Shown: positions 1-64,000 of the stretch, one piece after another | Layout: every line of letters begins with the position of its first letter | Numbering within the stretch: the stretch's first letter is position 1 | Origin: Phage NC-G | Reading direction: 5' to 3' (one strand) | Length of the DNA: 64,000 nt | Sequence record: MK310184 | The notes under the pieces: generated by a model | Database searches by the model: none | What the model was told of the DNA's origin: nothing | The model's input: the letters and a program-made list of their open reading frames with translations, nothing else | Position numbers and translations under genes: made by a program

Positions 1-1
1 G

Positions 2-1291
2 GCAACTTTAAAAGCACGTTTAGATATTCCTACTCAGGCAACAGAAACTTATGTAGGTATTACCCGTTATGCTACTAACGCTGAAGCTATAGCAGGCACA
101 GAGCCCCAGGCTGCAATCGTAGCAACCTCTTTGAAAGCGGTAATGGATTATACATTTGAGAACCGTTTATCAACAGAGAACGCCACAGGCGTTATCAAGA
201 TTTCAACTACACCTGCTGCATTAGCTGGTACCGATGATACCACAGCAATGACCCCACTTAAAGTATCTCAAGCAATTGGTGCGGCCACAGCAGCGTTACC
301 GGTTTATTCTACGGCAACGACAACAAATGAAGGTTTAGTTCGTTTAGCGACTAATGCTGAAGTTGGTAATGGAAATCTTTCTGTAGGTATCGCTATTTCT
401 CCTGCAGGGCTGGCAACTTTAACTTCCACCGAATCAAGAAGTGGTATTATTAAACTCGCAGGTTGGGATATGGTATCTAATGGTACTGACCACACTGCCG
501 CTGTTACTCCGGCCTCTTTGCTAGCTCGTACAGGTAATACAGGACGAATTGGCTTAGTGCGTTTAACTACTACAGTAGGTCAAGGCGATGGTAATACGGC
601 GCTGGCTTATAATGCTAACGTTATTTCTACTTCAGGCGGTGAAATATGGGGTACTTTAAACGTTAATGGTGCATTACGTCGTAATGGTGTTGATGTTGTT
701 ACCCACGACCAATTATCAGATAGCGTTCCGGTAGGTACTATTTGTATGTGGGGCGGCCATGAAGGTAATATCCCTGGCAAATGGCGGGCTTGTGTAGGCG
801 GAACTTATACTGGTGGTGCATATTTAAATGCTGTTGGTGGACGTTGGGGATGGTGGGGTGCTATTCCAGATTTCCGTGGATTATATCCTCGCGGTGCTAA
901 CATGGTTGGTGGATATTCTGAAGGTGAAGTTAACCCACATATTGCCGGTAACCGAGGAGAAGACGGTAAAGGTAAAGCCCGTTTAGGTAACGGTGTAGGT
1001 TCGTTCCCACAATCTTCTGTTCAAGCCCAAGCATTACGTTATCATAAACATGCCGGTGGTTTTGGTGAACATGATAACTATGGCGCTTTTGGTAACACCG
1101 CTAACTCTGGATATGTCGGTACTCGTAAAGGACTTGACTGGGATAACCGTAGTTATTATACTAACGAAGGTTTTGAGACCACTGAACCTTGGAACCGTGA
1201 CGGCCATACCACACTGAATAGTGAAGGACTTATTGCAAATGAAACACGTCCTTGGACAATGTCCGTTCTTTTTATTATTAAAGTAGAATAA
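2..1291 (+). CDS. 12: Short tail fiber protein gp12, 5'-truncated by window edge (C-terminal ~430 aa)
   Basis: Reading frame open from position 2; repeated ...ATNAE.G.. / GLVRLAT motifs typical of gp12 shaft; C-terminal receptor-binding region with His-rich HKHAGGFGEHD; lies immediately upstream of wac as in T4. Confidence 0.85.
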   Translation, partial: ATLKARLDIPTQATETYVGITRYATNAEAIAGTEPQAAIVATSLKAVMDYTFENRLSTENATGVIKISTTPAALAGTDDTTAMTPLKVSQAIGAATAALPVYSTATTTNEGLVRLATNAEVGNGNLSVGIAISPAGLATLTSTESRSGIIKLAGWDMVSNGTDHTAAVTPASLLARTGNTGRIGLVRLTTTVGQGDGNTALAYNANVISTSGGEIWGTLNVNGALRRNGVDVVTHDQLSDSVPVGTICMWGGHEGNIPGKWRACVGGTYTGGAYLNAVGGRWGWWGAIPDFRGLYPRGANMVGGYSEGEVNPHIAGNRGEDGKGKARLGNGVGSFPQSSVQAQALRYHKHAGGFGEHDNYGAFGNTANSGYVGTRKGLDWDNRSYYTNEGFETTEPWNRDGHTTLNSEGLIANETRPWTMSVLFIIKVE

Positions 1292-1300
1292 GGGTAAAAA

Positions 1301-3556
1301 ATGATTAACAAATTGGAACTTAGTGAGTTACCATTTGTTGACGGCGTACCTGATGCTCCTCAAAAGCGTATCCAATGGATACGCGAGGGTGATTGTATGT
1401 CTGCAGCAAAAACAAAATACGGCAATGAAGGTAATTTGAACGCTGCTGCTTTAGGAGTTCAGAAAAACGTAGAAGCTCTTGATGCCAACGATTTAAAAAC
1501 TGCTGATAAAGTTAATGAGCTTATAGAAAACGTTAATAATATCAATGACGCTTTAGAAATGTCAACAGATATTTCTATCATTCAACAAATAGAGAAAAAC
1601 CGTGTTGATATTGTAGACCTTAAAAAAGTCACCGAAGATACAACAGAAAAATTGGACACCTTAACAACCAATTTTGATTTCTTGCGTGAAGATGTTGGAT
1701 ATCATGACCCTTTACAAGACGGCCCATATTTAACTGTACGTGAAAATATTGTTCTTCTTAAAAATGAAATTGGTCACTATGAGAACCAGGATATAAACGG
1801 TAATCCTTTACCTCCGGGTGAAACTAGTGAAGCCACTGGTATAAAACGCCGCATCATGGATAATACCACTGAATTGGTGGACCATCGTCTTCGTATTGAT
1901 ACCCTTGAAAGAAACTATGAAGATTCTGATGTTGGGCAATTAGGTATTAAACTAAATGAAATTCGTGCCGAATTAGGACCACATTCTGATACGGTAGGTA
2001 AACAACCTGCATATACCCGAATTTCAGTATTAGAAACGGCTGCAGTTAATTTTAATACGGCTATTGACGAAATTAAGGATAATATTGATTTCTCTGGTAT
2101 GCCTATAAAGGACCGAGTAACTACTTTAGAAAGCAAAACCCTTACCTTAGAAAATTCAGTTAACGTTGATTTAAAACCTAGAGTAACTTCTATAGAAACT
2201 CAAATCGGTTCTGAGTCTGCACCAGCATCTATTAATGGTCGTTTAAGCGGGCTTCGTACTGATGTAAATGATTTAAAAACCGTTGTTGGTAATAGTTCTA
2301 GTGAAGGGCTTCGTTTCCAGGTTTCCGATATTAATCGACGCCTTGGTAGTGAAGTGTCTCCTGCTGCCGGCACGATTAATAAGCGTTTGAATGATGTTAT
2401 TATTCAAGCAAACCAATCCACCTCGTCCATCCAGGATATTCAGGTAGAAATTGGTAACAACCAATCCGGTATAAAAGGTACTTTGCTTAAGCTCACAAAT
2501 AAGGTTGACGGGACGAACCCTAACGGAGCTACTGTAGAAGAACGTGGTCTTATTAATGCGGTTACTTCTTTAGAAACCCAGATGCAAGGTAAATTAGGTG
2601 ACGCACCTTCTGATGGTAAACTCTATGCACGTCGAAATGCGGCATGGGCTGAAGTTGTTAATAATTCCACAGAAATAGAAACTGTTAAAGCCGATTTGGT
2701 TGTTACCAATGGTAAAGTGACCGCTTTAACTTCCAGAGTAGATGATAATGATACTTCTATTTCATCTCTTAATACTCACACCACTGCTCTAAATACTTCG
2801 GTTGGTGAGATTAAAGCCGATATAGTTACTATAAAGGCTAAAGATGTTGAACAGGACGGTCGTTTAACTTCTTTGGAAGAGGCTGATGTTGCTATTAACG
2901 GTAAAATTGCTGCTCTCGAAACTAAGACAGATACCACTGATGATGATGTCACAGCACTGGCTTTAGACGTTTCTTCTTTAGAGAACCAATTGACTCCTAT
3001 AAAAGCCGATATTACCAAAAACAAAGGTGATATTGTTGCCTTAACTGGTCGGGTGGCTTCTACTGAAGGTGAAATTACCGCAATTAAAGTTGATACAGCC
3101 AAAATTGCTCCTTTAACAACTAGAGTTACTACAGCAGAAGGTAAAATCACTACTTTAGAAACAGGGCTTGCCGCTGTTAAAGTCGAATCTGATAAGGTAG
3201 CAGGTATTAATACCCGCCTTGGCACTGCAGAAGATGACATCGGAACACTTGAAACGGGTTTAGCTGCTGTTAAAGTCGAATCCGATAAGGTAGCAGGTAT
3301 TAATACCCGTTTAGGTACGGTCGAAGGTAAAGTTGGTACTCTTGAAACAGGTTTGGCTGCTGTTAAAGTTGAATCTGATAAAGTTGCTGACTTAGGAACC
3401 CGTTTAACCGCCGCCGAAGGTAAAATTACAGCCTTAGAAACAGAATTATCTAAACGTCCACCGGTGGCTCCTGCCGCAGACGGACTTCCGTATGTTCTGG
3501 TTGATAATGCATGGGTATTATTATCTGATTTTGTGACTTTAAACTCAGCACCATAA
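1301..3556 (+). CDS. wac: Fibritin (whisker antigen control, neck whiskers), 751 aa, extended coiled coil with C-terminal foldon-like tail
   Basis: Heptad-rich coiled-coil segments throughout; C-terminus ...DGLPYVLVDNAWVLLSDF resembles the T4 fibritin foldon; position between 12 and 13. Confidence 0.9.
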   Translation: MINKLELSELPFVDGVPDAPQKRIQWIREGDCMSAAKTKYGNEGNLNAAALGVQKNVEALDANDLKTADKVNELIENVNNINDALEMSTDISIIQQIEKNRVDIVDLKKVTEDTTEKLDTLTTNFDFLREDVGYHDPLQDGPYLTVRENIVLLKNEIGHYENQDINGNPLPPGETSEATGIKRRIMDNTTELVDHRLRIDTLERNYEDSDVGQLGIKLNEIRAELGPHSDTVGKQPAYTRISVLETAAVNFNTAIDEIKDNIDFSGMPIKDRVTTLESKTLTLENSVNVDLKPRVTSIETQIGSESAPASINGRLSGLRTDVNDLKTVVGNSSSEGLRFQVSDINRRLGSEVSPAAGTINKRLNDVIIQANQSTSSIQDIQVEIGNNQSGIKGTLLKLTNKVDGTNPNGATVEERGLINAVTSLETQMQGKLGDAPSDGKLYARRNAAWAEVVNNSTEIETVKADLVVTNGKVTALTSRVDDNDTSISSLNTHTTALNTSVGEIKADIVTIKAKDVEQDGRLTSLEEADVAINGKIAALETKTDTTDDDVTALALDVSSLENQLTPIKADITKNKGDIVALTGRVASTEGEITAIKVDTAKIAPLTTRVTTAEGKITTLETGLAAVKVESDKVAGINTRLGTAEDDIGTLETGLAAVKVESDKVAGINTRLGTVEGKVGTLETGLAAVKVESDKVADLGTRLTAAEGKITALETELSKRPPVAPAADGLPYVLVDNAWVLLSDFVTLNSAP
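3151..3429 (+). repeat. Three near-perfect tandem 93-bp (31-codon) repeats inside wac coding sequence
   Basis: Protein segment TLETGLAAVKVESDKVAGINTRLGT... occurs three times in register; DNA units begin at about 3151, 3244 and 3337. Confidence 0.85.
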
Positions 3557-3557
3557 T

Positions 3558-3579
3558 AAAAGGGCTTCGGCCCTTTTTT
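3558..3579 (+). terminator. Rho-independent terminator after wac (GGGC-UUCG-GCCC hairpin plus T6)
   Basis: aaagggcttcggcccttttttg directly after the wac stop codon. Confidence 0.8.
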
Positions 3580-3581
3580 GC

Positions 3582-3589
3582 TATAAATA
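3582..3589 (+). promoter_or_regulatory. T4-type late promoter TATAAATA upstream of gene 13
   Basis: Exact TATAAATA about 22 nt upstream of the gene 13 ATG. Confidence 0.7.
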
Positions 3590-3610
3590 CGGTTATTAGA
3601 GGAATAAAAC

Positions 3611-4546
3611 ATGGCAAGTGAATCATATAACCCTAAGCAACTCAAGGACGCTATTCTGCGCCGCCTGGGTGCACCGATTACAAATATTGAAGTAACTACT
3701 GACCAAGTGTATGATTGTATCCAGAGGGCCTTAGAGCTCTACGGTGAATACCATTATAACGGGTATAACAAAGGTTATCAGGCTTTTTATATTGGCCATG
3801 ACGATGAAGAAAAATTCCGTAATGGTGTATTCGACCTTAAAGGACGTAATATATTTGCAGTAACACAAATTTTGAGAACTAACGTTGGTTCTTTAACATC
3901 TATGGACGGGCAAGCAACTTATCCGTGGTTTACAGATTTTGTACTAGGTTTGGCAGGTATTAATGGCGGTCTTGGGTCTTCATGTAACAGTTTTGGACCT
4001 AATGCCTTCGGCGCCGACCTTGGTTATTTTACACAATTAATGCAATATCGTTCTATGATGCAGGACCTTTTGGTTCCGCTGCCTGATTATTGGTATAATG
4101 ATGCCACTGAACAATTAAAGGTAATGGGCAACTTTGTTAAAGGCGACTTTATTGTAATTGAAGTTTATACCCGTTCATTTAATGGCGTTGATTCCATGGT
4201 TGGGAATACAGCAGGATATGGATACGCTTCTGGCGGCTGTGACGAAAATGAATGGAGCCCTGGGGCTATTTGGGACAATCCTGCACGTCGAATTTCCGGA
4301 ATGAGAGCTGGCGAAGACCTTGGACTACAAGATGGTGCTTATAATAACCGTTGGGTCAAAGATTACGCTACGGCATTAGTTAAAGAGGTCAATGGTAATA
4401 TTTTAGCCAAACACCAAGGTATGCAATTAGCAGGCGGGACCACTGTAGACGGCATTCGATTGATTGAAGAAGCTCGTTTAGAAAAAGAACGTCTTCGCGA
4501 AGAATTAGATTTGCTCGACCCACCAACACCTATTTTAATTGGATAA
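3611..4546 (+). CDS. 13: Neck protein gp13
   Basis: 311-aa ORF, size and position match T4 gp13; preceded by late promoter; tightly followed by gene 14. Confidence 0.85.
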
Positions 4547-4548
4547 TT

Positions 4549-5319
4549 ATGGCCACTTTCGATTCGAGTTTATTCGCTAAGCTGGAAAATAACACCGGCT
4601 ATGCTAACACGAACGAAACTGAAATAATGAACCCTTTCGTCAACTTTTATCGCCATGAGAACACTCAAACATTGGCTGATGCTTTAGTTGCTGAGTCTAT
4701 TCAAATGCGTGGTATCGAGCTTTATTATATACCACGCGAATACGTTAATCCTGACCAGCTATTTGGCGAAGACCTTCAGAACAAATTTACTAAAGCCTGG
4801 AAGTTTGCGGGTTATTTGGATTCCTTTGAAGGTTATTCCGGTGACAATACTTATTTCAGTAAGTTCGGTATGATGGTTAATGATGAAGTAACAATCACAA
4901 TTAACCCTAACCTTTTTAAACATCAATGCAACGGTACTGAACCTGTTTCAGGTGACTTGATTTATTTCCCAATGGACAATAGTCTATTCGAAATTAACTG
5001 GGTTCAACCTTACGACCCTTTCTATCAAGTCGGTACAAACGTCCAGCGTCGCATTACTGCTACCAAGTTCATTTATAATGGTGAGGAACTTCGTCCTGAA
5101 TTACAGAGAAATGAAGGCATTAATATTCCTGAATTCAGTGAGCTTGATTTAATGCCTGTTAAGAATATTGATGGGTTGGCTGATATCTCTGACATTCAAT
5201 ACGAAGAGGTTAATGAGATTAATGCTGAAGCGGCGGAATTCGTACATCCTTATGTGGTGATTAATGGTAGAGGAGAAGATGCTCCTACAGCATTTGATGA
5301 TGCTTTTTTAGATGATTAA
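4549..5319 (+). CDS. 14: Neck protein gp14
   Basis: 256-aa ORF, same length as T4 gp14, syntenic. Confidence 0.85.
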
Positions 5320-5326
5320 ATAATAC

Positions 5327-5348
5327 ATGGCGCATCCCGCGCCATTTT
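5327..5348 (+). terminator. Hairpin terminator after gene 14
   Basis: tggcgcatcccgcgcca stem-loop followed by TTTT. Confidence 0.6.
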
Positions 5349-5355
5349 AGGAGGT

Positions 5356-6221
5356 TTGATGTTTGGACATTGGTATAATAGTTCGCTACGTCGCTATATT
5401 GTTTTGATGGGTGATTTATTTTCCCATGTTCAAGTAGCACGTCAAAGAGAAGATACAGGGCTTAAATTTATTAAGGTTCCTATTACGTATGCTTCTAAAG
5501 AAAGATTTATGGCTAACTTAGGTAAATGGACGGCAGTACAGAATATCCCAAATCCTAATATGACGCCAAAAGAACGGGCTGAACAAAAAGCTAAAGTGGA
5601 AACTGTTCTTCCACGTATGAACCTTCAAATGGTTGACATGCTTTATAACTCACAATACAAAACAGCTCTTCAAAACAGAACACAAATTCAATTTGAGAAT
5701 GGGGACCCTCGGAAACGAGTCAGCCAATATTCTCCTACTCCAGTAAAAATGATTTTTGAACTGGGTATTTACACCAGAACTCAAGATGATATGTTCCAGA
5801 TTGTGGAACAAATTATGCCGTATTTCCAACCTCACTTTAATACAACAATTACCGAACTCTATACAAACGAAATTAAATTTGACCGTGATATTCGTATTGT
5901 GTTCCAATCTATAGCAATGGACGAACAATTAGAGGGTGATACCACTTCACGTCGTCGCTTGGAATGGTCTATGATGTTTGAGGTTAACGGATGGCTATAT
6001 CCTCCTGTTAAAGAAATGGAAGGCGAAATCAAAACCATTTATCTTGATTTCTTTGCCAACTCTAAAGAACTCGCTCCTGAAGGTAATTTTGAATCGGTTG
6101 ATAGCGAAGTAGTTCCTAGAGGTGTAGAAGAAAAAGAATGGGATGGTAAGTCCATTCAAACGTATTCACAAGATATTCCGGTGCCTGTTGAACCAGAACC
6201 TCCAGCACCAAGGAGAAACCC

Positions 6222-6225
<4 letters not shown>
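5356..6225 (+). CDS. 15: Tail sheath stabilizer / tail completion protein gp15
   Basis: 289-aa ORF in the syntenic position between 14 and 16; stop overlaps gene 16 start (ATGA). Confidence 0.85.
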
Positions 6226-8535
<2,310 letters not shown>

Positions 8536-8564
8536 ACAATAAAGCATAACCAAGAGGATTCAAA

Positions 8565-10547
8565 ATGGCTTTATTATCACCGGGCATTGAGCTCAAAGAA
8601 ACGTCCGTACAGAGTACTGTCGTTCGTAACGCAACGGGTCGTGCAGCGCTGGTTGGTAAATTCCAGTGGGGCCCTGCTTTCCAGGTAACTCAGATTACCA
8701 ATGAAGTTGAACTGGTTGATTTGTTTGGAGGTCCTAATAACGAAGTAGCAGATTACTTTATGTCTGGTATGAACTTCCTCCAGTATGGTAATGACCTTCG
8801 TACAGTTCGTGTCGTTAGTCGCGAATTTGCTAAAAACGCATCTCCTATCGCTGGTAATATCGAAACCACTATTACTACGGCTGGTTCCAACTATGCTGTA
8901 GGCGATAAAATTAATATTAAATATAACCAAACTGTAGTCGAATCTGAAGGTCGTGTGACTTCTGTAGATACAGACGGTAAAATTCTTTCTGTGTTTATTC
9001 CGTCAGCAAAAATTATTGCTTACGCACGTTCTTTAAACCAGTATCCTACCCTAGGCCCGGCTTGGACTGCTGAAGTTACTTCCGCCTCTTCGGGTGTTTC
9101 CGGTACTATTACCGTAGGTAAAATTGTTACGGATTCCGGTATTCTTTTGACCGAAGCCGAGAATAGTGAAGAAGCTATTACTTCTCTTGAATTCCAAGCG
9201 GCCCTTAAGAAATTTGCTATGCCAGGCGTAGTGGCTCTTTATCCTGGTGAAATTGGTTCTACTCTGGAAGTAGAAATCGTTTCTAAAGCAGCTTATGAAG
9301 CTGGTTCTTCTAAAATGTTGGATGTTTATCCTGGTGGCGGTACCCGTGCTTCTATTGCCAAGGCAGTATTTAATTACGGACCTCAAACAGATGACCAATA
9401 TGCTATTATCGTTCGTCGCGATGGCGCTATCGTAGAATCAGTCGTACTTTCCACCAAAGAAGGTGAAAAAGACGTTTACGGTAATAACATTTATCTTGAC
9501 GATTATTTCGCTAAAGGTACTTCTAATTACATCTATGCTACCTCGTTAAACTGGCCGAAAGGATTTAGTGGTATCATTAATCTGTCTGGTGGTATTTCCG
9601 CCAACGATAAAGTTACTGCAGGCGATTTGATGCAGGGTTGGGATTTGTTTGCCGACCGTGAAGCACTCCATATTAACCTGCTTATTGCTGGTGCTGTTGC
9701 TGGTGAAGGCGATGAAGTGGCTTCTACTGTTCAGAAACACGTTGTGAGTATTGCTGATGAACGTCAGGATTGCTTAGCATTTATTTCTCCTCCTAAAGGT
9801 CTGTTGGTTAACGTTCCACTGACTCGTGCAGTAGATAACCTTATCGACTGGCGTACCGGTGCAGGTACTTTCGATGCCAACAACATGAACATCAGTACCA
9901 CTTATGCCGCTATTGATGGTAACTATAAATATCAATACGACAAATATAACGACGTAAACCGTTGGGTACCACTGGCTGCCGATTTGGCTGGTTTGTGTGC
10001 ACGTACTGATGATGTGTCCCAGCCTTGGATGTCTCCTGCCGGTTATAACCGTGGTCAGATTCTTAACGTTCTGAAATTGGCAATTGAACCGCGTCAAGCA
10101 CAACGCGACCGCATGTACCAGGAAGCTATTAACCCGGTTGTTGGTTTTGCTGGTGGTGATGGTTTTGTATTGTTTGGTGATAAGACTGCAACTAAAGTTC
10201 CATCTCCGATGGACCATATTAACGTTCGCCGTCTGTTCAACATGCTTAAGAAAAATATCGGTGATGCCTCTAAATATAAACTGTTTGAATTGAACGATAA
10301 CTTCACTCGTTCAAGCTTCCGTATGGAAGTTTCTCAGTACTTAGATGGTATTAAGGCACTTGGTGGGATTTATGAAGGACGTGTGGTTTGTGATACTACA
10401 GTGAACACCCCTGCGGTTATCGACCGTAACGAGTTTATTGCTAATATCTATGTTAAACCTGCTCGTTCTATTAACTACATCACGTTGAACTTCGTTGCAA
10501 CGAGCACTGGTGCTGATTTTGATGAATTGATTGGACCTTTAGTATAA
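8565..10547 (+). CDS. 18: Contractile tail sheath protein gp18
   Basis: 660 aa (T4 gp18 659 aa); syntenic between 17 and 19. Confidence 0.95.
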   Translation: MALLSPGIELKETSVQSTVVRNATGRAALVGKFQWGPAFQVTQITNEVELVDLFGGPNNEVADYFMSGMNFLQYGNDLRTVRVVSREFAKNASPIAGNIETTITTAGSNYAVGDKINIKYNQTVVESEGRVTSVDTDGKILSVFIPSAKIIAYARSLNQYPTLGPAWTAEVTSASSGVSGTITVGKIVTDSGILLTEAENSEEAITSLEFQAALKKFAMPGVVALYPGEIGSTLEVEIVSKAAYEAGSSKMLDVYPGGGTRASIAKAVFNYGPQTDDQYAIIVRRDGAIVESVVLSTKEGEKDVYGNNIYLDDYFAKGTSNYIYATSLNWPKGFSGIINLSGGISANDKVTAGDLMQGWDLFADREALHINLLIAGAVAGEGDEVASTVQKHVVSIADERQDCLAFISPPKGLLVNVPLTRAVDNLIDWRTGAGTFDANNMNISTTYAAIDGNYKYQYDKYNDVNRWVPLAADLAGLCARTDDVSQPWMSPAGYNRGQILNVLKLAIEPRQAQRDRMYQEAINPVVGFAGGDGFVLFGDKTATKVPSPMDHINVRRLFNMLKKNIGDASKYKLFELNDNFTRSSFRMEVSQYLDGIKALGGIYEGRVVCDTTVNTPAVIDRNEFIANIYVKPARSINYITLNFVATSTGADFDELIGPLV

Positions 10548-10675
10548 TCTATTATCCCAGGCTGTAATATAAAGAACCTAAAACCATTATACCATGTGTT
10601 TGGTTACAGCGTACATCACGTAGAATTGCGCCTGGGATTGATTAACTATCAGGAATATGATTTATCAACTGTTAT

Positions 10676-10683
10676 AAATAAAT
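10676..10683 (+). promoter_or_regulatory. Late promoter TATAAATA upstream of gene 19, followed by a leader hairpin (10696-10717)
   Basis: TATAAATA then gttcctgg-tgtg-gccaggaac hairpin then GAGG Shine-Dalgarno and ATG at 10733. Confidence 0.65.
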
Positions 10684-10732
10684 TAATCAGAACGTTCCTG
10701 GTGTGGCCAGGAACTGACTTATGAGGCATCCC

Positions 10733-11224
10733 ATGGAGTTGACAGATATCACTCGTGCGTTTGAGTCAGGTGACTTTGCACGCCCTAACCTTTTCGAAGT
10801 GGAAATTCCATTTCTTGGTAAAAACTTTAGCTTTAAATGTAAAGCAGCACCTATGCCTGCAGGCATTGTAGAAAAAGTACCGGTTGGCTACATGAACCGT
10901 AAAATTAACGTAGCTGGTGACCGTACATTTGATGATTGGACTATTACCATTTATAACGATGATGCTCATGACACCCGTCAGGCAATTGTTGATTGGCAAA
11001 ACCTCTGCCATGGTATGACCAATGAAATTACCGGTGCAGCACCTGCAGAATATAAGAAACAAGCAATTGTTCGACAGTTCCACCGTGACGGTAAGACTGT
11101 GACTAAAGAAGTTACAATTTATGGCTTATGGCCTACTAACGTTGGTGAAGTCCAGATGGACTGGGATTCTAACAACGAAGTTGAAACGTTTGAAAGTACG
11201 TTCGCTATCGATTGGTGGGAATGA
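10733..11224 (+). CDS. 19: Tail tube protein gp19
   Basis: Start placed at second ATG (GAGG SD 7 nt upstream) giving 163 aa as in T4; N-terminus ...DITRAFESGDFARPNLFEVEI matches remembered gp19. Confidence 0.92.
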   Translation: MELTDITRAFESGDFARPNLFEVEIPFLGKNFSFKCKAAPMPAGIVEKVPVGYMNRKINVAGDRTFDDWTITIYNDDAHDTRQAIVDWQNLCHGMTNEITGAAPAEYKKQAIVRQFHRDGKTVTKEVTIYGLWPTNVGEVQMDWDSNNEVETFESTFAIDWWE

Positions 11225-11225
11225 G

Positions 11226-11233
11226 TATAAATA
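11226..11233 (+). promoter_or_regulatory. Late promoter TATAAATA upstream of gene 20, with hairpin 11241-11259 in the leader
   Basis: TATAAATA directly after gene 19 stop; GGAGC-UUCG-GCUCC hairpin between promoter and gene 20 ATG. Confidence 0.65.
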
Positions 11234-11281
11234 GAATTATAAAGGAGCTTCGGCTCCTTATCCCATTCATCGGAGACTCTA

Positions 11282-12856
11282 ATGGCAAACTTTAATACAA
11301 TATTAAGTTTTCTTAAGCCATGGGCTAATGAAGACGAAAAAGAATATAAACAACAATTAAATAACAATTTAGAGTCTGTCACTGCACCTAAGCTTGATGA
11401 TGGCGCTCGCGAAATTGAAACCCAAGAGCAAAATATCCCTTATAACGCTCTTATGCAACAAATGTTTGGTAGTAATGAGCCTGAAGTTAAAAACACCAGG
11501 GAACTCATTGATACCTACCGTAATTTGATGAACAACTATGAAGTCGATAACGCAGTTCAAGAAATTGTGTCTGACGCTATTGTCTACGAGGATGATAAAG
11601 AAGTAGTTGCATTAAATTTAGACGGGACTGATTTCAGCCAAGCAATTAAAGATAAAATTTTGGCCGAATTTAGTGAAGTTTTAAACCTTTTAAATTTCCA
11701 ACGTAAAGGCACTGACCATTTCCAACGTTGGTATGTAGACTCAAGAATATTCTTTCATAAAATTATAAACCCTAAAAAAATGAAAGATGGTATACAAGAG
11801 CTCCGTCGTTTAGACCCTCGCCAACTCCAATATATCCGTGAAATTGTTACACGTATGGAAGACGGTGTTAAAATTGTAGATGGATACCGCGAGTTTTTCG
11901 TTTACGATACTGGTCATGAAAGTTATTGTGCTGATGGACGCATTTATTCAGCTGGGACTAAAGTTAAAATTCCTCGTGCTGCTGTAGTTTATGCACATTC
12001 TGGGTTATTGGATTGTTGTGGTAAAAACATCATTGGCTATTTGCAACGTGCTATTAAGCCTGCAAACCAGCTTAAATTGATGGAAGATGCAATGGTCATC
12101 TATCGTATTACCCGTGCTCCCGACCGTCGTGTATTTTATATCGATACAGGAAATATGCCTTCTCGTAAGGCTGCGGCACAAATGCAACATATCATGAACA
12201 CGATGAAAAACCGTGTGGTATATGATGCTTCGACCGGTAAAATTAAAAACCAGCAACATAATATGTCGATGACTGAAGACTATTGGTTGCAACGTCGAGA
12301 CGGTAAAGCGGTAACAGAAGTTGATACCATGCCTGGTGCCACAGGTATGAGTGATATGGATGACGTTCTTTATTTCCGCACAGCACTTTACCGTGCATTG
12401 CGTATTCCAGAGTCACGTATCCCTAGTGAATCTAATTCCGGTGTTATGTTTGATGCTGGTACGGCTATAACTCGTGATGAGTTGAAATTTGCCAAATGGA
12501 TTCGCCAGCTCCAAAATAAATTCGAAGAAATTTTCTTAGACCCATTAAAAACAAACCTCATTCTTAAAAAGATTATTACAGAAGATGAGTGGGAAAGAGA
12601 AATAAATAATATTAAAGTTACGTTCAACCGTGATAGCTACTTCAGTGAAATGAAAGATGCGGAAATCATGGAACGCAGAATCAATATGCTAACGATGGCT
12701 GAACCATTTATTGGTAAGTATATTTCACATCAAACGGCTATGAAAGATTTCCTTCAGATGACTGACGAAGAAATTAATCAAGAAGCTAAGCAAATTGAAG
12801 AAGAGTCTAAAGAGGCTCGTTTCCAAAACCCAGATGAAGAAGAAGAGGATTTCTAA
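11282..12856 (+). CDS. 20: Portal vertex protein gp20
   Basis: 524 aa, identical length to T4 gp20; acidic C-terminus; upstream of prohead core genes. Confidence 0.95.
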
Positions 12857-13128
12857 TGGAAGATTTAATCGAAGCTATTAAATCAAACGACCTCGTAGCA
12901 GTTCGTAAAGCAGCAGCCCCGCTTATCGAATCTCGAGTAGCCGCTTTGATTGAAGCCCGTAAAGCAGAAATTGCTCGCTCCGTTATGATTGAAGGCGAAG
13001 AAGCCGACGAAGATGACGAAGACGAAGATAAAGACGAAAAATCCGATAAAGCAGATAAGAAAGACAAAAAAGAATCTGACGATGCGGATGAAGGTGATGA
13101 TGGTGATGACGACGAGGACGATGAATAA
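12856..13128 (+). CDS. 67: Prohead core protein gp67 (highly acidic C-terminus)
   Basis: 90-aa ORF with poly-D/E tail, translationally coupled between 20 and 68. Confidence 0.85.
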
Positions 13129-13556
13129 TGTTCCTTATCCCTGATGATTACGAATTAACTCTAGAAAGCGTAGAGGCCAAAATTCCAGAAGCACAGGGAC
13201 GTTTTGCTACTCTTTCTGAAGCCCTCGAGAAAAGCGATATAAATAATCTTGTAGAGAACATGATTGCTGATGGCGATATTGATACAGCTATTGCCATCGC
13301 CTCTTTGAATGAAAATATGGCTCTTAACGAATTTATCGTTAAGCACGTTTCTTCTAAAGGTGAGCTTACTCGTACTAAAGATATTAAAACCCGTCAACGC
13401 AACGCTTATCAAACGACCGGGTTGTCTAAAGCAAAACGCCGTCAGATTGCTCGCAAAGCATCTAAAACCAAACGTGCTAACCCGTCTATTCAAGTACGCG
13501 CCGAACGTAAGCGTAAGAAAGCTCGTTCTAAACGTAAAGCCTTTGGACTTAACTAA
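13128..13556 (+). CDS. 68: Prohead core protein gp68
   Basis: 142 aa (T4 gp68 141 aa), basic C-terminus, syntenic. Confidence 0.85.
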
Positions 13557-14191
13557 TGAAACCTGAATTGCTCATCGAACATTGGGGACAACCAGGTGAA
13601 ATTATCGATGGGGTTCCAATGTTGGAATCTCATGATGGAAAAGATTCTGGACTTGCCCCAGGCCTTTATATAGAAGGCATATTCATGCAAGCCGAAGTGG
13701 TTAACCGTAATAAACGTCTTTATCCAAAACCTATTTTGGAAAAAGCTGTTGCTGATTATATGGCAGAACAGGTTGCTACTAAACAAGCTTTAGGAGAATT
13801 AAATCATCCGCCTCGTGCTAACGTCGACCCTATGCAAGCCGCTATTATTATTGAAGATATGTGGTGGAAAGGTAATGACGTTTATGGACGTGCTCGTATT
13901 ATTGAAGGCGACCATGGTCCTGGTGATAAACTAGCTGCTAATATTAGAGCCGGTTGGGTACCTGGTGTTAGTTCTCGTGGTCTAGGTTCTTTAACTGAAA
14001 CCAATAAAGGATATAAGCGCGTAAACGAAGGTTATAAATTAACCGTCGGTGTTGATGCAGTATGGGGTCCATCTGCTCCTGATGCTTATGTAACTCCTAA
14101 ACAAATTACAGAATCACAAACGGTAGATACCGATACCAGTGCCGATGACGCCTTTATGGCTCTCGCAGAGGCCATGAAAAAAGCGTTATAA
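13556..14191 (+). CDS. 21: Prohead core protease gp21
   Basis: 211 aa (T4 gp21 212 aa); syntenic between 68 and 22. Confidence 0.92.
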   Translation: MKPELLIEHWGQPGEIIDGVPMLESHDGKDSGLAPGLYIEGIFMQAEVVNRNKRLYPKPILEKAVADYMAEQVATKQALGELNHPPRANVDPMQAAIIIEDMWWKGNDVYGRARIIEGDHGPGDKLAANIRAGWVPGVSSRGLGSLTETNKGYKRVNEGYKLTVGVDAVWGPSAPDAYVTPKQITESQTVDTDTSADDAFMALAEAMKKAL

Positions 14192-14193
14192 AT
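14186..14193 (+). promoter_or_regulatory. Late promoter TATAAATA upstream of gene 22
   Basis: Exact TATAAATA overlapping gene 21 stop, 29 nt upstream of gene 22 ATG. Confidence 0.7.
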
Positions 14194-14221
14194 ATTATTA
14201 TCTAAACAACAGGACTACAAA

Positions 14222-15037
14222 ATGCTTAAAGAACAACTGATCGCTGAAGCACAGAATATTGATGCTTCCGTTGCTCTTGACAGTATTTTCGAATCAGTTA
14301 ATATTTCTCCGGAAGCAAAAGAAACTTTCGGCACTGTATTCGAAGCTACCGTCAAGCAACACGCCGTTAAACTGGCTGAATCTCATATCGCTAAAATCGC
14401 TGAAAAAGCGGAAGAAGAAGTTGAGAAAAATAAAGAAGAAGCTGAAGAAAAAGCTGATAAGAAAATCCAAGAAGCTGCTGGTCGTTTCCTTGACCACGTT
14501 GCTAAAGAATGGATGGCTGAAAACCAGCTGGCTGTTGATAAAGGTATTAAAGCCGAACTGTTCGAATCCATGTTGATGGGTATGAAAGAACTGTTTGTTG
14601 AACACAATGTGGTTGTTCCAGAAGAAGCAGTAGACGTTGTTGCTGAAATGGAAGAAGAACTCCAAGAGCAGAAAGATGAAACCGCTCGTCTGTTCGAAGA
14701 AGTTGGTAAGCGCGATGCGTATATTAATTACGTACAGCGTGAAGTTGCGTTGACTGAAGCAACTAAAGACCTGACCGAATCTCAAAAAGAAAAAGTTAGT
14801 TCTCTGGTAGAAGGCATGGATTATTCCGATGCATTTGGTAAAAAAATTGGCGCTATCGTTGAAATGGTTAAAGGCCAGACTGACGTTGAAAAACCAATCA
14901 CCGAAGCCGCTATAAATAAAACTGAAGACGATGCTGCAGCACTGAATTATATTTCGGAAGCAGTTGAAGAAAAAGGCACTAAGCCTACCCTGTCCTTCGC
15001 GGACCTGTCTGCAATCGCAGCATCTCGAATTTCTTAA
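14222..15037 (+). CDS. 22: Prohead core scaffold protein gp22
   Basis: 271 aa, strongly acidic and alpha-helical (E/K-rich), size as T4 gp22 (269 aa). Confidence 0.92.
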   Translation: MLKEQLIAEAQNIDASVALDSIFESVNISPEAKETFGTVFEATVKQHAVKLAESHIAKIAEKAEEEVEKNKEEAEEKADKKIQEAAGRFLDHVAKEWMAENQLAVDKGIKAELFESMLMGMKELFVEHNVVVPEEAVDVVAEMEEELQEQKDETARLFEEVGKRDAYINYVQREVALTEATKDLTESQKEKVSSLVEGMDYSDAFGKKIGAIVEMVKGQTDVEKPITEAAINKTEDDAAALNYISEAVEEKGTKPTLSFADLSAIAASRIS

Positions 15038-15058
15038 TTTAATAAGGTTATACAACAC

Positions 15059-16618
15059 ATGAAAAAGAATGCATTAGTTCAAAAATGGTCCGCTCTGCTG
15101 GAAAACGAAGCTCTTCCTGAAATCGTTGGTGCTTCTAAACAAGCTATCATCGCTAAAATTTTCGAAAACCAGGAACAAGACATCCTGACTGCTCCGGAAT
15201 ACCGTGACGAAAAAATCTCTGAAGCATTTGGTTCTTTCCTGACCGAAGCTGAAATCGGTGGTGACCACGGTTATGATGCTACCAATATCGCTGCTGGCCA
15301 GACCTCTGGTGCAGTAACTCAGATTGGGCCGGCAGTAATGGGTATGGTTCGTCGTGCTATTCCTCATCTGATTGCTTTTGATATTTGTGGTGTCCAGCCT
15401 CTGAATAACCCTACCGGTCAGGTATTTGCACTGCGTGCAGTATATGGTAAAGACCCTATCGCTGCAGGCGCTAAAGAAGCTTTCCATCCGATGTATGCTC
15501 CGAACGCTATGTTCTCTGGTCAGGGTGCTGCTGAAACTTTCGAAGCACTGGCTGCAAGCAAAGTTCTGGAAGTTGGTAAAATTTATTCTCACTTCTTCGA
15601 AGCTACCGGTTCTGCACACTTCCAGGCTGTTGAAGCTGTAACCGTTGATGCAGGCGCTACTGATGCCGCTAAACTGGATGCTGCTGTTACCGCTCTGGTT
15701 GAAGCTGGTCAGCTGGCTGAAATCGCTGAAGGTATGGCTACTTCTATCGCCGAACTTCAGGAAGGTTTCAACGGTTCTACCGATAACCCGTGGAACGAAA
15801 TGGGCTTCCGCATCGACAAACAAGTTATCGAAGCTAAATCTCGTCAGCTGAAAGCAAGCTACTCTATCGAACTGGCACAGGACCTTCGTGCAGTACACGG
15901 TATGGATGCAGATGCTGAACTGTCCGGTATCCTTGCTACCGAAATTATGCTCGAAATCAACCGTGAAGTTATCGATTGGATTAACTACTCTGCACAGGTT
16001 GGTAAATCTGGTATGACCAACACCGTTGGCGCTAAAGCTGGTGTGTTTGACTTCCAGGACCCGATTGATATCCGTGGTGCTCGTTGGGCCGGTGAGAGCT
16101 TTAAAGCCCTTCTGTTCCAGATTGATAAAGAAGCAGCCGAAATCGCTCGTCAGACCGGTCGTGGTGCTGGTAACTTCATCATCGCTTCCCGTAACGTAGT
16201 TAACGTACTGGCTGCAGTTGATACTTCTGTAAGTTATGCAGCTCAAGGTCTGGGTCAGGGTTTCAACGTTGACACAACCAAAGCAGTATTTGCCGGTGTT
16301 CTTGGTGGTAAATATCGTGTTTACATCGACCAGTATGCTCGTTCCGATTACTTCACCATCGGTTATAAAGGTTCCAACGAAATGGACGCAGGTATCTACT
16401 ATGCTCCGTACGTTGCACTGACTCCGCTGCGTGGTTCCGATCCGAAGAACTTCCAACCGGTAATGGGCTTCAAAACTCGTTACGGTATCGGTATTAACCC
16501 GTTCGCTGACCCAGCTGCTCAGGCGCCTACCAAACGTATTCAGAATGGTATGCCTGACATCGTTAACAGCCTCGGTCTGAATGGTTACTTCCGTCGCGTA
16601 TATGTTAAAGGTATCTAA
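15059..16618 (+). CDS. 23: Major capsid protein gp23
   Basis: 519 aa (T4 521 aa); strong codon bias typical of highly expressed late gene; paralogous to downstream gp24 genes. Confidence 0.97.
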   Translation: MKKNALVQKWSALLENEALPEIVGASKQAIIAKIFENQEQDILTAPEYRDEKISEAFGSFLTEAEIGGDHGYDATNIAAGQTSGAVTQIGPAVMGMVRRAIPHLIAFDICGVQPLNNPTGQVFALRAVYGKDPIAAGAKEAFHPMYAPNAMFSGQGAAETFEALAASKVLEVGKIYSHFFEATGSAHFQAVEAVTVDAGATDAAKLDAAVTALVEAGQLAEIAEGMATSIAELQEGFNGSTDNPWNEMGFRIDKQVIEAKSRQLKASYSIELAQDLRAVHGMDADAELSGILATEIMLEINREVIDWINYSAQVGKSGMTNTVGAKAGVFDFQDPIDIRGARWAGESFKALLFQIDKEAAEIARQTGRGAGNFIIASRNVVNVLAAVDTSVSYAAQGLGQGFNVDTTKAVFAGVLGGKYRVYIDQYARSDYFTIGYKGSNEMDAGIYYAPYVALTPLRGSDPKNFQPVMGFKTRYGIGINPFADPAAQAPTKRIQNGMPDIVNSLGLNGYFRRVYVKGI

Positions 16619-16633
16619 TATAAACCTTATTAT

Positions 16634-16655
16634 GGGAGACTTCGGTCTCCCATTC
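16634..16655 (+). terminator. Hairpin terminator after gene 23 (GGGAGAC-UUCG-GUCUCCC)
   Basis: gggagacttcggtctccc followed by attcttgtt just after the gene 23 stop. Confidence 0.75.
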
Positions 16656-16666
16656 TTGTTTCTATA

Positions 16667-16933
16667 CTATGCAATCTTAACACGACGGTTGATGATATCA
16701 CGGAAGTCAATACGATTTTCTTGGATTTTCAGCCAGTTACCAGATTTGTCTTTGGTATGGGTAGAGTATTCACCGTTCCACCAGAAGTCGGTAGCATAAG
16801 CCATGGCTTCGTATTTCTTAACTAGTGCATTCACTGCATTACCGTTAGGATTGGAACCATATTTTTCTACCAGGGCTTTGATGTCTTTATCAAGAGCGGA
16901 AAGAGTAGTACGAATAAAGTTTAACTTGTTCAT
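16667..16933 (-). CDS. Hypothetical early protein (88 aa) encoded antisense between genes 23 and 24
   Basis: Minus-strand ORF; start taken at the ATG 8 nt downstream of GAGGAG within the conserved early-promoter cassette; occupies the locus where T4 carries segD (from memory). Confidence 0.55.
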   Translation of the reverse strand: MNKLNFIRTTLSALDKDIKALVEKYGSNPNGNAVNALVKKYEAMAYATDFWWNGEYSTHTKDKSGNWLKIQENRIDFRDIINRRVKIA

Positions 16934-16992
16934 TTTTAATCTCCTCATGTTTTGATAGGTCTATAGTAACATGTGATAACCTTGCTGTAAAC
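16934..16992 (-). promoter_or_regulatory. Early-promoter cassette (GTTTAC -35, TACTAT -10, conserved leader with GAGGAG)
   Basis: Minus-strand reading: GTTTAC-N18-TACTATAGACCTATCAAAACATGAGGAGATTAAAAATG; same cassette recurs at least six more times in the window. Confidence 0.65.
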
Positions 16993-16998
16993 AACTTT

Positions 16999-17006
16999 TA
17001 TAAATA
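16999..17006 (+). promoter_or_regulatory. Late promoter TATAAATA upstream of gene 24
   Basis: Exact TATAAATA 29 nt upstream of the gene 24 ATG. Confidence 0.7.
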
Positions 17007-17034
17007 AACATATACCCTCAATAAGGAAAGCGCA

Positions 17035-18318
17035 ATGGCAAAGATTAACGAATTACTGCGCGAGTCAACAACTACTTCTAGCAACTCATTGGGTCGCCCT
17101 AATCTTGTTGCTTTGACCCGTGCTACAACCAAATTGATTTACCGTGATATTATTGCTGAACAACGTACTAGCCAGCCTATTGCTGCATTGTATGGTGTCA
17201 AATATCTTACTCCTGATAATGAATTTAGCTTCCAAACTGGTGCCGTTTATGGTGGTGAAGTTGGTTCTAAAGACCGTGAAACTATCCCGGAACTCACAGA
17301 TAAGGCCCAGGCTATTGCCAAGGGTGAATATTTCAAGTATCAGAACATAGTTTATAAGGCTCTTCAAGCAAGCCCACTCGCATCCACTAGCGCTACAGAA
17401 TTGACTGATGCCCTTCAAGAAGGTTTGGTGTCATTAACATGTCGTCTGGTTCCTGATGCGGCTCACACAGAGAAATTCGAAGCAGGTGATGTTGAAATTA
17501 GTAATGCAGTATTCCAGGTTAATAAATGGAACGCACCTGTTAAGTCTCGTAAACTTAAAACCGCTTTGACTGTAGAACTAGCCCAAGACATGGAATCCAA
17601 TGGCTTCGACGCCCCTGCGTTCTTAGAAGACCTTTTAGCCACTGTAATGGCTGATGAAATCAATAAAGACGTACTACAATCCTTGATTACCGTATCCAAA
17701 CGCTATAAAGTTACTGGTGTATCTGATAATGGTATTATTGATTTGACTTATGATAGTGCTCCGGAATCTGCACGTAAACTTTATGAAATTGTTTGTGAGA
17801 TGAATTCTGAAATCCAGAAAACTACTTCTTATTCTGGTACGTTTGTTGTGGCTTCAAGTCGTGTAGCTGCAATGCTTGCGGGTTCAGGCTGGTTAAAACA
17901 TAAACCTGAAGATAATAATTGGCTCCCAGAAACTGCCTATGGTTATTTGTTGAATGGATTACCTCTGTTCTGTGACGTTAACAGCCCGTTGGATTATGTT
18001 ATCGTCGGTGTTAAAGAGAACTATGGTGGTAATGAAGTTGTCGGTTCTATTTTCTATGCCCCGTACACAGAAGGCCTGGATTTAGACGACCAAGAACACG
18101 TTGGTGCTTATAAGGTTATTGTCGACCCGGATTCATTACAGCCTTCTATTTCTCTGATGGTTCGTTATGCACTGTCCGCTAACCCGTACACCGTAGCTAA
18201 AGACGATAAAGAAGCTCGTGTTATAGATGCAACCAATATGGATTTAATGGCTGGACAGAGTAATATGTCTTATCTGCTTGGTGTTAAACTTCCAGCAATT
18301 ATTTACGAGGCTGATTAA
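17035..18318 (+). CDS. 24: Capsid vertex protein gp24 (copy 1)
   Basis: 427 aa, same length as T4 gp24; N-terminus MAKINELLRESTTT... and overall gp23/gp24 fold-family similarity. Confidence 0.92.
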   Translation: MAKINELLRESTTTSSNSLGRPNLVALTRATTKLIYRDIIAEQRTSQPIAALYGVKYLTPDNEFSFQTGAVYGGEVGSKDRETIPELTDKAQAIAKGEYFKYQNIVYKALQASPLASTSATELTDALQEGLVSLTCRLVPDAAHTEKFEAGDVEISNAVFQVNKWNAPVKSRKLKTALTVELAQDMESNGFDAPAFLEDLLATVMADEINKDVLQSLITVSKRYKVTGVSDNGIIDLTYDSAPESARKLYEIVCEMNSEIQKTTSYSGTFVVASSRVAAMLAGSGWLKHKPEDNNWLPETAYGYLLNGLPLFCDVNSPLDYVIVGVKENYGGNEVVGSIFYAPYTEGLDLDDQEHVGAYKVIVDPDSLQPSISLMVRYALSANPYTVAKDDKEARVIDATNMDLMAGQSNMSYLLGVKLPAIIYEAD

Positions 18319-19598
18319 TGTCTAAGATTATAGACCTAATTAAAGAATCCACATTGACGGCTGCCAACTCGGTTGGCCGTCCTGCTCTTCTTTCATACAC
18401 CCAAGCAACTAATAAACGAATCTTTAAAGCCCTAGTTGCTGAACAAAAAACAAGCCAACCTGTTGCCGCTCTGTACGGGGTTCGTGTACTTAATCCCGAC
18501 GACAAAATGACTTATCTTGGTGGTGCTACATTTGCAGGCCAGATTGGTATGTCGGAACGTGAAAATATTCCTGAATTTACCGATTCGTCTACAGCTTATG
18601 CAGCCGGAGATATGTTCCAGTTTGAAAGTGTAGTGTTTAAAGTTCTAGAAGCATCCCCTTTCGCCGGAACCACAGAAACCGACCTCGGTGAAGTTATTTC
18701 TGAAGCAGTGGCCGCTGGACATATTCGTATGGTATCAGATGCTGCTATTACTTCTAAATTTGAACAAGGCCATCCTGAAATTGCTGAAGCAGGCTTCCGT
18801 ATTGACAAATGGCAATCTGAAGTTAAATCACGTAAACTGAAAACTTCATTGACAGTCGAATTGGCCCAAGACCTAGAATCAAACGGGTTTAATGCTCCTA
18901 ATTTCGTTGAAAATCTGCTAGGTATTCAAATGGCGGAAGAAATTAATAAGGACGTATTACAGTCATTAATTACGGTGAGTTCTCGTTTTAAAGTCCAGGG
19001 TGTTTCTGAAAAGGGTGTATTAGACCTTACTAACCCGCGTTACGATAATGCCCAGGACCGTGCTCGTACATTATATTATTACATGTGTGAGATGAACTCT
19101 GCCGTCCAACGTCAAACTTCTTTCGCCGGGACTTATGCAGTAGCTAGTTCTCGTTGTGCTGCTATTCTCGCCGCTTCCGGTTGGGTTGAGAAAAAGGAAG
19201 ACCAAGACGAACTGGCTTATGGTGTATTAAAGAATGGTCTGCCTCTTTATGCCGATATGAATAGTCCATGTGATTATGTTATTGTTGGTGTAAATGCTCA
19301 GATGGGTGAAGGACAGACGGTCGCATCTTTATATTATGCGCCTTATACGGAAGGTTTGGATGTGGTTGATGAAGAAGGTGATACTTCAGTAGGTGAATTT
19401 AAGGTTATTGTTGACCCGGAAAGCTTACAACCTACAGTAGCATTGCTTGCTCGTTATGCATTGACTGCAAACCCTTATACCGTCGCTAAGGACGATAAAG
19501 AAGCCCGCATTATTGATGGCTCTGATATGGACAAAATGGCTAACCAAAGCCAGTTGAGTTCTTATCTTGGTGTTAAACTTCCACCACTAGAAAAATAA
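18318..19598 (+). CDS. Capsid vertex protein gp24 paralog (copy 2, diverged)
   Basis: 426 aa, alignable along its full length with copy 1 (shared blocks KSRKLKT.LTVELAQD.ESNGF.AP.F.E.LL, INKDVLQSLITVS, YAPYTEGLD, PYTVAKDDKEAR); ATGA-coupled to copy 1. Confidence 0.88.
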   Translation: MSKIIDLIKESTLTAANSVGRPALLSYTQATNKRIFKALVAEQKTSQPVAALYGVRVLNPDDKMTYLGGATFAGQIGMSERENIPEFTDSSTAYAAGDMFQFESVVFKVLEASPFAGTTETDLGEVISEAVAAGHIRMVSDAAITSKFEQGHPEIAEAGFRIDKWQSEVKSRKLKTSLTVELAQDLESNGFNAPNFVENLLGIQMAEEINKDVLQSLITVSSRFKVQGVSEKGVLDLTNPRYDNAQDRARTLYYYMCEMNSAVQRQTSFAGTYAVASSRCAAILAASGWVEKKEDQDELAYGVLKNGLPLYADMNSPCDYVIVGVNAQMGEGQTVASLYYAPYTEGLDVVDEEGDTSVGEFKVIVDPESLQPTVALLARYALTANPYTVAKDDKEARIIDGSDMDKMANQSQLSSYLGVKLPPLEK

Positions 19599-19622
19599 AA
19601 GGGACCGTAAGGTCCCTTTATT
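19599..19622. terminator. Bidirectional hairpin terminator between gp24 paralog (+) and rnlB (-)
   Basis: aaagggaccgtaaggtcccttta perfect palindromic hairpin flanked by A-run and T-run. Confidence 0.75.
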
Positions 19623-19624
19623 GT

Positions 19625-20632
19625 TTATTTGGATACTAATTCAATCCATACGGCTCTTAAGGTATCTTTTACACACTCAACGAGCTGCTTTTTAACTTCA
19701 ACAGGGTTTTCTGCATCGGTTAATTCTAATTCTTCACGGGCTGCCTCTTCCAAAATATCTTGGACCGTTAGTCCCATTACCTTTCCGAAATCTTTAGGTG
19801 ATACTTCACCAATCTTACTGATAACGTTGTTAATACGGTTAACAGTCACATAATCAGTGAATTGCCACATCAAGTCCATATCGTCTTGGGACAATACCAC
19901 TGGAACCTTAATAGGCTTGTCAGACTTTTTCTTCTCGCTGAATTTAGAGTTCTTACATTTAATAGCTACACGATTTCCGTTTGGAAGCCAGAGTGGGTAG
20001 CAAGGTTTTAATACATACCCTTCAGCCGTAAATACTTCGCCTTTTGCTTCAGACTTCCATACACGGGCATTAGCTTCAATTAACCCGACATTATCTACCA
20101 TAAAATTATAATCTTGGACAACAGAATCTAAATCATTTGGCAATTTAATAAGGTCTTCAAATTTACCACGGCCTAAAAGTGGGGCAACTTTAAATCGAAA
20201 TGTCTTACAGAATGATTCCAACATATAATCATCGACATAAGTCACATCGCCACTTTCTGTGGTAACAATAATGTCAAATACATAAAAATCTTTATCACCA
20301 TAATCAACATTCTTCTGAATGCCAGGCCCGGCTAGTTCACCAAAAACTTGATAAGATACAGCAGCTGAAGTTTCCATGATATCTTGTACTGCTTTAATGG
20401 AATCAGCATAATTCTTTAAAACAATTTCATAACCAAAGAAATCTTCGGCTGGGAGAATTGGGCCAGTTCGCTTGGCACATGTGACTGCGCCACGTTCTAT
20501 GATTAAACTAAAGTTGGTTCCATGAATCTTCTCACGTGCTACCCATTCACCACCAGTCAAACCATGGATACGGAGTTTTTCGATAAACTTACTGTTGTAG
20601 TGGTTTTCGAGACTGCTATATTTCTTAAACAT
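19625..20632 (-). CDS. rnlB: RNA ligase 2 (Rnl2)
   Basis: N-terminus [20 protein letters not shown]... and nucleotidyltransferase motif I KIHGTN match T4 Rnl2; start set at the M aligning with T4 Rnl2 start. Confidence 0.93.
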
Positions 20633-20633
20633 A

Positions 20634-21002
20634 TTATTTGCTTCCATAATCAATTTTAACTAATTTACCTTTAAGGTAACCATAATTTGAAGGTTTACAA
20701 TCAGACATATACATGCTTTCTACTAAGGTTTGGTGCCTTGCATGATGTATTTCTGTTTTCCATAATCCGATATTCGTAACTTCTTGGGCCCTAGGCATAA
20801 CTATAACAAACCCTAACCAAGATTTCCATATAACAGGACACAAATACGGGTCCTTCAATGATGAGAATTCGTGTTCCGTTATATTGCAATAGAGCCCGGT
20901 TAAAAACAGTTTCCAACTATAGAAGCTTGGTATCTTAATGGCGTATCGTTTCGTCAGGAAGACCTGCCGGGTTGCACCATTTCTTTTTCTGATAAATGGC
21001 AT
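20634..21002 (-). CDS. Hypothetical protein (24.2-position)
   Basis: 122-aa ORF translationally abutting rnlB; no recognisable motif. Confidence 0.5.
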
Positions 21003-21116
21003 AAATCACCATAATAAATATAATTAAATAGAAGAGCTAGTAATCTTCTGTCACCAAGCCAAATGGTTTAACGGAAGGACCTAGACCCATTATAACACAC
21101 CTAAATTTAAAGCATA

Positions 21117-21326
21117 TTACTTTGAACTAGAACGCGCTTTGCGCCGAACCTTATTGATTAGACGTTTACGATATACCACTTTCTCTTTTGTTTTAAATTT
21201 CTCTTTGGCTTGTTCCACATCAACCCATGCTTTGGCCATATCCTTAGCGGTCCCGCCCATTTTTTTAGCAATTTCTATAAAATTCAAACCAGATTCGTGT
21301 AAAAAATGTACTTTAACCTTATCCAT
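21117..21326 (-). CDS. Small helix-turn-helix protein with basic C-terminal tail (69 aa from second ATG)
   Basis: LNFIEIAKKMGGTAKDMAKAW reads as a classic HTH; C-terminus RKRLINKVRRKARSSSK is strongly basic. Confidence 0.5.
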   Translation of the reverse strand: MDKVKVHFLHESGLNFIEIAKKMGGTAKDMAKAWVDVEQAKEKFKTKEKVVYRKRLINKVRRKARSSSK

Positions 21327-21429
21327 AACAATTCTCTCGTTGAGTTGGTAAACCCATCTTAACATAGGATTTTTAACTTGTAAACAGGAATTTTGTACTT
21401 TAATGCAAAATGGGCCTTGCGGCCCATAA

Positions 21430-22278
21430 TTAGTAAACGTAATCGTATATAATACCAGCTTCTAAAGCGGTGCGATGAATAATTCGACCATTACGAGATT
21501 CCTGTACATCAACCTCTGGGTAGTCGGTAATCATTTTTTGAAGTGTGTATCGGTGCAAATAATACGGGCTATCCGGGTCATCTGTTTTCCAGTCTTGTCC
21601 GGCAAGAGCCATTTTCTGGATTTCATCCATAACCCACCAACCACACCAGATATAAGCTGAATTACGAACTGGCAGCGGGTGGACGTAAGGTAGTTCGCCT
21701 TCCGGTTCAGGAGCAACTTTAGGCGTAATTGTTACATTACCAGATTTTTTGACAGTCACAGGATTATAGTCGGTAGCCGAAACCACAACAGAAACTTCAA
21801 TAACCTGTGAACCTTCGGCACTAGTATCAACCACTAAAGTATCTGTGGTGCCAACTACAGGAGAACCGTCTTTCTTCCAAGAATAGGCAAAAGTAGCTCC
21901 ACTCGGTGCGCCGGCTACAGTAGCTTTAAAAGAAGCCGGAGTTCCTTCAGGAACATTAATTGATTCTGGGGTTAATGTCACAGAAACACCAGACATAGTT
22001 TTATTCTGGATAGTTAAAGTTGTCTCGGCCTCAGCAGTTTCCGGTTCGCCTTCCGCTGGTGTAGTTGTTGCAACAACTTTAATAGTCTTGCTGCCTGCTG
22101 GACCAACAGCAACATAATCCATTGCAGCAGTCACAGAAGATTGAGGAACGCCATCAACGGTCCAGACAAATGATTCGGTACCTTCAGCTGCAGCACCGGA
22201 ACCGGTCGCAGTGAAATTGGTTGTTGCTCCAATAACGGCCGTAGCCGCCAAAGGAGCAATAGATACGGTATAAGCCAT
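21430..22278 (-). CDS. hoc: Hoc outer capsid decoration protein, short form (~2 Ig-like domains plus capsid-binding C-terminus)
   Basis: Ig-like beta-rich T/S/V repeats followed by C-terminal YIWCGWWV-containing domain; 282 aa versus 376 aa remembered for T4 Hoc. Confidence 0.8.
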   Translation of the reverse strand: MAYTVSIAPLAATAVIGATTNFTATGSGAAAEGTESFVWTVDGVPQSSVTAAMDYVAVGPAGSKTIKVVATTTPAEGEPETAEAETTLTIQNKTMSGVSVTLTPESINVPEGTPASFKATVAGAPSGATFAYSWKKDGSPVVGTTDTLVVDTSAEGSQVIEVSVVVSATDYNPVTVKKSGNVTITPKVAPEPEGELPYVHPLPVRNSAYIWCGWWVMDEIQKMALAGQDWKTDDPDSPYYLHRYTLQKMITDYPEVDVQESRNGRIIHRTALEAGIIYDYVY

Positions 22279-22287
22279 AATAAACCC

Positions 22288-22959
22288 TTATTTTAAAGTG
22301 ACAAAAGATGAGTTACGAGTTTCTCGTATTAGAACAGACCCATTACGATTGATGTAATAAATCAAGCTGAATAGTGTTTGGTGTGCAGTAGGATGTGGGA
22401 AAGCAGTTGGACGTTCTTTCCAATCCAGAGTCTCAGAAATCCACTGATAAATCCACCATGGAACAGTACAGAATCCAGGGTTCTTACCGATAAGCAAAAG
22501 ATTAGGACTGAAGTTTTCGGGTAAAGAGAACACAGGTTTTTCCGATTCAATAACCTTGGCTACAGCCTCTTTGAATTTCTCTTCGACAAATGGGGCATCC
22601 TCTTCAATAATCTCTACCTTAGGAAGTTCGGCTACCTCTATTACTTCAACAACCGCCTCAGGAGCATCGAACAACAGGGTTGCTTCTTCTTTAGCTGGTT
22701 CTGCACCTTCGATAAAATCGTTATCACCGGTGAGTTCGTCAGCAGCATCAATCAAATCAGAAATAGACAAACCTTCGGTTTCTGGGAGTGGTTCGTCAGC
22801 CAAGGCTTTAAGGCCTTCAGAGATATCGATAATCAAATTATCAAACGAACGGGTTTTCTTAAGTTTTAAACCGAACTGTTCGCCGTATTCGATTAACTTA
22901 GCTTTAGCTTCTTTTTTATCTTCGAGTGCACGAAGCTCTTCAATATATTGAGTATCCAT
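22288..22959 (-). CDS. inh: Inh-like protein (putative inhibitor of prohead protease)
   Basis: 223-aa acidic protein adjacent to hoc in the syntenic position of T4 inh; assignment by position and size only. Confidence 0.5.
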   Translation of the reverse strand: MDTQYIEELRALEDKKEAKAKLIEYGEQFGLKLKKTRSFDNLIIDISEGLKALADEPLPETEGLSISDLIDAADELTGDNDFIEGAEPAKEEATLLFDAPEAVVEVIEVAELPKVEIIEEDAPFVEEKFKEAVAKVIESEKPVFSLPENFSPNLLLIGKNPGFCTVPWWIYQWISETLDWKERPTAFPHPTAHQTLFSLIYYINRNGSVLIRETRNSSFVTLK

Positions 22960-23014
22960 AATTAGTCTCTTGTTGGTGTATAAATATAGTTATATTTATA
23001 ACTGAGAATTAGAC

Positions 23015-24511
23015 ATGCAAATTCAAGTACATTTTGATAATTTTAGTCATGTTCGTGTTGAGTGTGATGAATCCACCTTCTACGAACTCAGAGACTATTT
23101 CAGCTTTGAAGCTGATGGATATAAATTTAACCCTAAATACCGTTACGGGCAATGGGATGGGAGAATTCGTCTTCTAGATTATAACCGTAAACTTCCGTAT
23201 GGTCTAGTCCCACAAATTAAAAAATTCGCTGACCAGTTTGAATACTCTCTTTGGATAGACCCACGTATTCTTGAACAGGAAGATATTTCTCGCGAAGATT
23301 TTGACTCATGGGTAGCTTCACAAGAGATTTATTCAGGTTCTACCAAGATTGAGCCACATTGGTATCAGAATGAAGCCGTATACAACGGTCTGACAAAACG
23401 TCGTGCAATTCTGAATTTACCTACATCCGCAGGTAAATCATTGATTCAGGCGCTCCTGAGTCGATATTACGTTGAGAACTATGAAGGTAAAATTCTTATC
23501 TTAGTTCCTACTACTGCACTTGTCGACCAGATGATTAATGACTTCGTTGATTATCGTTTGTTCCCTAAAGCTGCTATGCTTGGTATTCGTTCAGGTACTG
23601 CTCGTGATTCCGATGCAATGATTTATGTTTCAACTTATCAAACGGCTATTAAACAACCTAAAGAATGGTTTGCTCAGTTTGGTATGTTTATGAACGACGA
23701 ATGCCATTTGGCGACAGGTAAATCAATTTCTACCATCATCGAAGGCCTAACCAATTGTATGTTTAAATTCGGTTTGTCTGGTTCTTTAAAAGACGGTAAA
23801 GCTAATTTAATGCAATATATGGGTTTGTTTGGTGATGTGTTTAAGCCGGTATCCACTTCACAGTTAATGGAAGAAGGACAGGTTACAGACCTTAAAATCA
23901 ACAGTATTTTCCTTCGGTACCCAGACGAATTCACTGTTAAGATGAAAGGTAAAGATTACCAATCAGAAATAAAGGTCATTACTAAGGCTACTCGTCGTAA
24001 TAAATGGGTTGCTAATTTAGCTGTTAAACTCGCTAAGAAAGAAGAGAACGTATTCTTGATGTTTAAAAACATCGAACACGGTAAAACTCTTTTTGAAATG
24101 GTTAAAGAGCAACATAAAGAAGTTTATTACGTATCAGGTGAAGTTAATACCGAAACGCGTAATGCTCTGAAAGTAATGGCGGAAAATGGTAAGGGTATTA
24201 TTGTTGTGGCAAGTTATGGTGTGTTCTCTACTGGTATTTCCGTTAAGAACCTTCATCATGTTGTATTTGCTCATCCGGTAAAATCTAAAATCATTGTACT
24301 CCAGACAATTGGTCGTGTACTCCGTAAACATGCTTCTAAATCAACAGCACAAGTTTGGGACATTATAGACGACATGGGCGTTAAGCCTAAATCAGCAAAT
24401 GCTAAAAAGAAATATGTTCATTTGAATTATGCATTAAAACATGCCTTAGAACGTATTCAACGTTATGCTGACGAGAAATTTAATTACGTAATGAAACAGG
24501 TGGATTTATGA
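23015..24511 (+). CDS. uvsW: UvsW SF2 helicase (recombination / replication fork remodeling)
   Basis: 498 aa; helicase motifs LPTSAGKS (Walker A), DECH box, C-terminal helicase domain; followed by uvsW.1 as in T4. Confidence 0.93.
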   Translation: MQIQVHFDNFSHVRVECDESTFYELRDYFSFEADGYKFNPKYRYGQWDGRIRLLDYNRKLPYGLVPQIKKFADQFEYSLWIDPRILEQEDISREDFDSWVASQEIYSGSTKIEPHWYQNEAVYNGLTKRRAILNLPTSAGKSLIQALLSRYYVENYEGKILILVPTTALVDQMINDFVDYRLFPKAAMLGIRSGTARDSDAMIYVSTYQTAIKQPKEWFAQFGMFMNDECHLATGKSISTIIEGLTNCMFKFGLSGSLKDGKANLMQYMGLFGDVFKPVSTSQLMEEGQVTDLKINSIFLRYPDEFTVKMKGKDYQSEIKVITKATRRNKWVANLAVKLAKKEENVFLMFKNIEHGKTLFEMVKEQHKEVYYVSGEVNTETRNALKVMAENGKGIIVVASYGVFSTGISVKNLHHVVFAHPVKSKIIVLQTIGRVLRKHASKSTAQVWDIIDDMGVKPKSANAKKKYVHLNYALKHALERIQRYADEKFNYVMKQVDL

Positions 24512-24735
24512 AGTCCTTTAAAGAAGTTATCTATGAAGCCTCTATTGAGAGCTTCATGTCTAAAATTAGTTCTTGTCAAACCATGGACGGTTTGGAGGAA
24601 TTGGAGAAGTATTACAAAACTCGTAGTAAAGAAGCTGAGCTTCGAGATTCGGATGATATCAGTGTTCGTGATGCCTTAGCAGGTAAACGAGCTGAATTAG
24701 AATCTATGGACGACGAGGAAGAGGAAGATTTCTAA
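24508..24735 (+). CDS. uvsW.1: UvsW.1 small acidic protein
   Basis: 75-aa ORF ATGA-coupled to uvsW, acidic C-terminus DDEEEEDF; matches size of T4 UvsW.1. Confidence 0.8.
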   Translation: MKSFKEVIYEASIESFMSKISSCQTMDGLEELEKYYKTRSKEAELRDSDDISVRDALAGKRAELESMDDEEEEDF

Positions 24736-24795
24736 ACAAAAAAGGCCCAACCTTTCGGAAGGGCCAATAACCATAAAATGGCTATACACACTAGA

Positions 24796-24963
24796 CTAAA
24801 GTAGTAATTGGGTTTCGTTCAGCTGTTCTTCAGTGTTTTCCGTAACAGGCATGCTTTGAACGTAATTATAACATGAACCCGGATGAACCGGACCTTTTTC
24901 TGTTTCAACAACCAATGCAGCATCGATTGGAGTTTTACAGACAACGCAAATCTTATCTGACAT
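24796..24963 (-). CDS. Small Cys-containing protein (55 aa), uvsY.-2 position
   Basis: Hand-translated minus-strand ORF MSDKICVVCKTPIDA...HPGSCYNY with AGGAGA SD; below the 60-aa cutoff of the ORF track. Confidence 0.5.
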   Translation of the reverse strand: MSDKICVVCKTPIDAALVVETEKGPVHPGSCYNYVQSMPVTENTEEQLNETQLLL

Positions 24964-24991
24964 GATTGTCTCCTTAGTTTAACTTACATAT

Positions 24992-25090
24992 CTATTTATT
25001 ACTTGCTAAAGCGGCATTAATGAATTCTTGGAGAAGTTTCATCTTATCGGCACCTACTTTAATGGGTTTGATATTTTTAGTACGTCTCAT
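24992..25090 (-). CDS. Possible micro-ORF (32 aa), uvsY.-1 position
   Basis: ATG overlaps uvsY stop (TAATG); basic peptide MRRTKNIKPIKVGADKMKLLQEFINAALASNK; coding status uncertain. Confidence 0.3.
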   Translation of the reverse strand: MRRTKNIKPIKVGADKMKLLQEFINAALASNK

Positions 25091-25524
25091 TATTTGCCAG
25101 CCTCAAATTGTCTCATTTCATGCATGGTCTTAAGGTTAAAACCTCGCGCCTTAATAGCATCCAGTGCTGAACTACAAAAGTCCTGTAATAAGGCCCAATA
25201 CTGGATTGATGTATCTATTTTAATCACGCTAGAATCTGCGGCCATTACAGTCTTTAATTCTGACTTCTCATATTGGTCCATACAAACCTCATCACCAGGC
25301 TCTCCACGTCCCGTGTAGAAATCTAAACGCTTCTTAAGAGAGGTCTTTTTCTGGATTTCTAATCGCATTATCTCTTTCTTACAATTCGTATACAGCCTTA
25401 GCCATTTGCTGTGCAGCAAAACGTTGTTCTGAACTTCATACTGTAAACGAGTCCCATCAATCTTTAAATCTTCATCCAAAGCATCCTGAAACGACTCTAA
25501 TTTATATTCAATCTCTTTACTCAT
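25090..25524 (-). CDS. uvsY: UvsY recombination mediator protein
   Basis: C-terminal half ...KLQYE..NNV.L.SKWL...EIQKK...LDFYTGRG......DQYEKSELKTV...IDTSIQYWALLQDFCSSALDAIKARGF matches T4 UvsY; start set at internal ATG with AGGAAA SD (144 aa). Confidence 0.9.
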   Translation of the reverse strand: MSKEIEYKLESFQDALDEDLKIDGTRLQYEVQNNVLLHSKWLRLYTNCKKEIMRLEIQKKTSLKKRLDFYTGRGEPGDEVCMDQYEKSELKTVMAADSSVIKIDTSIQYWALLQDFCSSALDAIKARGFNLKTMHEMRQFEAGK

Positions 25525-25582
25525 CGCATGTTTCCTGTGTAATAACCATAGGACCATTATACACTATTCATTTGAACAGCAA

Positions 25583-25972
25583 TTAACCACTCTGTGAGAG
25601 CTGGATTCTAATTTGCTCTAATGTATCCGGGTCGTCAACAATACTAAACTGGACGGTTACTATAATAGAGTTGTCATCATAAACAGGGGTAACGCCTACG
25701 GCAAGAGCAGAAATTCTAGGTTCGAAGTTCCGAACGGCAGAAACTATATTACGCTTAATGGTATCCGTGATTAATGGGGTAATATTCTCAAATAGTTGAT
25801 TACTGATATCACAACCAAATTCAGGCATAAAAGGGCGAGAACCCTTACGAGTAGTAATAATGCCTAACAAGCTATTTTTTACTGCGCGAGCCCCTGTAGC
25901 TTTAGCGACGTCTCTATTCCAAGACGTCCTCATTTCAGGGTCTAAATCTGAATACATTTTATCGATATTCAT
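25583..25972 (-). CDS. 25: Baseplate wedge protein gp25
   Basis: 129 aa (T4 gp25 132 aa), gp25/GPW fold-family size, coupled to gene 26. Confidence 0.9.
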   Translation of the reverse strand: MNIDKMYSDLDPEMRTSWNRDVAKATGARAVKNSLLGIITTRKGSRPFMPEFGCDISNQLFENITPLITDTIKRNIVSAVRNFEPRISALAVGVTPVYDDNSIIVTVQFSIVDDPDTLEQIRIQLSQSG

Positions 25973-26595
25973 TACATCACCTTAAAGAACTCTTTAAGTC
26001 CCTCAATAACGTGGACGGTATGCTCACCACATTCACAAGAAATAGGTATGGCCAAAATAGGCTTAGGGGCGACTAGAGCATCATAAATTTCTTTTACATC
26101 TTTTTCTGTTATCACAGAATAAAGGTCGTCTAGTTCCGCATCACTTAAATCAGAAAGAAGAAGCTTTTCGCCTGCAGAAGTTAAAATATAATCGATACAT
26201 CCTGCAACCATCATAGCCCTATTTTTGTCTTCAAAGAGCTTAGGATATCTGAACACTATTTTAAAGTTGCCGAAGTCCTTAATAATATCAGGCTCTTTAC
26301 CTAATGTAGCGCGAGTTAACGTCATAGGGACAACCTGGGAGCGGCCACAACTGCAAACCCACTCACGTTCTATATTCACTTCAGCTAGTGAATGGGCCCA
26401 CAGGTTTATCACCAGGAGCTCAGATTCTTGCTTGTTTAAACCACGAGCATCTGTGCAATTCAAAATGAGTTCATTGATAAAGGGCTCTATTCTGTCTTCT
26501 AATTTAGCTTGGAGCAAGTCCTTATACTCTCTGAGGGTAAATGCTCTGCATTTTATGGTCTTGTTTTTAATTTTTACGTCAAAAGTATAATTCAT
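25972..26595 (-). CDS. 26: Baseplate hub protein gp26
   Basis: 207 aa (T4 gp26 208 aa), divergently arranged with gene 51. Confidence 0.85.
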   Translation of the reverse strand: MNYTFDVKIKNKTIKCRAFTLREYKDLLQAKLEDRIEPFINELILNCTDARGLNKQESELLVINLWAHSLAEVNIEREWVCSCGRSQVVPMTLTRATLGKEPDIIKDFGNFKIVFRYPKLFEDKNRAMMVAGCIDYILTSAGEKLLLSDLSDAELDDLYSVITEKDVKEIYDALVAPKPILAIPISCECGEHTVHVIEGLKEFFKVM

Positions 26596-26613
26596 TGTCT
26601 TCTCCTTTAAGCT

Positions 26614-26625
26614 TATTTATAAATA
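26614..26625. promoter_or_regulatory. Overlapping divergent late promoters (TATTTATAAATA) for gene 26 (-) and gene 51 (+)
   Basis: tatttata (minus-strand TATAAATA) at 26614-26621 overlaps plus-strand TATAAATA at 26618-26625. Confidence 0.6.
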
Positions 26626-26645
26626 CATCAATAAGAGGATACCCT

Positions 26646-27398
26646 ATGGCTAATATAGTACGTTGCGAAATGCCTGATGGAGTCCACCGATTTAAACCTT
26701 TTACAGTAGCTGATTATCGTGATTTTATTTTGATTCGAAATGATATGAATAATAAATCACCTGAAGAGCAAAAACAAATTTTAGATGAGTTACTGGAAGA
26801 ATACTTTGGTGAGTACCCTGTGTCATGGCGCCCATACATGTTTATTGAATTGTATACGTCATCTCTCGGCAAGACCAAAATTCCTATCCGATACACTTGC
26901 AGTAAGTGTGAAAAGGATAGACAAGTTTTATTCAATTTGAAGCAGACCGGGTTAGTTAACCCTACAATTGAAGTGGCTGGCTTGAAATTGACATTCAAAT
27001 TCCCTGAAATAGAATATCATGATAAATCCGAATTGATTTTGAATACCCTCCAGTCAGTAGAAGATGAAAATGGGGTTTATAACTGGACAGACCTTTCTGA
27101 AGAAGACCAGTTAGCCGTAATAGATGCTATAGACTTATCTACTTTAGAGGATATAGTCAAACAAACAAGCCCTATTCATTTCGAGCTCAAATATGGGTGC
27201 TGTAATCGTAGAACAATTACATACACTGACATTTTAGAAGTGTTTAAACTTATAGTCAATCCGGATGAGATATTTTTATTTTACCAAATAAACCATTTAC
27301 TGGTAAAGAACAACTATTCATTAGAAAGCATTATGCAGATGATTCCAATCGAACGCGGTATTGCTTTGTCTTTGGTTGAAAAGGACCTTAAGAAATGA
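26646..27398 (+). CDS. 51: Baseplate hub assembly catalyst gp51
   Basis: Start set at MANIVRCEM with AAGAGGA SD (250 aa; T4 gp51 249 aa); syntenic. Confidence 0.85.
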
Positions 27399-28564
27399 GT
27401 TCAAAAACTATGCAGCGTGAAGGCTTTCCTAATATTAGTATACGCCTTTACGAAGATTATGACGCCTGGTTAGAGCATCGTTTTGTTGAACTAGGCGCGA
27501 CATTTACTACCCTAACAATGCGAGATGGTCTTTATGGTAATAATGAAGGATTGCTCCAGTTTTATGATGCAAAAAACCTTCATACTAAAATGGATGGTGA
27601 ACAAATTATCCAAGTTTCTGTTAAGAATGCCAACTCGGAACGTACCCAATCAAGAATTTACGGAAGTAAACACTTTGCAGTAGGGGTGGATTCTAAGGGC
27701 GACAATATCATAACAATACAACTCGCCCCTATCCACTTTTTAGAAAATCTTAAATTCGGACGTATGTTCTTCCCTAGTGTCCAAGAAACATTAACAGAAA
27801 TGATTGGCGTTATTTACCAGGACCGACCGCTCCTTGCACCCCCATTGAACGGGATAAACGTTTATGTTCCTAATGTTCCGTGGTGTGATTCTATGGACAG
27901 ATATATGGAATTTGTACGAGAAGTTGGTATGGCCGTTGAATCCGATAAATTTGTATTTGTCTGGGAAGATATAGATGGTATTTCTATAATGGACTACGAA
28001 TTTATGGTTAATCAAGAGCCTATCAATTTTGTGGTTGGTGAGCCTCGTTTAATAGGCCAATACGTCCAAGATATGGATACTCCTATTGCATTTGATTTTG
28101 AGTGGTTAACTAAAGCTAACCAACATACCCGAAAACCTTACGAAAATGCTACAGTATACGCCCATTCGTTCTTAGATAAAAACGCCACACGAATTACTTT
28201 TGGTGATGGACAAAACAGTATATTGGTTTCTCGTTCAGGTGGATATTCTGATTATACCTACCGAAACGGATTTGAAGAAGCCGATAGATTGGTTACTATG
28301 GCCCAGTATGATGGGTACGCTCATTGCAAGGTATATGGGAACTTTGAATTAACTCCAGGTGATAAGATTAACTTCTATGACCCTAAAAACCAATTCCAAT
28401 ACGATTTTTATGTAGACGAAGTTATTCATGAAGTGAGTAACAATACATCAATTACAAACCTTTATATGTTTACTAATGGTAAGCCTATTAAGATTGAAGA
28501 GCCACCGAAGGTTAAAAATGAACTTAAAACTGATACTCCCGATCAAGAAAATAACGCTGGGTGA
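27395..28564 (+). CDS. 27: Baseplate hub protein gp27
   Basis: 389 aa (T4 gp27 391 aa), ATGA-coupled to gene 51. Confidence 0.92.
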
Positions 28565-29039
28565 TAAAGAGATTTCCATTCCTAAATTAGGTCTTAAACA
28601 CCAAAAATTGGTTAAAGATGAAAAGGACCCATATAAAGCTCTTCATATATTAATGAATTCCATTTATAAGGGTTTAACTGCGGCAGAGACTGATTTCGCT
28701 GCTCTTCATCTTTTAGAATTCAACGGACGGTTAAAAGAAAAGGTGACTAAGGATGGATTTACATATAACCTAAATGACCTTTATATCTGCCAACGTCTTG
28801 AATTCCAATTCCAAGGTAAAACATTTAAATTTAAATCACACGAACCGTTCCAAACATTTGGTCCTGTTGATAGTGTACTACAATCTCTTTACCTTGGCGA
28901 TGATGTACCAGATTTTCTGGATATGCCTGCCTTTGTTGCTACATGGGCCGACGATATAACTTCTACTGTAGCTATCCCTGGTCCTAATGGTCCTATTAAA
29001 GGATTGCTTAAAATCATGGATATCTTAAATGAAGAATGA
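28518..29039 (+). CDS. 28: Baseplate hub distal subunit gp28
   Basis: Start set at internal ATG giving 173 aa (T4 gp28 177 aa); overlaps end of gene 27. Confidence 0.8.
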
Positions 29040-30765
29040 ATCTAATCAGAATAGTTTTCGTCGCAATAAACTGATTGAAGAAATGGCTCCTCAGCGTCGT
29101 GCTGAGGCGCTAGCTCAAACCCAGAACGACGAATTAGGAAATATAACAGAAGCTTTATCAGAAACCCAGGCGGCTTCTGAATTGCTCTCTGAAGTTGTTG
29201 AAACAAAGTCTAATCAGATTATTAATTCTATAGACCGAGTAGATAAAAGTGTTCAAGATGTTGTCGCCGGAACAGAATTAACAGCCGAAGCTATATCAGA
29301 ACAAACCCAACAATCTAAAGCTCTTTCGGATGCATTAAACGAAAAGATTAATAAGCTTTCTAATATGTTGGAGGCTAAATTTTCTGGTATTTCTATACCA
29401 CCAGAAGGGAGCTCGTTAAAGGTTATTGAAGACTCTATTCCAGAAGAACCTAAGGCCGAAACTCCTAAAGTCCCGGCAGTTGTTGAAGATATTCTTCCAC
29501 CTGAAGATAATAAACCTGATGCTGAATTTGTACCGGAACCTCCTAAAAATTCGGATGAAGGTAAAGAAGGTGATAAGTCTTCTCTTTCTGATAAAATCGA
29601 AGCCCTTACAAAAATAACCGAAAAAGGATTTAAAGCTTCTATAGGCGTCGCAGATAGAATTTCAGGTATGCTTTTTAAGTATACTATTACTGCTGCTGCA
29701 GAAGCCGCTAAACTGGCTGCAGGCCTGGCCCTTTTAATATTTGGTATAGATGCTATTCGTGTATACTTCCAATATTTCATGGACCAATTTAATGAAGGAT
29801 GGAAAAAATTTAACGATAAGTTTAAAGAGTGGGGTCCTGTACTTGAAGGATTAATGACCTGGGCCAAGAATGCTGAAGCTATGTTTAGCGAAAGAAATTG
29901 GCTAGGTCTGGCTGAAGCTATTATTCGCGGTATGGTTAATCTTACCAAAAATATGGCACAACTGTTAATGCTTGGTATTTCTAAATTGATTTCTGCTATT
30001 TTAAGTAAAATACCGGGTATGGGTAATTTGGCTGAAAACGTAGAGGCATCCGCTTTAATGTCGTATCAACAAAATACCGGAGCCACTTTAGATGACGAAG
30101 ACCAAACTAAAGTAGCCAAGTACCATGATAGACGTTCAGCTGAGGCTTTAGAAACAGCCGAGAAAATGAATAAGAAGTATAAGGGTAAACCTGAGCTTAT
30201 AAACCAGGCAGAGAAATACGGTAACCTTACTAAAGAACAAGCCGACCAATTACGCGCTGGTGGAATTGACACAAGCTTCCGTGACCTCCCTGAAGAAGAA
30301 CGTTTAGAGTATTTTAAGAAACGTGATAAAGCCCAGGCTGATATTATTCGTTTAACCCAAACCGCCGATAATATAATGAAGCCTGATTCTAAAGATATCG
30401 AAAATGCCAAGGCATTTAAAGCGGATATCGAGAAACAATTGACTGACCCTATTATGGCTAAAGGTGGAGCACCTAAAGACCTTAATATTCAGCAATTACT
30501 TGATAAGATGAATAAATCTTTAGAGAAATTTAATGAAGCTGAAAAGCCTAAACCTGCTTCTGTAGCGGAATCTCCTGAAAATACCCAGGTTAAAAAGGTT
30601 GACGAGCAAATGAGAGCAAAGGAAAATGCTAAATATAGTCAGCAAGCTCCAACTCAAATAAATCAGCAAACGAATATCAAGAAAACGAGTAAGACTAGTT
30701 ATAATTTACCACCACAGTCTTCCACTCCTGCTCCTGGTATGCGTCAAGCTACTAAAGTTAATTAG
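29029..30765 (+). CDS. 29: Tail tape-measure / baseplate hub protein gp29
   Basis: 578 aa (T4 gp29 590 aa), syntenic between 28 and 48. Confidence 0.88.
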   Translation: MKNESNQNSFRRNKLIEEMAPQRRAEALAQTQNDELGNITEALSETQAASELLSEVVETKSNQIINSIDRVDKSVQDVVAGTELTAEAISEQTQQSKALSDALNEKINKLSNMLEAKFSGISIPPEGSSLKVIEDSIPEEPKAETPKVPAVVEDILPPEDNKPDAEFVPEPPKNSDEGKEGDKSSLSDKIEALTKITEKGFKASIGVADRISGMLFKYTITAAAEAAKLAAGLALLIFGIDAIRVYFQYFMDQFNEGWKKFNDKFKEWGPVLEGLMTWAKNAEAMFSERNWLGLAEAIIRGMVNLTKNMAQLLMLGISKLISAILSKIPGMGNLAENVEASALMSYQQNTGATLDDEDQTKVAKYHDRRSAEALETAEKMNKKYKGKPELINQAEKYGNLTKEQADQLRAGGIDTSFRDLPEEERLEYFKKRDKAQADIIRLTQTADNIMKPDSKDIENAKAFKADIEKQLTDPIMAKGGAPKDLNIQQLLDKMNKSLEKFNEAEKPKPASVAESPENTQVKKVDEQMRAKENAKYSQQAPTQINQQTNIKKTSKTSYNLPPQSSTPAPGMRQATKVN

Positions 30766-30767
30766 GA

Positions 30768-31862
30768 TTGATAATGAAAGTAAAAGAAATTGACATTGAC
30801 GTAGCCTCCTTATTTAAAGGAGGTTCAAAAACCTCCGCGGGCCAATCTAAAGCTAAACCGGCCCAAACTACGGTAACTGCCCAGTATCCAGCCGAAAGGG
30901 CCTCGGGCAATGATACCTCTACAGATATGGTGTTAAACGATTTATATAAAAATGGATTACTTTTTACGGCATATAATTTTAGCTCTCGCGTATCACCTGA
31001 TTTACGTAACGACCGCTCGAGCCAAATGACCAAAAAGTTTTCAAAAGCTGCAGGTAAACTTACCGGTAATACTGGAGGGTTCAGTGCTGTTAAAAACTTG
31101 TTTAGTAACAACTCTAAAGGAGTTAAATTTGATAGCCAGGCTTTAGCCAATATTTTGCTCCCTCGTTCCAAATCTGATGTTGATTCGGTTACGCATAAAT
31201 TTAATGATGTAGGCGAATCATTAATTACTAAAGGTGGTGGTACTGCTACAGGTATTTTGAGTAACGTTGCCAGTACTGCTGTATTTGGCGCATTGGAATC
31301 TGTAACTAACGGTGTAATGGCCGATTCCGGTGAGCAAATATACACAACCGCTCGTAGTATGTATGCAGGCCCGGATAACCGTACTAAGGTATTCACTTGG
31401 GAAATGACCCCTAGAAACGCCCAAGACCTTATTCAGATTATTAAAATATATGAAATCTTTAATTACTATTCTTATGGTGAAACAGGCAACTCTGCCTTCG
31501 CCGGCGAATTAAAAGAGAAGATTGATACATGGTACCGTTCCACGTTTAAAAAAGAAGCTATTGATAACTTTGACGGCAAGCTATTAGGAGAAGGTATCAC
31601 AAGTTTCCTTTCTAATGTTATTGTGGTAAGTAACCCAACTATTTGGTATATTCGAAACTTTGGTAATACAAGTTCATATGACGGACGCGAAGATATTTTC
31701 GGACCGTGCCAAATCCAAAGTATACGATTTGATAAAACTCCTGACGGACATTTTAATGGTTTGGCTATTGCTCCTAACTTACCATCCACGTTTAGTTTAG
31801 AAGTTACTTTCCGTGAAATCATTACTTTGAACCGTGGCTCACTTTATACGGAAGGATTCTAA
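30768..31862 (+). CDS. 48: Baseplate tail tube cap gp48
   Basis: 364 aa, same length as T4 gp48; syntenic. Confidence 0.9.
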   Translation: MIMKVKEIDIDVASLFKGGSKTSAGQSKAKPAQTTVTAQYPAERASGNDTSTDMVLNDLYKNGLLFTAYNFSSRVSPDLRNDRSSQMTKKFSKAAGKLTGNTGGFSAVKNLFSNNSKGVKFDSQALANILLPRSKSDVDSVTHKFNDVGESLITKGGGTATGILSNVASTAVFGALESVTNGVMADSGEQIYTTARSMYAGPDNRTKVFTWEMTPRNAQDLIQIIKIYEIFNYYSYGETGNSAFAGELKEKIDTWYRSTFKKEAIDNFDGKLLGEGITSFLSNVIVVSNPTIWYIRNFGNTSSYDGREDIFGPCQIQSIRFDKTPDGHFNGLAIAPNLPSTFSLEVTFREIITLNRGSLYTEGF

Positions 31863-32815
31863 TGTATACTTTACAAGAATTTCAAAACCAGGCAATTAAC
31901 ATTGACCTACAAAGGAATAACCTGTTTAGTGTAGTATTTGCTACAGTTCCTTCTTCTAAATCCCAAGCGCTCCTCGACCAGTTCGGTGGAGCTTTATTTA
32001 ACAATATCCCGTTGAATACGGATTTGTTTGGAATTACCCAAGGAGATTTAACCCAAGGTGTTACGACATTAGTGACAGCGGGCACTCAGAAGTTGATTCG
32101 TAAGTCTGGCATAAGTAAATATCTGATTGGAGCTATGTCATCCAGGGTTGTGCAGAGCTTACTAGGTGAGTTTGAAGTAGGTACATATCTTATGGATTTT
32201 TTCAATATGGCTTATCCTACGGCAGGTCTTTTAGTCCATGCCGTTAAAATCCCGGATAATACATTGAATTATGAAATGGATTTGAACCACAACTCGCCTA
32301 ATATCAAAATTACCGGAAGAGAATATTCTCCATTAGTATTAAGCTTCCGTATGGATTCTGAAGCCGCTAACTACCGTGCTTTTAATGATTGGGTCAATAG
32401 TGTCCAAGACCCTATTACACAATTAAGAGCATTGCCTGAAGATGTTGAAGCTGACATCCAAGTCAACCTTCATTCTCGTAATGGATTGCCACATACGGTG
32501 GTAATGCTTAATGGATGTGTTCCTGTTAGTGTTTCATCGCCGGAATTATCCTATGATGGTGATAACCAAATTGCTTCGTTTGATGTTACATTTGCTTATA
32601 GAAGTGTGCAGACAGGTGCAGTTGGTAAACAAGCTGCTTATGAATGGCTGGAAGATAAAGTCCTTAAAGGCGTAGCAGGTATAAGTGAGAGTAACTCATT
32701 AAGTGCTTCTGTAGCTAAATTAAGCCGACTTTCAGGAGCTTCTAGTGGATTGACTGGATTGGTTAATACATTTGGTGGGCGTGCTATTAATAATGGAATA
32801 TCCAGGTTGTTATAA
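31862..32815 (+). CDS. 54: Baseplate tail tube initiator gp54
   Basis: 317 aa (T4 gp54 320 aa); TAATG-coupled to gene 48. Confidence 0.9.
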   Translation: MYTLQEFQNQAINIDLQRNNLFSVVFATVPSSKSQALLDQFGGALFNNIPLNTDLFGITQGDLTQGVTTLVTAGTQKLIRKSGISKYLIGAMSSRVVQSLLGEFEVGTYLMDFFNMAYPTAGLLVHAVKIPDNTLNYEMDLNHNSPNIKITGREYSPLVLSFRMDSEAANYRAFNDWVNSVQDPITQLRALPEDVEADIQVNLHSRNGLPHTVVMLNGCVPVSVSSPELSYDGDNQIASFDVTFAYRSVQTGAVGKQAAYEWLEDKVLKGVAGISESNSLSASVAKLSRLSGASSGLTGLVNTFGGRAINNGISRLL

Positions 32816-32823
32816 CAAAAAAA

Positions 32824-32841
32824 GGAGAGCTTACGCTCTCC
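32824..32841. terminator. Bidirectional hairpin terminator between gene 54 (+) and the alt region (-)
   Basis: ggagagcttacgctctcc stem-loop flanked by A-run and T-rich sequence. Confidence 0.7.
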
Positions 32842-32850
32842 TTTAGGGGT

Positions 32851-33141
32851 TTATTTACGGAACGAGATAAAACCTGCGGCGGTCATTAATGGCTGCTTTT
32901 TAACAAAGACCGTGATAGAAATAGGAGCTTCAGATTCAAGCTGGCCGGTTACTACACCATTAAAGATATTTTCAGTTTGTTCGGGTTGTGAAAAATTTTC
33001 AACCGGGCGTAAGTCGAACTGTTTGTCTTCGCCGAAAACTCGACGTAATTCATTACCTACTGCACTGTCGAACTCTTCAGAAGCAGGGATAACGTTTTCA
33101 ACTACCAGCTCTTGACCATTAAAACGGAATGCAGATTTCAT
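32851..33141 (-). CDS. Hypothetical early protein (96 aa) downstream of alt paralog
   Basis: ORF preceded by its own GTTTAC/TACTAT early-promoter cassette and GAGGAG SD. Confidence 0.55.
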   Translation of the reverse strand: MKSAFRFNGQELVVENVIPASEEFDSAVGNELRRVFGEDKQFDLRPVENFSQPEQTENIFNGVVTGQLESEAPISITVFVKKQPLMTAAGFISFRK

Positions 33142-33199
33142 AATGTTCTCCTCATGTTTGTGTAAGGTAATAGTACCACATCCTTGTGGCGTTGTAAAC
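33142..33199 (-). promoter_or_regulatory. Early-promoter cassette upstream of ORF 32851-33141
   Basis: Minus strand: GTTTAC-N18-TACTAT...CATGAGGAGAACATT-ATG, with hairpin CCACAAGGATGTGG in the spacer. Confidence 0.6.
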
Positions 33200-35322
33200 T
33201 ACATTTTGAATTTATTTGATAAAGAAGAGATGTCCAAAGATGCAGCAAGGATTTCCATAGCCTCATTACTTTCTGAAACAGATTCTGAAACTAGGAATTC
33301 TTTAAACCCATTCATCAATTTAACTTCACCGGTTTCCATCAGATGGTCGCCATCGTAAACGGATTCGCTGAGTTCTGAAGGAGATGTCACTGTAGCTTCC
33401 ATAAGGTATTTGTGAGATACTCTATCATTCATAGCAAAAGCCGCTACTTTATCAACCTTCAACAATAACCCGCGCGGAAGGATAATTTCCGCTTCTTCGG
33501 CATATTCTGTAAGGTCGCCAGGAGCGATAACTTTAACTGCTTCAGCACCTCGAATAACCATACCAATTTCAGCAATCCTGTCTGCAGGGCCTTCAGGTGC
33601 AATTGGATTACCAAACTCGTCTTCTTCCCATTCTACCTCTTCGTCATCGACTTCACCTACGTCAGATGAACTACCACTGGCTAATTTAAACAACTCATCA
33701 GCGGAGGATAAAGAACCTTCATCACCAACAAAAACTGCTTGGTTGTCGAGGGCCATATAATTTTTACCAAATTCGCCAAAGATATTAGGCTTTAATGAAG
33801 CGGACACAAAGTTCTTAAAGTAAAATGTTTTGTTATCAATATTATGGCGCAGAATTTTGTATGGTAAATCCTGACCACGATACAAAATAGTACCCTTAGG
33901 AAGTTTAATACCCTTGGTAAATGCTGAGTCTAAATCCTTAATCAATTTAATAGCTGTTGTATTGTTTTCGGATTCAGGTTTACCTAAAAGGAATAAGTTC
34001 ATAGGAGCATATTCAGCCGCACAATATTCAATAATGGCATTACTTTCGTCTTTGGTCAAGCCCTTAGGTTTAATGAGCTCGCCTGAATAAGCATATGCAT
34101 CGCTAATAGAATCGTTAATCAGTTTATAAACGGCTTCCATAGCGAAAGCAATTCGGGATGCTTTCTCTGAAGGAGACCCCTGAAAACGGGCACTCAGGTT
34201 ATTAACAATTCTCTTAATAATATCCAGACTATTGGTAGTATTGATTTGAGAAAGGCCACTTAAAAGTCTATCGACTTCCGTATTAAAAAATGCCATATTA
34301 TTAGAGTAAATTTCAAACCCTTGTTTATCTCTATTAGCATAATTTAGTTTAAATTTACTATCAGTCATTAAAGCGTGCGTGAGAGCAATGGTGTATCTAA
34401 AGTTGGCAAGGTCCTCACTCTTAGATTTAAACTGAGAGGCCTGACGCATTTTAGTAATAGCACCTTTTTTAAAGTTCTGACTAATCTGCTCAATACCTTC
34501 GTTCTCAGGGCCTTCGGCCGAGTGAACAGGGACAGAAGCTTCAAACTCGTTATAAACCTGCAATTCTTTAGGTGATAAAGTTTCAGGTTCGGCAGTAGAA
34601 TACTGTGCTGCTGCAGCCATACGACGGGAAATCTTAGTACGAGAAATAACAGCCTTATCGGTACGTTTCTCTTCAACCTGTGCAATAGATGCCGCTACGG
34701 CTTCTACTTTACTTACGGCCTGGCCGGTTTTCTTAGAAACATAAACTTCACCGACTTTAGACTCAACCTTGGTATAAAGGTCTGCATCAATTTCAGGCAT
34801 ACCCTTGATATCTTCGATATTAGAACCACGACGTACTAAAAGGACGTAGGTATGTTTACCACTAAACTGGAACATATCATCGACAACTTTAAACTTACCA
34901 CCGGTACGTGCCATCGCCAAACGAGCTAATACACGCTGAACAGTAGGGCCCTTACCTTTCATTTTCTTGGTAGGGAAACGGAACAAAACCGCATCCATTT
35001 TAAGTTTGTTTACTTGTTCGTATACAGTATCGAAAATAGTATTCAGTGTACCAAGTGGGTCAGAACCAAGCCCGCCTTTGAGTTCGGCTGGAGCACCCTT
35101 GCTAGACAAACTCATTAAAATAACATGAACGTATTTGTCGCCAGGCTTAACCATTTTAATAGCGTCTCCTTGAGACGCATAAGATACCATACGAGCAACC
35201 AGGTTATCATTACCTGGCGCTTGGATAGAGAAAATCTGTGGGATACCTGAGCCTGGCTTAAGATTTGTTACTGGATAGTTTTTAGCTGAATCACTATCAA
35301 AAACTTCGTTTAAATTTTCCAT
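33199..35322 (-). CDS. Alt-like ADP-ribosyltransferase paralog (707 aa)
   Basis: Collinear with adjacent alt: shared N-terminal packaging region (LVARMVSYAS.GDAIK, FRFPTKKMKG.GP), catalytic-domain blocks YRGQ, FYFKNFVSASL, EIILPRGL, YDGDHLMETGE. Confidence 0.88.
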   Translation of the reverse strand: MENLNEVFDSDSAKNYPVTNLKPGSGIPQIFSIQAPGNDNLVARMVSYASQGDAIKMVKPGDKYVHVILMSLSSKGAPAELKGGLGSDPLGTLNTIFDTVYEQVNKLKMDAVLFRFPTKKMKGKGPTVQRVLARLAMARTGGKFKVVDDMFQFSGKHTYVLLVRRGSNIEDIKGMPEIDADLYTKVESKVGEVYVSKKTGQAVSKVEAVAASIAQVEEKRTDKAVISRTKISRRMAAAAQYSTAEPETLSPKELQVYNEFEASVPVHSAEGPENEGIEQISQNFKKGAITKMRQASQFKSKSEDLANFRYTIALTHALMTDSKFKLNYANRDKQGFEIYSNNMAFFNTEVDRLLSGLSQINTTNSLDIIKRIVNNLSARFQGSPSEKASRIAFAMEAVYKLINDSISDAYAYSGELIKPKGLTKDESNAIIEYCAAEYAPMNLFLLGKPESENNTTAIKLIKDLDSAFTKGIKLPKGTILYRGQDLPYKILRHNIDNKTFYFKNFVSASLKPNIFGEFGKNYMALDNQAVFVGDEGSLSSADELFKLASGSSSDVGEVDDEEVEWEEDEFGNPIAPEGPADRIAEIGMVIRGAEAVKVIAPGDLTEYAEEAEIILPRGLLLKVDKVAAFAMNDRVSHKYLMEATVTSPSELSESVYDGDHLMETGEVKLMNGFKEFLVSESVSESNEAMEILAASLDISSLSNKFKM

Positions 35323-35325
35323 TAT

Positions 35326-37410
35326 TTACCCTTGGATGAATTTTTCTGGGATGTCATAGAGGTCTATGCATGAAGCCAAAAGAGGCAGTACGTCAAACCG
35401 TGTAGATTTAACAAATGAATCAAAAGATACAGGGCTTTCGGAAGTATCGAAGTCATCTTGGTATACAACCAATTCACCAGTTTCCATTAGTACGTCGCCA
35501 TCATACACTACAGATTCTTGAAGCTCATCTGTCGTCATAACTTCGGCTTGAACGAGTTTTGTATTATTAGATGTTGTTCCGTCATTATTAGAGGCGTCAG
35601 TTATTTTATTAACTTTGACCATCAATCCGCGTGGTAGAATAACTTCAGCTTCGGTTGCTATTCCGAGACTTCCTGGATATACAACATTAACTTTATGGGC
35701 TCCATCAATTGCCCATCCTATTTGAACTTTAACGTAATCAGGGTTTTCTTTATACGCTCTTATTTCATTAGGATTAATGGTTATTCCTTCTTCATTTTTA
35801 TCGACTGTCAATTCATTGCGAACTTCCGGTTCTAAAAGACCTACACCCGCGTGTGTAACACCAAAACGTCCAAAAATGATAGGAGTCAGTGAAGTAGATA
35901 CAAAATTTCTGAAATAGAACACTTTATTTTTAACTAGCGCTTCGTATATAGGAGCAGTCATACTTTGAGCACGATAAACTGTAATGCCTTCTGGTATACG
36001 GTCACCATTTTCAAAAGCGGAATCAAGATTATTAACAGCAGATTCAATAGACCTTTCACTCATCACATCATAGTTCTGAGGATTGTAACGCCCTAAAAGA
36101 AGATTATTGATGTCGGTATATCCTGAGCCACAATATTCTCTAATGCCACGCTTTTGTGATGGGGTGTATTTAGAACCATCGCGAGCAATAGTAATATCGA
36201 CCATAATACCACCACCTACGCCAGCAAAACTATACACGCGTTTTTTAATGAACTTGGTCTTGGCTGCTTTCCACTTGGACTCGGTTAATTCATTCCAGAC
36301 GTCGTCAGGTTGACCTTTACGAGTTTTGTTATGTATAGCCAACCATTCACCTTTGTATTCTTCGAAAACCGTATTAATAACAGAGGCATATTTTTCTAGA
36401 GCTTTAACAGATGTCAAAGGTTCGTTTTTGATGGCTGTAAGAATTTTCTCTTTAATTTTCTCTTGAATTTCACCTATGCCGTGAAGTGGAAACATTTTAT
36501 ATTCGTAATGCAACTCTTCAGCAGTGCCTTCAGCTACTATATTAGCAACTTTATTTTTAGCCGCAGGAGAATTGTTATTGGTGACCATTTCCTGGGCCTC
36601 AGGGATTAACGGAGCTGTTGCAGGTTTATTAAAATCTGCTGCAGTAGCTTCATATTTCTTAAACAGTTCACTTTCATTACGATAAGATTCTAAAGATTGA
36701 CTGGCTGCAATAGCTCGACGAGAAATCTTAGTCTTGGTTACAACCATTTTATCAGTGCGACGTTCTTCGACTTTAGCAATACTGCCGGCAATAGCAGTTT
36801 CTTTAGTAACCTGCATGCCTTCTTTTTTAGAAATATAAACTTCGCCAACATCAGAATCTACCTTAGTATACAAATCAGCATTAATTCCTGGCATACCTTT
36901 GATATCTTCAATATCAGCTTGTTTACGAACTACTAGGATATAAGTATGTTTACCAGTAAATTGGTACATAGCCGGAACTACTTTGAAGCGGCCGCCTGTT
37001 TTTTGAGTTACCAAACGTTGGATGATTCTCTGGACGATAGGTCCTTGCCCTTTCATTTTCTTGGTTGGAAAACGGAACATGATAGCATCCATACGAAGCT
37101 TTTTAACTTGTTCGAATACTACGTCGAAAATGGTATTAATAGCATCAATAGGAGTAGGGCCTAAGCCGCCTTTAAGTTCGGCTGGAGAACCTTTAGCTGA
37201 AAGGCTCATAAGGATAACGTGGGCGTATTTATCACCTAATTTAACCTGTTTAATAGCATCGCCTTCAGAGGCATAAGATACCATACGAGCAACTAATTGG
37301 GATTCGGCGTCGCCAATCTTCCAAATCTGCGGTACTTTAAGTTTTGGGTTTAAGTTTACAGTAGGCAGGGTGCCTTCGGACTCAAACACCTCATTCAATT
37401 GTTCGGTCAT
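35326..37410 (-). CDS. alt: Alt ADP-ribosyltransferase (capsid-packaged, modifies host RNA polymerase), 694 aa
   Basis: Closest to remembered T4 Alt: ...KYTPSQKRGIREY.GSGY.DINN.LLG, VYRAQSM, VFYFRNFVSTSL, EVILPRGLMVKVNKITDAS, C-terminal ASCIDL...KF.QG. Confidence 0.93.
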   Translation of the reverse strand: MTEQLNEVFESEGTLPTVNLNPKLKVPQIWKIGDAESQLVARMVSYASEGDAIKQVKLGDKYAHVILMSLSAKGSPAELKGGLGPTPIDAINTIFDVVFEQVKKLRMDAIMFRFPTKKMKGQGPIVQRIIQRLVTQKTGGRFKVVPAMYQFTGKHTYILVVRKQADIEDIKGMPGINADLYTKVDSDVGEVYISKKEGMQVTKETAIAGSIAKVEERRTDKMVVTKTKISRRAIAASQSLESYRNESELFKKYEATAADFNKPATAPLIPEAQEMVTNNNSPAAKNKVANIVAEGTAEELHYEYKMFPLHGIGEIQEKIKEKILTAIKNEPLTSVKALEKYASVINTVFEEYKGEWLAIHNKTRKGQPDDVWNELTESKWKAAKTKFIKKRVYSFAGVGGGIMVDITIARDGSKYTPSQKRGIREYCGSGYTDINNLLLGRYNPQNYDVMSERSIESAVNNLDSAFENGDRIPEGITVYRAQSMTAPIYEALVKNKVFYFRNFVSTSLTPIIFGRFGVTHAGVGLLEPEVRNELTVDKNEEGITINPNEIRAYKENPDYVKVQIGWAIDGAHKVNVVYPGSLGIATEAEVILPRGLMVKVNKITDASNNDGTTSNNTKLVQAEVMTTDELQESVVYDGDVLMETGELVVYQDDFDTSESPVSFDSFVKSTRFDVLPLLASCIDLYDIPEKFIQG

Positions 37411-37460
37411 AATAATTCCTCTTTAATAACCGTATTTATGCCATAAAAGGCCCGAAGGCC

Positions 37461-37634
37461 TTAAAGTGGTAGCAACGTACGATATACTTCGAATGTCGGG
37501 CCTTTTTCATAGCCATCAAACATGTCTTTAAAATCGGCAAAAGCTATTTCATCCTCAAACTCTAGGATGATTTGAGAGGCCGCAGTGGTATTTGTGTTTG
37601 TTACAACAATTGTTTCTAAATAAGCTTTCATATT
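37461..37634 (-). CDS. Small hypothetical protein (57 aa) between DNA ligase and alt
   Basis: ATGA-coupled to ligase stop; acidic small protein; followed by hairpin AGGCCCGAAGGCCT. Confidence 0.45.
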   Translation of the reverse strand, partial: NMKAYLETIVVTNTNTTAASQIILEFEDEIAFADFKDMFDGYEKGPTFEVYRTLLPL

Positions 37635-39156
37635 ATAGTCCAGTTTGAGACCAATCACCAAATACATCTTCAAATGTATCAGCTTCAGTTTTATCGAAAC
37701 GCCAACCTTTAATAATTGGAAGGAAAATACCTACAGTATCAGTACGTCCTTTAGAATGAACCCAACCATTACATTCACAGTCAGCAATACGTCCAATCAA
37801 CTTACCTTCACGAGCTTGTTTCATAAGAAGTTCACGGTCTAAATCAGGGCGGTCTTCTAATGGAATCAATACCTTTTTACCTGATTTATCTTTCTTATGG
37901 GTAGTATCTTTAAAGCCTGAACCACAGTCGGATGTAATTCGACGACACCGCGATACTAGCTCGACACCACCAAGTTTGTTAGGGTCCTTAGAGTGTTCAT
38001 AGTAACCTACTACTTCTAAAGCGATATCGATTACTTCTTTGAACTTGATAAGATTCTTAGAACGGCGGTTTTCCCAGTAGGAGTCCATGTTCTTAAGGAT
38101 AATACCTTCCAGACCTTGGTCGACATATTTCTTATAAACGACTTTAGCTTCGTCAAGATTATTAACCCATTGGTTTTCGATAGCTTCAACACGCGTTGTA
38201 CCATGCAATACGACATTATGGGCAACCATAAGTTCTAAGGCTGCAAAGCGTACATCATACTTATCGCCTTTAATTTTACCTTCGGAATATACGACATCCA
38301 ATGGGACATAATCCCACGCCTGCAATACCATACCTGCTGCTTCGGTTGGAGTAATAGTTCCTTGAAGAGCCTTGTTAGCCAACCCGTTTGAAGTAGAACG
38401 ATCGGCTACGGTTTGGAATTCCTTGGCTTTACTTAATTCAGGAAGTTCCTCATCAAACATACTAAACAAATCATTAGACGCTTTAGGTTCTACTTTAGGA
38501 GTGTGGTAAACTAATTCACCATCAATCATAACACCATTAGGATGGCGCTGTCGGGCTTCTTCGGTCATGGCCATTAATTCAGCCGCCAAAAGAGTAAGCC
38601 CTTGATATTCATTACCACCACGAGTAAGGAATGTTACGCCATCGTTACGAACTTCAGCAAAACAACGAGCACCGTCAGCTTTTAATTGGGCGAACGCAGG
38701 CCATTTGATATTTTTCTTAATCAAATCTTCATCATAAGAACTAGCTAACATTTGAGGTTGTTCAGGGATTAAACCTTTCCAAACCTTGTTAGCAATAGAA
38801 ATCGATGCACCACATTCAAGGTCACGCATCATTACGCGACGTAATACCTCAGCGTCAGGACCCTTGGCATCAGCAATAATTTGGGCAAGCTCTTCAATAG
38901 CGGCATTACCCGTAATCTTACGGGTGGCTAATGTGAACTCAGCGAAATCAAGAAGGTCTTCAAGTGTAACCATACCAAAGGATTGAGACGTAAATCCAGG
39001 TTCTGGCCACTTTTTAATACCATAGTTCAAACGACGGGTATAAGCCATACGATATACACGTTTCAGAAGCTCGTTATCCTTTTCACGAGCAATAATAGCT
39101 TCTTTAGCTTTAGTAGAACCAATAGAAGCAATTTCGTTTAAAATATCTAAAATCAT
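37633..39156 (-). CDS. 30: ATP-dependent DNA ligase gp30
   Basis: N-terminus MILDILNEIASIGSTKAK and motif I KADGAR (lysine adenylation site), GIILK, C-terminal ECNGW match T4 DNA ligase. Confidence 0.96.
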   Translation of the reverse strand: MILDILNEIASIGSTKAKEAIIAREKDNELLKRVYRMAYTRRLNYGIKKWPEPGFTSQSFGMVTLEDLLDFAEFTLATRKITGNAAIEELAQIIADAKGPDAEVLRRVMMRDLECGASISIANKVWKGLIPEQPQMLASSYDEDLIKKNIKWPAFAQLKADGARCFAEVRNDGVTFLTRGGNEYQGLTLLAAELMAMTEEARQRHPNGVMIDGELVYHTPKVEPKASNDLFSMFDEELPELSKAKEFQTVADRSTSNGLANKALQGTITPTEAAGMVLQAWDYVPLDVVYSEGKIKGDKYDVRFAALELMVAHNVVLHGTTRVEAIENQWVNNLDEAKVVYKKYVDQGLEGIILKNMDSYWENRRSKNLIKFKEVIDIALEVVGYYEHSKDPNKLGGVELVSRCRRITSDCGSGFKDTTHKKDKSGKKVLIPLEDRPDLDRELLMKQAREGKLIGRIADCECNGWVHSKGRTDTVGIFLPIIKGWRFDKTEADTFEDVFGDWSQTGL

Positions 39157-39416
39157 TTTACCGTCCTTACAGTTTGTGTACTTCTATTATAAGCTACTTC
39201 ATCTAAAAGCTCATTTAAAGTTTTGTGATACGATATAATACGCTTATCTTTAATATCATATTCAGTAACATACATAAATCCACGCCGAACACATTGGATA
39301 AAGATATCTTCATCTTTGGCTTGGAAATATACAGGATTCAATCGAAGGAATTGTCTAAAGTTTCCATAATCATGGGATTTAGGGATTCCATCAGTAATAG
39401 TATGAACAACAAACAT
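39153..39416 (-). CDS. Hypothetical protein (30.1 position)
   Basis: ORF immediately upstream of ligase; start set at internal ATG next to 30.2 stop. Confidence 0.5.
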   Translation of the reverse strand: MFVVHTITDGIPKSHDYGNFRQFLRLNPVYFQAKDEDIFIQCVRRGFMYVTEYDIKDKRIISYHKTLNELLDEVAYNRSTQTVRTVK

Positions 39417-39417
39417 A

Positions 39418-40056
39418 TTAACCTCGTGCAATCCATTCAACGGCTGCATTATTACGAAGGGATTCGATTGCTGCGATATCGTCCCATGAATTAACCTTTA
39501 CGGCTAAATTAGGTTTAAAGTCGCGTTCACCACGGGCTAACCAATAAACTTGGATATCCATGAGAATATTAGATGCTGCATCACAGTGATGAGCCAAATC
39601 ATCAACATAAAACTTAATGCGTTTGCCGTATGTATTTTTAGCTCTTATGAACAGGTCTTCTTTTGATTCTGAATGACCACACATCAGAATCTCCTTGAAT
39701 GCGCCAGGGAACAAAGCATTCAAATTGAATTGTCTATTCAGCAGGGCATCAATTGAGTCGCCTAGCGCAGTCACGGCTACAAAATCGAAGTCTTTTTTGA
39801 GCTTGTTGATGTGTTTTAATGCGTCCATGTAAGGGGACAGATAACGAATAAAATCCGACTGATTATATTTCTCAATTAAACGTGCGCCTAATTCGTCGTC
39901 ACAATTAAACAGTTCACCTGGAGATAAGAAACGTTCGTCCTGAATCATATTCAAAATATGTTCTAAAGGCAAATTATATTTCTGTGCGAAATAAGGCAAG
40001 CCGGACTGCCAACTTAAACATACTCCATCGATATCTGTTAAGATAACTGGTTTCAT
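39418..40056 (-). CDS. HAD-superfamily phosphatase-like protein (30.2 position)
   Basis: N-terminal DIDGV (HAD motif I, DxDG) and later D-rich motif; 212 aa. Confidence 0.65.
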   Translation of the reverse strand: MKPVILTDIDGVCLSWQSGLPYFAQKYNLPLEHILNMIQDERFLSPGELFNCDDELGARLIEKYNQSDFIRYLSPYMDALKHINKLKKDFDFVAVTALGDSIDALLNRQFNLNALFPGAFKEILMCGHSESKEDLFIRAKNTYGKRIKFYVDDLAHHCDAASNILMDIQVYWLARGERDFKPNLAVKVNSWDDIAAIESLRNNAAVEWIARG

Positions 40057-40520
40057 AATAAATCTCTCAATTTGTTTAGGATGTCGATAAACTCTTTTTC
40101 AGTTAGTATTGTATCACATTCTTTGAGGTGGCTTGCCATTGAATGCTTTAAAACCTTACCTTTAGTGGCTTGTAAAGCTTCTCGGAATCCTTTGTTCTGG
40201 AGCGCTGCTTCAAAATACGCGCTTTCGTAAAGCTCTTTCCACGCTTCGGAATATCTTGAAAACGGGGTTCCAAGCCAGAACAACGTGCCACGGTCCTGAG
40301 CTCTAGCATAAGCTCGTCCAGCTTTTTGCGCGTCCAACCCAGACATCCTAAATATACGTCTTTGTTGTTCAACATTTTTCACCTTACATCCTTGGAGGAA
40401 TCCTTCGAGTCCACCAAATTGGATACCATCCATAACGAAAGGCCATTTAGCAAAGTTACTTAATGCACATGATGGCCACGGAAAGTTACTTCTAATTTCT
40501 AACTCAGACATCTTTGACAC
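40053..40520 (-). CDS. 30.3: NADAR (DUF1768/YbiA-like) domain protein, 30.3 homolog
   Basis: Motifs LSNF...F..G..F...E.F.Q..K and later AKF-like helix (GFREAL) are consistent with the NADAR fold; assignment from motif memory, not a search. Confidence 0.6.
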   Translation of the reverse strand: MSKMSELEIRSNFPWPSCALSNFAKWPFVMDGIQFGGLEGFLQGCKVKNVEQQRRIFRMSGLDAQKAGRAYARAQDRGTLFWLGTPFSRYSEAWKELYESAYFEAALQNKGFREALQATKGKVLKHSMASHLKECDTILTEKEFIDILNKLRDLL

Positions 40521-40719
40521 TTATAATTTCAACATCAGCCCAATAACCATAACCCGGCAGTCGGTCTTCAATGGATAAACCACCGTCATGTTTAGGCATT
40601 TTAATTGTCATGATATAAGGTTCTAAATGGTCCGCCGTATGAGGAGAAACATCAGTCACACGATAAGTCACTTCAACCATTTCCGTACCTAACAATTTCT
40701 GAATCAGTTTCTTAACCAT
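40504..40719 (-). CDS. Hypothetical small protein
   Basis: 71-aa ORF in the 30.x small-gene array. Confidence 0.45.
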   Translation of the reverse strand: MVKKLIQKLLGTEMVEVTYRVTDVSPHTADHLEPYIMTIKMPKHDGGLSIEDRLPGYGYWADVEIISVKDV

Positions 40720-40720
40720 A

Positions 40721-40915
40721 TTATCCTCGCTTCAAACATTTGATTACAGACAATTCAGAACCCATGCGAACGTCTTCGGTGCCATCGACCCATAGGACCG
40801 TGTAGGCTTCTTTAATAGTAGCATTACCCAATTTAAAAGCAGGTAAAACCTTTGAAATCATACCAGGAATACCTACACCTTTTAACTGAACGGTTTGTGA
40901 TAAGAATAGTTGCAT
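40721..40915 (-). CDS. Hypothetical small protein
   Basis: 64-aa ORF, tightly packed in the 30.x array. Confidence 0.45.
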   Translation of the reverse strand: MQLFLSQTVQLKGVGIPGMISKVLPAFKLGNATIKEAYTVLWVDGTEDVRMGSELSVIKCLKRG

Positions 40916-41202
40916 TAGAACCTCATCTGGAATCCATGTGATTTAACATTACCGCCGTAGATGTCAGAAGTATTGACTTCGCGGGCGACACTTGGGTCGA
41001 TGTTAATATCGCGGTTGAGCTTAGTGATTGCTAGGGTGTCACGACCATTGACTGTACGGAATTCTACTGGACAAACCACATCAGCATAGGCCTTAATGGA
41101 TTCACGAGTAGGCTGTTTGTCAGCAGGAACATCTTTACCTGCCTTAGAGAAAACAACTTCACAGAAATTTTTACGAGTATCGAAATAAGTGGTCATAAAC
41201 AT
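40915..41202 (-). CDS. Hypothetical protein (95 aa from internal start)
   Basis: ORF-track first ATG lies inside a GGAGGC-CGAA-GCCTCC hairpin; start moved to ATG after GAGGAAAA SD. Confidence 0.45.
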   Translation of the reverse strand: MFMTTYFDTRKNFCEVVFSKAGKDVPADKQPTRESIKAYADVVCPVEFRTVNGRDTLAITKLNRDINIDPSVAREVNTSDIYGGNVKSHGFQMRF

Positions 41203-41244
41203 AATATTTTCCTCAAAGGAGGCCGAAGCCTCCATTTTTTAAGA

Positions 41245-41610
41245 TTAGATATCAAATTCATTCAGAACTACATCAAAGATTGCTTCCAGGTGTTCAGGTT
41301 TAGCACGGTTGCTCAGGATATGACGAATCCAGGTTTTAACCAGAAGCTTACGATTATCACCGTTCCAGCAAGGATGGGTACCTAAATCACGTTGACGGAA
41401 ATCATCGTCTAAAGCGATTTTAAAAGTAGAACCTTCCATAGTGATTGAAACCGTGATACCATTTTCAAAGCGCATATAAACGTAGTTAGGAGTCATGCAC
41501 TGTTCGATTTCGCACACTGTGCCGTTGTTGTGTTTCCACAGGCAAATAACTTCAGAAGAACCAGCGATACCGTTAGAAACATATTTACGTTCGAAGTTGA
41601 TGTAGTTCAT
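41245..41610 (-). CDS. Hypothetical protein (121 aa)
   Basis: ORF with conserved leader ccaaataatacgaaaacaaactggagaataaaATG shared with the next gene upstream. Confidence 0.5.
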   Translation of the reverse strand: MNYINFERKYVSNGIAGSSEVICLWKHNNGTVCEIEQCMTPNYVYMRFENGITVSITMEGSTFKIALDDDFRQRDLGTHPCWNGDNRKLLVKTWIRHILSNRAKPEHLEAIFDVVLNEFDI

Positions 41611-41683
41611 TTTATTCTCCAGTTTGTTTTCGTATTATTTGGTACAGGTCTATAATAACACAACCTGTACCAAAGTAAAACAT

Positions 41684-42016
41684 TTATTTCACAACATTCC
41701 AATTTTTCATATCAAGTTTACCAACTTTTTTCATCTGAGCAATCAGACGTTCAGCACGTGTACGGGCATTAACGTAATAGAATTCACCAATTTTGTTTTC
41801 TTCGATACGACCAGTAATTACAGTTTTCAGTTCATAAATCCAACCTGTAAAGAAGTTGTGAAGCTCGATGGTAAATGTGAAATCAGTACCCATACCTTCA
41901 GTTGTTTCAACTTCGATGATATCACCTTCAACTGCAGTCAGGACCCACATGGTTTCTTGATATTCACCGTTGAAACATTTAGCTTTAACAGATGCATTCA
42001 GGTTTACAGTTTTCAT
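41684..42016 (-). CDS. Hypothetical protein (110 aa)
   Basis: ORF with the same ~40-nt leader as gene 41245-41610 and an early-promoter cassette upstream. Confidence 0.5.
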   Translation of the reverse strand: MKTVNLNASVKAKCFNGEYQETMWVLTAVEGDIIEVETTEGMGTDFTFTIELHNFFTGWIYELKTVITGRIEENKIGEFYYVNARTRAERLIAQMKKVGKLDMKNWNVVK

Positions 42017-42068
42017 TTTATTCTCCAGTTTGTTTTCGTATTATTTGGTACATGTCTATAGTATCATG
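42017..42068 (-). promoter_or_regulatory. Early-promoter cassette variant (GTATAC -35, TACTAT -10)
   Basis: Minus strand GGTATAC-N17-TACTATAGACATGTACC plus conserved leader. Confidence 0.5.
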
Positions 42069-42115
42069 CCTACCGGAGATGTATACCCTTTTTTAAAGAT
42101 TTAGAAACAAAAATG

Positions 42116-42133
42116 GGACTCCGAAGAGTCCCA
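42116..42133 (-). terminator. Hairpin terminator (GGGACUC-UUCG-GAGUCCC) after small basic gene
   Basis: gggactccgaagagtccc palindrome immediately 3' of ORF 42138-42299 on the minus strand. Confidence 0.65.
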
Positions 42134-42137
42134 TAAC

Positions 42138-42299
42138 TTATGCAATAACTTTACCGAAGCAAGCAGCATCTGCACGCAATACTGCACGAGCACGAGCTTG
42201 AAGCTTATCAACTACCTGATTGATACGCTTGTTAGACGCACGCTTGTAACCAGCGCGTTTAGAGGTTCCGTCAACTACTTTAACTTCTTTCTTAGCCAT
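42138..42299 (-). CDS. Small basic protein (53 aa), possible nucleic-acid binding
   Basis: Hand-translated MAKKEVKVVDGTSKRAGYKRASNKRINQVVDKLQARARAVLRADAACFGKVIA; below ORF-track cutoff; K/R-rich. Confidence 0.45.
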   Translation of the reverse strand: MAKKEVKVVDGTSKRAGYKRASNKRINQVVDKLQARARAVLRADAACFGKVIA

Positions 42300-42652
42300 T
42301 TTTAAATCTCTTAAATTAGGATGCAGGACTTATTGGCGTTGCCTGCGCAAGCCCTCAAGGGGAACATAGGTTTCGGATATTTAACGACAGGATAACCATA
42401 AACCTCGTCATCATAGCTCTTATCTGTTGCACACCGTTAGCTTAAAGGTTCCGGGTTCGATTTCTCGAGGATAAGATATATACTGATGGATATATAGGCC
42501 TTGAGGCGTACTCCCGATTGGCCATCACCTCGGGGTAGCATGCACTTGCCGCTATAAAATAACATTCAAGAGGTACACCGTAAAACTGTCGGGGTCTTAA
42601 AACTATAATGATTCGCAAATCATTAATCAGACAGTTCGACGGCTCCTCGATT

Positions 42653-42901
42653 TTACTTCAGGGTAATAATAAAATGACGTACTGCTTTACGAGCTGCTGA
42701 AGCCAAAGGCTTAGCATATTTCAGTTCATCTTTTGCTTCCAGTTCAGCAGCCAGAGTAGCCTGAGCAGGATTCAGATGTTTGAAATAACGCAGGATTTCC
42801 AGTGCTTCGGCTTCAACATCAATAGATGCGCCATAGTTTTCGTGACCGTTGTTCCAAGCGTTGCGTTGCAGTTCAAGAGCGTGATTCAGATGTTTGTTCA
42901 T
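42653..42901 (-). CDS. rIII: rIII lysis-inhibition accessory protein
   Basis: Start at internal ATG gives 82 aa, the T4 rIII length; position between 31 and the 30.x array. Confidence 0.75.
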   Translation of the reverse strand: MNKHLNHALELQRNAWNNGHENYGASIDVEAEALEILRYFKHLNPAQATLAAELEAKDELKYAKPLASAARKAVRHFIITLK

Positions 42902-43039
42902 TTTAAATTCTCGATTCGAGATAAAGATTGGTGGACACGTTCTTCTGAATTTCACTTCCTTTCGGCAAGTCTCTCAGTTGTAGTCCACCGCTTAGAATTG
43001 TTCGGTTAACTTATTATTCCGACACCCAATTCATATTAT

Positions 43040-43047
43040 TATTTATA
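43040..43047 (-). promoter_or_regulatory. Late promoter (minus-strand TATAAATA) between gene 31 and rIII
   Basis: Plus-strand tatttata = minus-strand TATAAATA just 3' of gene 31 stop. Confidence 0.5.
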
Positions 43048-43371
43048 TCACTTATAAAGGCACGGAATAGCTTTATAGTGGCAGGTAACGAATTTCTGTT
43101 TAATTTCTTTAGGCTGTTTAATACCCAATGCAACTAAAGGATGAGGCACGTTAGCAATCTTACCAACAGGAAGTGGAGTCAAATCACCTACTTCACAAAA
43201 ACCTTCAGGGACATCAGGCCCTACAGAATAAATTTCACAAAGTTCAGGGATTTCACCTTGATGAAGTTTGCCAATAACGATACCAGATGCAGTAGTTTCT
43301 TCATCACCAGCTTGTTTTGGTTCGGAAACGAGAATAACATATTCTCCGACCGCTTTAATAGGAAGTTCCAT
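43048..43371 (-). CDS. 31: Co-chaperonin gp31 (GroES analog for capsid folding)
   Basis: [22 protein letters not shown]...[26 protein letters not shown]...[32 protein letters not shown] matches remembered T4 gp31. Confidence 0.95.
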
Positions 43372-43429
43372 ATTTAATCCATGTTGTTTTGTTGATAGAT
43401 TAATAATAACACACTATTTTTAAAGCATA

Positions 43430-43726
43430 TTACAGGACAAGCAGAGTTTCAGTCTGAAGGCCGTCAACTGTAATCAGCTTATCGAAACGGAATGAACGCC
43501 ATTGTTGAAGGTCGACATCAAAAACATATAGAGAATTACGTGGGCCTGGTTTACCTGTTTCGGATTTGAAGTCTTCCTTTTTAGGAAGAAGGTCCAGGTC
43601 ACGGGTGCATTTAAGACGACGGATATCACCATTAATCTTTTCAAATACCACTTCGTGGGTGCCTACAGACAGGATGGTTTTTACTTTTTCACAAATACGA
43701 ATGGTTTCTTGTTCAGTTAAAATCAT
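43430..43726 (-). CDS. Hypothetical protein (31.1 position)
   Basis: 98-aa ORF syntenic with T4 31.1. Confidence 0.5.
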   Translation of the reverse strand: MILTEQETIRICEKVKTILSVGTHEVVFEKINGDIRRLKCTRDLDLLPKKEDFKSETGKPGPRNSLYVFDVDLQQWRSFRFDKLITVDGLQTETLLVL

Positions 43727-43728
43727 AA

Positions 43729-43962
43729 TTATTCCAGAATAGTTTTAATAGTGGTTGCATTACGCTCTTTTAGAGCTCTTAATAGGCTATGGCAATTATC
43801 AAGAATAGGCACGGTTTTGTATTTCATTTCGGCGCGAACCCACTCGGATTTATAGTACGATTTCCAACGAGAGAAAAAGTACTTTTTGTATTCTACCGAA
43901 TAGGCTACTAAGCTTTCGCCTTTTGAGTTCAGAGCTGAAAACTTCACTAATCGAAATTTCAT
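43729..43962 (-). CDS. Hypothetical protein (31.2 position)
   Basis: 77-aa ORF, ATGA-coupled to cd. Confidence 0.5.
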   Translation of the reverse strand: MKFRLVKFSALNSKGESLVAYSVEYKKYFFSRWKSYYKSEWVRAEMKYKTVPILDNCHSLLRALKERNATTIKTILE

Positions 43963-44507
43963 TATTCACCACAATAGTTTTGAATTGATTCCCAGTTCAG
44001 AGAACGGAGACCAGTACGGTTATACTGGATAACTTCGATGCCTGATTCACGGAGGATATCATCCCATCCTTCAGGATTTCGGTCATAAAGTTCAGCATAA
44101 ACCAGCGTTTTAATTCCGGACTGCGCAATAGACTTAGCACAATCGGCACACGGAGATAGTGTCACATACATCGTAGCACCGTCAATAGAACTTCCTGTAC
44201 GAGCTGCGAACAGGATAGCATTCAGTTCGGCATGGATTTCATTTTTGGATGACCATGCAGCATGAGCCATACGGTGTTCTTTAAGAAGAATCGATTTATG
44301 GGACATTCGTGCCGGGTCATACACAACACGAGTCCAGTCCTGTTCCACTGCATGGTCACAACAGTTAACACCGCCAGACGGTGAACCATTATATCCTGTA
44401 GAGATAATGCGACCATTCTTTTCGATAACCGCACCCACTTTCCATGAACAACATTTTGATTCTTGAGAAATCAGATATGCAATCTGAAGGTATGTGCTTG
44501 CTTTCAT
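43962..44507 (-). CDS. cd: dCMP deaminase
   Basis: Zinc-binding cytidine/dCMP deaminase motifs HAELNAI and SPCADCAK; 181 aa. Confidence 0.93.
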   Translation of the reverse strand: MKASTYLQIAYLISQESKCCSWKVGAVIEKNGRIISTGYNGSPSGGVNCCDHAVEQDWTRVVYDPARMSHKSILLKEHRMAHAAWSSKNEIHAELNAILFAARTGSSIDGATMYVTLSPCADCAKSIAQSGIKTLVYAELYDRNPEGWDDILRESGIEVIQYNRTGLRSLNWESIQNYCGE

Positions 44508-44845
44508 TACATCACCACTAGATAAGCTGTGTTATTGGTTTCGACACGATATAAATCGGTACGAAGTTTAGTGATAGATTTCACACGTGAGGTTAATATA
44601 CCACAACCATCTGGGAAGCGTTTTTGTTTATCGAAAAATACTGCTGCTGGTATCCTATCACCAATTTCAACCGGAAGAAAAGTAGCCAGTACCGCACCAT
44701 ACATAGAAGTATGGATGCTTTGGAATTCTTCGCTCAGCTTAAAAAGGTCTTTGATATACTGAGTGGCCTTTTCAGAGAGACCTCGATGGTCTCCATCTTC
44801 GTCAGATTGTAAGGTGGCATTAACTGCTAGTTTTAAATTAAGCAT
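44507..44845 (-). CDS. Hypothetical protein (cd.1 position)
   Basis: ORF abutting cd; start uncertain (44845 or 44887). Confidence 0.4.
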   Translation of the reverse strand: MLNLKLAVNATLQSDEDGDHRGLSEKATQYIKDLFKLSEEFQSIHTSMYGAVLATFLPVEIGDRIPAAVFFDKQKRFPDGCGILTSRVKSITKLRTDLYRVETNNTAYLVVM

Positions 44846-45074
44846 CAATATATACTCGCTGCGCTTCGACCAGACCATCAGAACCAAGTTTTAACCGGGT
44901 AATCTGGTCGCCATTTTTAGGATTAACGATAACCAATACCGCCCGTGGTGATTCCTGAATTACTCGCAGAGTTGCATCAGGAAAACGTATAGAAACCTTA
45001 TTAATCAGGGCCTGAGCAAATTCTTTAACTTTAACTTGGAACTGCTCTACAGTAATAGGTTGTTCGCTCAGCAT
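44838..45074 (-). CDS. Hypothetical protein
   Basis: 78-aa ORF, overlaps neighbours by stop/start coupling. Confidence 0.45.
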   Translation of the reverse strand: MLSEQPITVEQFQVKVKEFAQALINKVSIRFPDATLRVIQESPRAVLVIVNPKNGDQITRLKLGSDGLVEAQRVYIDA

Positions 45075-45628
45075 TAGATGGTCTCCAACTTAAGTTGTTT
45101 GGTAGTGGTAGCTTGGGTAACGTCGCCTTTAACAATATAACACACTTGTTGGAACGAACTGGTCAAAAGCTCTTCGGCCTGACGATCGGCTTGTTCCTTT
45201 GTGTTATGGCGAGAATGAACTTCAATCTTACCATTTTTAACGATAAGCACTTTCCAATCCGCAGTGGCTTTTACTGGTTTAGGTTCGTCATTTTCAGGAA
45301 TACTCACCGAGGCCAGTGGACGTACCACTTCAATAAAGTAATCGAATTCGTGGCCAAAAAAGCCTGTTGAATTAAAAAGAACGGCATTTGCATCATCAGG
45401 ATTACCTGTGATTTTGCTCGGGTCGACAAACATCATCTCGTCATATACACGAATTCGGCTTACACGTTCACGCCCATTATGGTAATCAATTTCAACTTCA
45501 AAAGGGTTCATACCTACATACTTGGCAAAAGCCGTATTGAGGCCGTAAGCGCCGTTATTAGTGAATTTGTTTTTAGTGTATTCACTACCGAACTTATAAA
45601 ACTTACGCTCTTCAAAGAACTTGCTCAT
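45074..45628 (-). CDS. Hypothetical protein (184 aa from internal start)
   Basis: Start moved to ATG after GAGGAAATCGAA SD (MSKFFEERKFYKFG...). Confidence 0.45.
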   Translation of the reverse strand: MSKFFEERKFYKFGSEYTKNKFTNNGAYGLNTAFAKYVGMNPFEVEIDYHNGRERVSRIRVYDEMMFVDPSKITGNPDDANAVLFNSTGFFGHEFDYFIEVVRPLASVSIPENDEPKPVKATADWKVLIVKNGKIEVHSRHNTKEQADRQAEELLTSSFQQVCYIVKGDVTQATTTKQLKLETI

Positions 45629-45690
45629 TTCGATTTCCTCATTTGTTTCGGTAGGACTACTATACCACAGTCCTACCATGATGTAAACAC

Positions 45691-45969
45691 TTAAATTGCT
45701 TCGACAACTACCGTTTGTTTCTGGAAGTCCATTTTGCATGAAATAGCCAAAATGTGGTTATCAATTTTAAATGGAACAATTGCAAATGCTGCACCAGGCG
45801 TGAGTTGGACAGTGATTGCATCAACTGCATCCGGGAACATGATTTCCAGAATAGCAGACAAACGTCCGTGCACTTTTAATTCAGTCGACGTGTCGACAGG
45901 TTCGTATAGGTAATCAGATACAATCTGACTAAAAACTACTTTAACAATTTCAGAATAAGTAGGGAACAT
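45691..45969 (-). CDS. Hypothetical protein
   Basis: 92-aa ORF in cd-pseT small-gene array. Confidence 0.4.
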   Translation of the reverse strand: MFPTYSEIVKVVFSQIVSDYLYEPVDTSTELKVHGRLSAILEIMFPDAVDAITVQLTPGAAFAIVPFKIDNHILAISCKMDFQKQTVVVEAI

Positions 45970-45976
45970 AATTACC

Positions 45977-46192
45977 TCAGTGTACTGTATGGACCTTCAC
46001 GTTAACAATAAACCGGTCAACGACTTCAGTCAGAGGAACGAACTCAACATAGTACTCACCTTTGTAACGTTCATTCAAATCGTTACGGAGAGCTGCCAGT
46101 GAGTTAATGAGGGTAGGAGACATATTAAGTCCTACCAGTTTCTGAAGCTCTTTATAAGCTTCTTCTTCAACTTCATGGTGTTTGTTATACAT
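45977..46192 (-). CDS. Hypothetical protein
   Basis: Start moved to internal ATG to resolve overlap with upstream ORF. Confidence 0.35.
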   Translation of the reverse strand: MYNKHHEVEEEAYKELQKLVGLNMSPTLINSLAALRNDLNERYKGEYYVEFVPLTEVVDRFIVNVKVHTVH

Positions 46193-46381
46193 AATGTTTT
46201 TCCAAGAAGGCAAGGAGTTCTGGCGCGGATTTAAAAATACCACCATCGACCTTGTCTTCATCTTTATAGTCCATAACATCCAGGCCAATACGTCCATCAG
46301 TTAAAGGCCATACACCGAAGAAAAAGCATTTACGTTTTTCAATTTCTTCGATTGTACGAAAAATCTTTTCGATATTATTCA

Positions 46382-46382
<1 letters not shown>
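46185..46382 (-). CDS. Hypothetical protein
   Basis: Start at internal ATG overlapping pseT stop (ATGA). Confidence 0.35.
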
Positions 46383-47603
<1,221 letters not shown>

Positions 47604-47607
<4 letters not shown>

Positions 47608-48086
47608 ACACCAAGCTCCTTATAAAGTTCTTCACGACAAGTTTTAAGGATTTTACCTGATTCGTAAGCTGCACTTTCAGAAACATCACCAAGTGCAACA
47701 GCAGATTGCATTTGACCATGGCGCTTAGCCGCGTATTCAAAACTTTTTACTAGTTCGCGAATACGTTCTTTTTCATTGTACTCTTCAATGAATTCAGAGT
47801 ATTCCCAAACTGGACGCATCATACGATACCACTGTTGGACGGTAATATAATTACTTCCATCTAAATTAATAATCTGTGAAGGCTCAATAGCACCAGGAGC
47901 ATAAAAAGTTACCTGTCTTACTACATCAATACCGTCCACAATAGCCCAAGCAAAATCGAAAGTGGCCTTCTTTTCAATTGGTGTACTTGCACAGGACCCT
48001 AATTTTAAGAGCTTTTGTAATACAGGAGATTTAATACTTGAAATGTATTCAGGCTTAGCCACAAAACTGTTATCACGTAATGTCAT
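47604..48086 (-). CDS. Hypothetical protein (160 aa from SD-supported start)
   Basis: ORF between spanin genes and pseT.1; start set at ATG after GAGGAAATT SD. Confidence 0.45.
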
Positions 48087-48149
48087 AATAATTTCCTCAA
48101 TTTTTATAATCCGTAGGACCATTATACTCTGATCCCAAGAGTTTGTAAA

Positions 48150-48257
48150 CTACTTTCCAAAAATACCATTCATACACAGGCTGAACACGATACCAAAGCA
48201 AAAACATGCAGCACCGAATTTAAAAACACCCCACCCATCGATACAGGCTTCAATCAT
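48150..48257 (-). CDS. Possible hydrophobic micro-protein (35 aa), coupled to o-spanin stop
   Basis: Hand-translated MIEACIDGWGVFKFGAACFCFGIVFSLCMNGIFGK; ATG overlaps spanin stop (ATGA); single predicted TM-like segment. Confidence 0.3.
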   Translation of the reverse strand: MIEACIDGWGVFKFGAACFCFGIVFSLCMNGIFGK

Positions 48258-48544
48258 TTGCACTTCTCCTCTTTTAATCCGGAACGATAATAACATAACA
48301 TAGATTTCTGGTCTTGTACATATCTTTTTACGTCATTCAACCAAATACGATGTTCTTGTGAGTCTTCAAATGGCATACCGACCCACGCCTTACCATCGAT
48401 TACCTTAACCTGCCACTTAACATTGTGTTCGGCAATAGGTTGTGGCCATGAAGGGTGGAGTTGTTGTTTAGGCACTACAGGAACATCCTGGGCACACCCA
48501 ACTAGCAAGCCAATAGATAACATTACTGCAGACAATTTAATCAT
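48254..48544 (-). CDS. pseT.2: Outer-membrane spanin subunit (o-spanin, lipoprotein)
   Basis: N-terminal signal peptide with lipobox LLVGC; small periplasmic protein; paired with upstream i-spanin. Confidence 0.75.
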   Translation of the reverse strand: MIKLSAVMLSIGLLVGCAQDVPVVPKQQLHPSWPQPIAEHNVKWQVKVIDGKAWVGMPFEDSQEHRIWLNDVKRYVQDQKSMLCYYRSGLKEEKCK

Positions 48545-48894
48545 TCTGTAATGCTCCTGAAGTCTTGGGTAAAGGAATCGAAGGAGTTGTTGATTTGTTT
48601 TTCGACCAATCCTGGCTTACTTGCCACCACGTGCGCCTTCTTCGAATCTTTACGGAGCTTTTCATTTTCTACCTTAATTTTATCCATTCGGGCATTCATT
48701 TCAGTAGTACGGAATTCAATATCCGAGTATTGAGCACGAAGGTCCTCTACAGCTTCGGCGTTCTGTTTAGCCGCTTCCTGGGTTGTTTTCAGTTCTTCAG
48801 TTAATGTATCAATACGGCTTGATTGATACGAAATAAAACCGTAAGCACCTACTACAATGGCTCCAGCTAAAAGGTAAATACTTAATTTAGACAT
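48541..48894 (-). CDS. pseT.3: Inner-membrane spanin subunit (i-spanin)
   Basis: 117 aa; N-terminal TM helix (IYLLAGAIVVGAYGFI) followed by coiled-coil periplasmic domain; ATGA-coupled to o-spanin. Confidence 0.75.
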   Translation of the reverse strand: MSKLSIYLLAGAIVVGAYGFISYQSSRIDTLTEELKTTQEAAKQNAEAVEDLRAQYSDIEFRTTEMNARMDKIKVENEKLRKDSKKAHVVASKPGLVEKQINNSFDSFTQDFRSITE

Positions 48895-49382
48895 TTGGTA
48901 ATAATCTCGATGATGTCATCACGTGACAGGGAGTTGATAAGAACCGTTTTAGGGTTTTCACACTGGATTTTATACGTTTCAAACATCACGCACAATTCTT
49001 CAGCGGTATGGTAAGGGCTCGAAATGCCAAGGCGATTAAACTTATCGCTTAATGGGTCGCAAATCAAATAGAAAGTGATTCCTGCGATTTTGACATTAGG
49101 TTGGCTGATATTAATGAATACCTCAGCATCATACTTGGAAAGGTTGTTTTGGAGAAACTCTACCATAGAGTTAACAGCTTCCGGCATGGCTTCACGCTTT
49201 TCTTCTGCATAACGGGTAGAGTATTCTTTTTGCTTAATTTTCTTTTTAGCATTTTTAGCTAAAGTAACACGAAGATCGGTTAGGTACCCTACTGCACGAG
49301 AACCTTTAAAAACTTGGATACCGTCAGTAGAGTCACCAAAAGCTTTAACAACCATTTCGTTGGTAATCATTTGCATATTCAT
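48882..49382 (-). CDS. alc: Alc (transcription terminator on cytosine-containing DNA)
   Basis: 166 aa (T4 Alc 167 aa); syntenic between rnlA and spanins; preceded by early-promoter cassette. Confidence 0.8.
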   Translation of the reverse strand: MNMQMITNEMVVKAFGDSTDGIQVFKGSRAVGYLTDLRVTLAKNAKKKIKQKEYSTRYAEEKREAMPEAVNSMVEFLQNNLSKYDAEVFINISQPNVKIAGITFYLICDPLSDKFNRLGISSPYHTAEELCVMFETYKIQCENPKTVLINSLSRDDIIEIITKCLN

Positions 49383-49441
49383 TTTGTTTTCTCCTCATTA
49401 GTTGGTAAGTCTATACTAACACATCATGAGGAGATGTAAAC
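49383..49441 (-). promoter_or_regulatory. Early-promoter cassette upstream of alc
   Basis: Minus strand GTTTAC-N17-TAGTATAGACTTACC...ATGAGGAGAAAACAAA-ATG. Confidence 0.6.
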
Positions 49442-50589
49442 TACTCTATCACAATTTCCTTCAAATATTTTTCAGGGATTTGGGCCTTATGATTTTTCAA
49501 GAACACTGAGTTAATCTGGTCCATGACCGTATCATAATTAATACCGTCTACGTACGCCTGCATAAGAATAGAGAACAACCCTGGGAAGTCTTTGAGGATT
49601 AACTGACCGGTAACAGCATAGTCCTTACGGTCACGGCCCTTGAGCTGAGAATATGCTGCTTCTAACAAAGCCAAAGACTGTTCTAAGTAGTCTAAATGAA
49701 TACGTTCAAATGCATTGATTTTCTCAATAGCAAACGAATCCGCACTGAACAAACCTCGGAGGTCATCGGTTCCACCAGCCACTACAACTTCAAACAAACG
49801 CTCATTATTGTTAATGGAATCCTTGGTATGATGCAGTGCGCTATACCAAGCGGTTTTGAGTTTAAAGAACGTGCCATCTTTAAGTACAAAGATAAAGCCT
49901 TCAATACCCTCTTGTTTACGGATATTGTCAACAAAATCGCCTTCAGAGAGTTCGTAGCTTTTAACCAAATGCTTACGCAGAGCGCCATCTTTAAACAGTT
50001 CAGCGTAAGGGATATACTCGCCCGTTTCATTATTACGAACGTTCAGTAAGATAAGGTTTGTTTCTTGGTAAGCCAGCACAATACGGTTAGTAGGCGAAAC
50101 ATACTCGAGGTTGCATGTATAACCTGCTTTAGTAATTTCTTCTAAACGAGCAGCGAAGGCTTCGTTTTCAGGGAGACGAAGGAACCGTAAAGAATCATGC
50201 ACCATCGACGAATGGATAGAGCCTTTAGATTTAACGGAAAGATATTGTCTGTCCATGAAGGTAGAAATCAAGGACCCATCTTCCTTAGCCATTACAAGGT
50301 CAATATTTTCTTTTGATAAATCCAAACCGATAGTCAATGGGTTTTCATCGAGATTAAAGAACTTTTGCATAGGACGAGCAGCGATACGTACAGGACCGTT
50401 CTCGCCCATCTCAAACATAATGCCTCGGCACTCTAGTGCGCCGTCTTCCAACCAATCGCTGTACGATGCATAGTTATAACTAAAGATGCGATAGTTGACT
50501 CCTAGCGCACTCTGGAAGTCTTTAAAGAAGAACTTAGATTTAGTTGAGTTTTTAACCAAAGCCATCAAGTTATCATATAATTCAATCAT
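49441..50589 (-). CDS. rnlA: RNA ligase 1 (Rnl1, tRNA repair ligase)
   Basis: YRIFSYNYASYSDWL, ECRGIMFEM and adenylation lysine in KEDGSLIS match T4 Rnl1; 382 aa. Confidence 0.95.
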   Translation of the reverse strand: MIELYDNLMALVKNSTKSKFFFKDFQSALGVNYRIFSYNYASYSDWLEDGALECRGIMFEMGENGPVRIAARPMQKFFNLDENPLTIGLDLSKENIDLVMAKEDGSLISTFMDRQYLSVKSKGSIHSSMVHDSLRFLRLPENEAFAARLEEITKAGYTCNLEYVSPTNRIVLAYQETNLILLNVRNNETGEYIPYAELFKDGALRKHLVKSYELSEGDFVDNIRKQEGIEGFIFVLKDGTFFKLKTAWYSALHHTKDSINNNERLFEVVVAGGTDDLRGLFSADSFAIEKINAFERIHLDYLEQSLALLEAAYSQLKGRDRKDYAVTGQLILKDFPGLFSILMQAYVDGINYDTVMDQINSVFLKNHKAQIPEKYLKEIVIE

Positions 50590-50999
50590 TGCTTTATCCT
50601 ATGTTGGGTATTCCAAGGTGGATTAAATTTCTTTATGAACATTGGCTCTTCAAGAGACATGGTCTCAACTGACATAGTTCCAAGTTCGTTAGTCATCGAC
50701 AGATTAAAGCACTGTCTAGCATAGAACTCTACCTTTTTACCAGCCATTAACGCTTCATGAATCAGAATGGACTTAGTCGAATCCGATGTTTGGTCCTTAC
50801 GATTAATAGCGGTTCGGTAGTAGTTGATGCGTTTACGAAGATTTTTGGTCTTCCCGATGTAGACTAGTATATCATCAACTGCTATAGCATATATGACATT
50901 TTGTTTATTTGGAACCGTGATAGGGGCTATAGTAGCATCTGTTTGGAGCTCCAGTGTAACGTACTTGATAAAGCTAAATTCATCTGCGATTTCTTTCAT
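50586..50999 (-). CDS. denA: Endonuclease II (GIY-YIG family, host DNA degradation)
   Basis: GIY-YIG-like VYIGKT...R..NYY motif; start at internal ATG gives 137 aa (T4 DenA 136 aa). Confidence 0.85.
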   Translation of the reverse strand: MKEIADEFSFIKYVTLELQTDATIAPITVPNKQNVIYAIAVDDILVYIGKTKNLRKRINYYRTAINRKDQTSDSTKSILIHEALMAGKKVEFYARQCFNLSMTNELGTMSVETMSLEEPMFIKKFNPPWNTQHRIKQ

Positions 51000-51007
51000 A
51001 GCAATAA

Positions 51008-51021
51008 GGGGCCGAAGCCCC
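51008..51021 (-). terminator. Hairpin (GGGGC-CGAA-GCCCC) between nrdB and denA
   Basis: ggggccgaagcccc palindrome in the 27-nt intergenic space. Confidence 0.55.
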
Positions 51022-51026
51022 ATTCC

Positions 51027-52196
51027 TTAAAAATATTTCTTGTATGACGCCATTACTTTTTCATCGACATCATTATCAATTTGTGCTACAAGGTAAGAAC
51101 TGATTTCCACTTCCTGAGGAGCAGCCTGTACAGCATCAGAGTTCAGGTATTCGCGAATCCAAGGATACGGATGGCGAGTAGGGGCATCAGTAATAGGACA
51201 TGGTAAGCCGCATTGCTTCATACGAGAAACTGTCAGGTAATCGACAAAAGCACCCATGTTCTGAGTATTTAATCCAGGGCAAGTACCATCTTTGAACAGG
51301 TGAGCGGCCCACTCTTTTTCTTGACGGTTAACTTCCATGAAAATATCAACTGCTTCTTGTTCGCACTCTTGAGCAATTTTAACCCATTCATCGCCATCAG
51401 TGCCAAGTTGAAGTTGACGAATAATGTACTGAGTACCTTTAAGGTGAAGCTGTTCATCGCGTGCAATGAACTTCATAATTTTAGCATTGCCTTCCATGAT
51501 TTCCATGTTCTTATGGAAGTTAAAGGTACATGCGAAAGATACGTAAAAACGAATAGCTTCTAATGCATTGATTACGTGCAGGCAGAGGTAAAGAGAACGC
51601 ATTAGTTCATATTTGGCGGTTTTAACACCTTCACTGAACTCATGGTATTCTTCTAAAGCATTTTGGTATTTACGTGTTTTCTCAATAACATCATCATAAT
51701 AACGACCAATAGATTCGGCACGTTTCATGATAGCTTCATCTAACAGAATTTCATCAAATACCTTAGATGGGTCTGTATAGAGGTTACGCATGATATGGGT
51801 ATACGAACGAGAGTGAATGGTTTCACTAAAGGTCCATGTGGCCACCCATGTATCAAGGCTAGGGTCTGAAATCAATGCTTGGAGTGCAGCAGAAGGGGCA
51901 CGTCCCTGGATACTATCCAGAAGTGATTGATACTTCAGGTTATTGGTAAAAATATTTTGCTGGAATTGTGGAAGCTTATTAAACTGGGCAGCATCCATCA
52001 TCAAGTTAACTTCCTCTGGACGCCAGAAAAAACTCAACTGCTTTTCACAAAGCTCTTCGAATACTTTATGACGTTGGATATCGTAACGAGCAATACCCAA
52101 TCCTGAACCAAAGAACATCGGTTCGACTAAAACATCAACTGGGGTAGTATTAAAAACTGTAGACATGTTATTCTCATTTGTTAGTGACTCATCCAT
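51027..52196 (-). CDS. nrdB: Ribonucleotide reductase small subunit, uninterrupted
   Basis: 389-aa continuous ORF with di-iron ligand-type E/H motifs; no intron or homing-endonuclease insert. Confidence 0.95.
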   Translation of the reverse strand: MDESLTNENNMSTVFNTTPVDVLVEPMFFGSGLGIARYDIQRHKVFEELCEKQLSFFWRPEEVNLMMDAAQFNKLPQFQQNIFTNNLKYQSLLDSIQGRAPSAALQALISDPSLDTWVATWTFSETIHSRSYTHIMRNLYTDPSKVFDEILLDEAIMKRAESIGRYYDDVIEKTRKYQNALEEYHEFSEGVKTAKYELMRSLYLCLHVINALEAIRFYVSFACTFNFHKNMEIMEGNAKIMKFIARDEQLHLKGTQYIIRQLQLGTDGDEWVKIAQECEQEAVDIFMEVNRQEKEWAAHLFKDGTCPGLNTQNMGAFVDYLTVSRMKQCGLPCPITDAPTRHPYPWIREYLNSDAVQAAPQEVEISSYLVAQIDNDVDEKVMASYKKYF

Positions 52197-52219
52197 GAGT
52201 CAATTATAATCAGATTTTA

Positions 52220-54475
52220 TTAAAGCTTACAAGCTGCGCAATCATCGGCTTTAGGAGTTTCGATTTCATAATCGTCGGTACCGGAGCCATCACGGGTGTT
52301 ATGATAGTAAAGGTTCTTACCACCAAAGTACCAGAAATATAACAGGTCATCAAGCATTACTGACATAGGAACTTTTCCTTTCTCATAATTCTGAGGGTCG
52401 TAATACGTATTTGCTGATGCTGATTGGCAAACCCATTTCAACATAATTGCTACTTGGGTAAGATAAGGTTTATTACCTTTCTTAGCGAGGCTCCAAGCGT
52501 AATCATACAACCCTTGGTTATGTTCTACATTAGGAACTACCTGACGGAAGTTACCTTCTTTAGATTCTTTAATACTTACTGGCCCACGCGGAGGTTCGAT
52601 ACCGTTGGTAGAGTTGGAAACTTGGCTGCTTGACTCGCATGGCATAAGTGCTGATAATGTGCTATTACGGATGCCATATTTAGCCATGTCTTCCCGCAAC
52701 GACGTCCAGTCACAAACATAGTTAGGGGCTGCGATTTGGTCAATCTTTTTATTGTACCAGTCGATAGGAAGCTCGCCTCGAGACCATTTAGTGTCTGAAT
52801 AATACTCGCAAGGTCCTTTTTCTTCGGCCAATTTGATTGATGCTCGGATAAGTCCATATTGTAATCTCTCAAACAGTTCATGAGTTAAATCGTTAGCGTC
52901 TTCATAAGAAGCAAAGTTGCTTGCCAACCAAGCGGCGTAGTTTGTAACACCGACACCCAGGTTACGGCGCTTCTTAGCCTTCAGAGCTTCAGGAACAGGA
53001 TAGCTTTGATAATCTAATAGATTATCCAATGCACGTACTTGTACTTCAGCCAGCTCATTGATTTTGTCTTGGTCCTGCCAATCAAAGTTATCTAACACGA
53101 ATGCAGACAACGTGCACAACCCGATTTCAGCGTCCGGACTATTCACATCAGTAGTCGGGATAGCAATTTCACAACACAAGTTGCTCTGGCGAATAGGGGC
53201 CTTTTCACGAATAAATGGTGTGAAGTTGTTAGTGTTATCAACGAACTGAGGATAAATTCGTGCAGTGCCTGAACGTTCGGTCATGAACAATTCGAAGAGG
53301 TCACGTGCTTTAATACGTTTCTTACGAATACTAGGGTCTTTTTCAGCTGCTTCATACAATTCACGGAAACGGTCTTGGTCTTCAAAATAAGAATAATAAA
53401 GCTCACCACCCATTTCATGAGGACTAAACAGGGTAATATAATCATTCTTACCGAAACGTTCCATCATCAGGTCGTTCAACTGGATTCCGTAGTCCATATG
53501 ACGAATACGGTTCTCATCGACACCTTTGTTGTTTTTCAGAACGAGCAGATTTTCAACTTCCAAATGCCAAATAGGATAATAAGCAGTAGCAGCGCCGCCA
53601 CGGATTCCACCTTGTGAACATGATTTAACAGCAGTCTGGAAATGTTTCCAGAATGGAATAACACCGGTGTGTTTGACTTCGCCCATGCCAATACGAGAAC
53701 CTTCGGCACGAATCATACCAACGTTAATACCAATACCTGCACGTTTAGAAATGTATTCAATTATTGAGTTCGCAGTTTTGTTAATAGATTTCAGCGAGTC
53801 GCCTGCTTCAATAACCACACAAGAACTAAATTGGCGGGTTGGTGTACGTGCTCCGGCCATAATAGGAGTAGGCAACGAAACCTGACGAGTACTTACAGCA
53901 TCATAAAAACGAATAATATGTGCTAAACGGTTACCTGGCTCGTCTTGGTGTAGGGCCATACCAATACACATGATAGCAAACTGAGGAGTTTCGTAGATTT
54001 TACCGGTTGTTTTATCTTTAACCAAATATTTCTCTTTCAACTGCATCGCACCAGCATAGGTCAATTCGAAATCACGCTCATGCTTGATATGAGATTCTAA
54101 GAAAGTAATTTCTTCCGCAGAATATCGAGACAGCAATTCAGGGTCATATTTACCTTCATTAACACAATAGGAAATATGGTCGATAAAACTACGTGGTTCG
54201 AACTGCCCATAAACTTCTTTACGCAGTGCAAACATCAATTCTTTTGCAGCTACATACTGGTAATCAGGTTCTTCAACCGAAATAAGGTTGGCTGCTACCT
54301 TAACAGTCAGATTCTGGATATCTTTGGTAGTCATACCATCACGAAGATGGGGTTTAATTTCTTCGTATAATTCGTATGGATCGATTTGGGTTCCTTTACA
54401 ACCCCAAGTCAGAACTTTAATAATTTTTTGTGCGTCAAAATCTTGGGATACACCACTACTTTTTTGTACTTGCAT
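52220..54475 (-). CDS. nrdA: Ribonucleotide reductase large subunit
   Basis: 751 aa; N-terminal ATP-cone, catalytic Cys motifs, C-terminal CAAC-like tail (DDCAACKL). Confidence 0.96.
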   Translation of the reverse strand: MQVQKSSGVSQDFDAQKIIKVLTWGCKGTQIDPYELYEEIKPHLRDGMTTKDIQNLTVKVAANLISVEEPDYQYVAAKELMFALRKEVYGQFEPRSFIDHISYCVNEGKYDPELLSRYSAEEITFLESHIKHERDFELTYAGAMQLKEKYLVKDKTTGKIYETPQFAIMCIGMALHQDEPGNRLAHIIRFYDAVSTRQVSLPTPIMAGARTPTRQFSSCVVIEAGDSLKSINKTANSIIEYISKRAGIGINVGMIRAEGSRIGMGEVKHTGVIPFWKHFQTAVKSCSQGGIRGGAATAYYPIWHLEVENLLVLKNNKGVDENRIRHMDYGIQLNDLMMERFGKNDYITLFSPHEMGGELYYSYFEDQDRFRELYEAAEKDPSIRKKRIKARDLFELFMTERSGTARIYPQFVDNTNNFTPFIREKAPIRQSNLCCEIAIPTTDVNSPDAEIGLCTLSAFVLDNFDWQDQDKINELAEVQVRALDNLLDYQSYPVPEALKAKKRRNLGVGVTNYAAWLASNFASYEDANDLTHELFERLQYGLIRASIKLAEEKGPCEYYSDTKWSRGELPIDWYNKKIDQIAAPNYVCDWTSLREDMAKYGIRNSTLSALMPCESSSQVSNSTNGIEPPRGPVSIKESKEGNFRQVVPNVEHNQGLYDYAWSLAKKGNKPYLTQVAIMLKWVCQSASANTYYDPQNYEKGKVPMSVMLDDLLYFWYFGGKNLYYHNTRDGSGTDDYEIETPKADDCAACKL

Positions 54476-54603
54476 AATTTCCTCAATATGTTAGGTTCTA
54501 CAATTATTCTATCATAGAACCTGTTAAGCATGGACTGATATTTATAGAATGAAATTCAGTCCGACCATAATAACCAAAAACAGAGTACAGATTATTTGAA
54601 TTT

Positions 54604-56385
<1,782 letters not shown>

Positions 56386-56395
56386 TATATTTTCC

Positions 56396-56635
56396 TCACG
56401 CTTTCTTAGCGATTTTCCAGTCAGCTTTGAACTGGTCAACATCAGAGTGGTGAATCCAGAAACCAGATGATATACCATCTTCATAAAGAGGACAGCCGTC
56501 ACACTCATCTTTCCAACCCATTGCACACAAAGTTTCTTCAGCTTTTTCCAGAGCTTCAGGGTTGTTACCTTGGATTGTGAAGTACCATTTGCCTTTAACT
56601 TCAGAATCGTTGATTGATTCGCGTTGTAATTTCAT
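56396..56635 (-). CDS. Hypothetical small Cys-rich protein (79 aa)
   Basis: ORF with early-promoter cassette upstream; CAMGWKDECDGCP motif. Confidence 0.5.
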   Translation of the reverse strand: MKLQRESINDSEVKGKWYFTIQGNNPEALEKAEETLCAMGWKDECDGCPLYEDGISSGFWIHHSDVDQFKADWKIAKKA

Positions 56636-56681
56636 TTTATTCTCCTCAAGTTGATAAGGCTATAGTATCACTACCATAGCC
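56636..56681 (-). promoter_or_regulatory. Early-promoter cassette
   Basis: Minus strand GTTTAC-N18-TACTATAGCCTTATCAACTTGAGGAGAATAAA-ATG. Confidence 0.6.
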
Positions 56682-56693
56682 TGTCGTAAACAA

Positions 56694-56921
56694 TTATTTT
56701 TGAATTAAGCCCATATAAAATTCAGCATCTTCAGCATGCATACCATCACAATACTCGTCAGCCATAAAACGAGTCAGGTCTTCAAGAGGACCTTGGATTT
56801 CAATTTGGATACTAAAGAATTGAGTATCTTTGATGTAAGCCATACTCAAAGAAGGATAACGATTACGGATAACTTCGTAAGTGTATTCAAAATCAACGAT
56901 ATCAATATTAACCTTAGCCAT
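56694..56921 (-). CDS. Hypothetical small protein (75 aa)
   Basis: ORF with early-promoter cassette upstream. Confidence 0.5.
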
Positions 56922-56980
56922 TTTATTTTCCTCATGTAGTTGATAGGTCTATAGTATCTCAACCATAGACCATTGTAAAC
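56922..56980 (-). promoter_or_regulatory. Early-promoter cassette
   Basis: Minus strand GTTTAC-N18-TACTATAGACCTATCAACTACATGAGGAAAATAAA-ATG. Confidence 0.6.
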
Positions 56981-56981
56981 A

Positions 56982-57254
56982 TTATTTTTGAATTTTATCG
57001 AGCCATTTACCAAGTTTAATCATTTCTTTAGTAGCTTTTTCCATACTTCTGAACTTGACCAATAGAGGATAAGTATCTACACCCATAACTAAAGTGGTTA
57101 CAAGACTATGCTCGCCTACAAGCCATAATGAATATGTTTGGATATCAAGTCCGTAATTTCGGTCTTTATGGACACGTACACCCATCACTTCAAACTGTTT
57201 ACTGGCTTTTTCTACTGCATCCAGGAAATCATCTTTAGTCATATTAAATTCCAA
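56982..57254 (-). CDS. Hypothetical small protein (90 aa)
   Basis: ORF in frd-32 small-gene array. Confidence 0.45.
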   Translation of the reverse strand: MEFNMTKDDFLDAVEKASKQFEVMGVRVHKDRNYGLDIQTYSLWLVGEHSLVTTLVMGVDTYPLLVKFRSMEKATKEMIKLGKWLDKIQK

Positions 57255-57609
57255 AAGTAGCTTTAATCAAGGCAATGACTTCAGCAGCATTTTTGTGATT
57301 AACCTGCACATGAATGGTTTGTGTATCAACTACAGGAGCATTCTCATCCACTTCTAAGAAATATTGGAATTCGCCTTCAGCGAGTTCAAAGTAATCATCG
57401 CCGTTATCCAGACTATCAAGGATGGTGCCATCTTTCATTTCAACTTTTTCAACAAAATAATCGCCTTCAACAAAGCTCATATCCAGAACTTTAAAGGTGT
57501 CACCACACTCTGCCATCCGCTTAACCATAAGTGCATTATCATCTGGACAGTCTGCAATAAAATGTTTTTTAGCAGCAGGGTCTAATACGTAAATTTTACC
57601 AGTTTCCAT
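57244..57609 (-). CDS. Hypothetical protein (121 aa from cassette-supported start)
   Basis: Start at METGKIYV... ATG directly after conserved cassette leader. Confidence 0.5.
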   Translation of the reverse strand: METGKIYVLDPAAKKHFIADCPDDNALMVKRMAECGDTFKVLDMSFVEGDYFVEKVEMKDGTILDSLDNGDDYFELAEGEFQYFLEVDENAPVVDTQTIHVQVNHKNAAEVIALIKATFGI

Positions 57610-57666
57610 TTTTATTTCCTCATGTTTTGATAGGTCTATAGTATCATGTTTAAAGGGGTTGTAAAC
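57610..57666 (-). promoter_or_regulatory. Early-promoter cassette
   Basis: Minus strand GTTTAC-N17-TACTATAGACCTATCAAAACATGAGGAAATAAAA-ATG. Confidence 0.6.
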
Positions 57667-57682
57667 CATTAAATGCCAAAAA

Positions 57683-57702
57683 GGGAAGACCGAAGTCTTC
57701 CC
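57683..57702 (-). terminator. Hairpin terminator after gene 32 (GGGAAGAC-CGAA-GUCUUCCC)
   Basis: gggaagaccgaagtcttccc palindrome 17 nt 3' of the gene 32 stop on the minus strand. Confidence 0.7.
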
Positions 57703-57718
57703 ATTATAAATCAATAAC

Positions 57719-58630
57719 TTATAGACCAGCTAACAGGTCGTCCAGACCATCGTCATCAGAAGGACTTACTGACGGCTCAGGAGTAGTGGAACGGGCCGGT
57801 GTAGACGGTTTGGAGTCATATGCATCAAGGTCTGCACTGAATGCGTCCAGGTCATCACCAATCTTATCAGCGGCTGCAGAAGCTTTAGCGGCAGCACCAC
57901 CAAGAGCAGCTGTACCAACAACTTTCTTAAACTTAGCTTCGTTAGTTTCGAATGATTTGAAATCGAGCAGTTTAGAAAGGTCGTGCATTTCTTCCATCAA
58001 TTTGGCTTGGTAAGCTTCATCATTGATGTTAGGAATTTCAGACTGACCCATGAATTTGGAATCGTCGTAGTTTTTGAAGTCGCCAACTTTCTTAGATTTT
58101 AGTACGAAGTTCGCACCATCAAACGGACATGTTACGTCAACCGGCACTTCACCAATATCGGTATCAACTTCAACCATCTGGTTGATTTTATCCATAATTT
58201 TCTGACCGAAACGGAATTTAAACACTTTACCTTCGTTAGCAGGCACTGCACTATCCTTAATAACAAGGATGTTAGCCCAGAAGGAAGTTTTACGTTTCAT
58301 CAGTTTGTATTCGGCGTTATTAGTATTAAAGGTATCGTTCTGGTTCATGTATTTACATACAGGACAAGAATCGAAATCACCATGAGTAGACGTGCAGTTT
58401 TCAATATACCATTGACCATTTTTCTTAAAGCCGTGGTTAACGAGCTTAATGAATGGAGATGGATTTTCTTCGTTTTTCGAAGGTAGGAAACGAATTACCG
58501 CAGTACCAACACCATTGTCGTCTTTCAATTTCCATTCAGCTTTATCATCGGAAGAGAAAGAAGAGCCACCTTTCATTGCAGACAGTTGAGCAGCCAGTTG
58601 GGAAGGATCGCGACGTTTAAACATAGACAT
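57719..58630 (-). CDS. 32: Single-stranded DNA-binding protein gp32
   Basis: FLPSKNE...HGFKKNG.WYIE.C.STHGD.DSCPVC (zinc site), acidic C-terminus [10 protein letters not shown]; 303 aa. Confidence 0.96.
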
Positions 58631-58697
58631 ATTATTTACCTTAGCAGATTTAGCAGTTGTATTTTATTAACAGTTTTTAACAGATTGAGTTAGTATA

Positions 58698-59327
58698 TTA
58701 ACACAGGTGATTTGAAGCAAAATTATTAAACTTAATATCAAGGTATGGGTTCCATCCTGATTTAAATTTATTTATCATGGTTATACCTACCATGTGAGGG
58801 CATTCTAAACCGGTTTCCTTGGCCATTAGCTTAGGACCTAATCTAGGATTTTCGTGCGGGCCTATATACCAATCATAAAATGATTTAGCATTTTTCCACA
58901 CTAAATGAGAACCCTTAGCAATAGCATTAGGATGTTCCCAAGGCTCTTTACCTTTAAGATGGGAGCTTTCTTTCATTTTACGTTTATGGCTTTCTGATTT
59001 AGATTTACCTTTTAAACAGGATTTAAAAGTTCCTTTAGCCATCGCCTTATTAAAGAATAAGGGCGATTTAACAACATCGTAGTGGTTATGGTAAAACTCT
59101 TCTTCATCTAAAGGCTCTTCACAAACATGAAGAACTTTGACTTTAGGACGTTCAGATAAGGCGGAAATAAATCTAGGTTGTTTGCATGACGACCAGTATT
59201 CTTTTCCGTGTGAATCAATTATAACACCATTTTTAATTAAGCAATTATGCTTAGAGCCAATATAAAAATATGGTGGAGTTTTATCTTTAATTCTCTGGCT
59301 AAACTCTAGCCAATATACTATATTCAA
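58698..59327 (-). CDS. Seg-like GIY-YIG homing endonuclease (segG position between 32 and 59)
   Basis: N-terminal IVYWLEF...YFYIGSK resembles a GIY-YIG motif with a longer spacer; basic K-rich C-terminal half; positional match to T4 segG from memory. Confidence 0.5.
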   Translation of the reverse strand: MNIVYWLEFSQRIKDKTPPYFYIGSKHNCLIKNGVIIDSHGKEYWSSCKQPRFISALSERPKVKVLHVCEEPLDEEEFYHNHYDVVKSPLFFNKAMAKGTFKSCLKGKSKSESHKRKMKESSHLKGKEPWEHPNAIAKGSHLVWKNAKSFYDWYIGPHENPRLGPKLMAKETGLECPHMVGITMINKFKSGWNPYLDIKFNNFASNHLC

Positions 59328-59977
59328 AATTTACAACCCTTAATTGTTTCAATGAACAATTTACGAGCCTCAATAGAATCTACTATAAGAATTTTTTTGT
59401 AAGCGTTTAATTTAGTCGAATACTTAGACCACACTAAATCATTAGTCTTTTCATCGTGCTTATCAATTATATCCATAAATGAATCAAGCAAAATAAACGT
59501 TTCGAATGAAATCACATTCGATTGAAGGAGCTTAAAAATATAGCTCGAGTTAACTTTTTTATTATAATCAAAAATTTCAGAAAGCGCTTTAACTTCAACT
59601 TTCTTACTGAAATAATAGATGTTTTTGATATCGTCCTCAAAAACTTGTTTTATTCTTTTAAGTCTACCAATGTATTCTCGGTAAAAGACTAAGGCGTCAG
59701 CATCACTGATGTCGCCAATCCATGCGTCTTGGTTAGCCACCAAGTTACTCATGAAGATAAGAGCAAGCTCTTTCAAAGTGTATTTATCACTCAATTTCTC
59801 GAAGAAATATTTGTCACGACGTTTTTGGTAAGCCGTATCAGAGATTCGCATGACCCAGTTATATTTTATAACGTCGTATTTGGCATTGAAGTGATGTTTG
59901 AGCATTAAGTATAGTGAATATACGCTCTTACCATTCACCATACGGTTATTGTTTGGTGGCATGCGAATCTTAATCAT
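59324..59977 (-). CDS. 59: Helicase loader gp59
   Basis: 217 aa, same length as T4 gp59; blocks KYDVIKYNW, ALIF.SNLVANQDAWIGDISDADALVFYREYIGRLK match. Confidence 0.95.
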   Translation of the reverse strand: MIKIRMPPNNNRMVNGKSVYSLYLMLKHHFNAKYDVIKYNWVMRISDTAYQKRRDKYFFEKLSDKYTLKELALIFMSNLVANQDAWIGDISDADALVFYREYIGRLKRIKQVFEDDIKNIYYFSKKVEVKALSEIFDYNKKVNSSYIFKLLQSNVISFETFILLDSFMDIIDKHDEKTNDLVWSKYSTKLNAYKKILIVDSIEARKLFIETIKGCKF

Positions 59978-60276
59978 AACAAGAAATCCAGGGTATTAGT
60001 TTTTTGCGTTCGTGCCATTGAAGGACGAAGCAAGTTATCATCAATGGCTTCGTTCATAATTTTATCAATAATTCCTGCAGGCAAATAACGAGCAAAGTTA
60101 CCTTCAGGGATGCTGTTCTCTTCCAACCATGCGGTAGCCGCTTCGAGGTAACTACAACCTTCAGCCTCAACAAAGGCCTCAATATCAAGGCCATTCTGTT
60201 GTTTGTTTACCAATACATGGACAGGTTCGGAAGCGGTATTAACCGCTCCATCAAAATCATTCAAAGATTGTGTCAT
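59974..60276 (-). CDS. 33: Late transcription co-activator gp33
   Basis: 100-aa acidic ORF ATGA-coupled to gene 59, syntenic. Confidence 0.8.
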   Translation of the reverse strand: MTQSLNDFDGAVNTASEPVHVLVNKQQNGLDIEAFVEAEGCSYLEAATAWLEENSIPEGNFARYLPAGIIDKIMNEAIDDNLLRPSMARTQKTNTLDFLL

Positions 60277-60526
60277 ACAGTTCTACCACTTCAGTTTTTT
60301 CGTCTTCGAAACGTTCACGAGTGCCTTTATGGTACAGGGAGAACAGCTGGTTAAACATTTTACCGTCTACACCAAGTTCAGTCTTAGCACGGTCTTTGAT
60401 ATCTTTAATTTCGTCGCCATAAGCTTCCATTTTTAATTTAGTATCAGAAGCGGTTTTAATCAACTGGGCCAATGTGTTGCCGTGTTCTTCTTGATTGAAT
60501 TCAACTTTCACTTTTTCTTTAGCCAT
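60257..60526 (-). CDS. dsbA: dsDNA-binding protein DsbA
   Basis: Start at MAKEKVKV gives 89 aa, the T4 DsbA length; syntenic between rnh and 33. Confidence 0.8.
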   Translation of the reverse strand: MAKEKVKVEFNQEEHGNTLAQLIKTASDTKLKMEAYGDEIKDIKDRAKTELGVDGKMFNQLFSLYHKGTRERFEDEKTEVVELYDTIFE

Positions 60527-60536
60527 TATATTCACC

Positions 60537-61484
60537 TTAATAAAAATCAGCTACTGTAGCAGTTAGTTTAGACAAACCGGATTTAACGAAATAAGGATAA
60601 ACTTTAGATTTCGAAGGTTTGTTATACGTATTATATCTTTCGGTAATTAAAGCAACAATATCATCTGGAATAAAGTCCATATCAATTAAGATTTGGTTTT
60701 CACAGAAACGTTCATATTGTTCTTCAGTAAGAAGTGCTTTAATTATATCATGGTCGTAATAATTAAGAGCAATTGCTTCAAGTTCTTTAGCACGAGTACT
60801 TGGAGTACGTTCGCCTTCAACCATAGTCAACCAATAATCACCACGAACTTTAATACTTGCAACGTTATCCTTTCGGTCACCTTTAACAACTTTAGTTACG
60901 CAATCAAGCAAAGCATCACCAGATTTTGTTTTGACGAATTTTTTCTGCATTGGAGACCATTGTTTTACCCCAGGGAATTTATGAAGCTGGGTAAAGTCAC
61001 CATCGGAAGAACCAATCATAACCGGATGGCCTTTAGCCGTAAGGATACGAGTCAATACAGCAATATGGTCATCGGCCTCGATTGTATCGATATTCATAAC
61101 AATATAAGGCATATTATGTTCAAGCTCATCAACAATAATATGCATTGCCGTAAATAAGCCTTCCCAGTCAAACGGTGATTCATCACGAGCCTTAGCACGG
61201 TTTTTCTTATAATAAGAGGAATAACGACGGCGCCAATAACCTGATTTAGAGTTATCAACACAAATAATTAATTGGTTGTAACCTTGTTTACGGAAGTCTT
61301 TAATGTTTTTCTTAATTGAATTCAACACGAGGTGACGAAGCATTGCTGTAGTTACTTTAGGAAATCCTGCATTTTCACCAAATTCTTGGAAGGCCGCAGC
61401 CATAATGATTTGGCTGAAATCTAGGAGTAAAAACCCATCTTTTTGTTGGTCTTCTTCAGGAAGTAAAAAATCTAAATCGTTCAT
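60537..61484 (-). CDS. rnh: RNase H (5'-3' exonuclease / FEN-family)
   Basis: FEN/RNase H blocks CIDN.KSGYWRR, KKNR.KAR.ES, EADDHIAVL, SSDGDFTQLHK, KGDKKDNVASVKVR match T4 RNase H; 315 aa. Confidence 0.95.
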   Translation of the reverse strand: MNDLDFLLPEEDQQKDGFLLLDFSQIIMAAAFQEFGENAGFPKVTTAMLRHLVLNSIKKNIKDFRKQGYNQLIICVDNSKSGYWRRRYSSYYKKNRAKARDESPFDWEGLFTAMHIIVDELEHNMPYIVMNIDTIEADDHIAVLTRILTAKGHPVMIGSSDGDFTQLHKFPGVKQWSPMQKKFVKTKSGDALLDCVTKVVKGDRKDNVASIKVRGDYWLTMVEGERTPSTRAKELEAIALNYYDHDIIKALLTEEQYERFCENQILIDMDFIPDDIVALITERYNTYNKPSKSKVYPYFVKSGLSKLTATVADFY

Positions 61485-61551
61485 ATGAACCTCTGTTCAA
61501 GTAGTTGAGATGTCCATTATATCACGGCCTTAGGATAAGTAAACACTTTGC

Positions 61552-61559
61552 TATAAATA
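61552..61559 (+). promoter_or_regulatory. Late promoter TATAAATA upstream of gene 34
   Basis: Exact TATAAATA 33 nt upstream of the gene 34 ATG. Confidence 0.7.
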
Positions 61560-61591
61560 GTTCTATACCCTGAAAACGAAAAGGAAATAAA

Positions 61592-64000
61592 ATGGCTGAT
61601 ATTTTAAAACCTGCATTCCGTGCTACATCCGGACTCGATGCTGCGGGCGAGAAAGTTATCAATGTTGCCAAAGCCGATTACAATGTACTAGATGATGGCG
61701 TCAACGTTGAATTCTTTATAGATGAGAACACCATCCAGGCGTACGACGAGACGCGCGGATATAAGAAAGGGTTTGCAGTAATCCATGACCAACGTATTTG
61801 GGTTGCTCAACGTGATATCGCTGCACCGGCCGGAACTTTTGTACCTGGTTATTGGACCGCTACCCGTACCGACCCTAAGTGGATTACAGTAGCCTCTCCT
61901 ACTCGCCAGTTGGCTTCCGGTGAATATATTGCGGTGGACTCAGCTGCTAGCTTTACTACATTTACTCTTCCTCCGAACCCTACTGATGGCGATACCATTG
62001 TAATCAAGGACATCGGTGGCCGTGTAGGTTATAATGAAATCAAGGTTCAATCTAGTTCTGCACCCGGTGGTGGTAACCAGAAAATTGTTCGATTTGGTAA
62101 TCAGTTCTCTGAAACTCTGATAACCAAACCTTTTTCTTATAACATGCTTATCTTTGCCAACCGCCTTTGGCATTTCTGGGAAGCAGGTAACGAAGAACGT
62201 GGTATTCGCGTAGAGCCTAATACTGCACAGTTCCAAGCTCAAGCAGGTGATAACGTTTTACGTCGTTATACTTCAGGTGCAGTAATTAAGTTTACTCTTC
62301 CTAAGTATGCGAACCAAGGTGACATGGTTAAAACCGTAGATATCGATGGTCTTGGAAGTAAGTTCCACTTAATCGTTGAAACCTTTGATGCATCGTCTTC
62401 ATTAGGTAAGCCTGGTCAGCATAGCATGGAATTCCGTACCTCCGGTGATGGGTTCTTTGTTTATAACTCCGTTGAAAAAATGTGGTATGTTTGGGACGGC
62501 GACCGTCAAACTCGTCTGCGTGTTATTCGTGATGACGTAGAACTATTGGCTAACGAAAGCATTATTGTTTTTGGTCCTAATAACACAACTCCACAAACTA
62601 TTAATATCACTTTACCTACTAGCGTAGCACAAGGCGATACTATTAAAATCGCATTGAACTATCTTCGTAAAGCACAGACAGTAAATATTAAGGCTGCTGT
62701 AGGTGATAAAATTGCTTCTTCGGTTCAATTGCTCCAGTTCCCTAAACGTTCTGAATATCCACCAGATACTGAATGGGTGTTGAATGATGTATTGACCTTT
62801 AATGGTAATATAAGTTATACCCCGGTTATTGAACTGAGTTATATCGAAGACACCATTACAGGCGGTAAATATTGGGTTGTTGCTCAGAACGTTCCTACGG
62901 TAGAACGTGTGGATTCTAAGGATGATTTAACTCGTGCTCGTCTCGGTGTTATTGCCCTTGCGTCTCAGACCCAGGCAAACGTCGACCATGAAAATAATCC
63001 TGAAAAAGAACTTGCAATTACTCCGCAGACTTTAGCCAATCGTGTTGCCACTGAAACTCGTCGTGGTATTGCTCGTATTGCTACGACTGCTCAGGTGAAC
63101 CAAGATACAACTTTCGCTTTCCAGGATGATTTGATTATTTCTCCTAAGAAATTAAACGAACGCACTGCAACCGAAACTCGTCGTGGTGTAGCTGAAATTG
63201 CTACGCAACAGGAAACTGATGCTGGTGTTGACGATACCACCATTATTACTCCTAAGAAGCTACAGACGCGCCAGGGCACTGAAAGTCTTTCAGGTATTGT
63301 AAAATATACCTCTACGGTAGACACCACTCCTGCGACTGCTAGAGACACTGTAGGTACTAACGTTTATAATAAGAACGTAAATAACCTTGTTATTTCTCCT
63401 AAAGCTTTAGACCAATATAAAGCTACTCAAGCCCAACAAGGTACGGTATATCTTTCTACCCAGTCAGAAGTTAATACCGGACAATCCGCTAGTGGATTCG
63501 CTAACAGTGCTGTTTCTCCAGAAACATTGCATGCTCGTGTGGCTCTTGATACTCGTACAGGGTTAATTGAAATTGCTACGCAACAGGAAACTGATACTGG
63601 AACCGATTATACTCGTGCTGTAACGCCTAAGACGTTAAATGATAGGAAGGCTACAGAGACTTTAACTGGTATTGCTCGTATTGGTACTCAAGTAGAATTT
63701 GATGCAGGTGTATTAGATAATGTTATTTCAACTCCGTTGAAAATTAAAACAAGATTTGATGATACTGCTAGAACTTCTGTCTCAGCAGCCAGTGGTTTGA
63801 TTGAATCAGGAACCTTATGGAACCATTATACACTAGATATTAGAGAAGCAAATGAGACCCAACGTGGCACCGCTCGTCTGGCGACCCAGACCGAAGTCAA
63901 TGTTGGTACTGATGACAAAACCATCATCACTCCTTTGAAATTACACTCTAAAAAATCTACTGAAAGTTCTGAAGGTATTATTCGTGTTGCAACGAATACC
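61592..64000 (+). CDS. 34: Long tail fiber proximal subunit gp34, 3'-truncated by window edge
   Basis: Open frame to window end (about 803 codons); N-terminus MADILKPAFRATSGLD; repeated ETRRG.A.IAT / ATQQETD.G.D motifs typical of gp34. Confidence 0.93.
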   Translation, partial: MADILKPAFRATSGLDAAGEKVINVAKADYNVLDDGVNVEFFIDENTIQAYDETRGYKKGFAVIHDQRIWVAQRDIAAPAGTFVPGYWTATRTDPKWITVASPTRQLASGEYIAVDSAASFTTFTLPPNPTDGDTIVIKDIGGRVGYNEIKVQSSSAPGGGNQKIVRFGNQFSETLITKPFSYNMLIFANRLWHFWEAGNEERGIRVEPNTAQFQAQAGDNVLRRYTSGAVIKFTLPKYANQGDMVKTVDIDGLGSKFHLIVETFDASSSLGKPGQHSMEFRTSGDGFFVYNSVEKMWYVWDGDRQTRLRVIRDDVELLANESIIVFGPNNTTPQTINITLPTSVAQGDTIKIALNYLRKAQTVNIKAAVGDKIASSVQLLQFPKRSEYPPDTEWVLNDVLTFNGNISYTPVIELSYIEDTITGGKYWVVAQNVPTVERVDSKDDLTRARLGVIALASQTQANVDHENNPEKELAITPQTLANRVATETRRGIARIATTAQVNQDTTFAFQDDLIISPKKLNERTATETRRGVAEIATQQETDAGVDDTTIITPKKLQTRQGTESLSGIVKYTSTVDTTPATARDTVGTNVYNKNVNNLVISPKALDQYKATQAQQGTVYLSTQSEVNTGQSASGFANSAVSPETLHARVALDTRTGLIEIATQQETDTGTDYTRAVTPKTLNDRKATETLTGIARIGTQVEFDAGVLDNVISTPLKIKTRFDDTARTSVSAASGLIESGTLWNHYTLDIREANETQRGTARLATQTEVNVGTDDKTIITPLKLHSKKSTESSEGIIRVATNT

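Follow-up and report, generated by a model that had tools for sequence, protein, structure and literature searches.

[quoted passage not shown]

The wac locus

The window analysed is a 64,000-nt stretch of Phage NC-G DNA (sequence record MK310184), near the start of which lies wac, the gene for the fibritin that forms the neck whisker or collar fibre. The features of the gene and its immediate 3' flank are listed here.

1301..3556, + strand: wac (fibritin, neck whisker/collar fibre), JS98-type with two foldon-like motifs; 751 aa plus stop, from the ORF translation
1313..2584, + strand: N-terminal attachment domain and segmented coiled-coil rod; residues 5-428, collinear with T4 fibritin 4-430
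2600..2656, + strand: internal foldon-like motif DAPSDGKLYARRNAAWAEV, residues 434-452; corresponds in position to the C-terminal foldon found in single-foldon fibritins
2663..3058, + strand: first spacer segment (residues 455-586), a coiled coil with a single unbroken heptad register; from the heptad count and AF2
3059..3151, + strand: degenerate 'unit 0', STEGEITAIKVDTAKIAPLTTRVTTAEGKIT, residues 587-617; a fourth, diverged 31-residue period
3152..3244, + strand: repeat unit 1, type A, TLETGLAAVKVESDKVAGINTRLGTAEDDIG, residues 618-648; from the repeat search and unit alignment
3245..3337, + strand: repeat unit 2, type Y, ...GTVEGKVG, residues 649-679; groups with the penultimate units of JS10, UP19, Ec2-ASingh and Esco_B-01
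3338..3430, + strand: repeat unit 3, type Z (terminal), ...VADLGTRLTAAEGKIT, residues 680-710; groups as a last unit
3431..3553, + strand: last heptads, Pro-rich linker and terminal foldon APAADGLPYVLVDNAWVLLSDFV (residues 723-745, nt 3467-3535); from blastp and AF2
3558..3579, + strand: hairpin (stem GGGC, loop TTCG, stem GCCC) between an A-run and a T-run; read from the sequence

An initial sequence-only reading had named the gene wac, and this identity is borne out by Pfam Fibritin_C (PF07921; E 8.7e-29, 100 bits against a cut-off of 21), by PHROG 1056 'fibritin neck whisker' (E 5e-195) and by collinearity with T4 fibritin, of which chains 2bsg_A and 3j2o_A match residues 5-428 in a phmmer search of the PDB (E about 5e-73). 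The roughly 50-aa conserved N-terminal domain for neck attachment is present (residues 6-68 match 1ox3 and 2ibl, E 1.4e-13), and the Fibritin_C match stops at residue 454. The closest relative in the phage collection searched is JS98, a Dhakavirus, with 97.6% identity to the wac DNA and a whisker protein that is 98% identical to the NC-G product. As in T4-type phages (Straboviridae), the gene lies between gene 12 and gene 13: the upstream ORF (131-1291) belongs to PHROG 910, tail collar/short fibre, the downstream ORF (3611-4546) to PHROG 211, head-tail adaptor, and the JS98 annotation gives the order gp12 - wac - gp13 - gp14. An antisense ORF over the repeats (2776-3645, 289 aa, TTG start) had no PHROG match and was taken as spurious.

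Straight after the double TAA stop of wac comes the hairpin at 3558-3579, which probably acts as an intrinsic terminator or stabilises the RNA of the gene. With just 4 pairs in its G-C stem, it was passed over by a consensus terminator scan.

Two foldon-like motifs and the spacer between them

At 751 aa, the length given by ORF 1301-3556, the product is indeed much longer than the 487 aa given at first for T4 fibritin, whose chains in the PDB have 486-487 aa. The fibritin foldon has found wide use as a trimerisation tag, and the NC-G chain carries two T4-like foldon motifs (residues 434-452 and 723-745), as does the JS98-type fibritin. At the internal motif, pairwise blastp placed the best matches of the C-termini of two single-foldon fibritins (P0028, E 3e-12; P0041, E 2e-8) and a match of the T4-type foldon (E 5e-5), and AF2 folds the segment into a beta-hairpin (441-445/448-452). 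The terminal foldon matches the T4-type foldon region at 33% over 57 aa (blastp, E 1.5e-6), is given a hairpin by AF2 at 731-734/737-740, and has a core (D, G, Y, V, W, V, L, L, S, F) that is invariant across 16 homologues. The spacer between the two motifs has a coiled-coil pattern and varies in length among relatives, another property of the JS98 type.

Heptads were assigned by a simple count of hydrophobic positions, not by a calibrated predictor. By this count, all 21-residue windows with starts at residues 443-592 share one register, with an a/d occupancy score of up to 0.93, and AF2 builds a helix across 456-588. This first part of the spacer (455-586) is missing in the 514-529 aa fibritins of the Dhakavirus phages Bp7, KIT01, MN04, C6 and 04086. 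Past window start 592, the register moves by +3 per 31 residues (3, 6, 2, 5, 1), and the hydrophobic periodicity peaks at 31/9 = 3.44. Each 31-residue unit is made up of four heptads and a register shift of 3 residues, and unit 0 shows the same +3 shift as units 1-3. In the AF2 monomer (pTM 0.29, with a low-confidence break at 587-599) the repeats are wholly helical, with pLDDT of about 80-88, and in the whisker they would form a trimeric coiled coil.

Divergence of the units and variation among relatives

Three tandem in-frame units of 93 nt, or 31 aa, were recovered by TRF (period 93, scores 288 and 245) and by a second repeat search. They lie where the sequence-only reading had put them, at 3151-3429, except that the codon register is 3152-3430, one base off. 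The repeat is far above chance: at an offset of 93, the best 93-nt window of wac has 76/93 identical positions, whereas 1000 shufflings of its codons give 39.9 +/- 2.3 (maximum 50). The units supply 93 of the 264 residues beyond T4, which agrees with the view that they make up part of the extra length. As protein they are 74-87% identical (27/31, 23/31 and 23/31). Unit 0 shares 12-16/31 residues and 52-61% of nucleotides with them, and a related 24-aa form of it occurs as a tandem of three in L026, the one informative new lineage from a scan of viral contigs that mostly returned the same isolate genomes again.

The units had also been described as near-identical at the DNA level, which they are not. 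In pairwise comparison, 76%, 67% and 73% of nucleotides are identical, corresponding to 22-31 differing positions of 93 and to 8-12 synonymous codon differences per pair, with Nei-Gojobori dS of 0.88-1.28 and dN/dS of 0.12-0.24. Close likeness is confined to the middle 45 nt of units 1 and 2 (43/45 identical, longest exact run 26 nt); the edges of the same two units are identical at only 28/48 positions.

The differences between the units also bear on the correctness of the array. Misassembly classically arises at tandem repeats, and three copies could in principle have arisen from collapsed or expanded repeats. Units that differ at 22-31 of 93 positions, however, allow reads to be placed uniquely, neither the reading frame nor the terminal foldon is disrupted, and JS98, which was sequenced independently, has a 2256-nt wac of the same length and architecture. 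The neck whiskers protein deposited for Phage NC-G is likewise 751 aa long and 100% identical, though probably from the same assembly; an exact-protein look-up found no other assembly on record with an identical wac protein. We consider an assembly artefact barely credible.

The synonymous divergence speaks to the age of the array. In their N-terminal parts, NC-G wac and other alignable Dhakavirus wac genes differ by a dS of 0.05-0.65, so that the units (0.9-1.3) are further from one another than NC-G is from the most distant of these genes (about 0.65), and the recent slipped-strand or unequal-crossover expansion first proposed is contradicted. A slippage-prone locus of the contingency type would have units near-identical in DNA, which at 67-76% identity and dS of 0.88-1.28 these are not. 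The idea that one 93-nt unit was recently expanded in the NC-G lineage, making the locus hypervariable in the contingency sense, accommodates the tandem, in-register arrangement, the 74-87% protein identity, the 26-nt run and 43/45 core shared by units 1 and 2, and the differing copy numbers of relatives. It is largely refuted by the synonymous divergence, which is near saturation, and it sits poorly with two further observations: each unit has an orthologue at the matching array position in other phages, and JS98 has an equal number of units with a different middle cassette, rather than one more or one fewer. We therefore regard recent expansion as very unlikely.

Copy number had been expected to differ among relatives, and it does: across the sampled Dhakavirus and related fibritins, wac encodes 514-827 aa with 0 to about 5.5 units. 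Bp7, KIT01 and MN04 have zero units, PSD2002 has Z, MX01 has Y-Z, NC-G has A-Y-Z, JS98 has A-B-Z, and JS10 has A-B'-Y-Z with a B' of 48 aa. The unit types A, B, Y and Z group by array position across phages, some of these assignments being based on just 93 nt, and the position-matched orthologues of each NC-G unit fall within about 12% average-linkage DNA distance. Unit 1 groups with the first unit of JS98, EcWhh-1, JS10 and EcoM_005, and 11 of 13 sampled arrays end in type Z, the exceptions being VR5, with a diverged last unit, and EcoM_005, with a 48-aa hybrid. Since each unit has position-matched orthologues elsewhere, the array is older than the split of these phages.

NC-G and JS98 are 78.5% identical at the position of unit 2, where JS98 has another cassette, and 98.5% identical across the rest of wac. 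Five relatives with 97-98.6% identical flanks have spacers that are 78-98% identical and carry four different arrays, none of which is that of NC-G. Linked core variants are common to A-type and Y-type units of different phages, and the indels seen among relatives measure 7, 14, 17, 24, 31 and 48 residues. These patterns suggest variation by recombination of modules. The suspicion of a hypervariable locus was thus right as to variability among relatives and wrong as to its source, which would be recombination and cassette exchange without repeat slippage.

A proposal for the modules and comparison with known systems

Taken together, our analysis favours, with a probability of roughly 80%, a reading of the repeats as coiled-coil length modules in the spacer of a two-foldon fibritin that are old, constrained at the protein level and varied by recombination or cassette import. 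On this proposal, the three 93-nt repeats would encode three 31-residue fibritin coiled-coil modules between two foldon-like hairpins, one at the point where T4 fibritin ends and the other at the real C-terminus. The usual helix rise is about 0.15 nm per residue, and each module would on that basis lengthen the distal whisker by roughly 4.5 nm. The modules would be ancient paralogues whose protein likeness has been kept by purifying selection, with local homogenisation between units 1 and 2 across their 45-nt core. Phages may have come to differ through homologous or unequal recombination between modules and also through the import of whole spacer alleles from co-infecting relatives; old cassettes would have been reassorted, deleted and imported, rather than identical repeats slipping. 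Only in-frame products with a plausible coiled-coil pattern would have survived.

T4 fibritin helps to attach the long tail fibres and keeps them retracted in unfavourable conditions. The tie of the whisker to environmental sensing would by analogy with T4 extend to NC-G, and the modules may affect tail-fibre handling. No correlation was seen between whisker length and the size of the block of long-tail-fibre proximal/hinge genes 34-36 (rho -0.22, p 0.40, n 17, kinship ignored), which argues against a simple length-matching to the tail-fibre knee.

This independence of spacer variation from the gene 34-36 block is also what one might expect if the distal spacer and second foldon were a functionally separate appendage, either a second tail-fibre contact or a probe of surface or environment, with its reach under diversifying selection and its module number adaptive, not neutral. 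The internal foldon-like motif lies at a fixed distance from the N-terminus, where the fibre-binding foldon of T4 lies, and only the part past it varies, by 0 to about 300 aa; the units are under strong purifying selection (dN/dS 0.12-0.24), and flanks that are 97-99% identical yet enclose a spacer only 78% identical point to allele import. However, isolates whose fibritin nearly lacks a spacer (529 aa) are viable, which makes the extension dispensable, mosaicism by itself is no proof of selection, and the correlation test was small (n = 17) and ignored kinship. We find a separate appendage doubtful. It is similarly a long shot that such an appendage evolves separately, its reach tuned by the exchange of coiled-coil cassettes in steps of about 1-7 nm (7-48 residues) while the internal hairpin keeps a T4-like fibre contact, and with a module number that is adaptive, for example for fibre deployment or for particle behaviour across environments.

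The preferred reading, of old length modules, places the NC-G protein among fibritins that are already described. The gene is annotated, both its two-foldon build and its variable spacer have been published, and the repeats are real but ordinary. The spacer weakly matches trimeric coiled-coil fibres (PDB 4lin, E 2e-5; 6gap, E 0.0095; PHROG 1219 tail needle, E 2e-8); these matches, to the P22 tail needle gp26 and reovirus sigma-1, are driven by composition and heptads and give no sign of common descent or shared function.

T4 fibritin itself (gpwac, 487 aa; PDB 2bsg, 1aa0 and 1ox3) shares with the NC-G protein the N-terminal domain, the segmented rod, the foldon hairpin and the gene context. 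It has a single foldon, at which it ends, whereas the NC-G chain runs on for about 300 residues, with 132 residues of continuous coiled coil, four periods of 31 residues and a second foldon. JS98C3 gpwac was reportedly treated by Latypov et al. in 2007.

The nearest counterpart is the JS98-type fibritin, which has two foldons and a coiled-coil spacer of variable length (Letarov & Krisch 2013, PMC3797505) and which in JS98 trimerises and folds through its foldon motifs (PMC3797505). NC-G shares with it the gene, its position, the conserved N-terminal domain, the T4-like rod, the two foldon-like motifs and the variable spacer, and differs from JS98 in its middle cassette, which is type Y instead of type B. 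Our searches for literature on Dhakavirus and fibritin and on Phage NC-G found nothing past that paper, in which the word 'repeat' is absent, and no published account of 31-residue units, of 7-, 14- and 17-residue sub-modules or of positional cassette types. What is added here is the anatomy of the unit, four heptads plus 3 residues, and variation by the reassortment of old cassettes, neither of which was found in the literature searched. Furthermore, the whiskers of close relatives, with 0 to about 5.5 modules, provide a ready-made length series for testing the effect of length and of the second foldon on fibre handling.

The wac gene and its foldon motifs

The window comes from a coliphage of the T4 type that resembles JS98 (genus Dhakavirus, Straboviridae). 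The sequence-only reading correctly assigned wac, the fibritin (neck whisker) gene, with 751 aa against 487 aa in T4. Its product shows 100% identity to the database entry 'neck whiskers protein [Phage NC-G]' and matches PHROG 1056 'fibritin neck whisker' (E 5e-195) and Pfam Fibritin_C (E 8.7e-29, with the match ending at residue 454, short of the C-terminus), while its residues 5-428 are collinear with residues 4-430 of T4 fibritin (E 5e-73; chain length 486-487 aa). At the DNA level the gene shares 97.6% identity with its JS98 counterpart, which lies between genes 12 and 13.

Features of wac and its 3' junction
1301-3556 (+): wac ORF, 751 aa
2600-2656 (+): internal foldon-like motif DAPSDGKLYARRNAAWAEV, residues 434-452, about 300 residues before the C-terminus, where single-foldon fibritins end
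3059-3151 (+): unit 0, a degenerate fourth period, residues 587-617, sharing 12-16/31 residues with units 1-3
3152-3244 (+): unit 1, TLETGLAAVKVESDKVAGINTRLGTAEDDIG (codon register)
3245-3337 (+): unit 2, TLETGLAAVKVESDKVAGINTRLGTVEGKVG (codon register)
3338-3430 (+): unit 3, TLETGLAAVKVESDKVADLGTRLTAAEGKIT (codon register)
residues 723-745 (+): terminal foldon-like motif APAADGLPYVLVDNAWVLLSDFV, matching the T4-type foldon region (33% over 57 residues, E 1.5e-6)
within 3554-3592 (+): double stop TAA TAA ending wac, read from the sequence
3558-3579 (+): GGGC-TTCG-GCCC hairpin and T-run, after the wac stops
3582-3589: TATAAATA, an exact match to the T4 late-promoter consensus, about 22 nt before gene 13 begins (3611)

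The internal motif best matches the C-terminal foldons of two single-foldon fibritins, P0028 (E 3e-12) and P0041 (E 2e-8), and aligns with the T4-type foldon at E 5e-5. With two foldon-like motifs, the wac product thus amounts to a whole T4-like fibritin extended by about 270 residues of coiled-coil spacer and by a second foldon. Another ORF (52220-54475, -), also exactly 751 aa long, is probably the ribonucleotide reductase large subunit, judging from its offset to wac and the JS98 annotation (nrdA, 2256 nt); the equal length is a coincidence.

An old, mosaic repeat array

Tandem Repeats Finder reported a period-93 array in wac (scores 288 and 245), and a separate search found three 93-nt copies at 93-nt spacing. 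At offset 93 the best 93-nt self-match of wac is 76/93, against 39.9 +/- 2.3 (maximum 50) in 1000 codon shuffles. The three-unit repeat is real, although its earlier placement at 3151-3429 was one base early. Of the 264 residues by which the protein exceeds T4 fibritin, units 1-3 supply 93. An antisense ORF (2776-3645, -; 289 aa, TTG start) that crosses the repeats and extends over the wac/gene 13 junction gave no match in a PHROG search; the codon composition of a coiled-coil gene probably accounts for it.

The units had been described as nearly identical DNA reflecting recent expansion, and neither point holds. Unit pairs share 27/31, 23/31 and 23/31 residues, with DNA identity of only 76%, 67% and 73%, 8-12 synonymous codon differences per pair, dS of 0.88-1.28 and dN/dS of 0.12-0.24 (Nei-Gojobori). 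Between the window wac and those of ten other Dhakavirus phages and JS98, dS is only 0.05-0.65 (first 442 codons); the duplications therefore happened before these phages diverged, and purifying selection on the protein keeps the units alike. The central core of units 1 and 2 (unit nt 22-66) is 43/45 identical, with a longest exact run of 26 nt, against only 28/48 at the edges, which probably explains the impression of near-identity. Linked core variants are common to first-position and penultimate-position units of different phages. The units are mosaics, which suggests that local gene conversion or recombination has taken place among them.

A scan for hydrophobic a/d positions in 21-residue windows found a single unbroken heptad register for windows starting at 443-592 and, beyond that, a +3 shift per 31-residue period (3 to 6 to 2 to 5 to 1); a unit therefore comprises four heptads and an insertion of 3 residues. 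The hydrophobic periodicity has its maximum at 31/9 = 3.44 residues. In an AlphaFold2 monomer model of residues 425-751 (mean pLDDT 78, pTM 0.29), units 1-3 form one continuous helix (pLDDT about 80-88), with beta-hairpins at 441-445/448-452 and 731-734/737-740 and a low-confidence break at 587-599 that may be an artefact of the monomer folding back.

Sub-modules show up in the partial units: an element of 17 residues in 0, 1 or 2 copies (unit lengths 14, 31 and 48 aa), a duplication of 7 residues (38-aa unit) and a 24-residue version of unit 0. Lengths of 7 and 14 are whole heptads, 17, 24 and 31 are whole heptads plus 3, and the 48-residue unit holds two 3-residue shifts. In a more distant lineage (L026:1501-3660, IMG/VR UViG_2706795394), a 722-aa fibritin only 51% identical has the same two-foldon layout with a different module amplified: the 24-residue unit-0 version, 'ITAIKLDTAKIAPL..RV..AE.E', in three tandem copies; within this spacer, another heptad-plus-3 module has expanded independently.

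Elsewhere in the window, the tandem-repeat table lists short in-frame acidic or Lys/Glu-rich repeats at 12991-13109 and 14387-14457 (for example GAAGAC/GAAGACGAC, GATGAAGGT and GAAAAAGCTGAA), downstream of a portal-sized ORF (11282-12856). Prohead core and scaffold genes occupy the region downstream of the portal in T4-type genomes.

Cassette variation among relatives

We compared wac of 17 Dhakavirus genomes and homologues from the protein database and viral contigs. Units cluster by array position across phages, not by genome, within about 12% average-linkage DNA distance.

wac arrays (A, Y and Z, window units 1, 2 and 3; B, JS98 middle cassette; B', 48-aa unit)
Phage; wac (aa); array
Bp7, KIT01, MN04; 529; none
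C6, 04086; 514; none
PSD2002; 689; Z
MX01, ABTNLsp5; 720; Y-Z
UP19; 734; 14-aa remnant-Y-Z
Window; 751; A-Y-Z
JS98; 751; A-B-Z
EcWhh-1, VR5; 768; A-B'(48 aa)-Z
JS10; 799; A-B'-Y-Z
IME08, IME341; 799; 31-48-31-31
Ec2-ASingh, Esco_B-01; 827; 24-31-38-14-Y-Z

The annotated IME08 start (L017:896-3364, HM071924.1; 822 aa rather than 799 aa) precedes the conserved MIDKLSIKELPF start by 23 codons and overlaps gene 12; it looks like a misannotated start codon.

Within the phage collection JS98 is the closest relative; it is 98.5% identical to the window upstream of the array, 94.6% in unit 1, 78.5% in unit 2 and 98.9% in unit 3, a clean replacement of the middle cassette. Five relatives, JS98, Ec2-ASingh, Esco_B-01, UP19 and EcWhh-1, match the window at 97-98.6% in gene 12, in the N-terminal part of wac and in gene 13, yet at only 78-98% in the spacer upstream of the array, and they carry four different arrays, 0/5 matching the window's. 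The proposed hypervariability is borne out insofar as the locus varies (0 to about 5.5 units, 514-827 aa), not by slippage but most likely through recombination of old cassettes. The five-relative pattern bears the marks of recombination, homologous or unequal, with alleles imported in mixed infection, a plausible process given that T4-type phages are well known to be recombination-proficient. MN04 (L012, MT129654.1), filed under species Dhakavirus JS98, has a gene 34-36 block 95.3% identical to that of JS98 and a short, divergent 529-aa wac allele (N-terminal dS about 0.64 from the window); thus wac alleles move between otherwise close genomes.

The extension and known fibritins

In T4, the collar and whiskers consist of twelve fibritin trimers (PMC12929629). 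T4 fibritin is a 530-Å trimeric fibre whose C-terminal end touches the tail-fibre kneecap; it speeds fibre attachment and participates in fibre retraction (PMC3004832). The Dhakavirus gene 34-36 block measures 5737-5908 nt (spread at most 171 nt, against 313 aa for wac), and its length does not correlate with that of wac (Spearman rho -0.22, p 0.40, n 17, uncorrected for phylogeny), so the variable extension does not simply match the tail fibre in length. The internal foldon-like motif, whose distance from the N-terminus is fixed, may keep the T4-like contact, leaving the distal extension free to vary or with another role. As isolates with almost no spacer are viable, the extension would be dispensable.

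Earlier work has already described the gene, the two-foldon layout and the variable spacer. Letarov & Krisch (2013, PMC3797505, citing Latypov et al. 2007) define JS98-type fibritin by two foldon-like motifs with, between them, a spacer that shows a coiled-coil pattern and 'may vary in length'; they note that one deletion or duplication relates the T4 type to the JS98 type, and report trimerisation of JS98 fibritin via its foldon motifs. To this our analysis adds the unit anatomy and the cassette pattern.

Follow-up and report, generated by a model that had tools for sequence, protein, structure and literature searches.

A small early-type gene set antisense in the gene 23–24 junction of a JS98-like phage

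Why do the late head genes of a T4-like phage enclose a small reading frame that points against them and carries an early-type promoter of its own? Single early ORFans with their own promoter between conserved genes are a well-known kind of element in T4-like phages, and the questions raised by the present example are whether it is a gene at all, how it relates to other occupants of this junction, and whether it is kept for its protein, its transcript, its neighbours or its own persistence. We have examined it in a 64-kb stretch of phage DNA (the window), which its sequence assigns to a JS98-like Dhakavirus (Straboviridae, Tevenvirinae); over the 651 nt around the open reading frame (ORF), identity is 100% with Escherichia phage EcWhh-1 and 99.8% with JS98.

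The junction and its insert

A first-pass annotation of the window had placed an ORF at 16667–16933 on the minus strand, in a gap of about 400 nt and antisense to the late structural genes. We find 88 codons and a stop there, bounded by the terminator of gene 23 on one side and the late promoter of gene 24 on the other, and the gap from the gene 23 coding sequence (CDS) to that of gene 24a measures 416 nt. In the RefSeq record of JS98, orf173 (hypothetical protein) likewise lies between gene 23 and the first of two gene 24 paralogues. The features of the junction in the window are as follows.

15059..16618, plus strand: gene 23, major head protein; left neighbour, convergent with the ORF
16632..16653, folds on both strands: gene 23 terminator stem-loop ATGGGAGAC-TTCG-GTCTCCCAT, from a terminator scan
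16654–16663, plus strand: T-tract TCTTGTTTCT after the gene 23 hairpin
16664..16998, minus strand: cassette of ORF, 5′UTR and early promoter, about 335 nt, with approximate limits set by comparison with empty junctions
16667..16933, minus strand: 88-aa CDS, equivalent to JS98 orf173 / EpJS98_gp173 / PHROG 6003
16941..16946, minus strand: Shine-Dalgarno sequence GAGGAG, 7 nt 5′ of the ATG at 16933; kept in Mosigvirus
16963..16992, minus strand: early promoter GTTTAC-N18-TACTAT, with the -35 at 16992–16987 and the -10 at 16968–16963
16999..17006, plus strand: late promoter TATAAATA of gene 24a, invariant in Dhaka-, Gapriver- and Mosigvirus and in T4
17035..18318, plus strand: gene 24a, head vertex protein; right neighbour, divergent from the ORF
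18318–19598, plus strand: gene 24b, paralogue of gene 24a

The gp24 paralogues 24a and 24b stand in tandem, are 57% identical and have overlapping stop and start codons; the duplication is common to Gaprivervirus VR26 and to two metagenomic contigs (P0013 and P0016), and is absent in Mosigvirus and T4.

The limits of the insert can be drawn by comparison with relatives. We read the gene 23–24 spacer in 14 genomes, six of which have an empty junction of 80–83 nt: Kanagawavirus PEi26, Tequatrovirus RB5 and PhiZZ30, Klebsiella phage Roth79, Moonvirus Moon and Acinetobacter phage Acj61. The order of elements in an empty junction is stop codon, GC-rich hairpin with a TTCG-type loop, T-tract, TATAAATA, ribosome-binding site and ATG. 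Set against these six, the window carries some 335 nt of extra DNA (16664–16998) that comprises only the ORF, its 5′UTR and its promoter, and the point of insertion lies between the terminator T-tract and the late promoter. The gene 23 hairpin is also present at the empty sites of other genera; it was the only element returned by an Rfam scan, where it scored below threshold.

The insertion reuses this terminator in both directions and sets an early promoter back to back with a late one. The hairpin, which lies 14 nt past the ORF stop on the minus strand, folds with a predicted energy of -20 kcal/mol on that strand (z -4.85) and -18.5 kcal/mol on the plus strand (z -3.9). Since it is stable on both strands, it is probably the shared 3′ end of the convergent gene 23 and ORF transcripts; how efficiently it terminates transcription on the minus strand is uncertain, because it is not followed there by a strong U-tract.

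An early-type, protein-coding gene

The ORF product (MNKLNF...WWNGEY...RRVKIA) is a soluble protein of about 10 kDa without a catalytic motif; its 88 residues include 10 lysines and 10 asparagines, and its pI is 9.6. The earlier description of a small, lysine-rich protein with a WWNGEY sequence is thus accurate. The protein is identical to JS98 YP_001595302 and is matched from end to end by the PHROG 6003 HMM (E 4.2e-50; residues 1–88 on profile positions 1–88 of 90), which also matches all 15 aligned homologues. Pairwise dN/dS values (Nei-Gojobori) fall between 0.13 and 0.25 wherever dS is unsaturated, for instance 0.25 for the window and P0005, 0.16 for JS09 and P0013, and 0.16 for VR26 and P0005. 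Between genera the synonymous sites are saturated, and the reading frame and a length of 87–93 aa are kept down to 30% identity. These comparisons show the family to be under purifying selection.

An AlphaFold2 model built on the 15-sequence alignment has a pLDDT of 93.3 and a pTM of 0.79. The predicted order is helix (3–25), helix (31–48), β-hairpin (52–61/67–71) and helix (77–87), an α-α-β-hairpin-α fold in which helices 1 and 2 are joined by an invariant polar NGNxxN loop. The residues that are invariant in the family alignment are K3, F6, N30-G31-N32, N35, A45 and Q71. The basic character of the protein is also a family trait, the pI being 9.2–9.9 in 14 of 15 members despite identities of 30–40%. 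The full-length PHROG 6003 match, the low dN/dS, the stable length and the confident fold together mark the ORF as a genuine protein-coding gene, far beyond chance, and dispose of the reservation made at first pass that it might not be conserved as coding in relatives. For its start, 88 aa is a better call than the 93 aa given in some records, since the ATG of the longer version overlaps the Shine-Dalgarno sequence and is not common to the homologues.

Two alleles of the gene are frameshifted. In phage mogra (MN850579, 1613–1881) a 1-nt deletion in an A5 run leaves pieces of 38 and 51 aa, and in 310Ecol104PP (P0007) the frame changes after residue 42. These alleles suggest either that the gene is dispensable on laboratory hosts or that homopolymer sequencing errors have occurred; the 1-nt deletion in mogra could be such an error.

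The ORF also appears to be an early-class gene. The first-pass annotation had given it a GTTTAC/TACTAT early cassette of its own, antisense to the late genes, and this proves to be a consensus T4-type promoter that is conserved in three genera. Its spacer is 18 nt long, with a TG two bases before the -10. Matches to GTTTAC-N16-19-TANNAT number 10 in the 64-kb window, where 1.1 would be expected by comparison with shuffled sequence, and all 10 lie on the minus strand. A stretch running from TTATTTATAAA to TTGTTTACA is invariant across Dhaka-, Gapriver- and Mosigvirus, and contains both the early -35 and, at a distance of 6 nt, the late TATAAATA box in complement. In all three genera there is then a TAnnAT -10 at equal distance from the -35, followed by a GGAG-type ribosome-binding site. 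The late TATAAATA promoter, standing back to back with the early one, supplies the AT-rich stretch 5′ of the early -35.

Parts of this promoter region recur elsewhere in the window. The string TACTATAGACCTATCAA, made up of the -10 and the initial transcribed sequence, lies at 16952–16968 upstream of the ORF and occurs in the window in three exact and three near copies, six in total where 0.23 would be expected. The other exact copies are at 56940–56956 and 57627–57643 and the near copies include those at 56651–56667 and 49402–49418, on the minus strand; the copies at 56940, 57627, 56651 and 49402 precede small minus-strand ORFs near frd. The 62-nt segment from promoter to ATG resembles those before other small ORFs of the window, and the promoter module of the ORF aligns with the cassette at 57666 with a score of 83, compared with 26–48 for unrelated promoters. 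The shared string and the likeness of the 62-nt segments indicate that the ORF uses a stereotyped early cassette of its own genome. Being repeated, this cassette could also serve as homology for recombination.

A site with several occupants, and its relation to segD

The same junction is put to different uses in different phages. T4 carries segD there in antisense orientation, in Slopekvirus Matisse a segD-like GIY-YIG gene lies there on the sense strand, and Krischvirus JSE (EU863408, 2158–2794) has two small sense ORFs of 52 and 50 aa within a spacer of 637 nt. An antisense ORF of 88–93 aa occupies the junction in Dhakavirus, Gaprivervirus and Mosigvirus; it lies antisense between genes 23 and 24 in JS98, IME08, VR26, JS09 and O157 typing phage 6, and four metagenomic T4-like contigs (P0005, P0012, P0013 and P0016) also carry it at the 23–24 junction. 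The suggestion of a recurrent insertion hotspot with differing cargo, made from the window by itself, is therefore borne out by the intergenic comparison: the junction may be empty or may hold segD, a sense segD-like gene, two small ORFs or the 88-aa ORF, and on this evidence it is a recurrent hotspot. The JSE pair, a third and unrelated cargo, is flanked by GC-rich hairpins and accompanied by TATAAATA-like boxes.

The first-pass annotation had stated that T4 has the homing endonuclease gene segD at this place, which is correct as to both the exact junction and the antisense orientation, and had noted that the ORF product lacks an endonuclease motif. That too is confirmed. A Pfam search at E ≤ 10 gave no GIY-YIG match for the window protein or for 15 family members, and BLASTP of the ORF product against T4 SegD gave E 0.96, which is no similarity. 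The ORF and T4 segD thus share an insertion point, an orientation and colinear upstream spacers, whereas their proteins are unrelated, the ORF having no nuclease motif and possessing a consensus early promoter.

More telling is the arrangement in another Dhakavirus, phage IME08 (NC_014260, 2590–3640), where an intact segD, 56% identical to T4 SegD, and an intact copy of the ORF lie side by side. Here segD sits between the gene 23 terminator and the ORF, with its ATG 3 nt past the ORF stop, so the two genes would be co-transcribed and are possibly translationally coupled. The sequences of the window and of IME08 agree completely from gene 24 into the ORF, as far as its last two codons, where divergence begins; gene 23 also differs at its 3′ end, with a product of 522 aa in IME08 (annotated CDS of 1569 nt) and 519 aa in the window. 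This pattern looks like co-conversion of flanking DNA during homing. The same pair of ORF and segD is found in IME341, and among the matches listed for the junction region segD adjoins the ORF in only these two genomes.

Could the ORF region nonetheless be the degraded remnant of a seg-type homing endonuclease, as the first-pass annotation had allowed? The antisense segD of T4 at the same junction, and the colinearity of the T4 segD–24 spacer with the ORF–24 spacer of the window, are what one would expect of such a remnant. The protein, however, shows neither SegD similarity (E 0.96) nor a GIY-YIG match, is under purifying selection and has a confident fold of its own, and in IME08 an intact segD follows directly downstream of an intact copy of the ORF. 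With both genes whole in one genome the remnant explanation becomes vanishingly improbable. The coexistence also qualifies the view of the ORF as a different cargo in place of segD. That description holds for the JS98-like site, but the two genes are not plain alternatives, IME08 having both, and the ORF is not unique to the site, since homologues occur in Vequintavirinae-like DNA.

The T4 spacer deserves a comment of its own. Between segD and gene 24 (NC_000866, 7234–7323) it is identical to the ORF–24 spacer of the window at 76 of about 105 positions, with a z of 8.6 against shuffles, and it has ATTTAC-N18-TATTAT where the window has GTTTAC-N18-TACTAT. The promoter half of the T4 spacer scores 51 against the ORF promoter and up to 44 against the other early promoters of the window, so the likeness of the promoter halves may be generic rather than a sign of orthology. 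No segD-specific promoter could be located in T4, according to a review (PMC2988022). The IME08 arrangement and the aligned T4 spacer suggest a route by which segD may gain transcription, a point that the review left open.

Spread of the family and the likely role of its product

The ORF belongs to a family already on record as PHROG 6003, RB69ORF188c or JS98 orf173, whose members are hypothetical proteins in more than 200 T-even-like genomes and whose position is the same in the RB69-like phage JS09. A tblastn search located it in 237 phage records, with a single copy in each genome, at identities of about 90–100% in Dhakavirus, about 63–67% in Gaprivervirus and about 35–38% in Mosigvirus. 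Further afield, a profile search added proteins from three contigs (P0020, P0021 and P0022) that are 33–41% identical to the window protein. These contigs consist of long arrays of small same-strand ORFs without Pfam matches, with no head genes near, and P0022 is related to Vequintavirinae; the Vequintavirinae-type homologues are flanked on both sides by GC-rich hairpins. Acinetobacter phage ABPH49, a relative of the Vequintavirinae, encodes a homologue (AXN57849.1) in a small-ORF array, with 40% identity to the window protein and an E of 2e-18. The related Serratia phages Kashira and ChuuTotoro have the same DNA next to it but lack a detectable copy, as no Serratia phage is among the tblastn matches. 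That the PHROG 6003 gene is patchily present in two phage groups unrelated to each other indicates that it moves horizontally.

That the gene exists was therefore known, annotated as hypothetical in hundreds of records and clustered as PHROG 6003. What the present analysis adds is the exact anatomy of the insertion, at least four uses of the site, the coexistence with segD, a distribution across phage families and a confident orphan fold.

Profile and BLASTP searches of the product, which the first-pass annotation had proposed, succeeded in one respect, by placing it over its full length in PHROG 6003, and yielded nothing characterised: by sequence, domain or fold the product matches no characterised protein. 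In a Pfam scan of the window protein no domain reaches threshold, and Pfam, NCBIfam and PADLOC scans of this protein and 15 homologues gave nothing significant. DUF5380 appeared in five close relatives only, at a non-significant E of about 0.1; PADLOC-DB gave no match, and the sole NCBIfam match scored 12.7 bits against a cut-off of 600. A sequence profile search of the PDB returned chance matches only (E ≥ 0.08). An exhaustive HMMER search of 1.84 billion representatives produced seven matches, comprising family members, two repeat proteins and one chimera, and a word-indexed profile search of 5.8 billion proteins found only phage proteins of the family, 87–90 aa long or truncated, together with the chimera (P0018). 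Searching the literature by gene name, family identifier and accession, we found no paper on the family. The non-family matches were set aside as follows. The matches to P0017 (1633 aa) and P0019 (772 aa), with E values of 3e-17 and 9e-4, are spurious, being the sum of nine and five weak repeats, respectively, in tandem strings resembling NGNG...ESGNW; P0018 (160 aa, metagenomic) is an apparent assembly chimera that contains family residues 31–64.

If the protein itself has no characterised relative, one may ask whether it is the protein that matters. Early antisense transcription might in principle modulate genes 23 and 24, by occlusion of the late promoter or through an antisense RNA to the gene 23 3′ end, and the layout lends itself to this: the early -35 is 6 nt from the late TATAAATA box, the arrangement is invariant in three genera and T4, and with no strong U-tract behind the minus-strand hairpin read-through antisense to gene 23 is possible. 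Against a main function in the transcript, dN/dS values of 0.13–0.25 with synonymous saturation between genera show that the protein is what selection keeps; the Vequintavirinae-like homologues, moreover, stand in same-strand arrays without an antisense target, and most T4-like phages express genes 23 and 24 with no such element. We regard this explanation as very improbable. We give just as little credence to a head-morphogenesis factor, for example a chaperone or regulator of the vertex protein or of the duplicated gp24, brought here by functional clustering. The ORF does lie inside the head gene block, and Dhaka- and Gapriverviruses do have two gp24 paralogues, but its promoter is of early type, on the opposite strand, with no late promoter; Vequintavirinae-type homologues are not beside head genes, most T4-like phages build heads without the ORF, and some viable isolates carry frameshifted alleles. 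In Mosigviruses the ORF is accompanied by only one gp24, which also rules out a tie between the ORF and the gp24 duplication.

A selfish or neutral passenger is harder to dismiss and is still improbable in our estimation. It would be kept by the repeated promoter and 5′UTR and by a permissive gap, or would mainly provide segD with a promoter or a landing pad. The repeats are homology of the kind used in PeSL shuffling (PMC2839356), the ORF is patchy among Vequintavirinae, and segD in IME08, 3 nt after the ORF stop, would be co-transcribed with it. Yet segD adjoins the ORF in only two of the genomes listed, and purifying selection persists past synonymous saturation, with NGNxxN, K3, F6 and Q71 invariant in three clades. 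Such long-term selection, together with the invariant motif, argues for a function selected at the level of the protein.

We hold it highly probable that the ORF is a real, early-type, mobile accessory gene in an insertion hotspot. Host σ70 RNA polymerase would transcribe it right after infection from GTTTAC-N18-TACTAT, and the mRNA would run towards gene 23, probably as far as the hairpin common to both transcripts; in IME08 segD would be part of this mRNA too. The product would most likely act stoichiometrically, by binding host nucleic acid or an acidic host protein, in host takeover or counter-defence, functions typical of small early T-even proteins, to which it is likened by analogy. Binding rather than enzymatic action is suggested by the want of a Pfam, NCBIfam or PADLOC match and by a basic pI in 14 of 15 members. 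DNA-mimic anti-restriction proteins such as Ocr and Arn have a strongly acidic surface. A mimic of that type is ruled out here, because such proteins are acidic whereas the family is basic (pI 9.6 for the ORF product). The gene is probably dispensable on laboratory hosts. Taken as a whole, an accessory early gene cassette encoding a stoichiometric host-takeover or counter-defence binding protein is the account towards which we lean, by a small degree; the binding or counter-defence mechanism as such we put forward tentatively. It is a bolder and rather doubtful step to see in PHROG 6003 an unrecognised takeover or counter-defence effector with a new small fold and an NGNxxN loop, one that would pass between the Tevenvirinae and the Vequintavirinae-like phages of Enterobacterales and would bind some conserved nucleic acid or acidic protein of the host.

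Several known systems offer points of comparison. AsiA, Arn and Dmd are small early T4 proteins of host takeover or counter-defence. The ORF product resembles them by analogy in its size class (60–100 aa), its early σ70 promoter, the lack of enzymatic motifs, a probable dispensability and rapid divergence; it has no sequence or fold similarity to them, and is basic where Arn is acidic. Morons, a topic of PMC2839356 as well, are autonomous insertions of promoter, gene and terminator between conserved phage genes. The classical ones are described in temperate phages, with expression from the prophage. As a single gene with its own promoter, placed between genes that are adjacent in relatives and, from its layout, independently transcribed, the ORF is moron-like, although its carrier is a virulent phage and its expression presumably falls early in the lytic cycle. 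It is a clean illustration of how an early gene with expression of its own is accommodated, in a virulent T4-like phage, within the most conserved of the late modules.

A further parallel may be drawn with the PeSL (promoter-early stem-loop) and ORFan cassettes of phages RB49 and phi1, for which repeated promoter/hairpin modules were proposed to drive shuffling (Arbiol et al., 2010; PMC2839356). Like those cassettes, the one described here has a small ORFan, its own strong σ70-like early promoter with an AT-rich upstream region, a stem-loop terminator at its boundary and a patchy distribution, and its promoter module is repeated in the same genome as a possible substrate for recombination (PMC2839356). 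It differs in that its only stem-loop is the resident gene 23 terminator downstream, with no hairpin in the promoter; its site is within a conserved virion module and not a hyperplastic region; and it has no demonstrated second flanking promoter copy or mini-circle. It thus matches the definition of a PeSL cassette only in part. Conservation, mobility between unrelated groups of phages, a confident fold and the absence of any characterised member make the PHROG 6003 family a reasonable, unexceptional candidate for counter-defence or host-takeover screens.

Users of the public records should be aware of some misleading names. The homologue in P0013 is labelled "NADPH-dependent curcumin reductase CurA" (JGI) and that in PQ341120 (EAWsc9) "glycosyl hydrolase family 25", and neither name is supported by the homologue sequences. 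In JS09 (NC_024124, 586–1585), rnlB (RNA ligase 2) is annotated as two CDSs, one of 720 nt and one of 150 nt. O157 typing phage 6, JS98 and T4 each have one undivided rnlB of about 1000 nt, and the split in JS09 may be a disruption or a sequencing error.

Follow-up and report, generated by a model that had tools for sequence, protein, structure and literature searches.

The head-gene cluster of Phage NC-G (sequence record MK310184) raises the question of why a T4-like phage of the JS98 type would carry two genes for a capsid vertex protein. We analysed one strand of 64,000 nucleotides of this DNA, hereafter the window, in which two full-length genes of the gp24 type stand next to each other: 24A (17035..18318, + strand), encoding 427 aa, and 24B (18318..19598, + strand), encoding 426 aa. 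A first-pass annotation had described this tandem arrangement and its TAATG coupling, and both the coordinates and the coupling were found to be exact. The same annotation took T4 itself to have only one gene 24. This is correct: T4 has a single gp24 copy, its gene 24 being flanked by segD and rnlB, whereas the window has two.

Both products are full-length members of the gp24 family

The Pfam Gp23 family (PF07068) includes the window's gp23 (gene at 15059..16618) as well as 24A and 24B, and its whole profile covers the latter two products at ~1e-97, in agreement with their earlier assignment to the gp23/gp24 family. Within this family both proteins are nearer to gp24 than to gp23 over their full length. 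The structure of T4 gp24 (PDB 1YUE) was matched end to end, from residue 1 to about 424, by both 24A (E = 4e-198) and 24B (E = 6e-152), while matches to T4 gp23 chains were weak by comparison (about 1e-11) and the 27% identity between 24A and the window's gp23 was limited to the C-terminal half. phrog_138 also includes both proteins; NCBIfam holds no model for the gp24 family and neither protein was matched there. Identity to T4 gp24 is 70.2% for 24A and 57.9% for 24B, which bears out the view of the first copy as the canonical gp24. The two products share 57% identity and 77% positives (BLASTP, E = 0) over 428 columns, that is, over their full length, so the second copy is indeed homologous throughout yet diverged. 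Since the two proteins are 57-70% identical to one of solved structure, the gp24 fold of 24A and 24B is not in doubt. T4 gp24 (PDB 1YUE; in situ 5VF3, 7VS5 and 8GMO) shares with both proteins its size, a 10-residue propeptide motif, a late promoter and its genomic place between gene 23 and rnlB.

In T4, gp24 is cut by the prohead protease gp21 after an L-x-E motif. The predicted propeptides of the window's proteins are MAKINELLRE for 24A (17035..17064, + strand), with L-x-E at its end, and MSKIIDLIKE for 24B (18318..18347, + strand), in which the cleavage motif is kept as I-x-E; each has 10 residues and is followed by S. The L/I-x-E motif is retained in 7/7 24A and 7/7 24B orthologs, and in all seven of the latter it is followed by S-T at the aligned position, the propeptide of Kpn BM7 having 9 residues. 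Ten N-terminal residues are taken off T4 gp24 (PMC9958956, PMC9546572), and in 5VF3 the first residue of its mature chain is the one that aligns with position 11. At the level of motifs, then, 24A and 24B are proteins of ~425 aa with a 10-residue propeptide, lacking the N-terminal propeptide region of 65 residues that gp23 has, and we infer that gp21 would cleave both propeptides in this phage.

24A and 24B form a single late operon

The gene order in the window is 20-67-68-21-22-23-(orf)-24A-24B-rnlB-hoc-inh-uvsW, which places the pair in the late head-gene cluster 3' of gene 23. Upstream of 24A we found the motif TATAAATA (16999..17006, + strand), which is the established T4 late promoter consensus and ends 29 nt 5' of the 24A start codon. 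No other such motif occurs before or inside the 24A-24B pair. The window as a whole holds 17 occurrences (6.6 expected), 13 of the 17 on the + strand. Across the two-copy genomes the motif starts 33-36 nt 5' of 24A in 7/7, and none was found inside 24A in the same seven. Since 24B lacks a promoter motif of its own, it would be read from the 24A transcript.

Translation of the two genes is closely tied as well. The 24A stop codon TAA and the 24B start codon ATG overlap by one A (TAATG, 18316-18320), and a Shine-Dalgarno sequence, GAGG (18307..18310, + strand), lies 7 nt 5' of the 24B ATG, inside the last 24A codons (Y-E-A). This GAGG is present in six of the seven two-copy genomes, and in all seven the 24A stop and the 24B start are -4 to +1 nt apart.

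The operon is bounded by two hairpins. A terminator-like hairpin 3' of gene 23 (16632..16653, + strand; a 9-bp stem with 5 G-C pairs, then a T-rich tail) sets the gene 23 transcript apart from the gene 24 operon. At the other end, a G+C-rich hairpin (19598..19619) scores as a terminator on either strand and is common to the 24A-24B operon and the convergent rnlB; a G+C-rich inverted repeat lies 3' of 24B in 7/7 genomes examined. 24A and 24B are thus a single late operon with one late promoter and one terminator, a unit that would express two gp24-type proteins.

The pair is already annotated in related phages

The novelty implied by the first-pass annotation did not hold, as the 24A-24B pair is already known and annotated in about 90 related phage genomes. 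The records of the Escherichia phages JS98, JS10 and IME08 (Dhakavirus) label it 24a/24b, and those of VR5 and VR26 'capsid vertex protein I/II', at the same locus as in the window. JS98/JS10-type loci have the same order as the window (23, a small reverse ORF, 24A, 24B, rnlB) and differ from it at the allele level only. Over its full length, the segment 16600-19700 of the window has a DNA identity of 95% to JS10 and 89% to JS98, and in gp23 the window and JS98 show 100% identity. The window follows JS98 almost perfectly until about 17,650, inside 24A; past this point it carries another Dhakavirus allele for the remainder of 24A and for 24B.

With regard to the spread of the second copy, a match of at least 80% identity was found in 91 phage records for 24B and in 91 for 24A, the pair being present in about 91 of 2,351 matching records. 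The A-then-B arrangement occurs in five Tevenvirinae genera: Dhakavirus, Gaprivervirus, Gelderlandvirus, Kanagawavirus and Marfavirus. 24A lies directly 5' of the B-type gene in 16/16 IMG/VR loci holding one and upstream of 24B in 7/7 annotated two-copy genomes; 24B without 24A was not seen in either set. The genome papers of JS98 and VR7 reportedly noted the gene 24 duplication. Our literature search found no paper discussing the 24a/24b pair or the virion proteomics of two-copy phages, and Petrov et al. 2010 make no mention of a gene 24 duplication. The pair in the window is a re-discovery of an annotated feature.

24B is not a recent copy of 24A

Full-length homologs of gp24 number roughly 1,400; we built a neighbour-joining tree of 25 gp24 sequences with 300 bootstraps. 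The 24A clade, the 24B clade and a clade uniting 24A with the T4-type proteins to the exclusion of 24B each received 100% support. The window's 24A falls inside the A clade and its 24B inside the B clade (100% each), so that the window holds an A gene followed by a B gene, each in its own clade, with a gap within the -4 to +1 nt range. Monophyly of A and B was recovered in 0/300 bootstraps. The exact position of 24B is weakly supported (38%, beside Jiaodavirus and Tegunavirus proteins), and the internal branching orders of the A and B clades are concordant. Three-point branch lengths from the common node come to about 0.26-0.30 (A) and 0.35-0.38 (B), with the A/T2 split at about 0.18-0.20, making the 24B branch only about 1.2-1.5x the length of the 24A branch. 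In addition, at sites with a derived state in the A/T4 clade, B still has that of the outgroup, for example E at T4 position 208 and a gap at position 298.

24A is thus the T4 gp24 ortholog. 24B, judged from its place in this tree, separated before the split between the A and T4-type proteins and is either an old paralog, left by an ancient duplication with many later losses, or a gene acquired from outside the A/T4 clade. It is not a recent copy of 24A because A and B are never monophyletic and because its branch is only slightly the longer one. Of the earlier description as a diverged tandem duplicate, the tandem arrangement and the divergence stand, but the notion of a recent copy of 24A does not.

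Other histories of the pair were also considered. Recent duplication within the lineage is ruled out by the absence of A+B monophyly together with the outgroup states in B, and an accelerated burst as the sole cause of 24B divergence is unsupported by its branch length. Nucleotide identity between 24A and 24B is 62% overall, with dS saturated at about 1.9. No gene conversion tract between the two genes was detected, no 30-codon window exceeding 83% nucleotide identity.

Both genes are under purifying selection but 24B has altered constraints

Among orthologs, dN/dS is 0.04-0.09 for 24A and 0.02-0.09 for 24B. Both genes are under strong purifying selection, and these values, all below 0.1, rule out a pseudogene or decay of either copy, as had been argued from the intact reading frames. 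Identity within each clade, taken per segment, is 61-91%, and 24B is about as conserved as 24A.

The two proteins differ at sites that do not vary elsewhere in the family. We took the 100 alignment columns that show no variation among 11 single-copy gp24 proteins, a set ranging from T4 to Aeromonas 44RR. At these columns 24A has 0 fixed changes and five sporadic ones, whereas 24B is untouched at 83, has fixed changes at 10 and partial changes at 7 (fixed changes, B 10 vs A 0: Fisher p = 0.0015). The fixed changes are L27Y, L34R, K56R, Y57V, T204I/V, Y267F, E335Q, G338A, F341Y and K422P; T4 gp24 and all other single-copy gp24 proteins compared differ from 24B at these 10 otherwise invariant positions. 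Although 24B is clearly a member of the family by homology, its constraints are altered. The 10 changes do indicate some shift in constraint. A 3-residue insertion near position 355 also tells 24A and 24B apart.

A probable specialised second penton and its alternatives

Taken together, we lean towards the reading that this conserved two-gene late operon encodes two non-redundant members of the gp24 vertex (penton) family, and 24B itself probably functions as a specialised gp24-type capsid protein. 24A acts like a canonical sole vertex protein. 24B has been inherited jointly with it, always downstream and with tightly coupled translation, in at least five Tevenvirinae genera. Both proteins would enter the prohead, be trimmed by gp21 and end in the shell. 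There, 24B would most likely form its own homopentamers on a subset of the 11 non-portal vertices and would not mix freely with 24A. This expectation comes from the location of its strongest divergence, in aa 22-29 and I-domain linker 1, segments that are paired between subunits in T4 and in which 24B departs strongly from T4 gp24. Identity to the T4 group across aa 22-29 is 100% for 24A and 45% for 24B, and 24A and 24B are 36% identical to each other in I-linker 1 (aa 60-81). In T4, aa 26-29 of gp24* pair with the I-domain linker of the adjacent subunit of the same pentamer, and linker 1 is stabilised by intracapsomer contacts (PMC9546572). I-linker 2, which is the contact to neighbouring gp23 capsomers, has about equal identity to the T4 group in 24A and 24B (58% and 52%). 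Four of the 10 fixed changes in 24B lie in aa 22-81, compared with 20 of the 100 invariant sites, a clustering that is not significant (p = 0.11) and leaves the interface argument only suggestive.

That 24A and 24B are separate pentons at different vertices is accordingly a tentative proposal, one that these divergence patterns may hint at. All 55 subunits of T4 gp24 have a closely similar conformation at every vertex (PMC9546572), so two penton types are not demanded by geometry alone. Our search of the literature found no experimental data on 24B (proteomics, knockouts or structure), and T4 gp24 is the sole gp24 structure in the PDB, with none from a two-copy phage. The gp23/gp24 pair offers a precedent of similar logic, in which a paralog of a capsid protein, kept beside its relative within the late head operon, takes a specialised lattice position (PMC9958956). 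However, gp23 and gp24 share only about 21-27% identity, and their hexamer and pentamer positions are proven (PMC9958956), whereas 24A and 24B are 57% identical and would differ in position only on the reading proposed here.

Could 24B instead do the same job as 24A, as an interchangeable or condition-dependent spare, with any vertex taking either protein? It might then be favoured under some temperature, pH, osmotic stress or host, or escape a host factor aimed at one gp24 type. 24B does retain all gp24 segments (propeptide motif, I domain, both linkers and C-terminus), and gp24 types look exchangeable on gp23 backgrounds. Shigella phage SP18 shares 98% gp23 identity with the window and yet has just one gp24, of the PM2-like type, so that such a gp23 lattice has no strict need for a B-type protein; similarly, the gp23 of Melville is 92% identical to that of KM16, which has a single T4-type gp24. 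T4 gp24 has a large effect on the stability of the capsid to acid, heat and proteases (PMC10580926), and a second variant could plausibly tune it. On the other hand, 24B is never the sole vertex gene in the loci and genomes surveyed, and its fixed changes fall at sites invariant in every sole gp24, which suggests constraints unlike those of a stand-alone vertex protein. This strict co-retention and the altered sites argue against a mere spare, and the shared promoter and coupled translation leave no condition-specific expression at the level of transcription. We consider this explanation unlikely.

A role for 24B outside the mature shell is more improbable still. Here 24B would be a gp24-derived protein that assists assembly, belongs to the prohead only transiently or serves as a decoy, and it would be absent from finished heads. 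For example, it might hold a place at the vertices or close to the portal while the prohead assembles, or modulate gp21 activation. In T4, activation of the gp21 protease is believed to be set off when gp24 attaches to the vertices of the prohead (PMC9958956), which makes a regulatory gp24 variant conceivable; the alteration of otherwise invariant positions would fit it, as would the lack of proteomic evidence of 24B in virions in our search. Yet purifying selection extends over the whole length of 24B, which is conserved about as 24A is, and 24B keeps both I-linker 2 (52%) and the C-terminal third (74% identity to the T4 group), as would be expected of a protein that forms part of the lattice. 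As for a recent tandem duplicate heading for loss, or an artefact of annotation or assembly, the tandem position and equal length speak for it, but the saturated dS, the 62% nucleotide identity, ortholog dN/dS below 0.1, the lack of A+B monophyly in any bootstrap and the intact pair in independently sequenced genomes of five genera make this explanation exceedingly improbable.

Implications for T4-like capsids

Prolate capsid assembly has its reference model in T4, where gp24 is described as a single specialised penton protein. The retention of a second gp24-type gene across five genera means that this picture of one vertex protein misfits a sizeable group of T4 relatives, and the two-copy genera include therapy candidates such as JS98, JS10 and S16-like Salmonella phages. 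Extending our reading of 24B as a specialised penton, a more speculative and rather doubtful possibility is that JS98-type phages and their relatives have prolate heads with two chemically distinct pentons, 24A homopentamers and 24B homopentamers, placed at vertices that are not geometrically equivalent. One type might, for example, occupy a ring of five vertices or just the apical one, leaving the remaining positions to the other, with the co-divergence of the N-arm (aa 22-29) and I-linker 1 in 24B keeping the two pentamer types unmixed. If true, no earlier T4-like capsid would have had vertex proteins specific to a position, the portal aside. A 24B that marks particular vertices would bear on how vertices are discriminated in a prolate shell and on how pentamer identity is maintained, and it would give capsid display engineering another site to use, possibly a position-specific one.

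Identity of the tandem gp24 genes

The window carries two adjacent plus-strand ORFs, 24A (17035..18318, 427 aa) and, downstream, 24B (18318..19598, 426 aa), overlapping at a TAATG junction in which the last A of the 24A stop (TAA) is also the first base of the 24B ATG, in every detail as the first-pass annotation had described them. Both match the Pfam profile PF07068 at ~1e−97 and align end to end with the T4 vertex protein gp24 (PDB 1YUE; E = 4e−198 for 24A and 6e−152 for 24B). Matches to T4 gp23 chains reach only ~1e−11, and the gp23 of the window itself (15059..16618) is 27% identical to 24A in the C-terminal half only. The homology of the copies along their whole length was borne out by pairwise protein alignment (57% identity and 77% similarity over the full length). 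The view of the first copy as the canonical gp24 also held, as 24A is 70.2% identical to T4 gp24 vs 57.9% for 24B and groups with the T4-type proteins. The locus is a real, intact and correctly described pair of capsid vertex paralogs.

Further, neither copy is decaying. The dN/dS among orthologs is 0.04-0.09 for 24A and 0.02-0.09 for 24B, and by this measure both are functional genes. Between the copies dS is saturated (~1.9) and nucleotide identity is 62% in all seven two-copy genomes (the window and six annotated phages), none of which has a 30-codon window above 83% identity; there is therefore no sign of gene conversion between copies.

Distribution of the A-B pair

In a megablast search of positions 16600-19700 against phage records, full-length matches were found to JS10, Esco_phi_B-01 and Ec2-ASingh at up to 95% identity and to JS98 at 89%. 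The gp23 of the window is 100% identical to that of JS98, and by these matches the region is the Dhakavirus (JS98-type) head-gene region. Public records of JS10, JS98 and IME08 already name the pair 24a/24b, and those of VR5 and VR26 label it "capsid vertex protein I / II"; 24A and 24B are this annotated pair, already known as a sequence feature and ordinary for the JS98-type group. The suggestion that a second copy sets this phage apart stands with respect to T4, whose record has a single gene 24 in the order 23, segD, 24, rnlB, but not with respect to all of its other relatives. Six genomes, spread over five genera, have A followed directly by B in their annotation: Dhakavirus (JS98, VR5), Gaprivervirus (VR26), Gelderlandvirus (Salmonella phage Melville), Kanagawavirus (Enterobacter phage IME523) and Marfavirus (Klebsiella phage Kpn BM7). 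By tblastn, 91 of 2,351 matching records contain a match to B of at least 80% identity, and likewise 91 contain one to A. One gp24 was found in the genomes of Tequatrovirus (T2, T4), Mosigvirus, Moonvirus, Jiaodavirus, Winklervirus, Tegunavirus and Mosugukvirus, and also in Acinetobacter phage PhT2, Proteus phage SJ_PmiM and Aeromonas phage 44RR2.8t. Among the 16 IMG/VR loci with a B-type gene (≥78% identity), all have an A-type gene directly upstream and none has a stand-alone B. The PDB holds no gp24 entry other than that of T4, and the literature searched contained no analysis of the A-B pair and no virion proteomics or structure of any two-copy phage.

In the IME523 record (MN087708), the gene in the usual hoc position (7870-9275, minus strand) is labelled 'capsid vertex protein gp24' and the true 24A 'major capsid protein'; both labels are probably annotation errors.

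Origin of the second copy and exchange between phages

Twenty-five gp24 proteins were placed in a neighbour-joining tree (300 bootstraps, with Aeromonas phage 44RR2.8t as root), in which the seven A proteins and the seven B proteins each form a clade with 100% bootstrap. The A clade joins the proteins of T4, Mosigvirus, Moonvirus, PM2 and SP18 and leaves B outside (100%); none of the 300 replicates recovers A+B as monophyletic, and the position of B, near the Jiaodavirus and Tegunavirus proteins, is weakly supported (38%). By three-point distances computed with four different outgroups, the A/B node is deeper than that of A/T2 (branches of 0.26-0.38 vs 0.18-0.20), the B branch being only ~1.2-1.5x the A branch. 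B also keeps the outgroup state at some sites where the entire A/T4 clade is derived, for instance, E208 and a gap at position 298. B thus did not arise by recent copying of A. Rather, B may descend from an old duplication later lost in most lineages or, more parsimoniously, may have come in as a gp24 gene from a lineage beyond the A/T4 clade, with tandem fixation in the ancestor of the A-type cassette. The branching order within the A clade mirrors that within the B clade, and the two genes have therefore been inherited together.

Over the compared region (15059-20653), DNA identity to JS98 is 98-100% from gene 23 to ~17,650 and then falls to 76-88% in the remainder of 24A and throughout 24B, and to as low as 65% in rnlB, a profile that places a recombination breakpoint at ~17,650, inside 24A. 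In line with such a breakpoint, dS vs JS98 is 0.29 for 24A but 1.13 for 24B. By these comparisons, Dhakaviruses carry A and B alleles in reshuffled combinations.

SP18 (GQ981382, Gaprivervirus), compared with window positions 15059-19598, has a single gene 24 at 2501-3781 whose product shares 69% identity with A and 55% with B and falls beside Pectobacterium phage PM2 gp24 in the tree (95% bootstrap). It looks like the whole A-B cassette was replaced here by a foreign single gp24. Between Melville, which carries the A-B pair, and Moonvirus KM16, gp23 identity is 91.9%, yet KM16 has a single T4-type gp24 (84% identical to T2). Given these discordant gp23 and gp24 histories, gene 24 appears to be transferred horizontally as a module, independent of gene 23.

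A conserved bicistronic late operon

A hairpin terminator lies downstream of gene 23 (16632-16653), a T4 late-promoter motif, TATAAATA, lies upstream of 24A (16999-17006), and no further late-promoter motif was found inside 24A or between 24A and 24B. A hairpin 3' of 24B (19598-19619) scores as a terminator on both strands and is common to the convergent rnlB. In all seven two-copy genomes, the promoter motif begins 33-36 nt before A, A stop and B start are separated by −4 to +1 nt, and a G+C-rich hairpin lies 3' of B; in six genomes, the conserved Tyr-Glu-Ala codons at the C-terminal end of A also supply a GAGG Shine-Dalgarno for B (window 18301-18318). 24A and 24B thus make up a conserved bicistronic late operon. 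The C-termini of single-copy gp24 proteins are different (that of T4, for example, is IIIDE), so the C-terminus of A seems constrained by its role as ribosome-binding site for B.

Between genes 23 and 24A lies a minus-strand 93-aa ORF (16667-16948; phrog_6003, no assigned function) conserved in JS98, VR5, SP18 and RB69-type phages; in T4 and IME08 this intergenic position is occupied by the homing endonuclease segD, and in IME341 by a different homing endonuclease. A minus-strand 122-aa ORF (20634-21002; phrog_4301, no assigned function) lies between rnlB and an 82-aa ORF (21117-21365), whereas the equivalent gap in JS98 is shorter and has no annotated gene. The 122-aa ORF extends over the initial 20 nt of the longest rnlB ORF, whose TTG start is probably too far upstream.

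Protein features and the proposed role of 24B

The first 10 residues of T4 gp24 are removed by the prohead protease gp21 (PMC9958956, PMC9546572), and in 5VF3 the mature T4 chain starts at the residue that pairs with position 11 of 24A and of 24B in the alignments. The predicted propeptides are MAKINELLRE (followed by STTT) in 24A and MSKIIDLIKE (followed by STLT) in 24B. Every A and every B ortholog has L/I-x-E and then S-T, which suggests that both proteins are in the prohead while gp21 is active.

Eleven single-copy gp24 proteins, ranging from T4 to Aeromonas phage 44RR2.8t, share 100 invariant alignment columns; at these, fixed changes are absent from the A clade and number 10 in the B clade (L27Y, L34R, K56R, Y57V, T204I/V, Y267F, E335Q, G338A, F341Y and K422P; Fisher p = 0.0015). 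In the T4 head after expansion, gp24* residues 26-29 make a parallel beta contact with an I-domain linker from the neighbouring subunit within one pentamer; contacts within the capsomer stabilise linker 1 and those with neighbouring capsomers linker 2 (PMC9546572). By T4 numbering, identities for A vs the T4 group, B vs the T4 group and A vs B are 100%, 45% and 45% at aa 22-29; 65%, 43% and 36% in linker 1 (aa 60-81); 58%, 52% and 54% in linker 2 (aa 143-154); and 75%, 74% and 72% in the C-terminal third (aa 360-427). B is thus most diverged on both sides of the within-pentamer contact, and elements touching gp23 hexamers are comparatively preserved, suggesting that B prefers assembly with itself, although the enrichment of its fixed invariant-site changes in the contact region is weak (p = 0.11).

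Beyond the existing annotation, our comparisons show a B lineage outside the A/T4 clade, a conserved operon architecture, invariant-site changes in B alone and a concentration of B divergence at the within-pentamer contact. All 55 gp24 subunits of T4 are closely similar in conformation (PMC9546572), so geometry alone does not demand two penton types. SP18 is a natural counter-example, with a gp23 98% identical to that of the window yet a single gp24; a window-type gp23 lattice can therefore close with one gp24 type, which limits the claim of two penton proteins. The best-supported reading is that 24A would serve as the canonical vertex protein, with 24B as a second penton-type protein, specialised, non-redundant and dependent on the presence of A, because the two have long been co-retained under purifying selection, B was not seen alone, invariant sites are altered in B only, the promoter is shared and translation coupled, and B retains the propeptide motif.

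Follow-up and report, generated by a model that had tools for sequence, protein, structure and literature searches.

Alt of bacteriophage T4 is a capsid-packaged, injected arginine ADP-ribosyltransferase (ART) whose host targets include RNA polymerase alpha among other proteins. T4 ModA and ModB belong to the same R-S-E clade of ARTs and both have the ExE motif; ModA is a proven active enzyme, and within the clade specificity is ascribed to the ARTT loop and to whether the motif is ExE or QxE. The catalytic fold and motifs of Alt are common also to the bacterial R-S-E toxins C3, Vis, iota-Ia and CDTa (PF03496), although sequence identity is only 11–18%, the toxins are delivered by secretion or by a binary B component rather than by capsid packaging, and Alt differs from them in having a large insertion that follows the STS strand. 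To our knowledge all work on Alt has been done in T4 and biochemical work on a second-slot Alt has yet to be published; a literature search for biochemistry of a second Alt found none. In T4 the gene is present as one intact copy, the second slot being reduced to the fragments alt.-1 and alt.-2, and the gp21 cleavage sites of T4 Alt have been mapped by mass spectrometry to ITE-6 and LTE-619 (PMC5694885). Duplications of alt were described in 2006 (PMC1524935), and in the Dhakaviruses JS10 and IME08 (EU863409, HM071924) the two genes are annotated as alta and altb. Dozens of Dhakavirus and Tequatrovirus genomes have tandem alt genes in their annotation, and the pair is already known. Here we analyse, in a window of 64,000 nucleotides (the whole stretch taken from record MK310184), the alt locus of Phage NC-G. 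We consider it likely that this locus is the two-slot array usual for alt in JS10-like Dhakaviruses and that it encodes two late, injected Alt-type ARTs, in one of which a mild S-A-S variant of the S-T-S motif occurs.

The alt pair, its relatives and their cassettes

The initial annotation described two tandem Alt-family genes 3 nt apart, and the ORF listing bears this out with two minus-strand frames of 694 aa (copy A) and 707 aa (copy B; Table 1). The TAA stop of copy A is followed by ATA and then by the ATG of copy B, and the motifs quoted for the pair are present exactly, FYFRNFVSTSL and EAEVILPRG in copy A and FYFKNFVSASL and EAEIILPRG in copy B. The gp30 DNA ligase gene adjoins copy A, and the pair as a whole lies between gene 30 (ligase)/alt.1 and alt.-3/gene 54, the same order and position as in JS10 and IME08. 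Pfam PF03496 (ADPrib_exo_Tox) matches copy A at E 8e-36 (124 bits) and copy B at E 6e-18 (65 bits), and phrog_802, ‘Alt-like RNA polymerase ADP-ribosyltransferase’, covers both end to end (aa 1–693 of A, E 1.5e-262; aa 1–707 of B, E 7.5e-251). No NCBIfam family matched copy A, copy B, alt.-3 or alt.1, and ModA and ModB are absent from the window, where tblastn gives chance matches only (E >= 0.7).

Table 1 Features of the alt locus (positions in the window).
Feature	Position	Strand	Remarks
Hairpin GGCC-TTCG-GGCC with T-run	37460-37445	-	conserved; upstream of copy A
Late-promoter-like element CATAAATA	37440-37433	-	7/8 match to T4 late-promoter consensus
Copy A (altA), 694 aa	35326-37410	-	T4 Alt ortholog; 66% identical overall to UFV-AREG1 alt_2
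Copy A N-terminal domain, aa 1-238	36697-37410	-	includes L-N-E
Copy A Glu7 of L-N-E	37390-37392	-	
Copy A ART domain, aa 413-632	35515-36174	-	PF03496 and alignment
Copy A Arg480	35971-35973	-	catalytic
Copy A S-T-S, 505-507	35890-35898	-	first Ser catalytic
Copy A E587-A-E589	35644-35652	-	catalytic
Copy A L-Q-E632	35515-35517	-	ART domain end; aligns to T4 Alt LTE-619
Copy A predicted C-terminal propeptide, aa 633-694	35329-35514	-	opens with invariant YDGDxLMETGE block
Copy B (altB), 707 aa	33199-35322	-	second-slot Alt ortholog; 99% identical to JS10 AltB (cluster P0001)
Copy B N-terminal domain, aa 1-240	34603-35322	-	
Copy B L-N-E6	35305-35307	-	aligns to T4 ITE-6
Copy B middle all-helical region, aa 241-419	34066-34602	-	43% identical to UFV-AREG1 alt_1
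Copy B ART domain, aa 420-653	33364-34065	-	PF03496, alignment and AF2 model
Copy B Arg482	33877-33879	-	catalytic
Copy B S-A-S, 507-509	33796-33804	-	first Ser catalytic
Copy B S-A-S Ala codon GCT	33799-33801	-	
Copy B acidic insertion in ART domain, aa 519-580	33583-33768	-	long; low-confidence in AF2 model
Copy B E610-A-E612	33487-33495	-	catalytic
Copy B L-S-E653	33364-33366	-	ART domain end; aligns to T4 Alt LTE-619
Copy B predicted C-terminal propeptide, aa 654-707	33202-33363	-	
alt.-3 homolog, 96 aa	32851-33141	-	58% identical to T4 Alt.-3; downstream, same orientation as alt pair
Terminator-like hairpin	32844-32821		after alt.-3 homolog

Compared with each other, the two proteins are 65% identical over the N-terminal ~240 aa and 33–36% identical in the ART region, and they have no detectable similarity over the middle ~175 aa (11% identity); they are evidently genuine homologs rather than alike by chance. 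Recent gene conversion between the two N-terminal domains can be rejected, with a nucleotide identity of 64%, a third-position identity of 44% and a longest exact run of 23 nt. AnYang differs in this respect, the N-terminal domain of its copy 2 being 89% identical to that of copy 3.

The closest relatives are those of JS10 (about 96% nucleotide identity to the window) and IME08 (93%), whose pairs are allelic variants in which nothing substantial differs; JS10 AltB is 99% identical to copy B and also has S-A-S. T4 Alt (gpAlt, 682 aa) has the same architecture, synteny, R-S-ExE motifs and upstream hairpin and late promoter as the pair analysed here. Its ortholog is copy A (identity 47% overall and 63% within the ART domain); with copy B, whose middle domain is unrelated, the identity drops to 33%. 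Copy B has its own ortholog at the same position in alt_1 of UFV-AREG1, a Tequatrovirus second-slot Alt of 685 aa that is 48% identical overall (59% in the ART domain, 43% in the middle domain and 46% in the N-terminal domain, which is of Tequatrovirus type). Both end in ...KFKM and have an aromatic-containing ARTT loop, but alt_1 has S-T-S and a shorter acidic insertion. ModA and ModB, which are early proteins of ~200 aa without N-terminal domain, middle domain or propeptides, are 16–19% identical to the multidomain window proteins of ~700 aa, in the ART region only, and neither copy is of the ModA/ModB type.

A survey of Alt N-terminal domains found 1811 places in 1201 phage records, and about half of the Alt-bearing records have a second alt copy or a remnant of one; the second-slot Alt is intact in many Tequatroviruses. 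T4 alt.-1 and alt.-2 are 96–98% identical to residues 1–56 and 62–116 of UFV alt_1, and compared with UFV-AREG1, T4 is missing about 1.69 kb at the second alt, plus small indels (7 gap positions). The two fragments are evidently the leftovers of a B-type gene after a deletion of ~1.7 kb. Hence, the proposal of a host-modifying repertoire expanded relative to T4 has to be inverted, given that the two-slot arrangement is widespread and that it is T4 that has deleted its second copy.

Across the family there are 12 clusters of N-terminal domains and 35 of ART domains, with the same ART type on different N-terminal domains; conserved N-terminal domains have evidently been recombined with many different ART cassettes. 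Such shuffling suggests that, as in arms-race loci, the set of injected effectors is under diversifying pressure. A more ambitious reading, which we put forward tentatively and hold to be somewhat less probable than even, is that the locus is a polymorphic-effector array, in which a genus-specific N-terminal ‘delivery’ chassis with gp21-cleaved propeptides would carry shuffled cargo. Middle-plus-ART cassettes would then be swapped onto the chassis between slots and between phage genera, and copy B would be a second injected enzyme directed at host proteins other than the targets of copy A, for example in host defence.

As a weaker addition, the conserved N-terminal domain might have a GNAT-like fold that has degenerated and that has a ligand-binding loop of its own. 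The AF2 model of this domain of copy B (pLDDT 85.6) has no confident structural homolog and gives weak GNAT-like matches only. No Pfam match at E <= 10, and hence no GNAT sequence-profile support, was found for the N-terminal domains of copy A, copy B and T4 Alt, and searching PDB sequences with a profile returned 0 matches at E <= 10. With structural matches weak and profile support absent, we keep the GNAT resemblance as no more than a lead. A K-x-x-G-x-G/A stretch is its sole resemblance to GNAT motif A.

Expression signals and predicted processing

A Shine-Dalgarno sequence, AGAGGA, precedes the copy A ATG at 37410, and at the place of the late-promoter-like element of copy A both T4 and UFV-AREG1 have an exact TATAAATA. 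Copy B is probably co-transcribed with copy A, because the 3-nt gap leaves no room for a promoter of its own. A scan of the alt locus for sigma-70 promoters and terminators returned sites no commoner than in shuffled sequence.

The search for gp21 sites called for in the initial annotation was positive in both copies, with L-x-E motifs at the positions aligned to those of T4 Alt (LNE-7 and LQE-632 in A, LNE-6 and LSE-653 in B). By homology, capsid packaging, gp21 trimming and injection are expected for both proteins. A literature search did not turn up virion proteomics of AltA or AltB from a Dhakavirus, nor any report of copy B in virions, gp21-cleaved, catalytically active or with distinct targets; the Klebsiella paper does not contain Alt as a separate word, and the Morganella phage MP1 paper shows only the single Alt of that phage in virion preparations.

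It is unlikely, but worth considering, that copy B is an active ART that is neither packaged nor injected and instead has a late cytoplasmic, ModA/ModB-like role in the producing cell. Such a role would agree with the lack of virion data found for copy B, whose packaging is deduced from homology only. However, copy B keeps the Alt architecture, with an N-terminal propeptide carrying L-N-E, an N-terminal domain 65% identical to that of copy A, and a C-terminal L-S-E and YDGDxLMETGE block aligned to the T4 Alt cleavage site, and it starts 3 nt past altA behind the late-promoter-like element. ModA and ModB, in contrast, are ~200 aa long, without N-terminal propeptide, N-terminal domain or C-terminal block. 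In the two-slot array that we favour, two late genes, probably co-transcribed, would each specify an Alt-type enzyme. Both enzymes would enter the capsid, undergo trimming by the gp21 protease and reach the host together with the phage DNA. Each protein is built of four parts: a short predicted N-terminal propeptide with an L-x-E site, a conserved domain of ~240 aa that is characteristic of the genus, the helical middle region together with the R-S-ExE ART domain, and, past the second L-x-E, a predicted C-terminal propeptide.

Catalytic core and the S-A-S motif

In an alignment of 128 family sequences (MAFFT, fast settings) the first Ser and ExE are conserved in all 128 and the Arg in 127, the lone exception (RB69 P0115) looking misaligned. 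Alignments that include T4 Alt, ModA and ModB confirm that both copies retain the catalytic set, R480/S505/E587/E589 in A and R482/S507/E610/E612 in B, and both are predicted to be active, arginine-specific mono-ADP-ribosyltransferases. A sequence search of the PDB with Alt gave weak iota-toxin matches only (E ~2e-3), so there is no solved Alt structure to map onto. The AF2 model of copy B, the only copy modelled (pLDDT 76.6), has an ART fold, which Foldseek matches to Vis, Certhrax, C3 and CDTa/iota-like toxins (E 5e-7 to 1e-4, prob 1.00).

The T-to-A difference pointed out between the copies does sit inside the STS motif. S-T-S is the majority state (116/128 aligned family sequences), S-A-S is fixed in 7/7 Dhakavirus B copies, and the two are one nucleotide change apart, ACT to GCT. 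Both the position of the change and its fixation, against a family that mostly has S-T-S, speak for the proposal that through it copy B has acquired a new specificity for substrate or target, which we nevertheless regard as very improbable. At the aligned motif the active T4 ModA also has S-A-S, and ModB has S-F-T. S-A-S arose independently in P0015, whose nearest relatives (ART domain 79–81% identical) are all S-T-S. In iota-toxin, T339A causes a ‘significant but not severe’ loss of activity without marked change in Km and kcat (PMC3202787), and the first-Ser mutant S345A of CDTa stays active (PMC5613739). Moreover, the copies differ at 64% of ART positions and in the whole middle domain. S-A-S in copy B is best seen as a lineage-specific, functionally mild variant of S-T-S, from which a new specificity is unlikely; should the targets differ, the cause more likely lies in the middle domains, which are unrelated, and in the ART domains, which are 36% identical.

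The initial annotation also allowed for a decayed copy B without the catalytic Glu or Arg; both residues are intact and purifying selection is strong. When the window copies were compared with six Dhakaviruses (seven genomes in all), dN/dS was 0.03–0.08 for copy A, 0.03–0.07 for copy B and 0.00–0.03 for the copy B ART domain. Copy B is not decaying, given its dN/dS across the seven genomes. We regard it as very improbable that copy B is a paralog in decay or one that has lost its catalysis, retained only for structure or packaging: its lower Pfam score (65 versus 124 bits), the long low-confidence acidic insertion in its ART domain and the loss of the second copy from T4 would fit, but its 707-codon ORF is intact in 7/7 Dhakavirus genomes, dN/dS in its ART domain is as low as that of copy A or lower, Arg, first Ser and ExE are all in place, and its model has the ART fold.

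Role of a second Alt

The tandem arrangement in itself adds little, because the pair is already annotated and was noted in 2006, and because S-A-S is conservative. Copies A and B probably modify different host proteins, since they have unrelated middle domains and ART domains that, ARTT loop included, are only ~36% identical. T4 is a natural deletion mutant for the second-slot Alt, and the question of interest is the role of a second injected ART. A reasonable, if modest, project would be to try enzymes of the AltB type on host targets and on defence systems.

Organization and conservation of the tandem alt pair

Two Alt-family genes, copy A (altA) and copy B (altB), lie in tandem on the minus strand of the window. 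Copy A adjoins the gp30 DNA ligase gene and the small alt.1 ORF, and its TAA stop codon is separated from the ATG of copy B by 3 nt (ATA). The initial annotation described this pair accurately, including the peptides FYFRNFVSTSL and (EA)EVILPRG in copy A and FYFKNFVSASL and (EA)EIILPRG in copy B. This description is confirmed. Both proteins match the exoenzyme family of ADP-ribosyltransferases (ART) in Pfam, PF03496 (E 8e-36 for A, 6e-18 for B), and PHROG 802, ‘Alt-like RNA polymerase ADP-ribosyltransferase’, spans both end to end (E 1e-262 and 7e-251).

The 4.2 kb region has 96–97% DNA identity to Escherichia phages Esco_phi_B-01 and JS10, and 90–94% to about thirty further Dhakaviruses. At its core the finding is already known, given that the JS10 and IME08 GenBank records name the pair alta and altb (‘Alt RNA polymerase ADP-ribosylase’) and that Nolan et al. 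2006 described T4 alt.-1/alt.-2, RB49ORF183c and 44RRORF188c as paralogous duplications of alt, and 44RRORF187c as a full-length alt duplicate (PMC1524935). Copy B and JS10 AltB share 99% identity; the cluster of the latter has 59 member sequences.

Features of the alt region and of the loci compared with it.
Feature	Sequence	Position	Strand	Details
Hairpin	Window	32844-32821	-	Terminator-like; after alt.-3 homolog
alt.-3 homolog	Window	32851-33141	-	96 aa; 58% identical to T4 Alt.-3; phrog_1739; directly downstream of copy B
Copy B	Window	33199..35322	-	707 aa
Acidic insertion	Window	33583-33768	-	Copy B aa 519-580 (…SSDVGEVDDEEVEWEEDEFGNP…); right after S-x-S strand
Copy A	Window	35326..37410	-	694 aa
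Hairpin, T-run, late-promoter-like element	Window	37433-37460	-	GGCCTTCGGGCC (GGCC-TTCG-GGCC) + T-run, then CATAAATA; upstream of copy A
alt.1 homolog	Window	37461-37631	-	phrog_1976, unknown function; 56 aa from JS10-annotated ATG; starts 1 nt past ligase stop codon
Hairpin	Window	37570-37549		Terminator-like; inside alt.1 coding sequence
alt.-1/alt.-2 region	T4 (OL964735; L003)	5056-5441		Compared with UFV-AREG1 (L004) 6095-8152
Middle alt gene	AnYang (L002)	5089-7134		Chimeric

Compared domain by domain, both copies consist of four parts: an N-terminal domain of ~240 aa (N-domain; 65% identical between A and B), a middle helical region of ~175 aa that is unrelated between them (11% identity), the ART domain (36% identical) and a C-terminal tail of ~55–60 aa that opens with an invariant YDGDxLMETGE block. 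The catalytic set is intact in copy A (R480, S505-T-S507, E587-A-E589) and in copy B (R482, S507-A-S509, E610-A-E612). In a family alignment of 128 sequences, made up of 120 homolog clusters and 8 sequences taken from the window and the comparison loci, the first Ser and the E-x-E motif are present in 128/128 and the Arg in 127/128; the sole exception, from RB69, looks misaligned.

The initial annotation had allowed that copy B might be a decayed or repurposed paralog, recognizable by loss of the catalytic Arg or Glu. Both residues are retained on alignment, and none of the signs of decay that can be checked in silico was found. Both ORFs are intact in the window and in six other Dhakaviruses, and pairwise dN/dS across these phages (Nei-Gojobori) is 0.03–0.08 for copy A and 0.03–0.07 for copy B, falling to 0.00–0.03 in the copy B ART domain at a dS of 0.09–0.30. 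By these measures copy B is not decaying, and both copies look functional.

No Alt structure was found in the PDB by sequence search. When copy B was modelled with AlphaFold2 (mean pLDDT 76.6, pTM 0.70), the result matched solved structures of R-S-E ART toxins, namely Vis, Certhrax, C3, CDTa and iota-like toxins (Foldseek E 5e-7 to 1e-4). A dedicated N-domain model, itself confident (pLDDT 85.6, pTM 0.84), gave no convincing structural homolog (Foldseek E at least 0.018), and sequence-profile searches of Pfam and the PDB with the N-domain gave no match. Behind one beta-strand the N-domain has a conserved stretch, K-x-x-G-x-G/A, reminiscent of GNAT motif A, and we regard a GNAT-like domain as a possible lead.

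Some Dhakaviruses (AnYang, QL01, MX01 and fDHCT2) carry three tandem alt genes. The N-domain of the AnYang-type middle gene is 89–91% identical to that of copy B, the ART domain belongs to a third type, with 40% identity to A and 35% to B, and the C-terminal tail resembles that of A (68%).

The S-x-S motif and candidate sources of specificity

The S-T-S to S-A-S difference between the copies was initially proposed to alter substrate or target specificity. The difference itself is present, as a single transition (ACT to GCT) that is fixed in all seven Dhakavirus copy B sequences, but an effect on specificity is unlikely. S-A-S is not a mark of the B lineage, because the closest B-type ART domains outside the Dhakaviruses all have S-T-S (clusters P0002, 67%, and P0003, 64%, and alt_1, the second-slot Alt of UFV-AREG1, 58%). 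Across the 128 aligned sequences the motif is S-T-S in 116, S-T-T in four, S-T-A in two and S-C-S in one; S-A-S occurs in four, from two independent lineages, the Dhakavirus B group and cluster P0015, whose nearest ART relatives (79–81% identical) are all S-T-S. At the aligned motif, the characterised ART T4 ModA reads VVSASY, and T4 ModB reads S-F-T. The geometry of a beta-strand would turn the middle residue away from the NAD pocket. The iota-toxin mutants T339A and S340A lose activity to a ‘significant but not severe’ extent, with Km and kcat not markedly altered (PMC3202787), and the first-Ser mutant S345A of CDTa retains transferase activity (PMC5613739). Taken together, S-A-S in ModA, its independent occurrence in P0015 and the mild toxin mutants indicate a tolerated, recurrent variant that is unlikely to be a specificity switch.

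Better candidate sources of any target difference between A and B are the unrelated middle domains, the ARTT loops (...PGSLGIATEAE in A versus ...PGDLTEYAEEAE in B, where B-type sequences conserve an aromatic residue) and the acidic insertion of copy B. This long, strongly acidic insertion, modelled at pLDDT < 50, is longer than its counterparts in copy A and the B-type ortholog of Tequatroviruses, and it lies where related toxins have the PN loop.

Processing, transcription and neighbouring genes

T4 Alt is cut by gp21 at ITE-6 and LTE-619, as determined by mass spectrometry, removing 63 C-terminal residues (PMC5694885; PMC9026906). Aligned with these sites are LNE-7 and LQE-632 in copy A and LNE-6 and LSE-653 in copy B, so both copies retain putative L-x-E cleavage motifs at both homologous positions.

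The hairpin and T-run upstream of copy A are invariant in Dhakaviruses, T4 and UFV-AREG1; the late-promoter-like element that follows is CATAAATA in the window versus the exact TATAAATA in T4 and UFV-AREG1. Copy B, 3 nt behind copy A, has no room for a promoter of its own. From these motif and promoter features, we infer that both Alt proteins would be co-transcribed late, packaged and cleaved. The whole window has 17 exact copies of the T4 late-promoter motif TATAAATA, versus 6.6 ± 2.3 expected (0/100 shuffles reached 17); they lie mostly on the plus strand at 3.5–23 kb.

Downstream, the pair is followed by a homolog of T4 Alt.-3; in T4, mutants with a C-terminally extended Alt.-3 evade the CmdTAC defence system (PMC11618068).

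Possible cassette exchange and the second alt slot

N-domains group by phage genus and slot, ART domains by type. N-domain identity is 65% for copies A and B and 68% for T4 Alt and UFV-AREG1 alt_1, but only 45% for copy A and T4 Alt. Copy A and UFV-AREG1 alt_2, the other Alt of that phage, are 94% identical in ART but only 46% in the N-domain, and alt_2 and T4 Alt are 100% identical in the N-domain and 66% in ART. Clustering of full-length family sequences (≥660 aa; 75% identity, single-linkage) gave 12 N-domain clusters versus 35 ART clusters. The copy-B-type N-domain occurs with five ART types, including that of T4 Alt itself in phage Bp7 (P0006); the ART type of copy A is found with two N-domain clusters and that of T4 Alt with three. 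These discordant relations suggest that middle/ART cassettes have been exchanged across slots and genera. Within the Dhakaviruses, the copy A gene of phage dhaeg, with a dS of 1.32 in ART versus 0.19 in the N-domain, is a further indication that modules are replaced. The N-domains of the window's two copies bear no trace of recent gene conversion. We found no description of this modular pattern in the literature searched.

Copy A is orthologous to T4 Alt (47% identical overall, 63% in ART), and copy B to UFV-AREG1 alt_1, an intact Tequatrovirus second-slot Alt (48% overall, 59% in ART). T4 alt.-1 (61 aa) and alt.-2 (67 aa) are 96–98% identical to residues 1–56 and 62–116 of alt_1, and by DNA comparison ~1.69 kb of the second alt gene (UFV-AREG1 locus ~6443-8132) is absent from T4, with small indels (7 gap positions) in the remnant. 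Hence, T4 is a naturally occurring deletion mutant for the second alt slot. Such fragments seem to make up PHROGs 23015 and 15247 (61 and 67 aa, ‘unknown function’). With the N-domain as query, tblastn found 1811 places in 1201 phage records, two each in T4 (AF158101) and T2, which indicates that the two-slot state is widespread and that T4 is a reduced form.

The expanded host-modifying repertoire initially proposed from comparison with T4 thus holds relative to the laboratory strain only, and that comparison is misleading because T4 bears a deleted second copy. The change in the motif is a conservative one, S-A-S being already present in an active T4 enzyme.

Follow-up and report, generated by a model that had tools for sequence, protein, structure and literature searches.

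What are NADAR proteins known to do, and what sets those of phages apart? The published substrates of NADARs are ADP-ribosylated guanine and, for some members, ADP-ribosylated cytidine in nucleic acids (PMC11543638, PMC12945103). The catalytic Glu and Lys are spaced seven residues apart, being E43 and K50 in PnNADAR and E36 and K43 in T4 gp30.3. The catalytic residue of the last strand is Glu in YbiA, Asp in DarG1 and His in the phage NADARs (PMC11543638, PMC11125620), and the definition of phage gp30.3 as a NADAR subfamily in which His replaces this Glu or Asp goes back to de Souza and Aravind (2012), as cited in the same two papers. DarG1 (8bat from Geobacter lovleyi; E. coli C7 NADAR), which serves DarTG1 as its NADAR antitoxin (Schuller et al., Mol Cell 2023, PMC11543638), has an N-terminal extension and a catalytic Asp and is paired with DarT, whereas the phage protein analysed here is a bare core with His instead and is an orphan. 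The E. coli YbiA (2b3w) and Phytophthora NADAR (8bau) structures are 21-27% identical to the phage protein and carry Glu, not His, on the last strand; unlike the phage gene, ybiA is chromosomal, lying beside dinG and rhlE, and YbiA also accepts riboflavin intermediates as substrates.

The T4 protein takes ADP-ribose off guanine in vitro and not off thymidine (Toxins 2024, PMC11125620). Guanine de-ADP-ribosylation by T4 gp30.3 is also supported by PMC12945103, in which the protein is absent among the NADARs that act on cytidine-ADP-ribose. Johannesman et al. (Nat Commun 2025, PMC11825919) gave T4 gene 30.3 its new name adfN, for anti-DarT factor NADAR. T4 without adfN is sensitive to DarTG1, and ectopic adfN-T4 fully rescues RB69 (PMC11825919). 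AdfN activity is lowered by E36A, by K43A and by a 15-residue C-terminal truncation, and the same truncation is found in the inactive natural allele of RB69 (PMC11825919). Full activity of AdfN-T4 is seen only during T-even infection; T5 and Bas25 are poorly rescued by adfN-T4, and T4 gp30.3 is no antitoxin in uninfected cells (PMC11825919). This dependence on the T-even context leaves the mechanism incomplete. AdfN is without effect on the thymidine-modifying DarTG2. Finally, in an independent transposon sequencing screen of T4 under DarTG1, gene 30.3 had a log2FC of -7.25, and on plain K-12, with alt present, insertions in 30.3 were neutral, 27 of 28 sites being hit in this non-essential gene.

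Layout of the gene 30 region

The DNA analysed here, hereafter the window, is a stretch of 64,000 nucleotides from Phage NC-G (MK310184). Positions 37000-42000 are 98% identical at the nucleotide level to Escherichia phage JS98 and its relatives (Dhakavirus, Tevenvirinae), and, judged by its sequence, the window is that of a JS98-like T-even phage. From about 33.2 to 46.3 kb every gene lies on the minus strand in T4 order (alt, alt, alt.1, 30, 30.1, 30.2, 30.3, 30.4-30.9, rIII, 31, cd), with the difference that the window phage has two alt genes and T4 one. The features that matter here are the following:

Gene 30.4, 40504..40719, minus strand: 71 aa; phrog_2042, E=6e-35
adfN (gene 30.3), 40053..40511, minus strand: 152-aa phage-type NADAR, predicted DNA guanine-ADP-ribose glycohydrolase
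Gene 30.2, 39418..40056, minus strand: 212-aa C1-capped HAD-superfamily hydrolase, probably of the NT5C-like (nucleotidase-type) clade
Gene 30.1 (DUF3045), 39153..39416, minus strand: 87 aa, ATG at 39416; PF11243, E=4e-19
Gene 30, ATP-dependent DNA ligase, 37633..39156, minus strand: PF01068, E=1e-23; phrog_114, E=2e-156
alt boundary, 37433..37460, minus strand: hairpin, T-run and late-promoter box, read from the sequence
Two tandem Alt-type ADP-ribosyltransferase genes, 35326-37410 and 33199-35322, minus strand: PF03496, E=8e-36 and 6e-18; phrog_802, E=1e-262 and 7e-251

A preliminary description of this DNA had reported NADAR-like 30.3 and HAD-type 30.2 ORFs beside DNA ligase, with the Alt pair about 3 kb away and in synteny with T4. 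Both ORFs are real, lie on the minus strand and have the coordinates given there, the start of 30.3 apart, and the synteny is borne out by the T4 and JS98 gene orders. That 30.3 and 30.2 are genes and not chance ORFs follows from the matches of gp30.3 to PF08010 (Phage_30_3; E=2e-65) and phrog_420 (E=2e-70), and from the number of phage records with homologues (1,510 for 30.3 and 1,437 for 30.2). The Alt genes are ~2.6-3.1 kb away from 30.3, and four genes intervene. Gene 30.1 is placed between 30.2 and the ligase gene; its PF11243 match begins at residue 12 of a longer ORF, and the JS98 annotation concurs with the ATG at 39416.

The start of 30.3 required revision. The ORF finder had called 40053-40520 (155 aa, GTG start), and this was also the ORF of the preliminary description; the ORF itself stands, but the homologues and the JS98 and T4 annotations begin three codons downstream with the ATG at 40511, so that the protein has 152 aa. 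This ATG overlaps the stop codon of 30.4 (ATGTCTGA), likewise in T4 and RB69, and the 30.3 stop overlaps the ATG of 30.2 (ATGA). The window gene thus shares with T4 adfN both its place between 30.4 and 30.2 and its start and stop overlaps. An alternative-frame ORF within the gene, 30.3' (40148-40375), was rejected as a gene: its ATG is missing in 7 of 12 relatives, and an open stretch just as long turns up in 32% of synonymous resamplings.

gp30.3 is a NADAR protein

Along its full 152 residues the window gp30.3 aligns gap-free with T4 gp30.3 at 85% identity, and it is 100% identical to JS98 gp30.3; the window gene is an orthologue of T4 adfN. Taken as a single sequence, gp30.3 has no Pfam match to PF08719 (NADAR) at E<=0.1; YbiA (E=0.78), the one PDB entry found, and TIGR02464 (E=0.037) are matched weakly and short of significance. 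The absence of a direct PF08719 match stems from Pfam's splitting of the superfamily and is not evidence against NADAR membership. When a 10-sequence family profile was compared with the PDB, YbiA was the sole match (E=0.005); with a 60-sequence profile YbiA came out on top (E=0.0012) and the rest all had E>=0.19. Both alignments cover the catalytic motif. In addition, 23 of 60 members of the PF08010 family match PF08719 individually, the best at E=3.4e-6. A profile search of a large protein collection returned 4,592 relatives of gp30.3, some of them named YbiA/DUF1768 by JGI and some on contigs of 290-390 kb that are probably bacterial, and the homologue is labelled NADAR or ybiA-like in some GenBank records. 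gp30.3 is therefore an alpha+beta protein of the YbiA/NADAR fold, which took profiles and structure prediction to show.

The active site is likewise that of a NADAR. Residues E36 and K43 lie within the motif LEGFLQGCK, which aligns with SEHYFQAQK of YbiA; across the family there is no exception to E36 and few or none to K43. H123 is retained in all of 60 sequences, and ungapped continuation of the alignment sets it opposite the Glu of the YbiA motif KLVEH. MAFFT had instead placed H123 on a downstream YbiA His by way of an inserted gap, a placement that we dropped, preferring the register without a gap and the equivalence given in the literature. The catalytic codons of the window gene are at 40404-40406 (E36), 40383-40385 (K43) and 40143-40145 (H123). 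The C-terminal helix, residues 138-152, is intact, and sequence comparison reproduces the RB69 truncation: the RB69 protein stops at residue 137 and the window allele is full length. LEGFLQGCK, H123 and the whole C-terminal helix are identical in T4 AdfN, from which the window protein differs by 23 substitutions concentrated at residues 55-72 and 96-152. The NADAR/YbiA fold that had been read from the letters of this DNA is hence upheld by the family profiles, by the individual PF08719 matches and by the retention of E36, K43 and H123. The preliminary description had named, as what would speak against it, the lack of a significant PF08719 hit together with a fold lacking the conserved active-site residues; a direct hit is indeed lacking, but the fold and the active-site residues are those of a NADAR, so that only one half of this combination was found.

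Could the main substrates of AdfN be small molecules, either soluble ADP-ribose-derived immune signals or intermediates of the riboflavin pathway, with activity on DNA being secondary? The closest sequence relative of known structure, YbiA, carries an N-glycosidase annotation, which together with the weak TIGR02464 match points in this direction, and phage NADARs have been proposed to target mostly low-molecular-weight ADP-ribose derivatives (Iyer et al. 2022, PMC9503650). However, the T4 orthologue has been shown to clear ADP-ribose from DNA and has a strong and specific DarTG1 phenotype, DarTG2 is not countered, and the phage NADARs carry His where YbiA has its catalytic Glu. We consider it quite improbable that small molecules are the main substrates.

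The neighbours of adfN

Do the genes around adfN take part in its function? The preliminary description had placed adfN in one leftward transcription unit ending in the two Alt genes and had read the arrangement as a writer and a putative eraser of ADP-ribose, possibly for self-protection. On such a reading AdfN would reverse or limit the ADP-ribosylation made by Alt, as self-protection or recycling, and the genes would be co-regulated. The genes from 30.9 to alt.-3 do all share one strand, and between 30.8 and alt terminator prediction gave no strong candidate. The single unit is nevertheless an oversimplification, since alt.1 is separated from alt by a GC hairpin, a run of T and a late-promoter box: the gap contains the hairpin GGCC-TTCG-GGCC (GGCCTTCGGGCC, 37449-37460), TTTT and then CATAAATA (37433-37440), which is one mismatch off the T4 late-promoter box TATAAATA. 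Ahead of alt in T4 the layout is the same, hairpin included, and the box there matches TATAAATA exactly. Alt is a virion-packaged protein that modifies host proteins (PMC9503650), with which a late-promoter box ahead of alt fits. By analogy with T4 biology, alt would be expressed late and the 30.x genes earlier. A simple sigma-70 promoter scan was uninformative; it returned more sites in shuffled sequence than in the real one.

The linkage is also variable among phages. In one Acinetobacter phage and one T4-like Vibrio phage, alt-like genes are found within ~2-7 kb of 30.3, in favour of the pairing; in Acinetobacter phage fHyAci03, however, the block of 30.3, 30.2 and ligase is kept and alt is on the opposite strand. 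In Citrobacter phage CF1 (Moonvirus), alt-alt-alt.1-ligase-30.1-30.2 is intact at 123-130 kb and the 30.3 homologue is at 69 kb by tRNA genes, so that ~60 kb separate 30.3 from the alt/ligase/30.2 block. Among 80 viral loci with a 30.3 homologue, 30.2 and ligase follow downstream in only ~24, all close relatives; in ~55 of the 80, alt, 30.2 and ligase are all absent within 6 kb. In distant phages 30.3 adjoins other DNA-repair genes (SbcCD, a helicase, endonuclease V). Across the 80 loci and CF1 we found no co-variation of 30.2 or alt with 30.3 beyond shared synteny.

Chemistry and genetics weigh further against a pairing of Alt and AdfN. The substrates reported for NADARs are guanine- and cytidine-linked ADP-ribose in DNA or RNA, whereas Alt acts on host proteins, and T4 insertions in alt are neutral under DarTG1 (log2FC -0.01, p=0.97). 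The neutrality of T4 30.3 insertions on K-12 despite the presence of alt argues against self-protection from the phage's own Alt. The writer-eraser arrangement is thus largely refuted, and we give next to no weight to it; the Alt genes are neighbours of adfN and are not supported as functional partners.

What is the product of gene 30.2, with which adfN overlaps? Its N-terminus reads MKPVILTDIDGV, with DIDGV at residues 8-12. All of the HAD catalytic motifs are present: motif I is D8-I-D10-G-V (D8 at 40033-40035), motif II T96, motif III K132 and motif IV D152-D153. A motif I with two Asp residues points to a phosphatase rather than a dehalogenase. D8, D10, K132, D152 and D153 are invariant and T96 nearly so in 42 sequences, and D8, D10, K132 and D153 are still invariant among 74 distant members of the family, which comprises 1,267 representative clusters. 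An AlphaFold model (pLDDT 94.7) has a HAD Rossmann-like core and a helical C1 cap. gp30.2 is almost certainly of the HAD fold, as the preliminary description had proposed from the DIDGV motif.

The subfamily is less clear-cut. A Foldseek search of the PDB gave generic HAD matches and resolved no subfamily; the score of gp30.2 itself against Pfam NT5C (E=0.1, 12.9 bits) is under the 24.8-bit cut-off, and a close-family profile finds 2jao at E=0.08. In contrast, 33 of the 74 distant members match NT5C (best E=4e-10), and an extended profile matches 3bwv over its full length (E=1.8e-6), followed by the yeast nucleotidase SSM1 and the mitochondrial deoxyribonucleotidase mdN (E=0.003). On these distant members and the 3bwv match we base the name NT5C-like HAD hydrolase. 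With the NT5C-type 5'(3')-deoxyribonucleotidases (human cdN/mdN; S. epidermidis 3bwv) gp30.2 shares the C1-capped HAD fold, the DxDGV motif I and the conserved Lys and DD, and it differs from them in its ~14-18% identity to the solved structures and its sub-cut-off Pfam score. Judged by these distant relatives and a generic HAD fold, a (deoxy)nucleoside-monophosphate phosphatase is the leading candidate for its activity, and we hold an NT5C-like function of this kind at about even odds. The ~66-aa C-terminal extension of T4 gp30.2 is absent from the window protein, and most relatives of gp30.2 have a C-terminal extension of variable length that the window protein is without. A literature search for 'gp30.2' returned no papers.

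A phosphatase translated from an overlapping start could act in one pathway with AdfN: it might remove phosphate from the ADP-ribose that AdfN releases or from what this breaks down to, or it might be the T-even helper of AdfN-T4. The ATGA overlap of the 30.3 stop and the 30.2 start suggests translational coupling, the two genes remain side by side in T-even, JS98-like and Acinetobacter phages, AdfN-T4 requires a T-even context, and DUF4326, a phosphatase of another fold, is a frequent partner of NADAR, Macro and SLOG domains in phages (PMC9503650). T4 insertions in 30.2 are nonetheless neutral under DarTG1 (71 sites, log2FC -0.12, p=0.61), as are those in 30.1 (log2FC -0.01). In CF1, 30.2 stays by ligase with 30.3 ~60 kb off, and in most distant loci there is no linkage between the two genes. 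That 30.2 and 30.3 have almost the same taxonomic spread reflects the near-core status of both in Straboviridae and says nothing more. Moreover, NADAR hydrolysis alone restores the base, so that a second step is not required. A common pathway of gp30.2 and AdfN therefore strikes us as highly improbable.

A similar question arises for gene 30.4. Besides 30.3, it is the only T4 gene significantly depleted under DarTG1 in the transposon sequencing data (log2FC -1.79, adjusted p 0.014). Homologues of 30.4 were found only in close T-even relatives, always abutting 30.3; none was found near the relocated 30.3 of CF1 or in the sampled non-T-even 30.3 loci, a sample that did not include T5 or Bas25. 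The gene is fast-evolving: its T4 and window products are 47% identical, whereas for AdfN the figure is 85%. gp30.4 might be a T-even-specific factor that AdfN requires for full activity, and in favour of such a helper RB69, which is fully rescued by ectopic adfN-T4, carries its own 30.4; we regard this as unlikely. Because the 30.4 stop overlaps the adfN start, 30.4 probably affects adfN expression, and the simplest explanation of the T4 30.4 phenotype is a polar or translational-coupling effect of the insertions on the expression of adfN.

AdfN as a proposed counter to DarTG1

We propose that the ORF at 40053-40511 is the JS98-type orthologue of T4 adfN, a core-only NADAR that reverses guanine ADP-ribosylation in defence against DarTG1, and that 30.2 and the Alt genes are independent neighbours; we put the probability of this reading at about 0.87. 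The orthology, the NADAR fold, the E36/K43/H123 triad and the intact C-terminal helix are observed. The window allele would be expected to act like T4 AdfN by analogy with the 85%-identical T4 protein, from which it differs at 23 of 152 positions. In the proposed mechanism, the DarT1 toxin of the host would ADP-ribosylate guanines of replicating phage DNA, and AdfN would cut the N-glycosidic bond between guanine N2 and ADP-ribose. With the base restored, replication could go on and DarTG1 abortive infection would be neutralised. The 30.2 product, encoded in a conserved 30.2-(30.1)-ligase block, would work independently of AdfN, and the Alt proteins, probably late-expressed, virion-packaged protein ADP-ribosyltransferases, would be encoded nearby only through T4-type synteny.

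How new is this function? From raw sequence the preliminary description had been correct in both the fold and the type of biology, and the counter-defence that it suggested against host ADP-ribosylating systems, DarT especially, has been demonstrated for T4 gp30.3/AdfN (PMC11825919; PMC11125620). The novelty that it saw in the function is gone, since a prediction of the role dates from 2012 and its demonstration from 2023-2025: the NADAR subfamily was described in 2012, the enzymatic activity in 2024 and the genetics of the anti-DarTG1 role in 2025, with transposon sequencing as a second demonstration. The fold and the counter-defence role of 30.3 are thus already known.

Finally, the analysis upgrades the annotation of this locus, 30.3 becoming adfN and 30.2 an NT5C-like HAD hydrolase. 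As the adfN allele of the window is intact, we predict that this phage would be resistant to DarTG1.

Probable transcript boundaries and late-promoter boxes

What delimits the leftward transcripts of the adfN (gene 30.3) region? The two strongest terminator-like hairpins in the region each have a stem of 9-10 bp followed by a T-run, and we propose that they probably mark these limits. The whole window contains 17 copies of the T4 late-promoter box TATAAATA, versus 6.6 expected by chance; most are + strand copies located at 3.5-23 kb of the window, and one minus-strand copy lies near gene 31.

42113-42134, minus strand: terminator-like hairpin between 30.9 and 30.8
32821-32844, minus strand: terminator-like hairpin downstream of the alt genes
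43040-43047, minus strand: late-promoter box TATAAATA just after gene 31, upstream of rIII

Reading frames at 30.3 and 30.1

Two open reading frames, one within adfN and the other overlapping 30.2, were considered as genes and rejected in the form listed here.

40148-40375, minus strand: 75-codon ORF in an alternative frame within adfN, the counterpart of the annotated 30.3' of T4
39153-39449, minus strand: ORF-finder version of 30.1 (98 aa), overlapping 30.2 by 32 nt

The 30.3' frame is free of stops in all 12 relatives compared; in seven of them its ATG is replaced by an Ile or Thr codon. Furthermore, when the gp30.3 coding sequence is resampled synonymously, an equally long open stretch appears in 32% of cases, which, together with the missing ATG, argues that the ORF is probably not a gene. 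For 30.1, both the Pfam match and the annotation of JS98 point instead to a start at the ATG at 39416, one base past the 30.2 stop codon, with a predicted product of 87 aa.

Conserved and divergent genes around adfN

39418-40056, minus strand: gp30.2, compared with 5475-6311 of the T4 locus (L001)
40504-40719, minus strand: gene 30.4, overlapping the adfN start codon
35326-37410, minus strand: upstream alt paralogue, compared with JS98 and other viral contigs
1-432 and 7001-7456 of the Vibrio phage 6E35-1b locus (L004), opposite strands: Alt-like gene and 30.3 homologue

Members of the gp30.2 family range from ~196 to 347 aa. At its C terminus, T4 gp30.2 (278 aa) carries an extra ~66 aa in which aromatic residues, Pro and Asn are abundant; the 212-aa proteins of the window and JS98 have no such extension. 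In the distant T4-like Vibrio phage 6E35-1b, ~6.5 kb separates the oppositely oriented Alt-like gene and 30.3 homologue, and downstream of 30.3, in place of 30.2 and ligase, are a gene for a functionally uncharacterised 168-aa protein and SbcCD-type genes.

Gene 30.4 diverges much faster than its neighbours, with 46-47% identity to T4 as compared with 85-93% for 30.3, 30.6 and 30.7. Besides 30.3, it is the sole T4 gene significantly depleted under DarTG1 in the transposon-insertion data; this depletion could stem from polarity of the insertions or from a helper function.

Finally, the upstream alt shares just 70% identity with the corresponding JS98 gene, whereas the genes flanking it (30.1-30.3, ligase and the second alt) are 99-100% identical to JS98. 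The upstream alt reaches 96-97% identity with alt on other viral contigs (L007-L009). This pattern of identities suggests that alt is a site of recombinational mosaicism.
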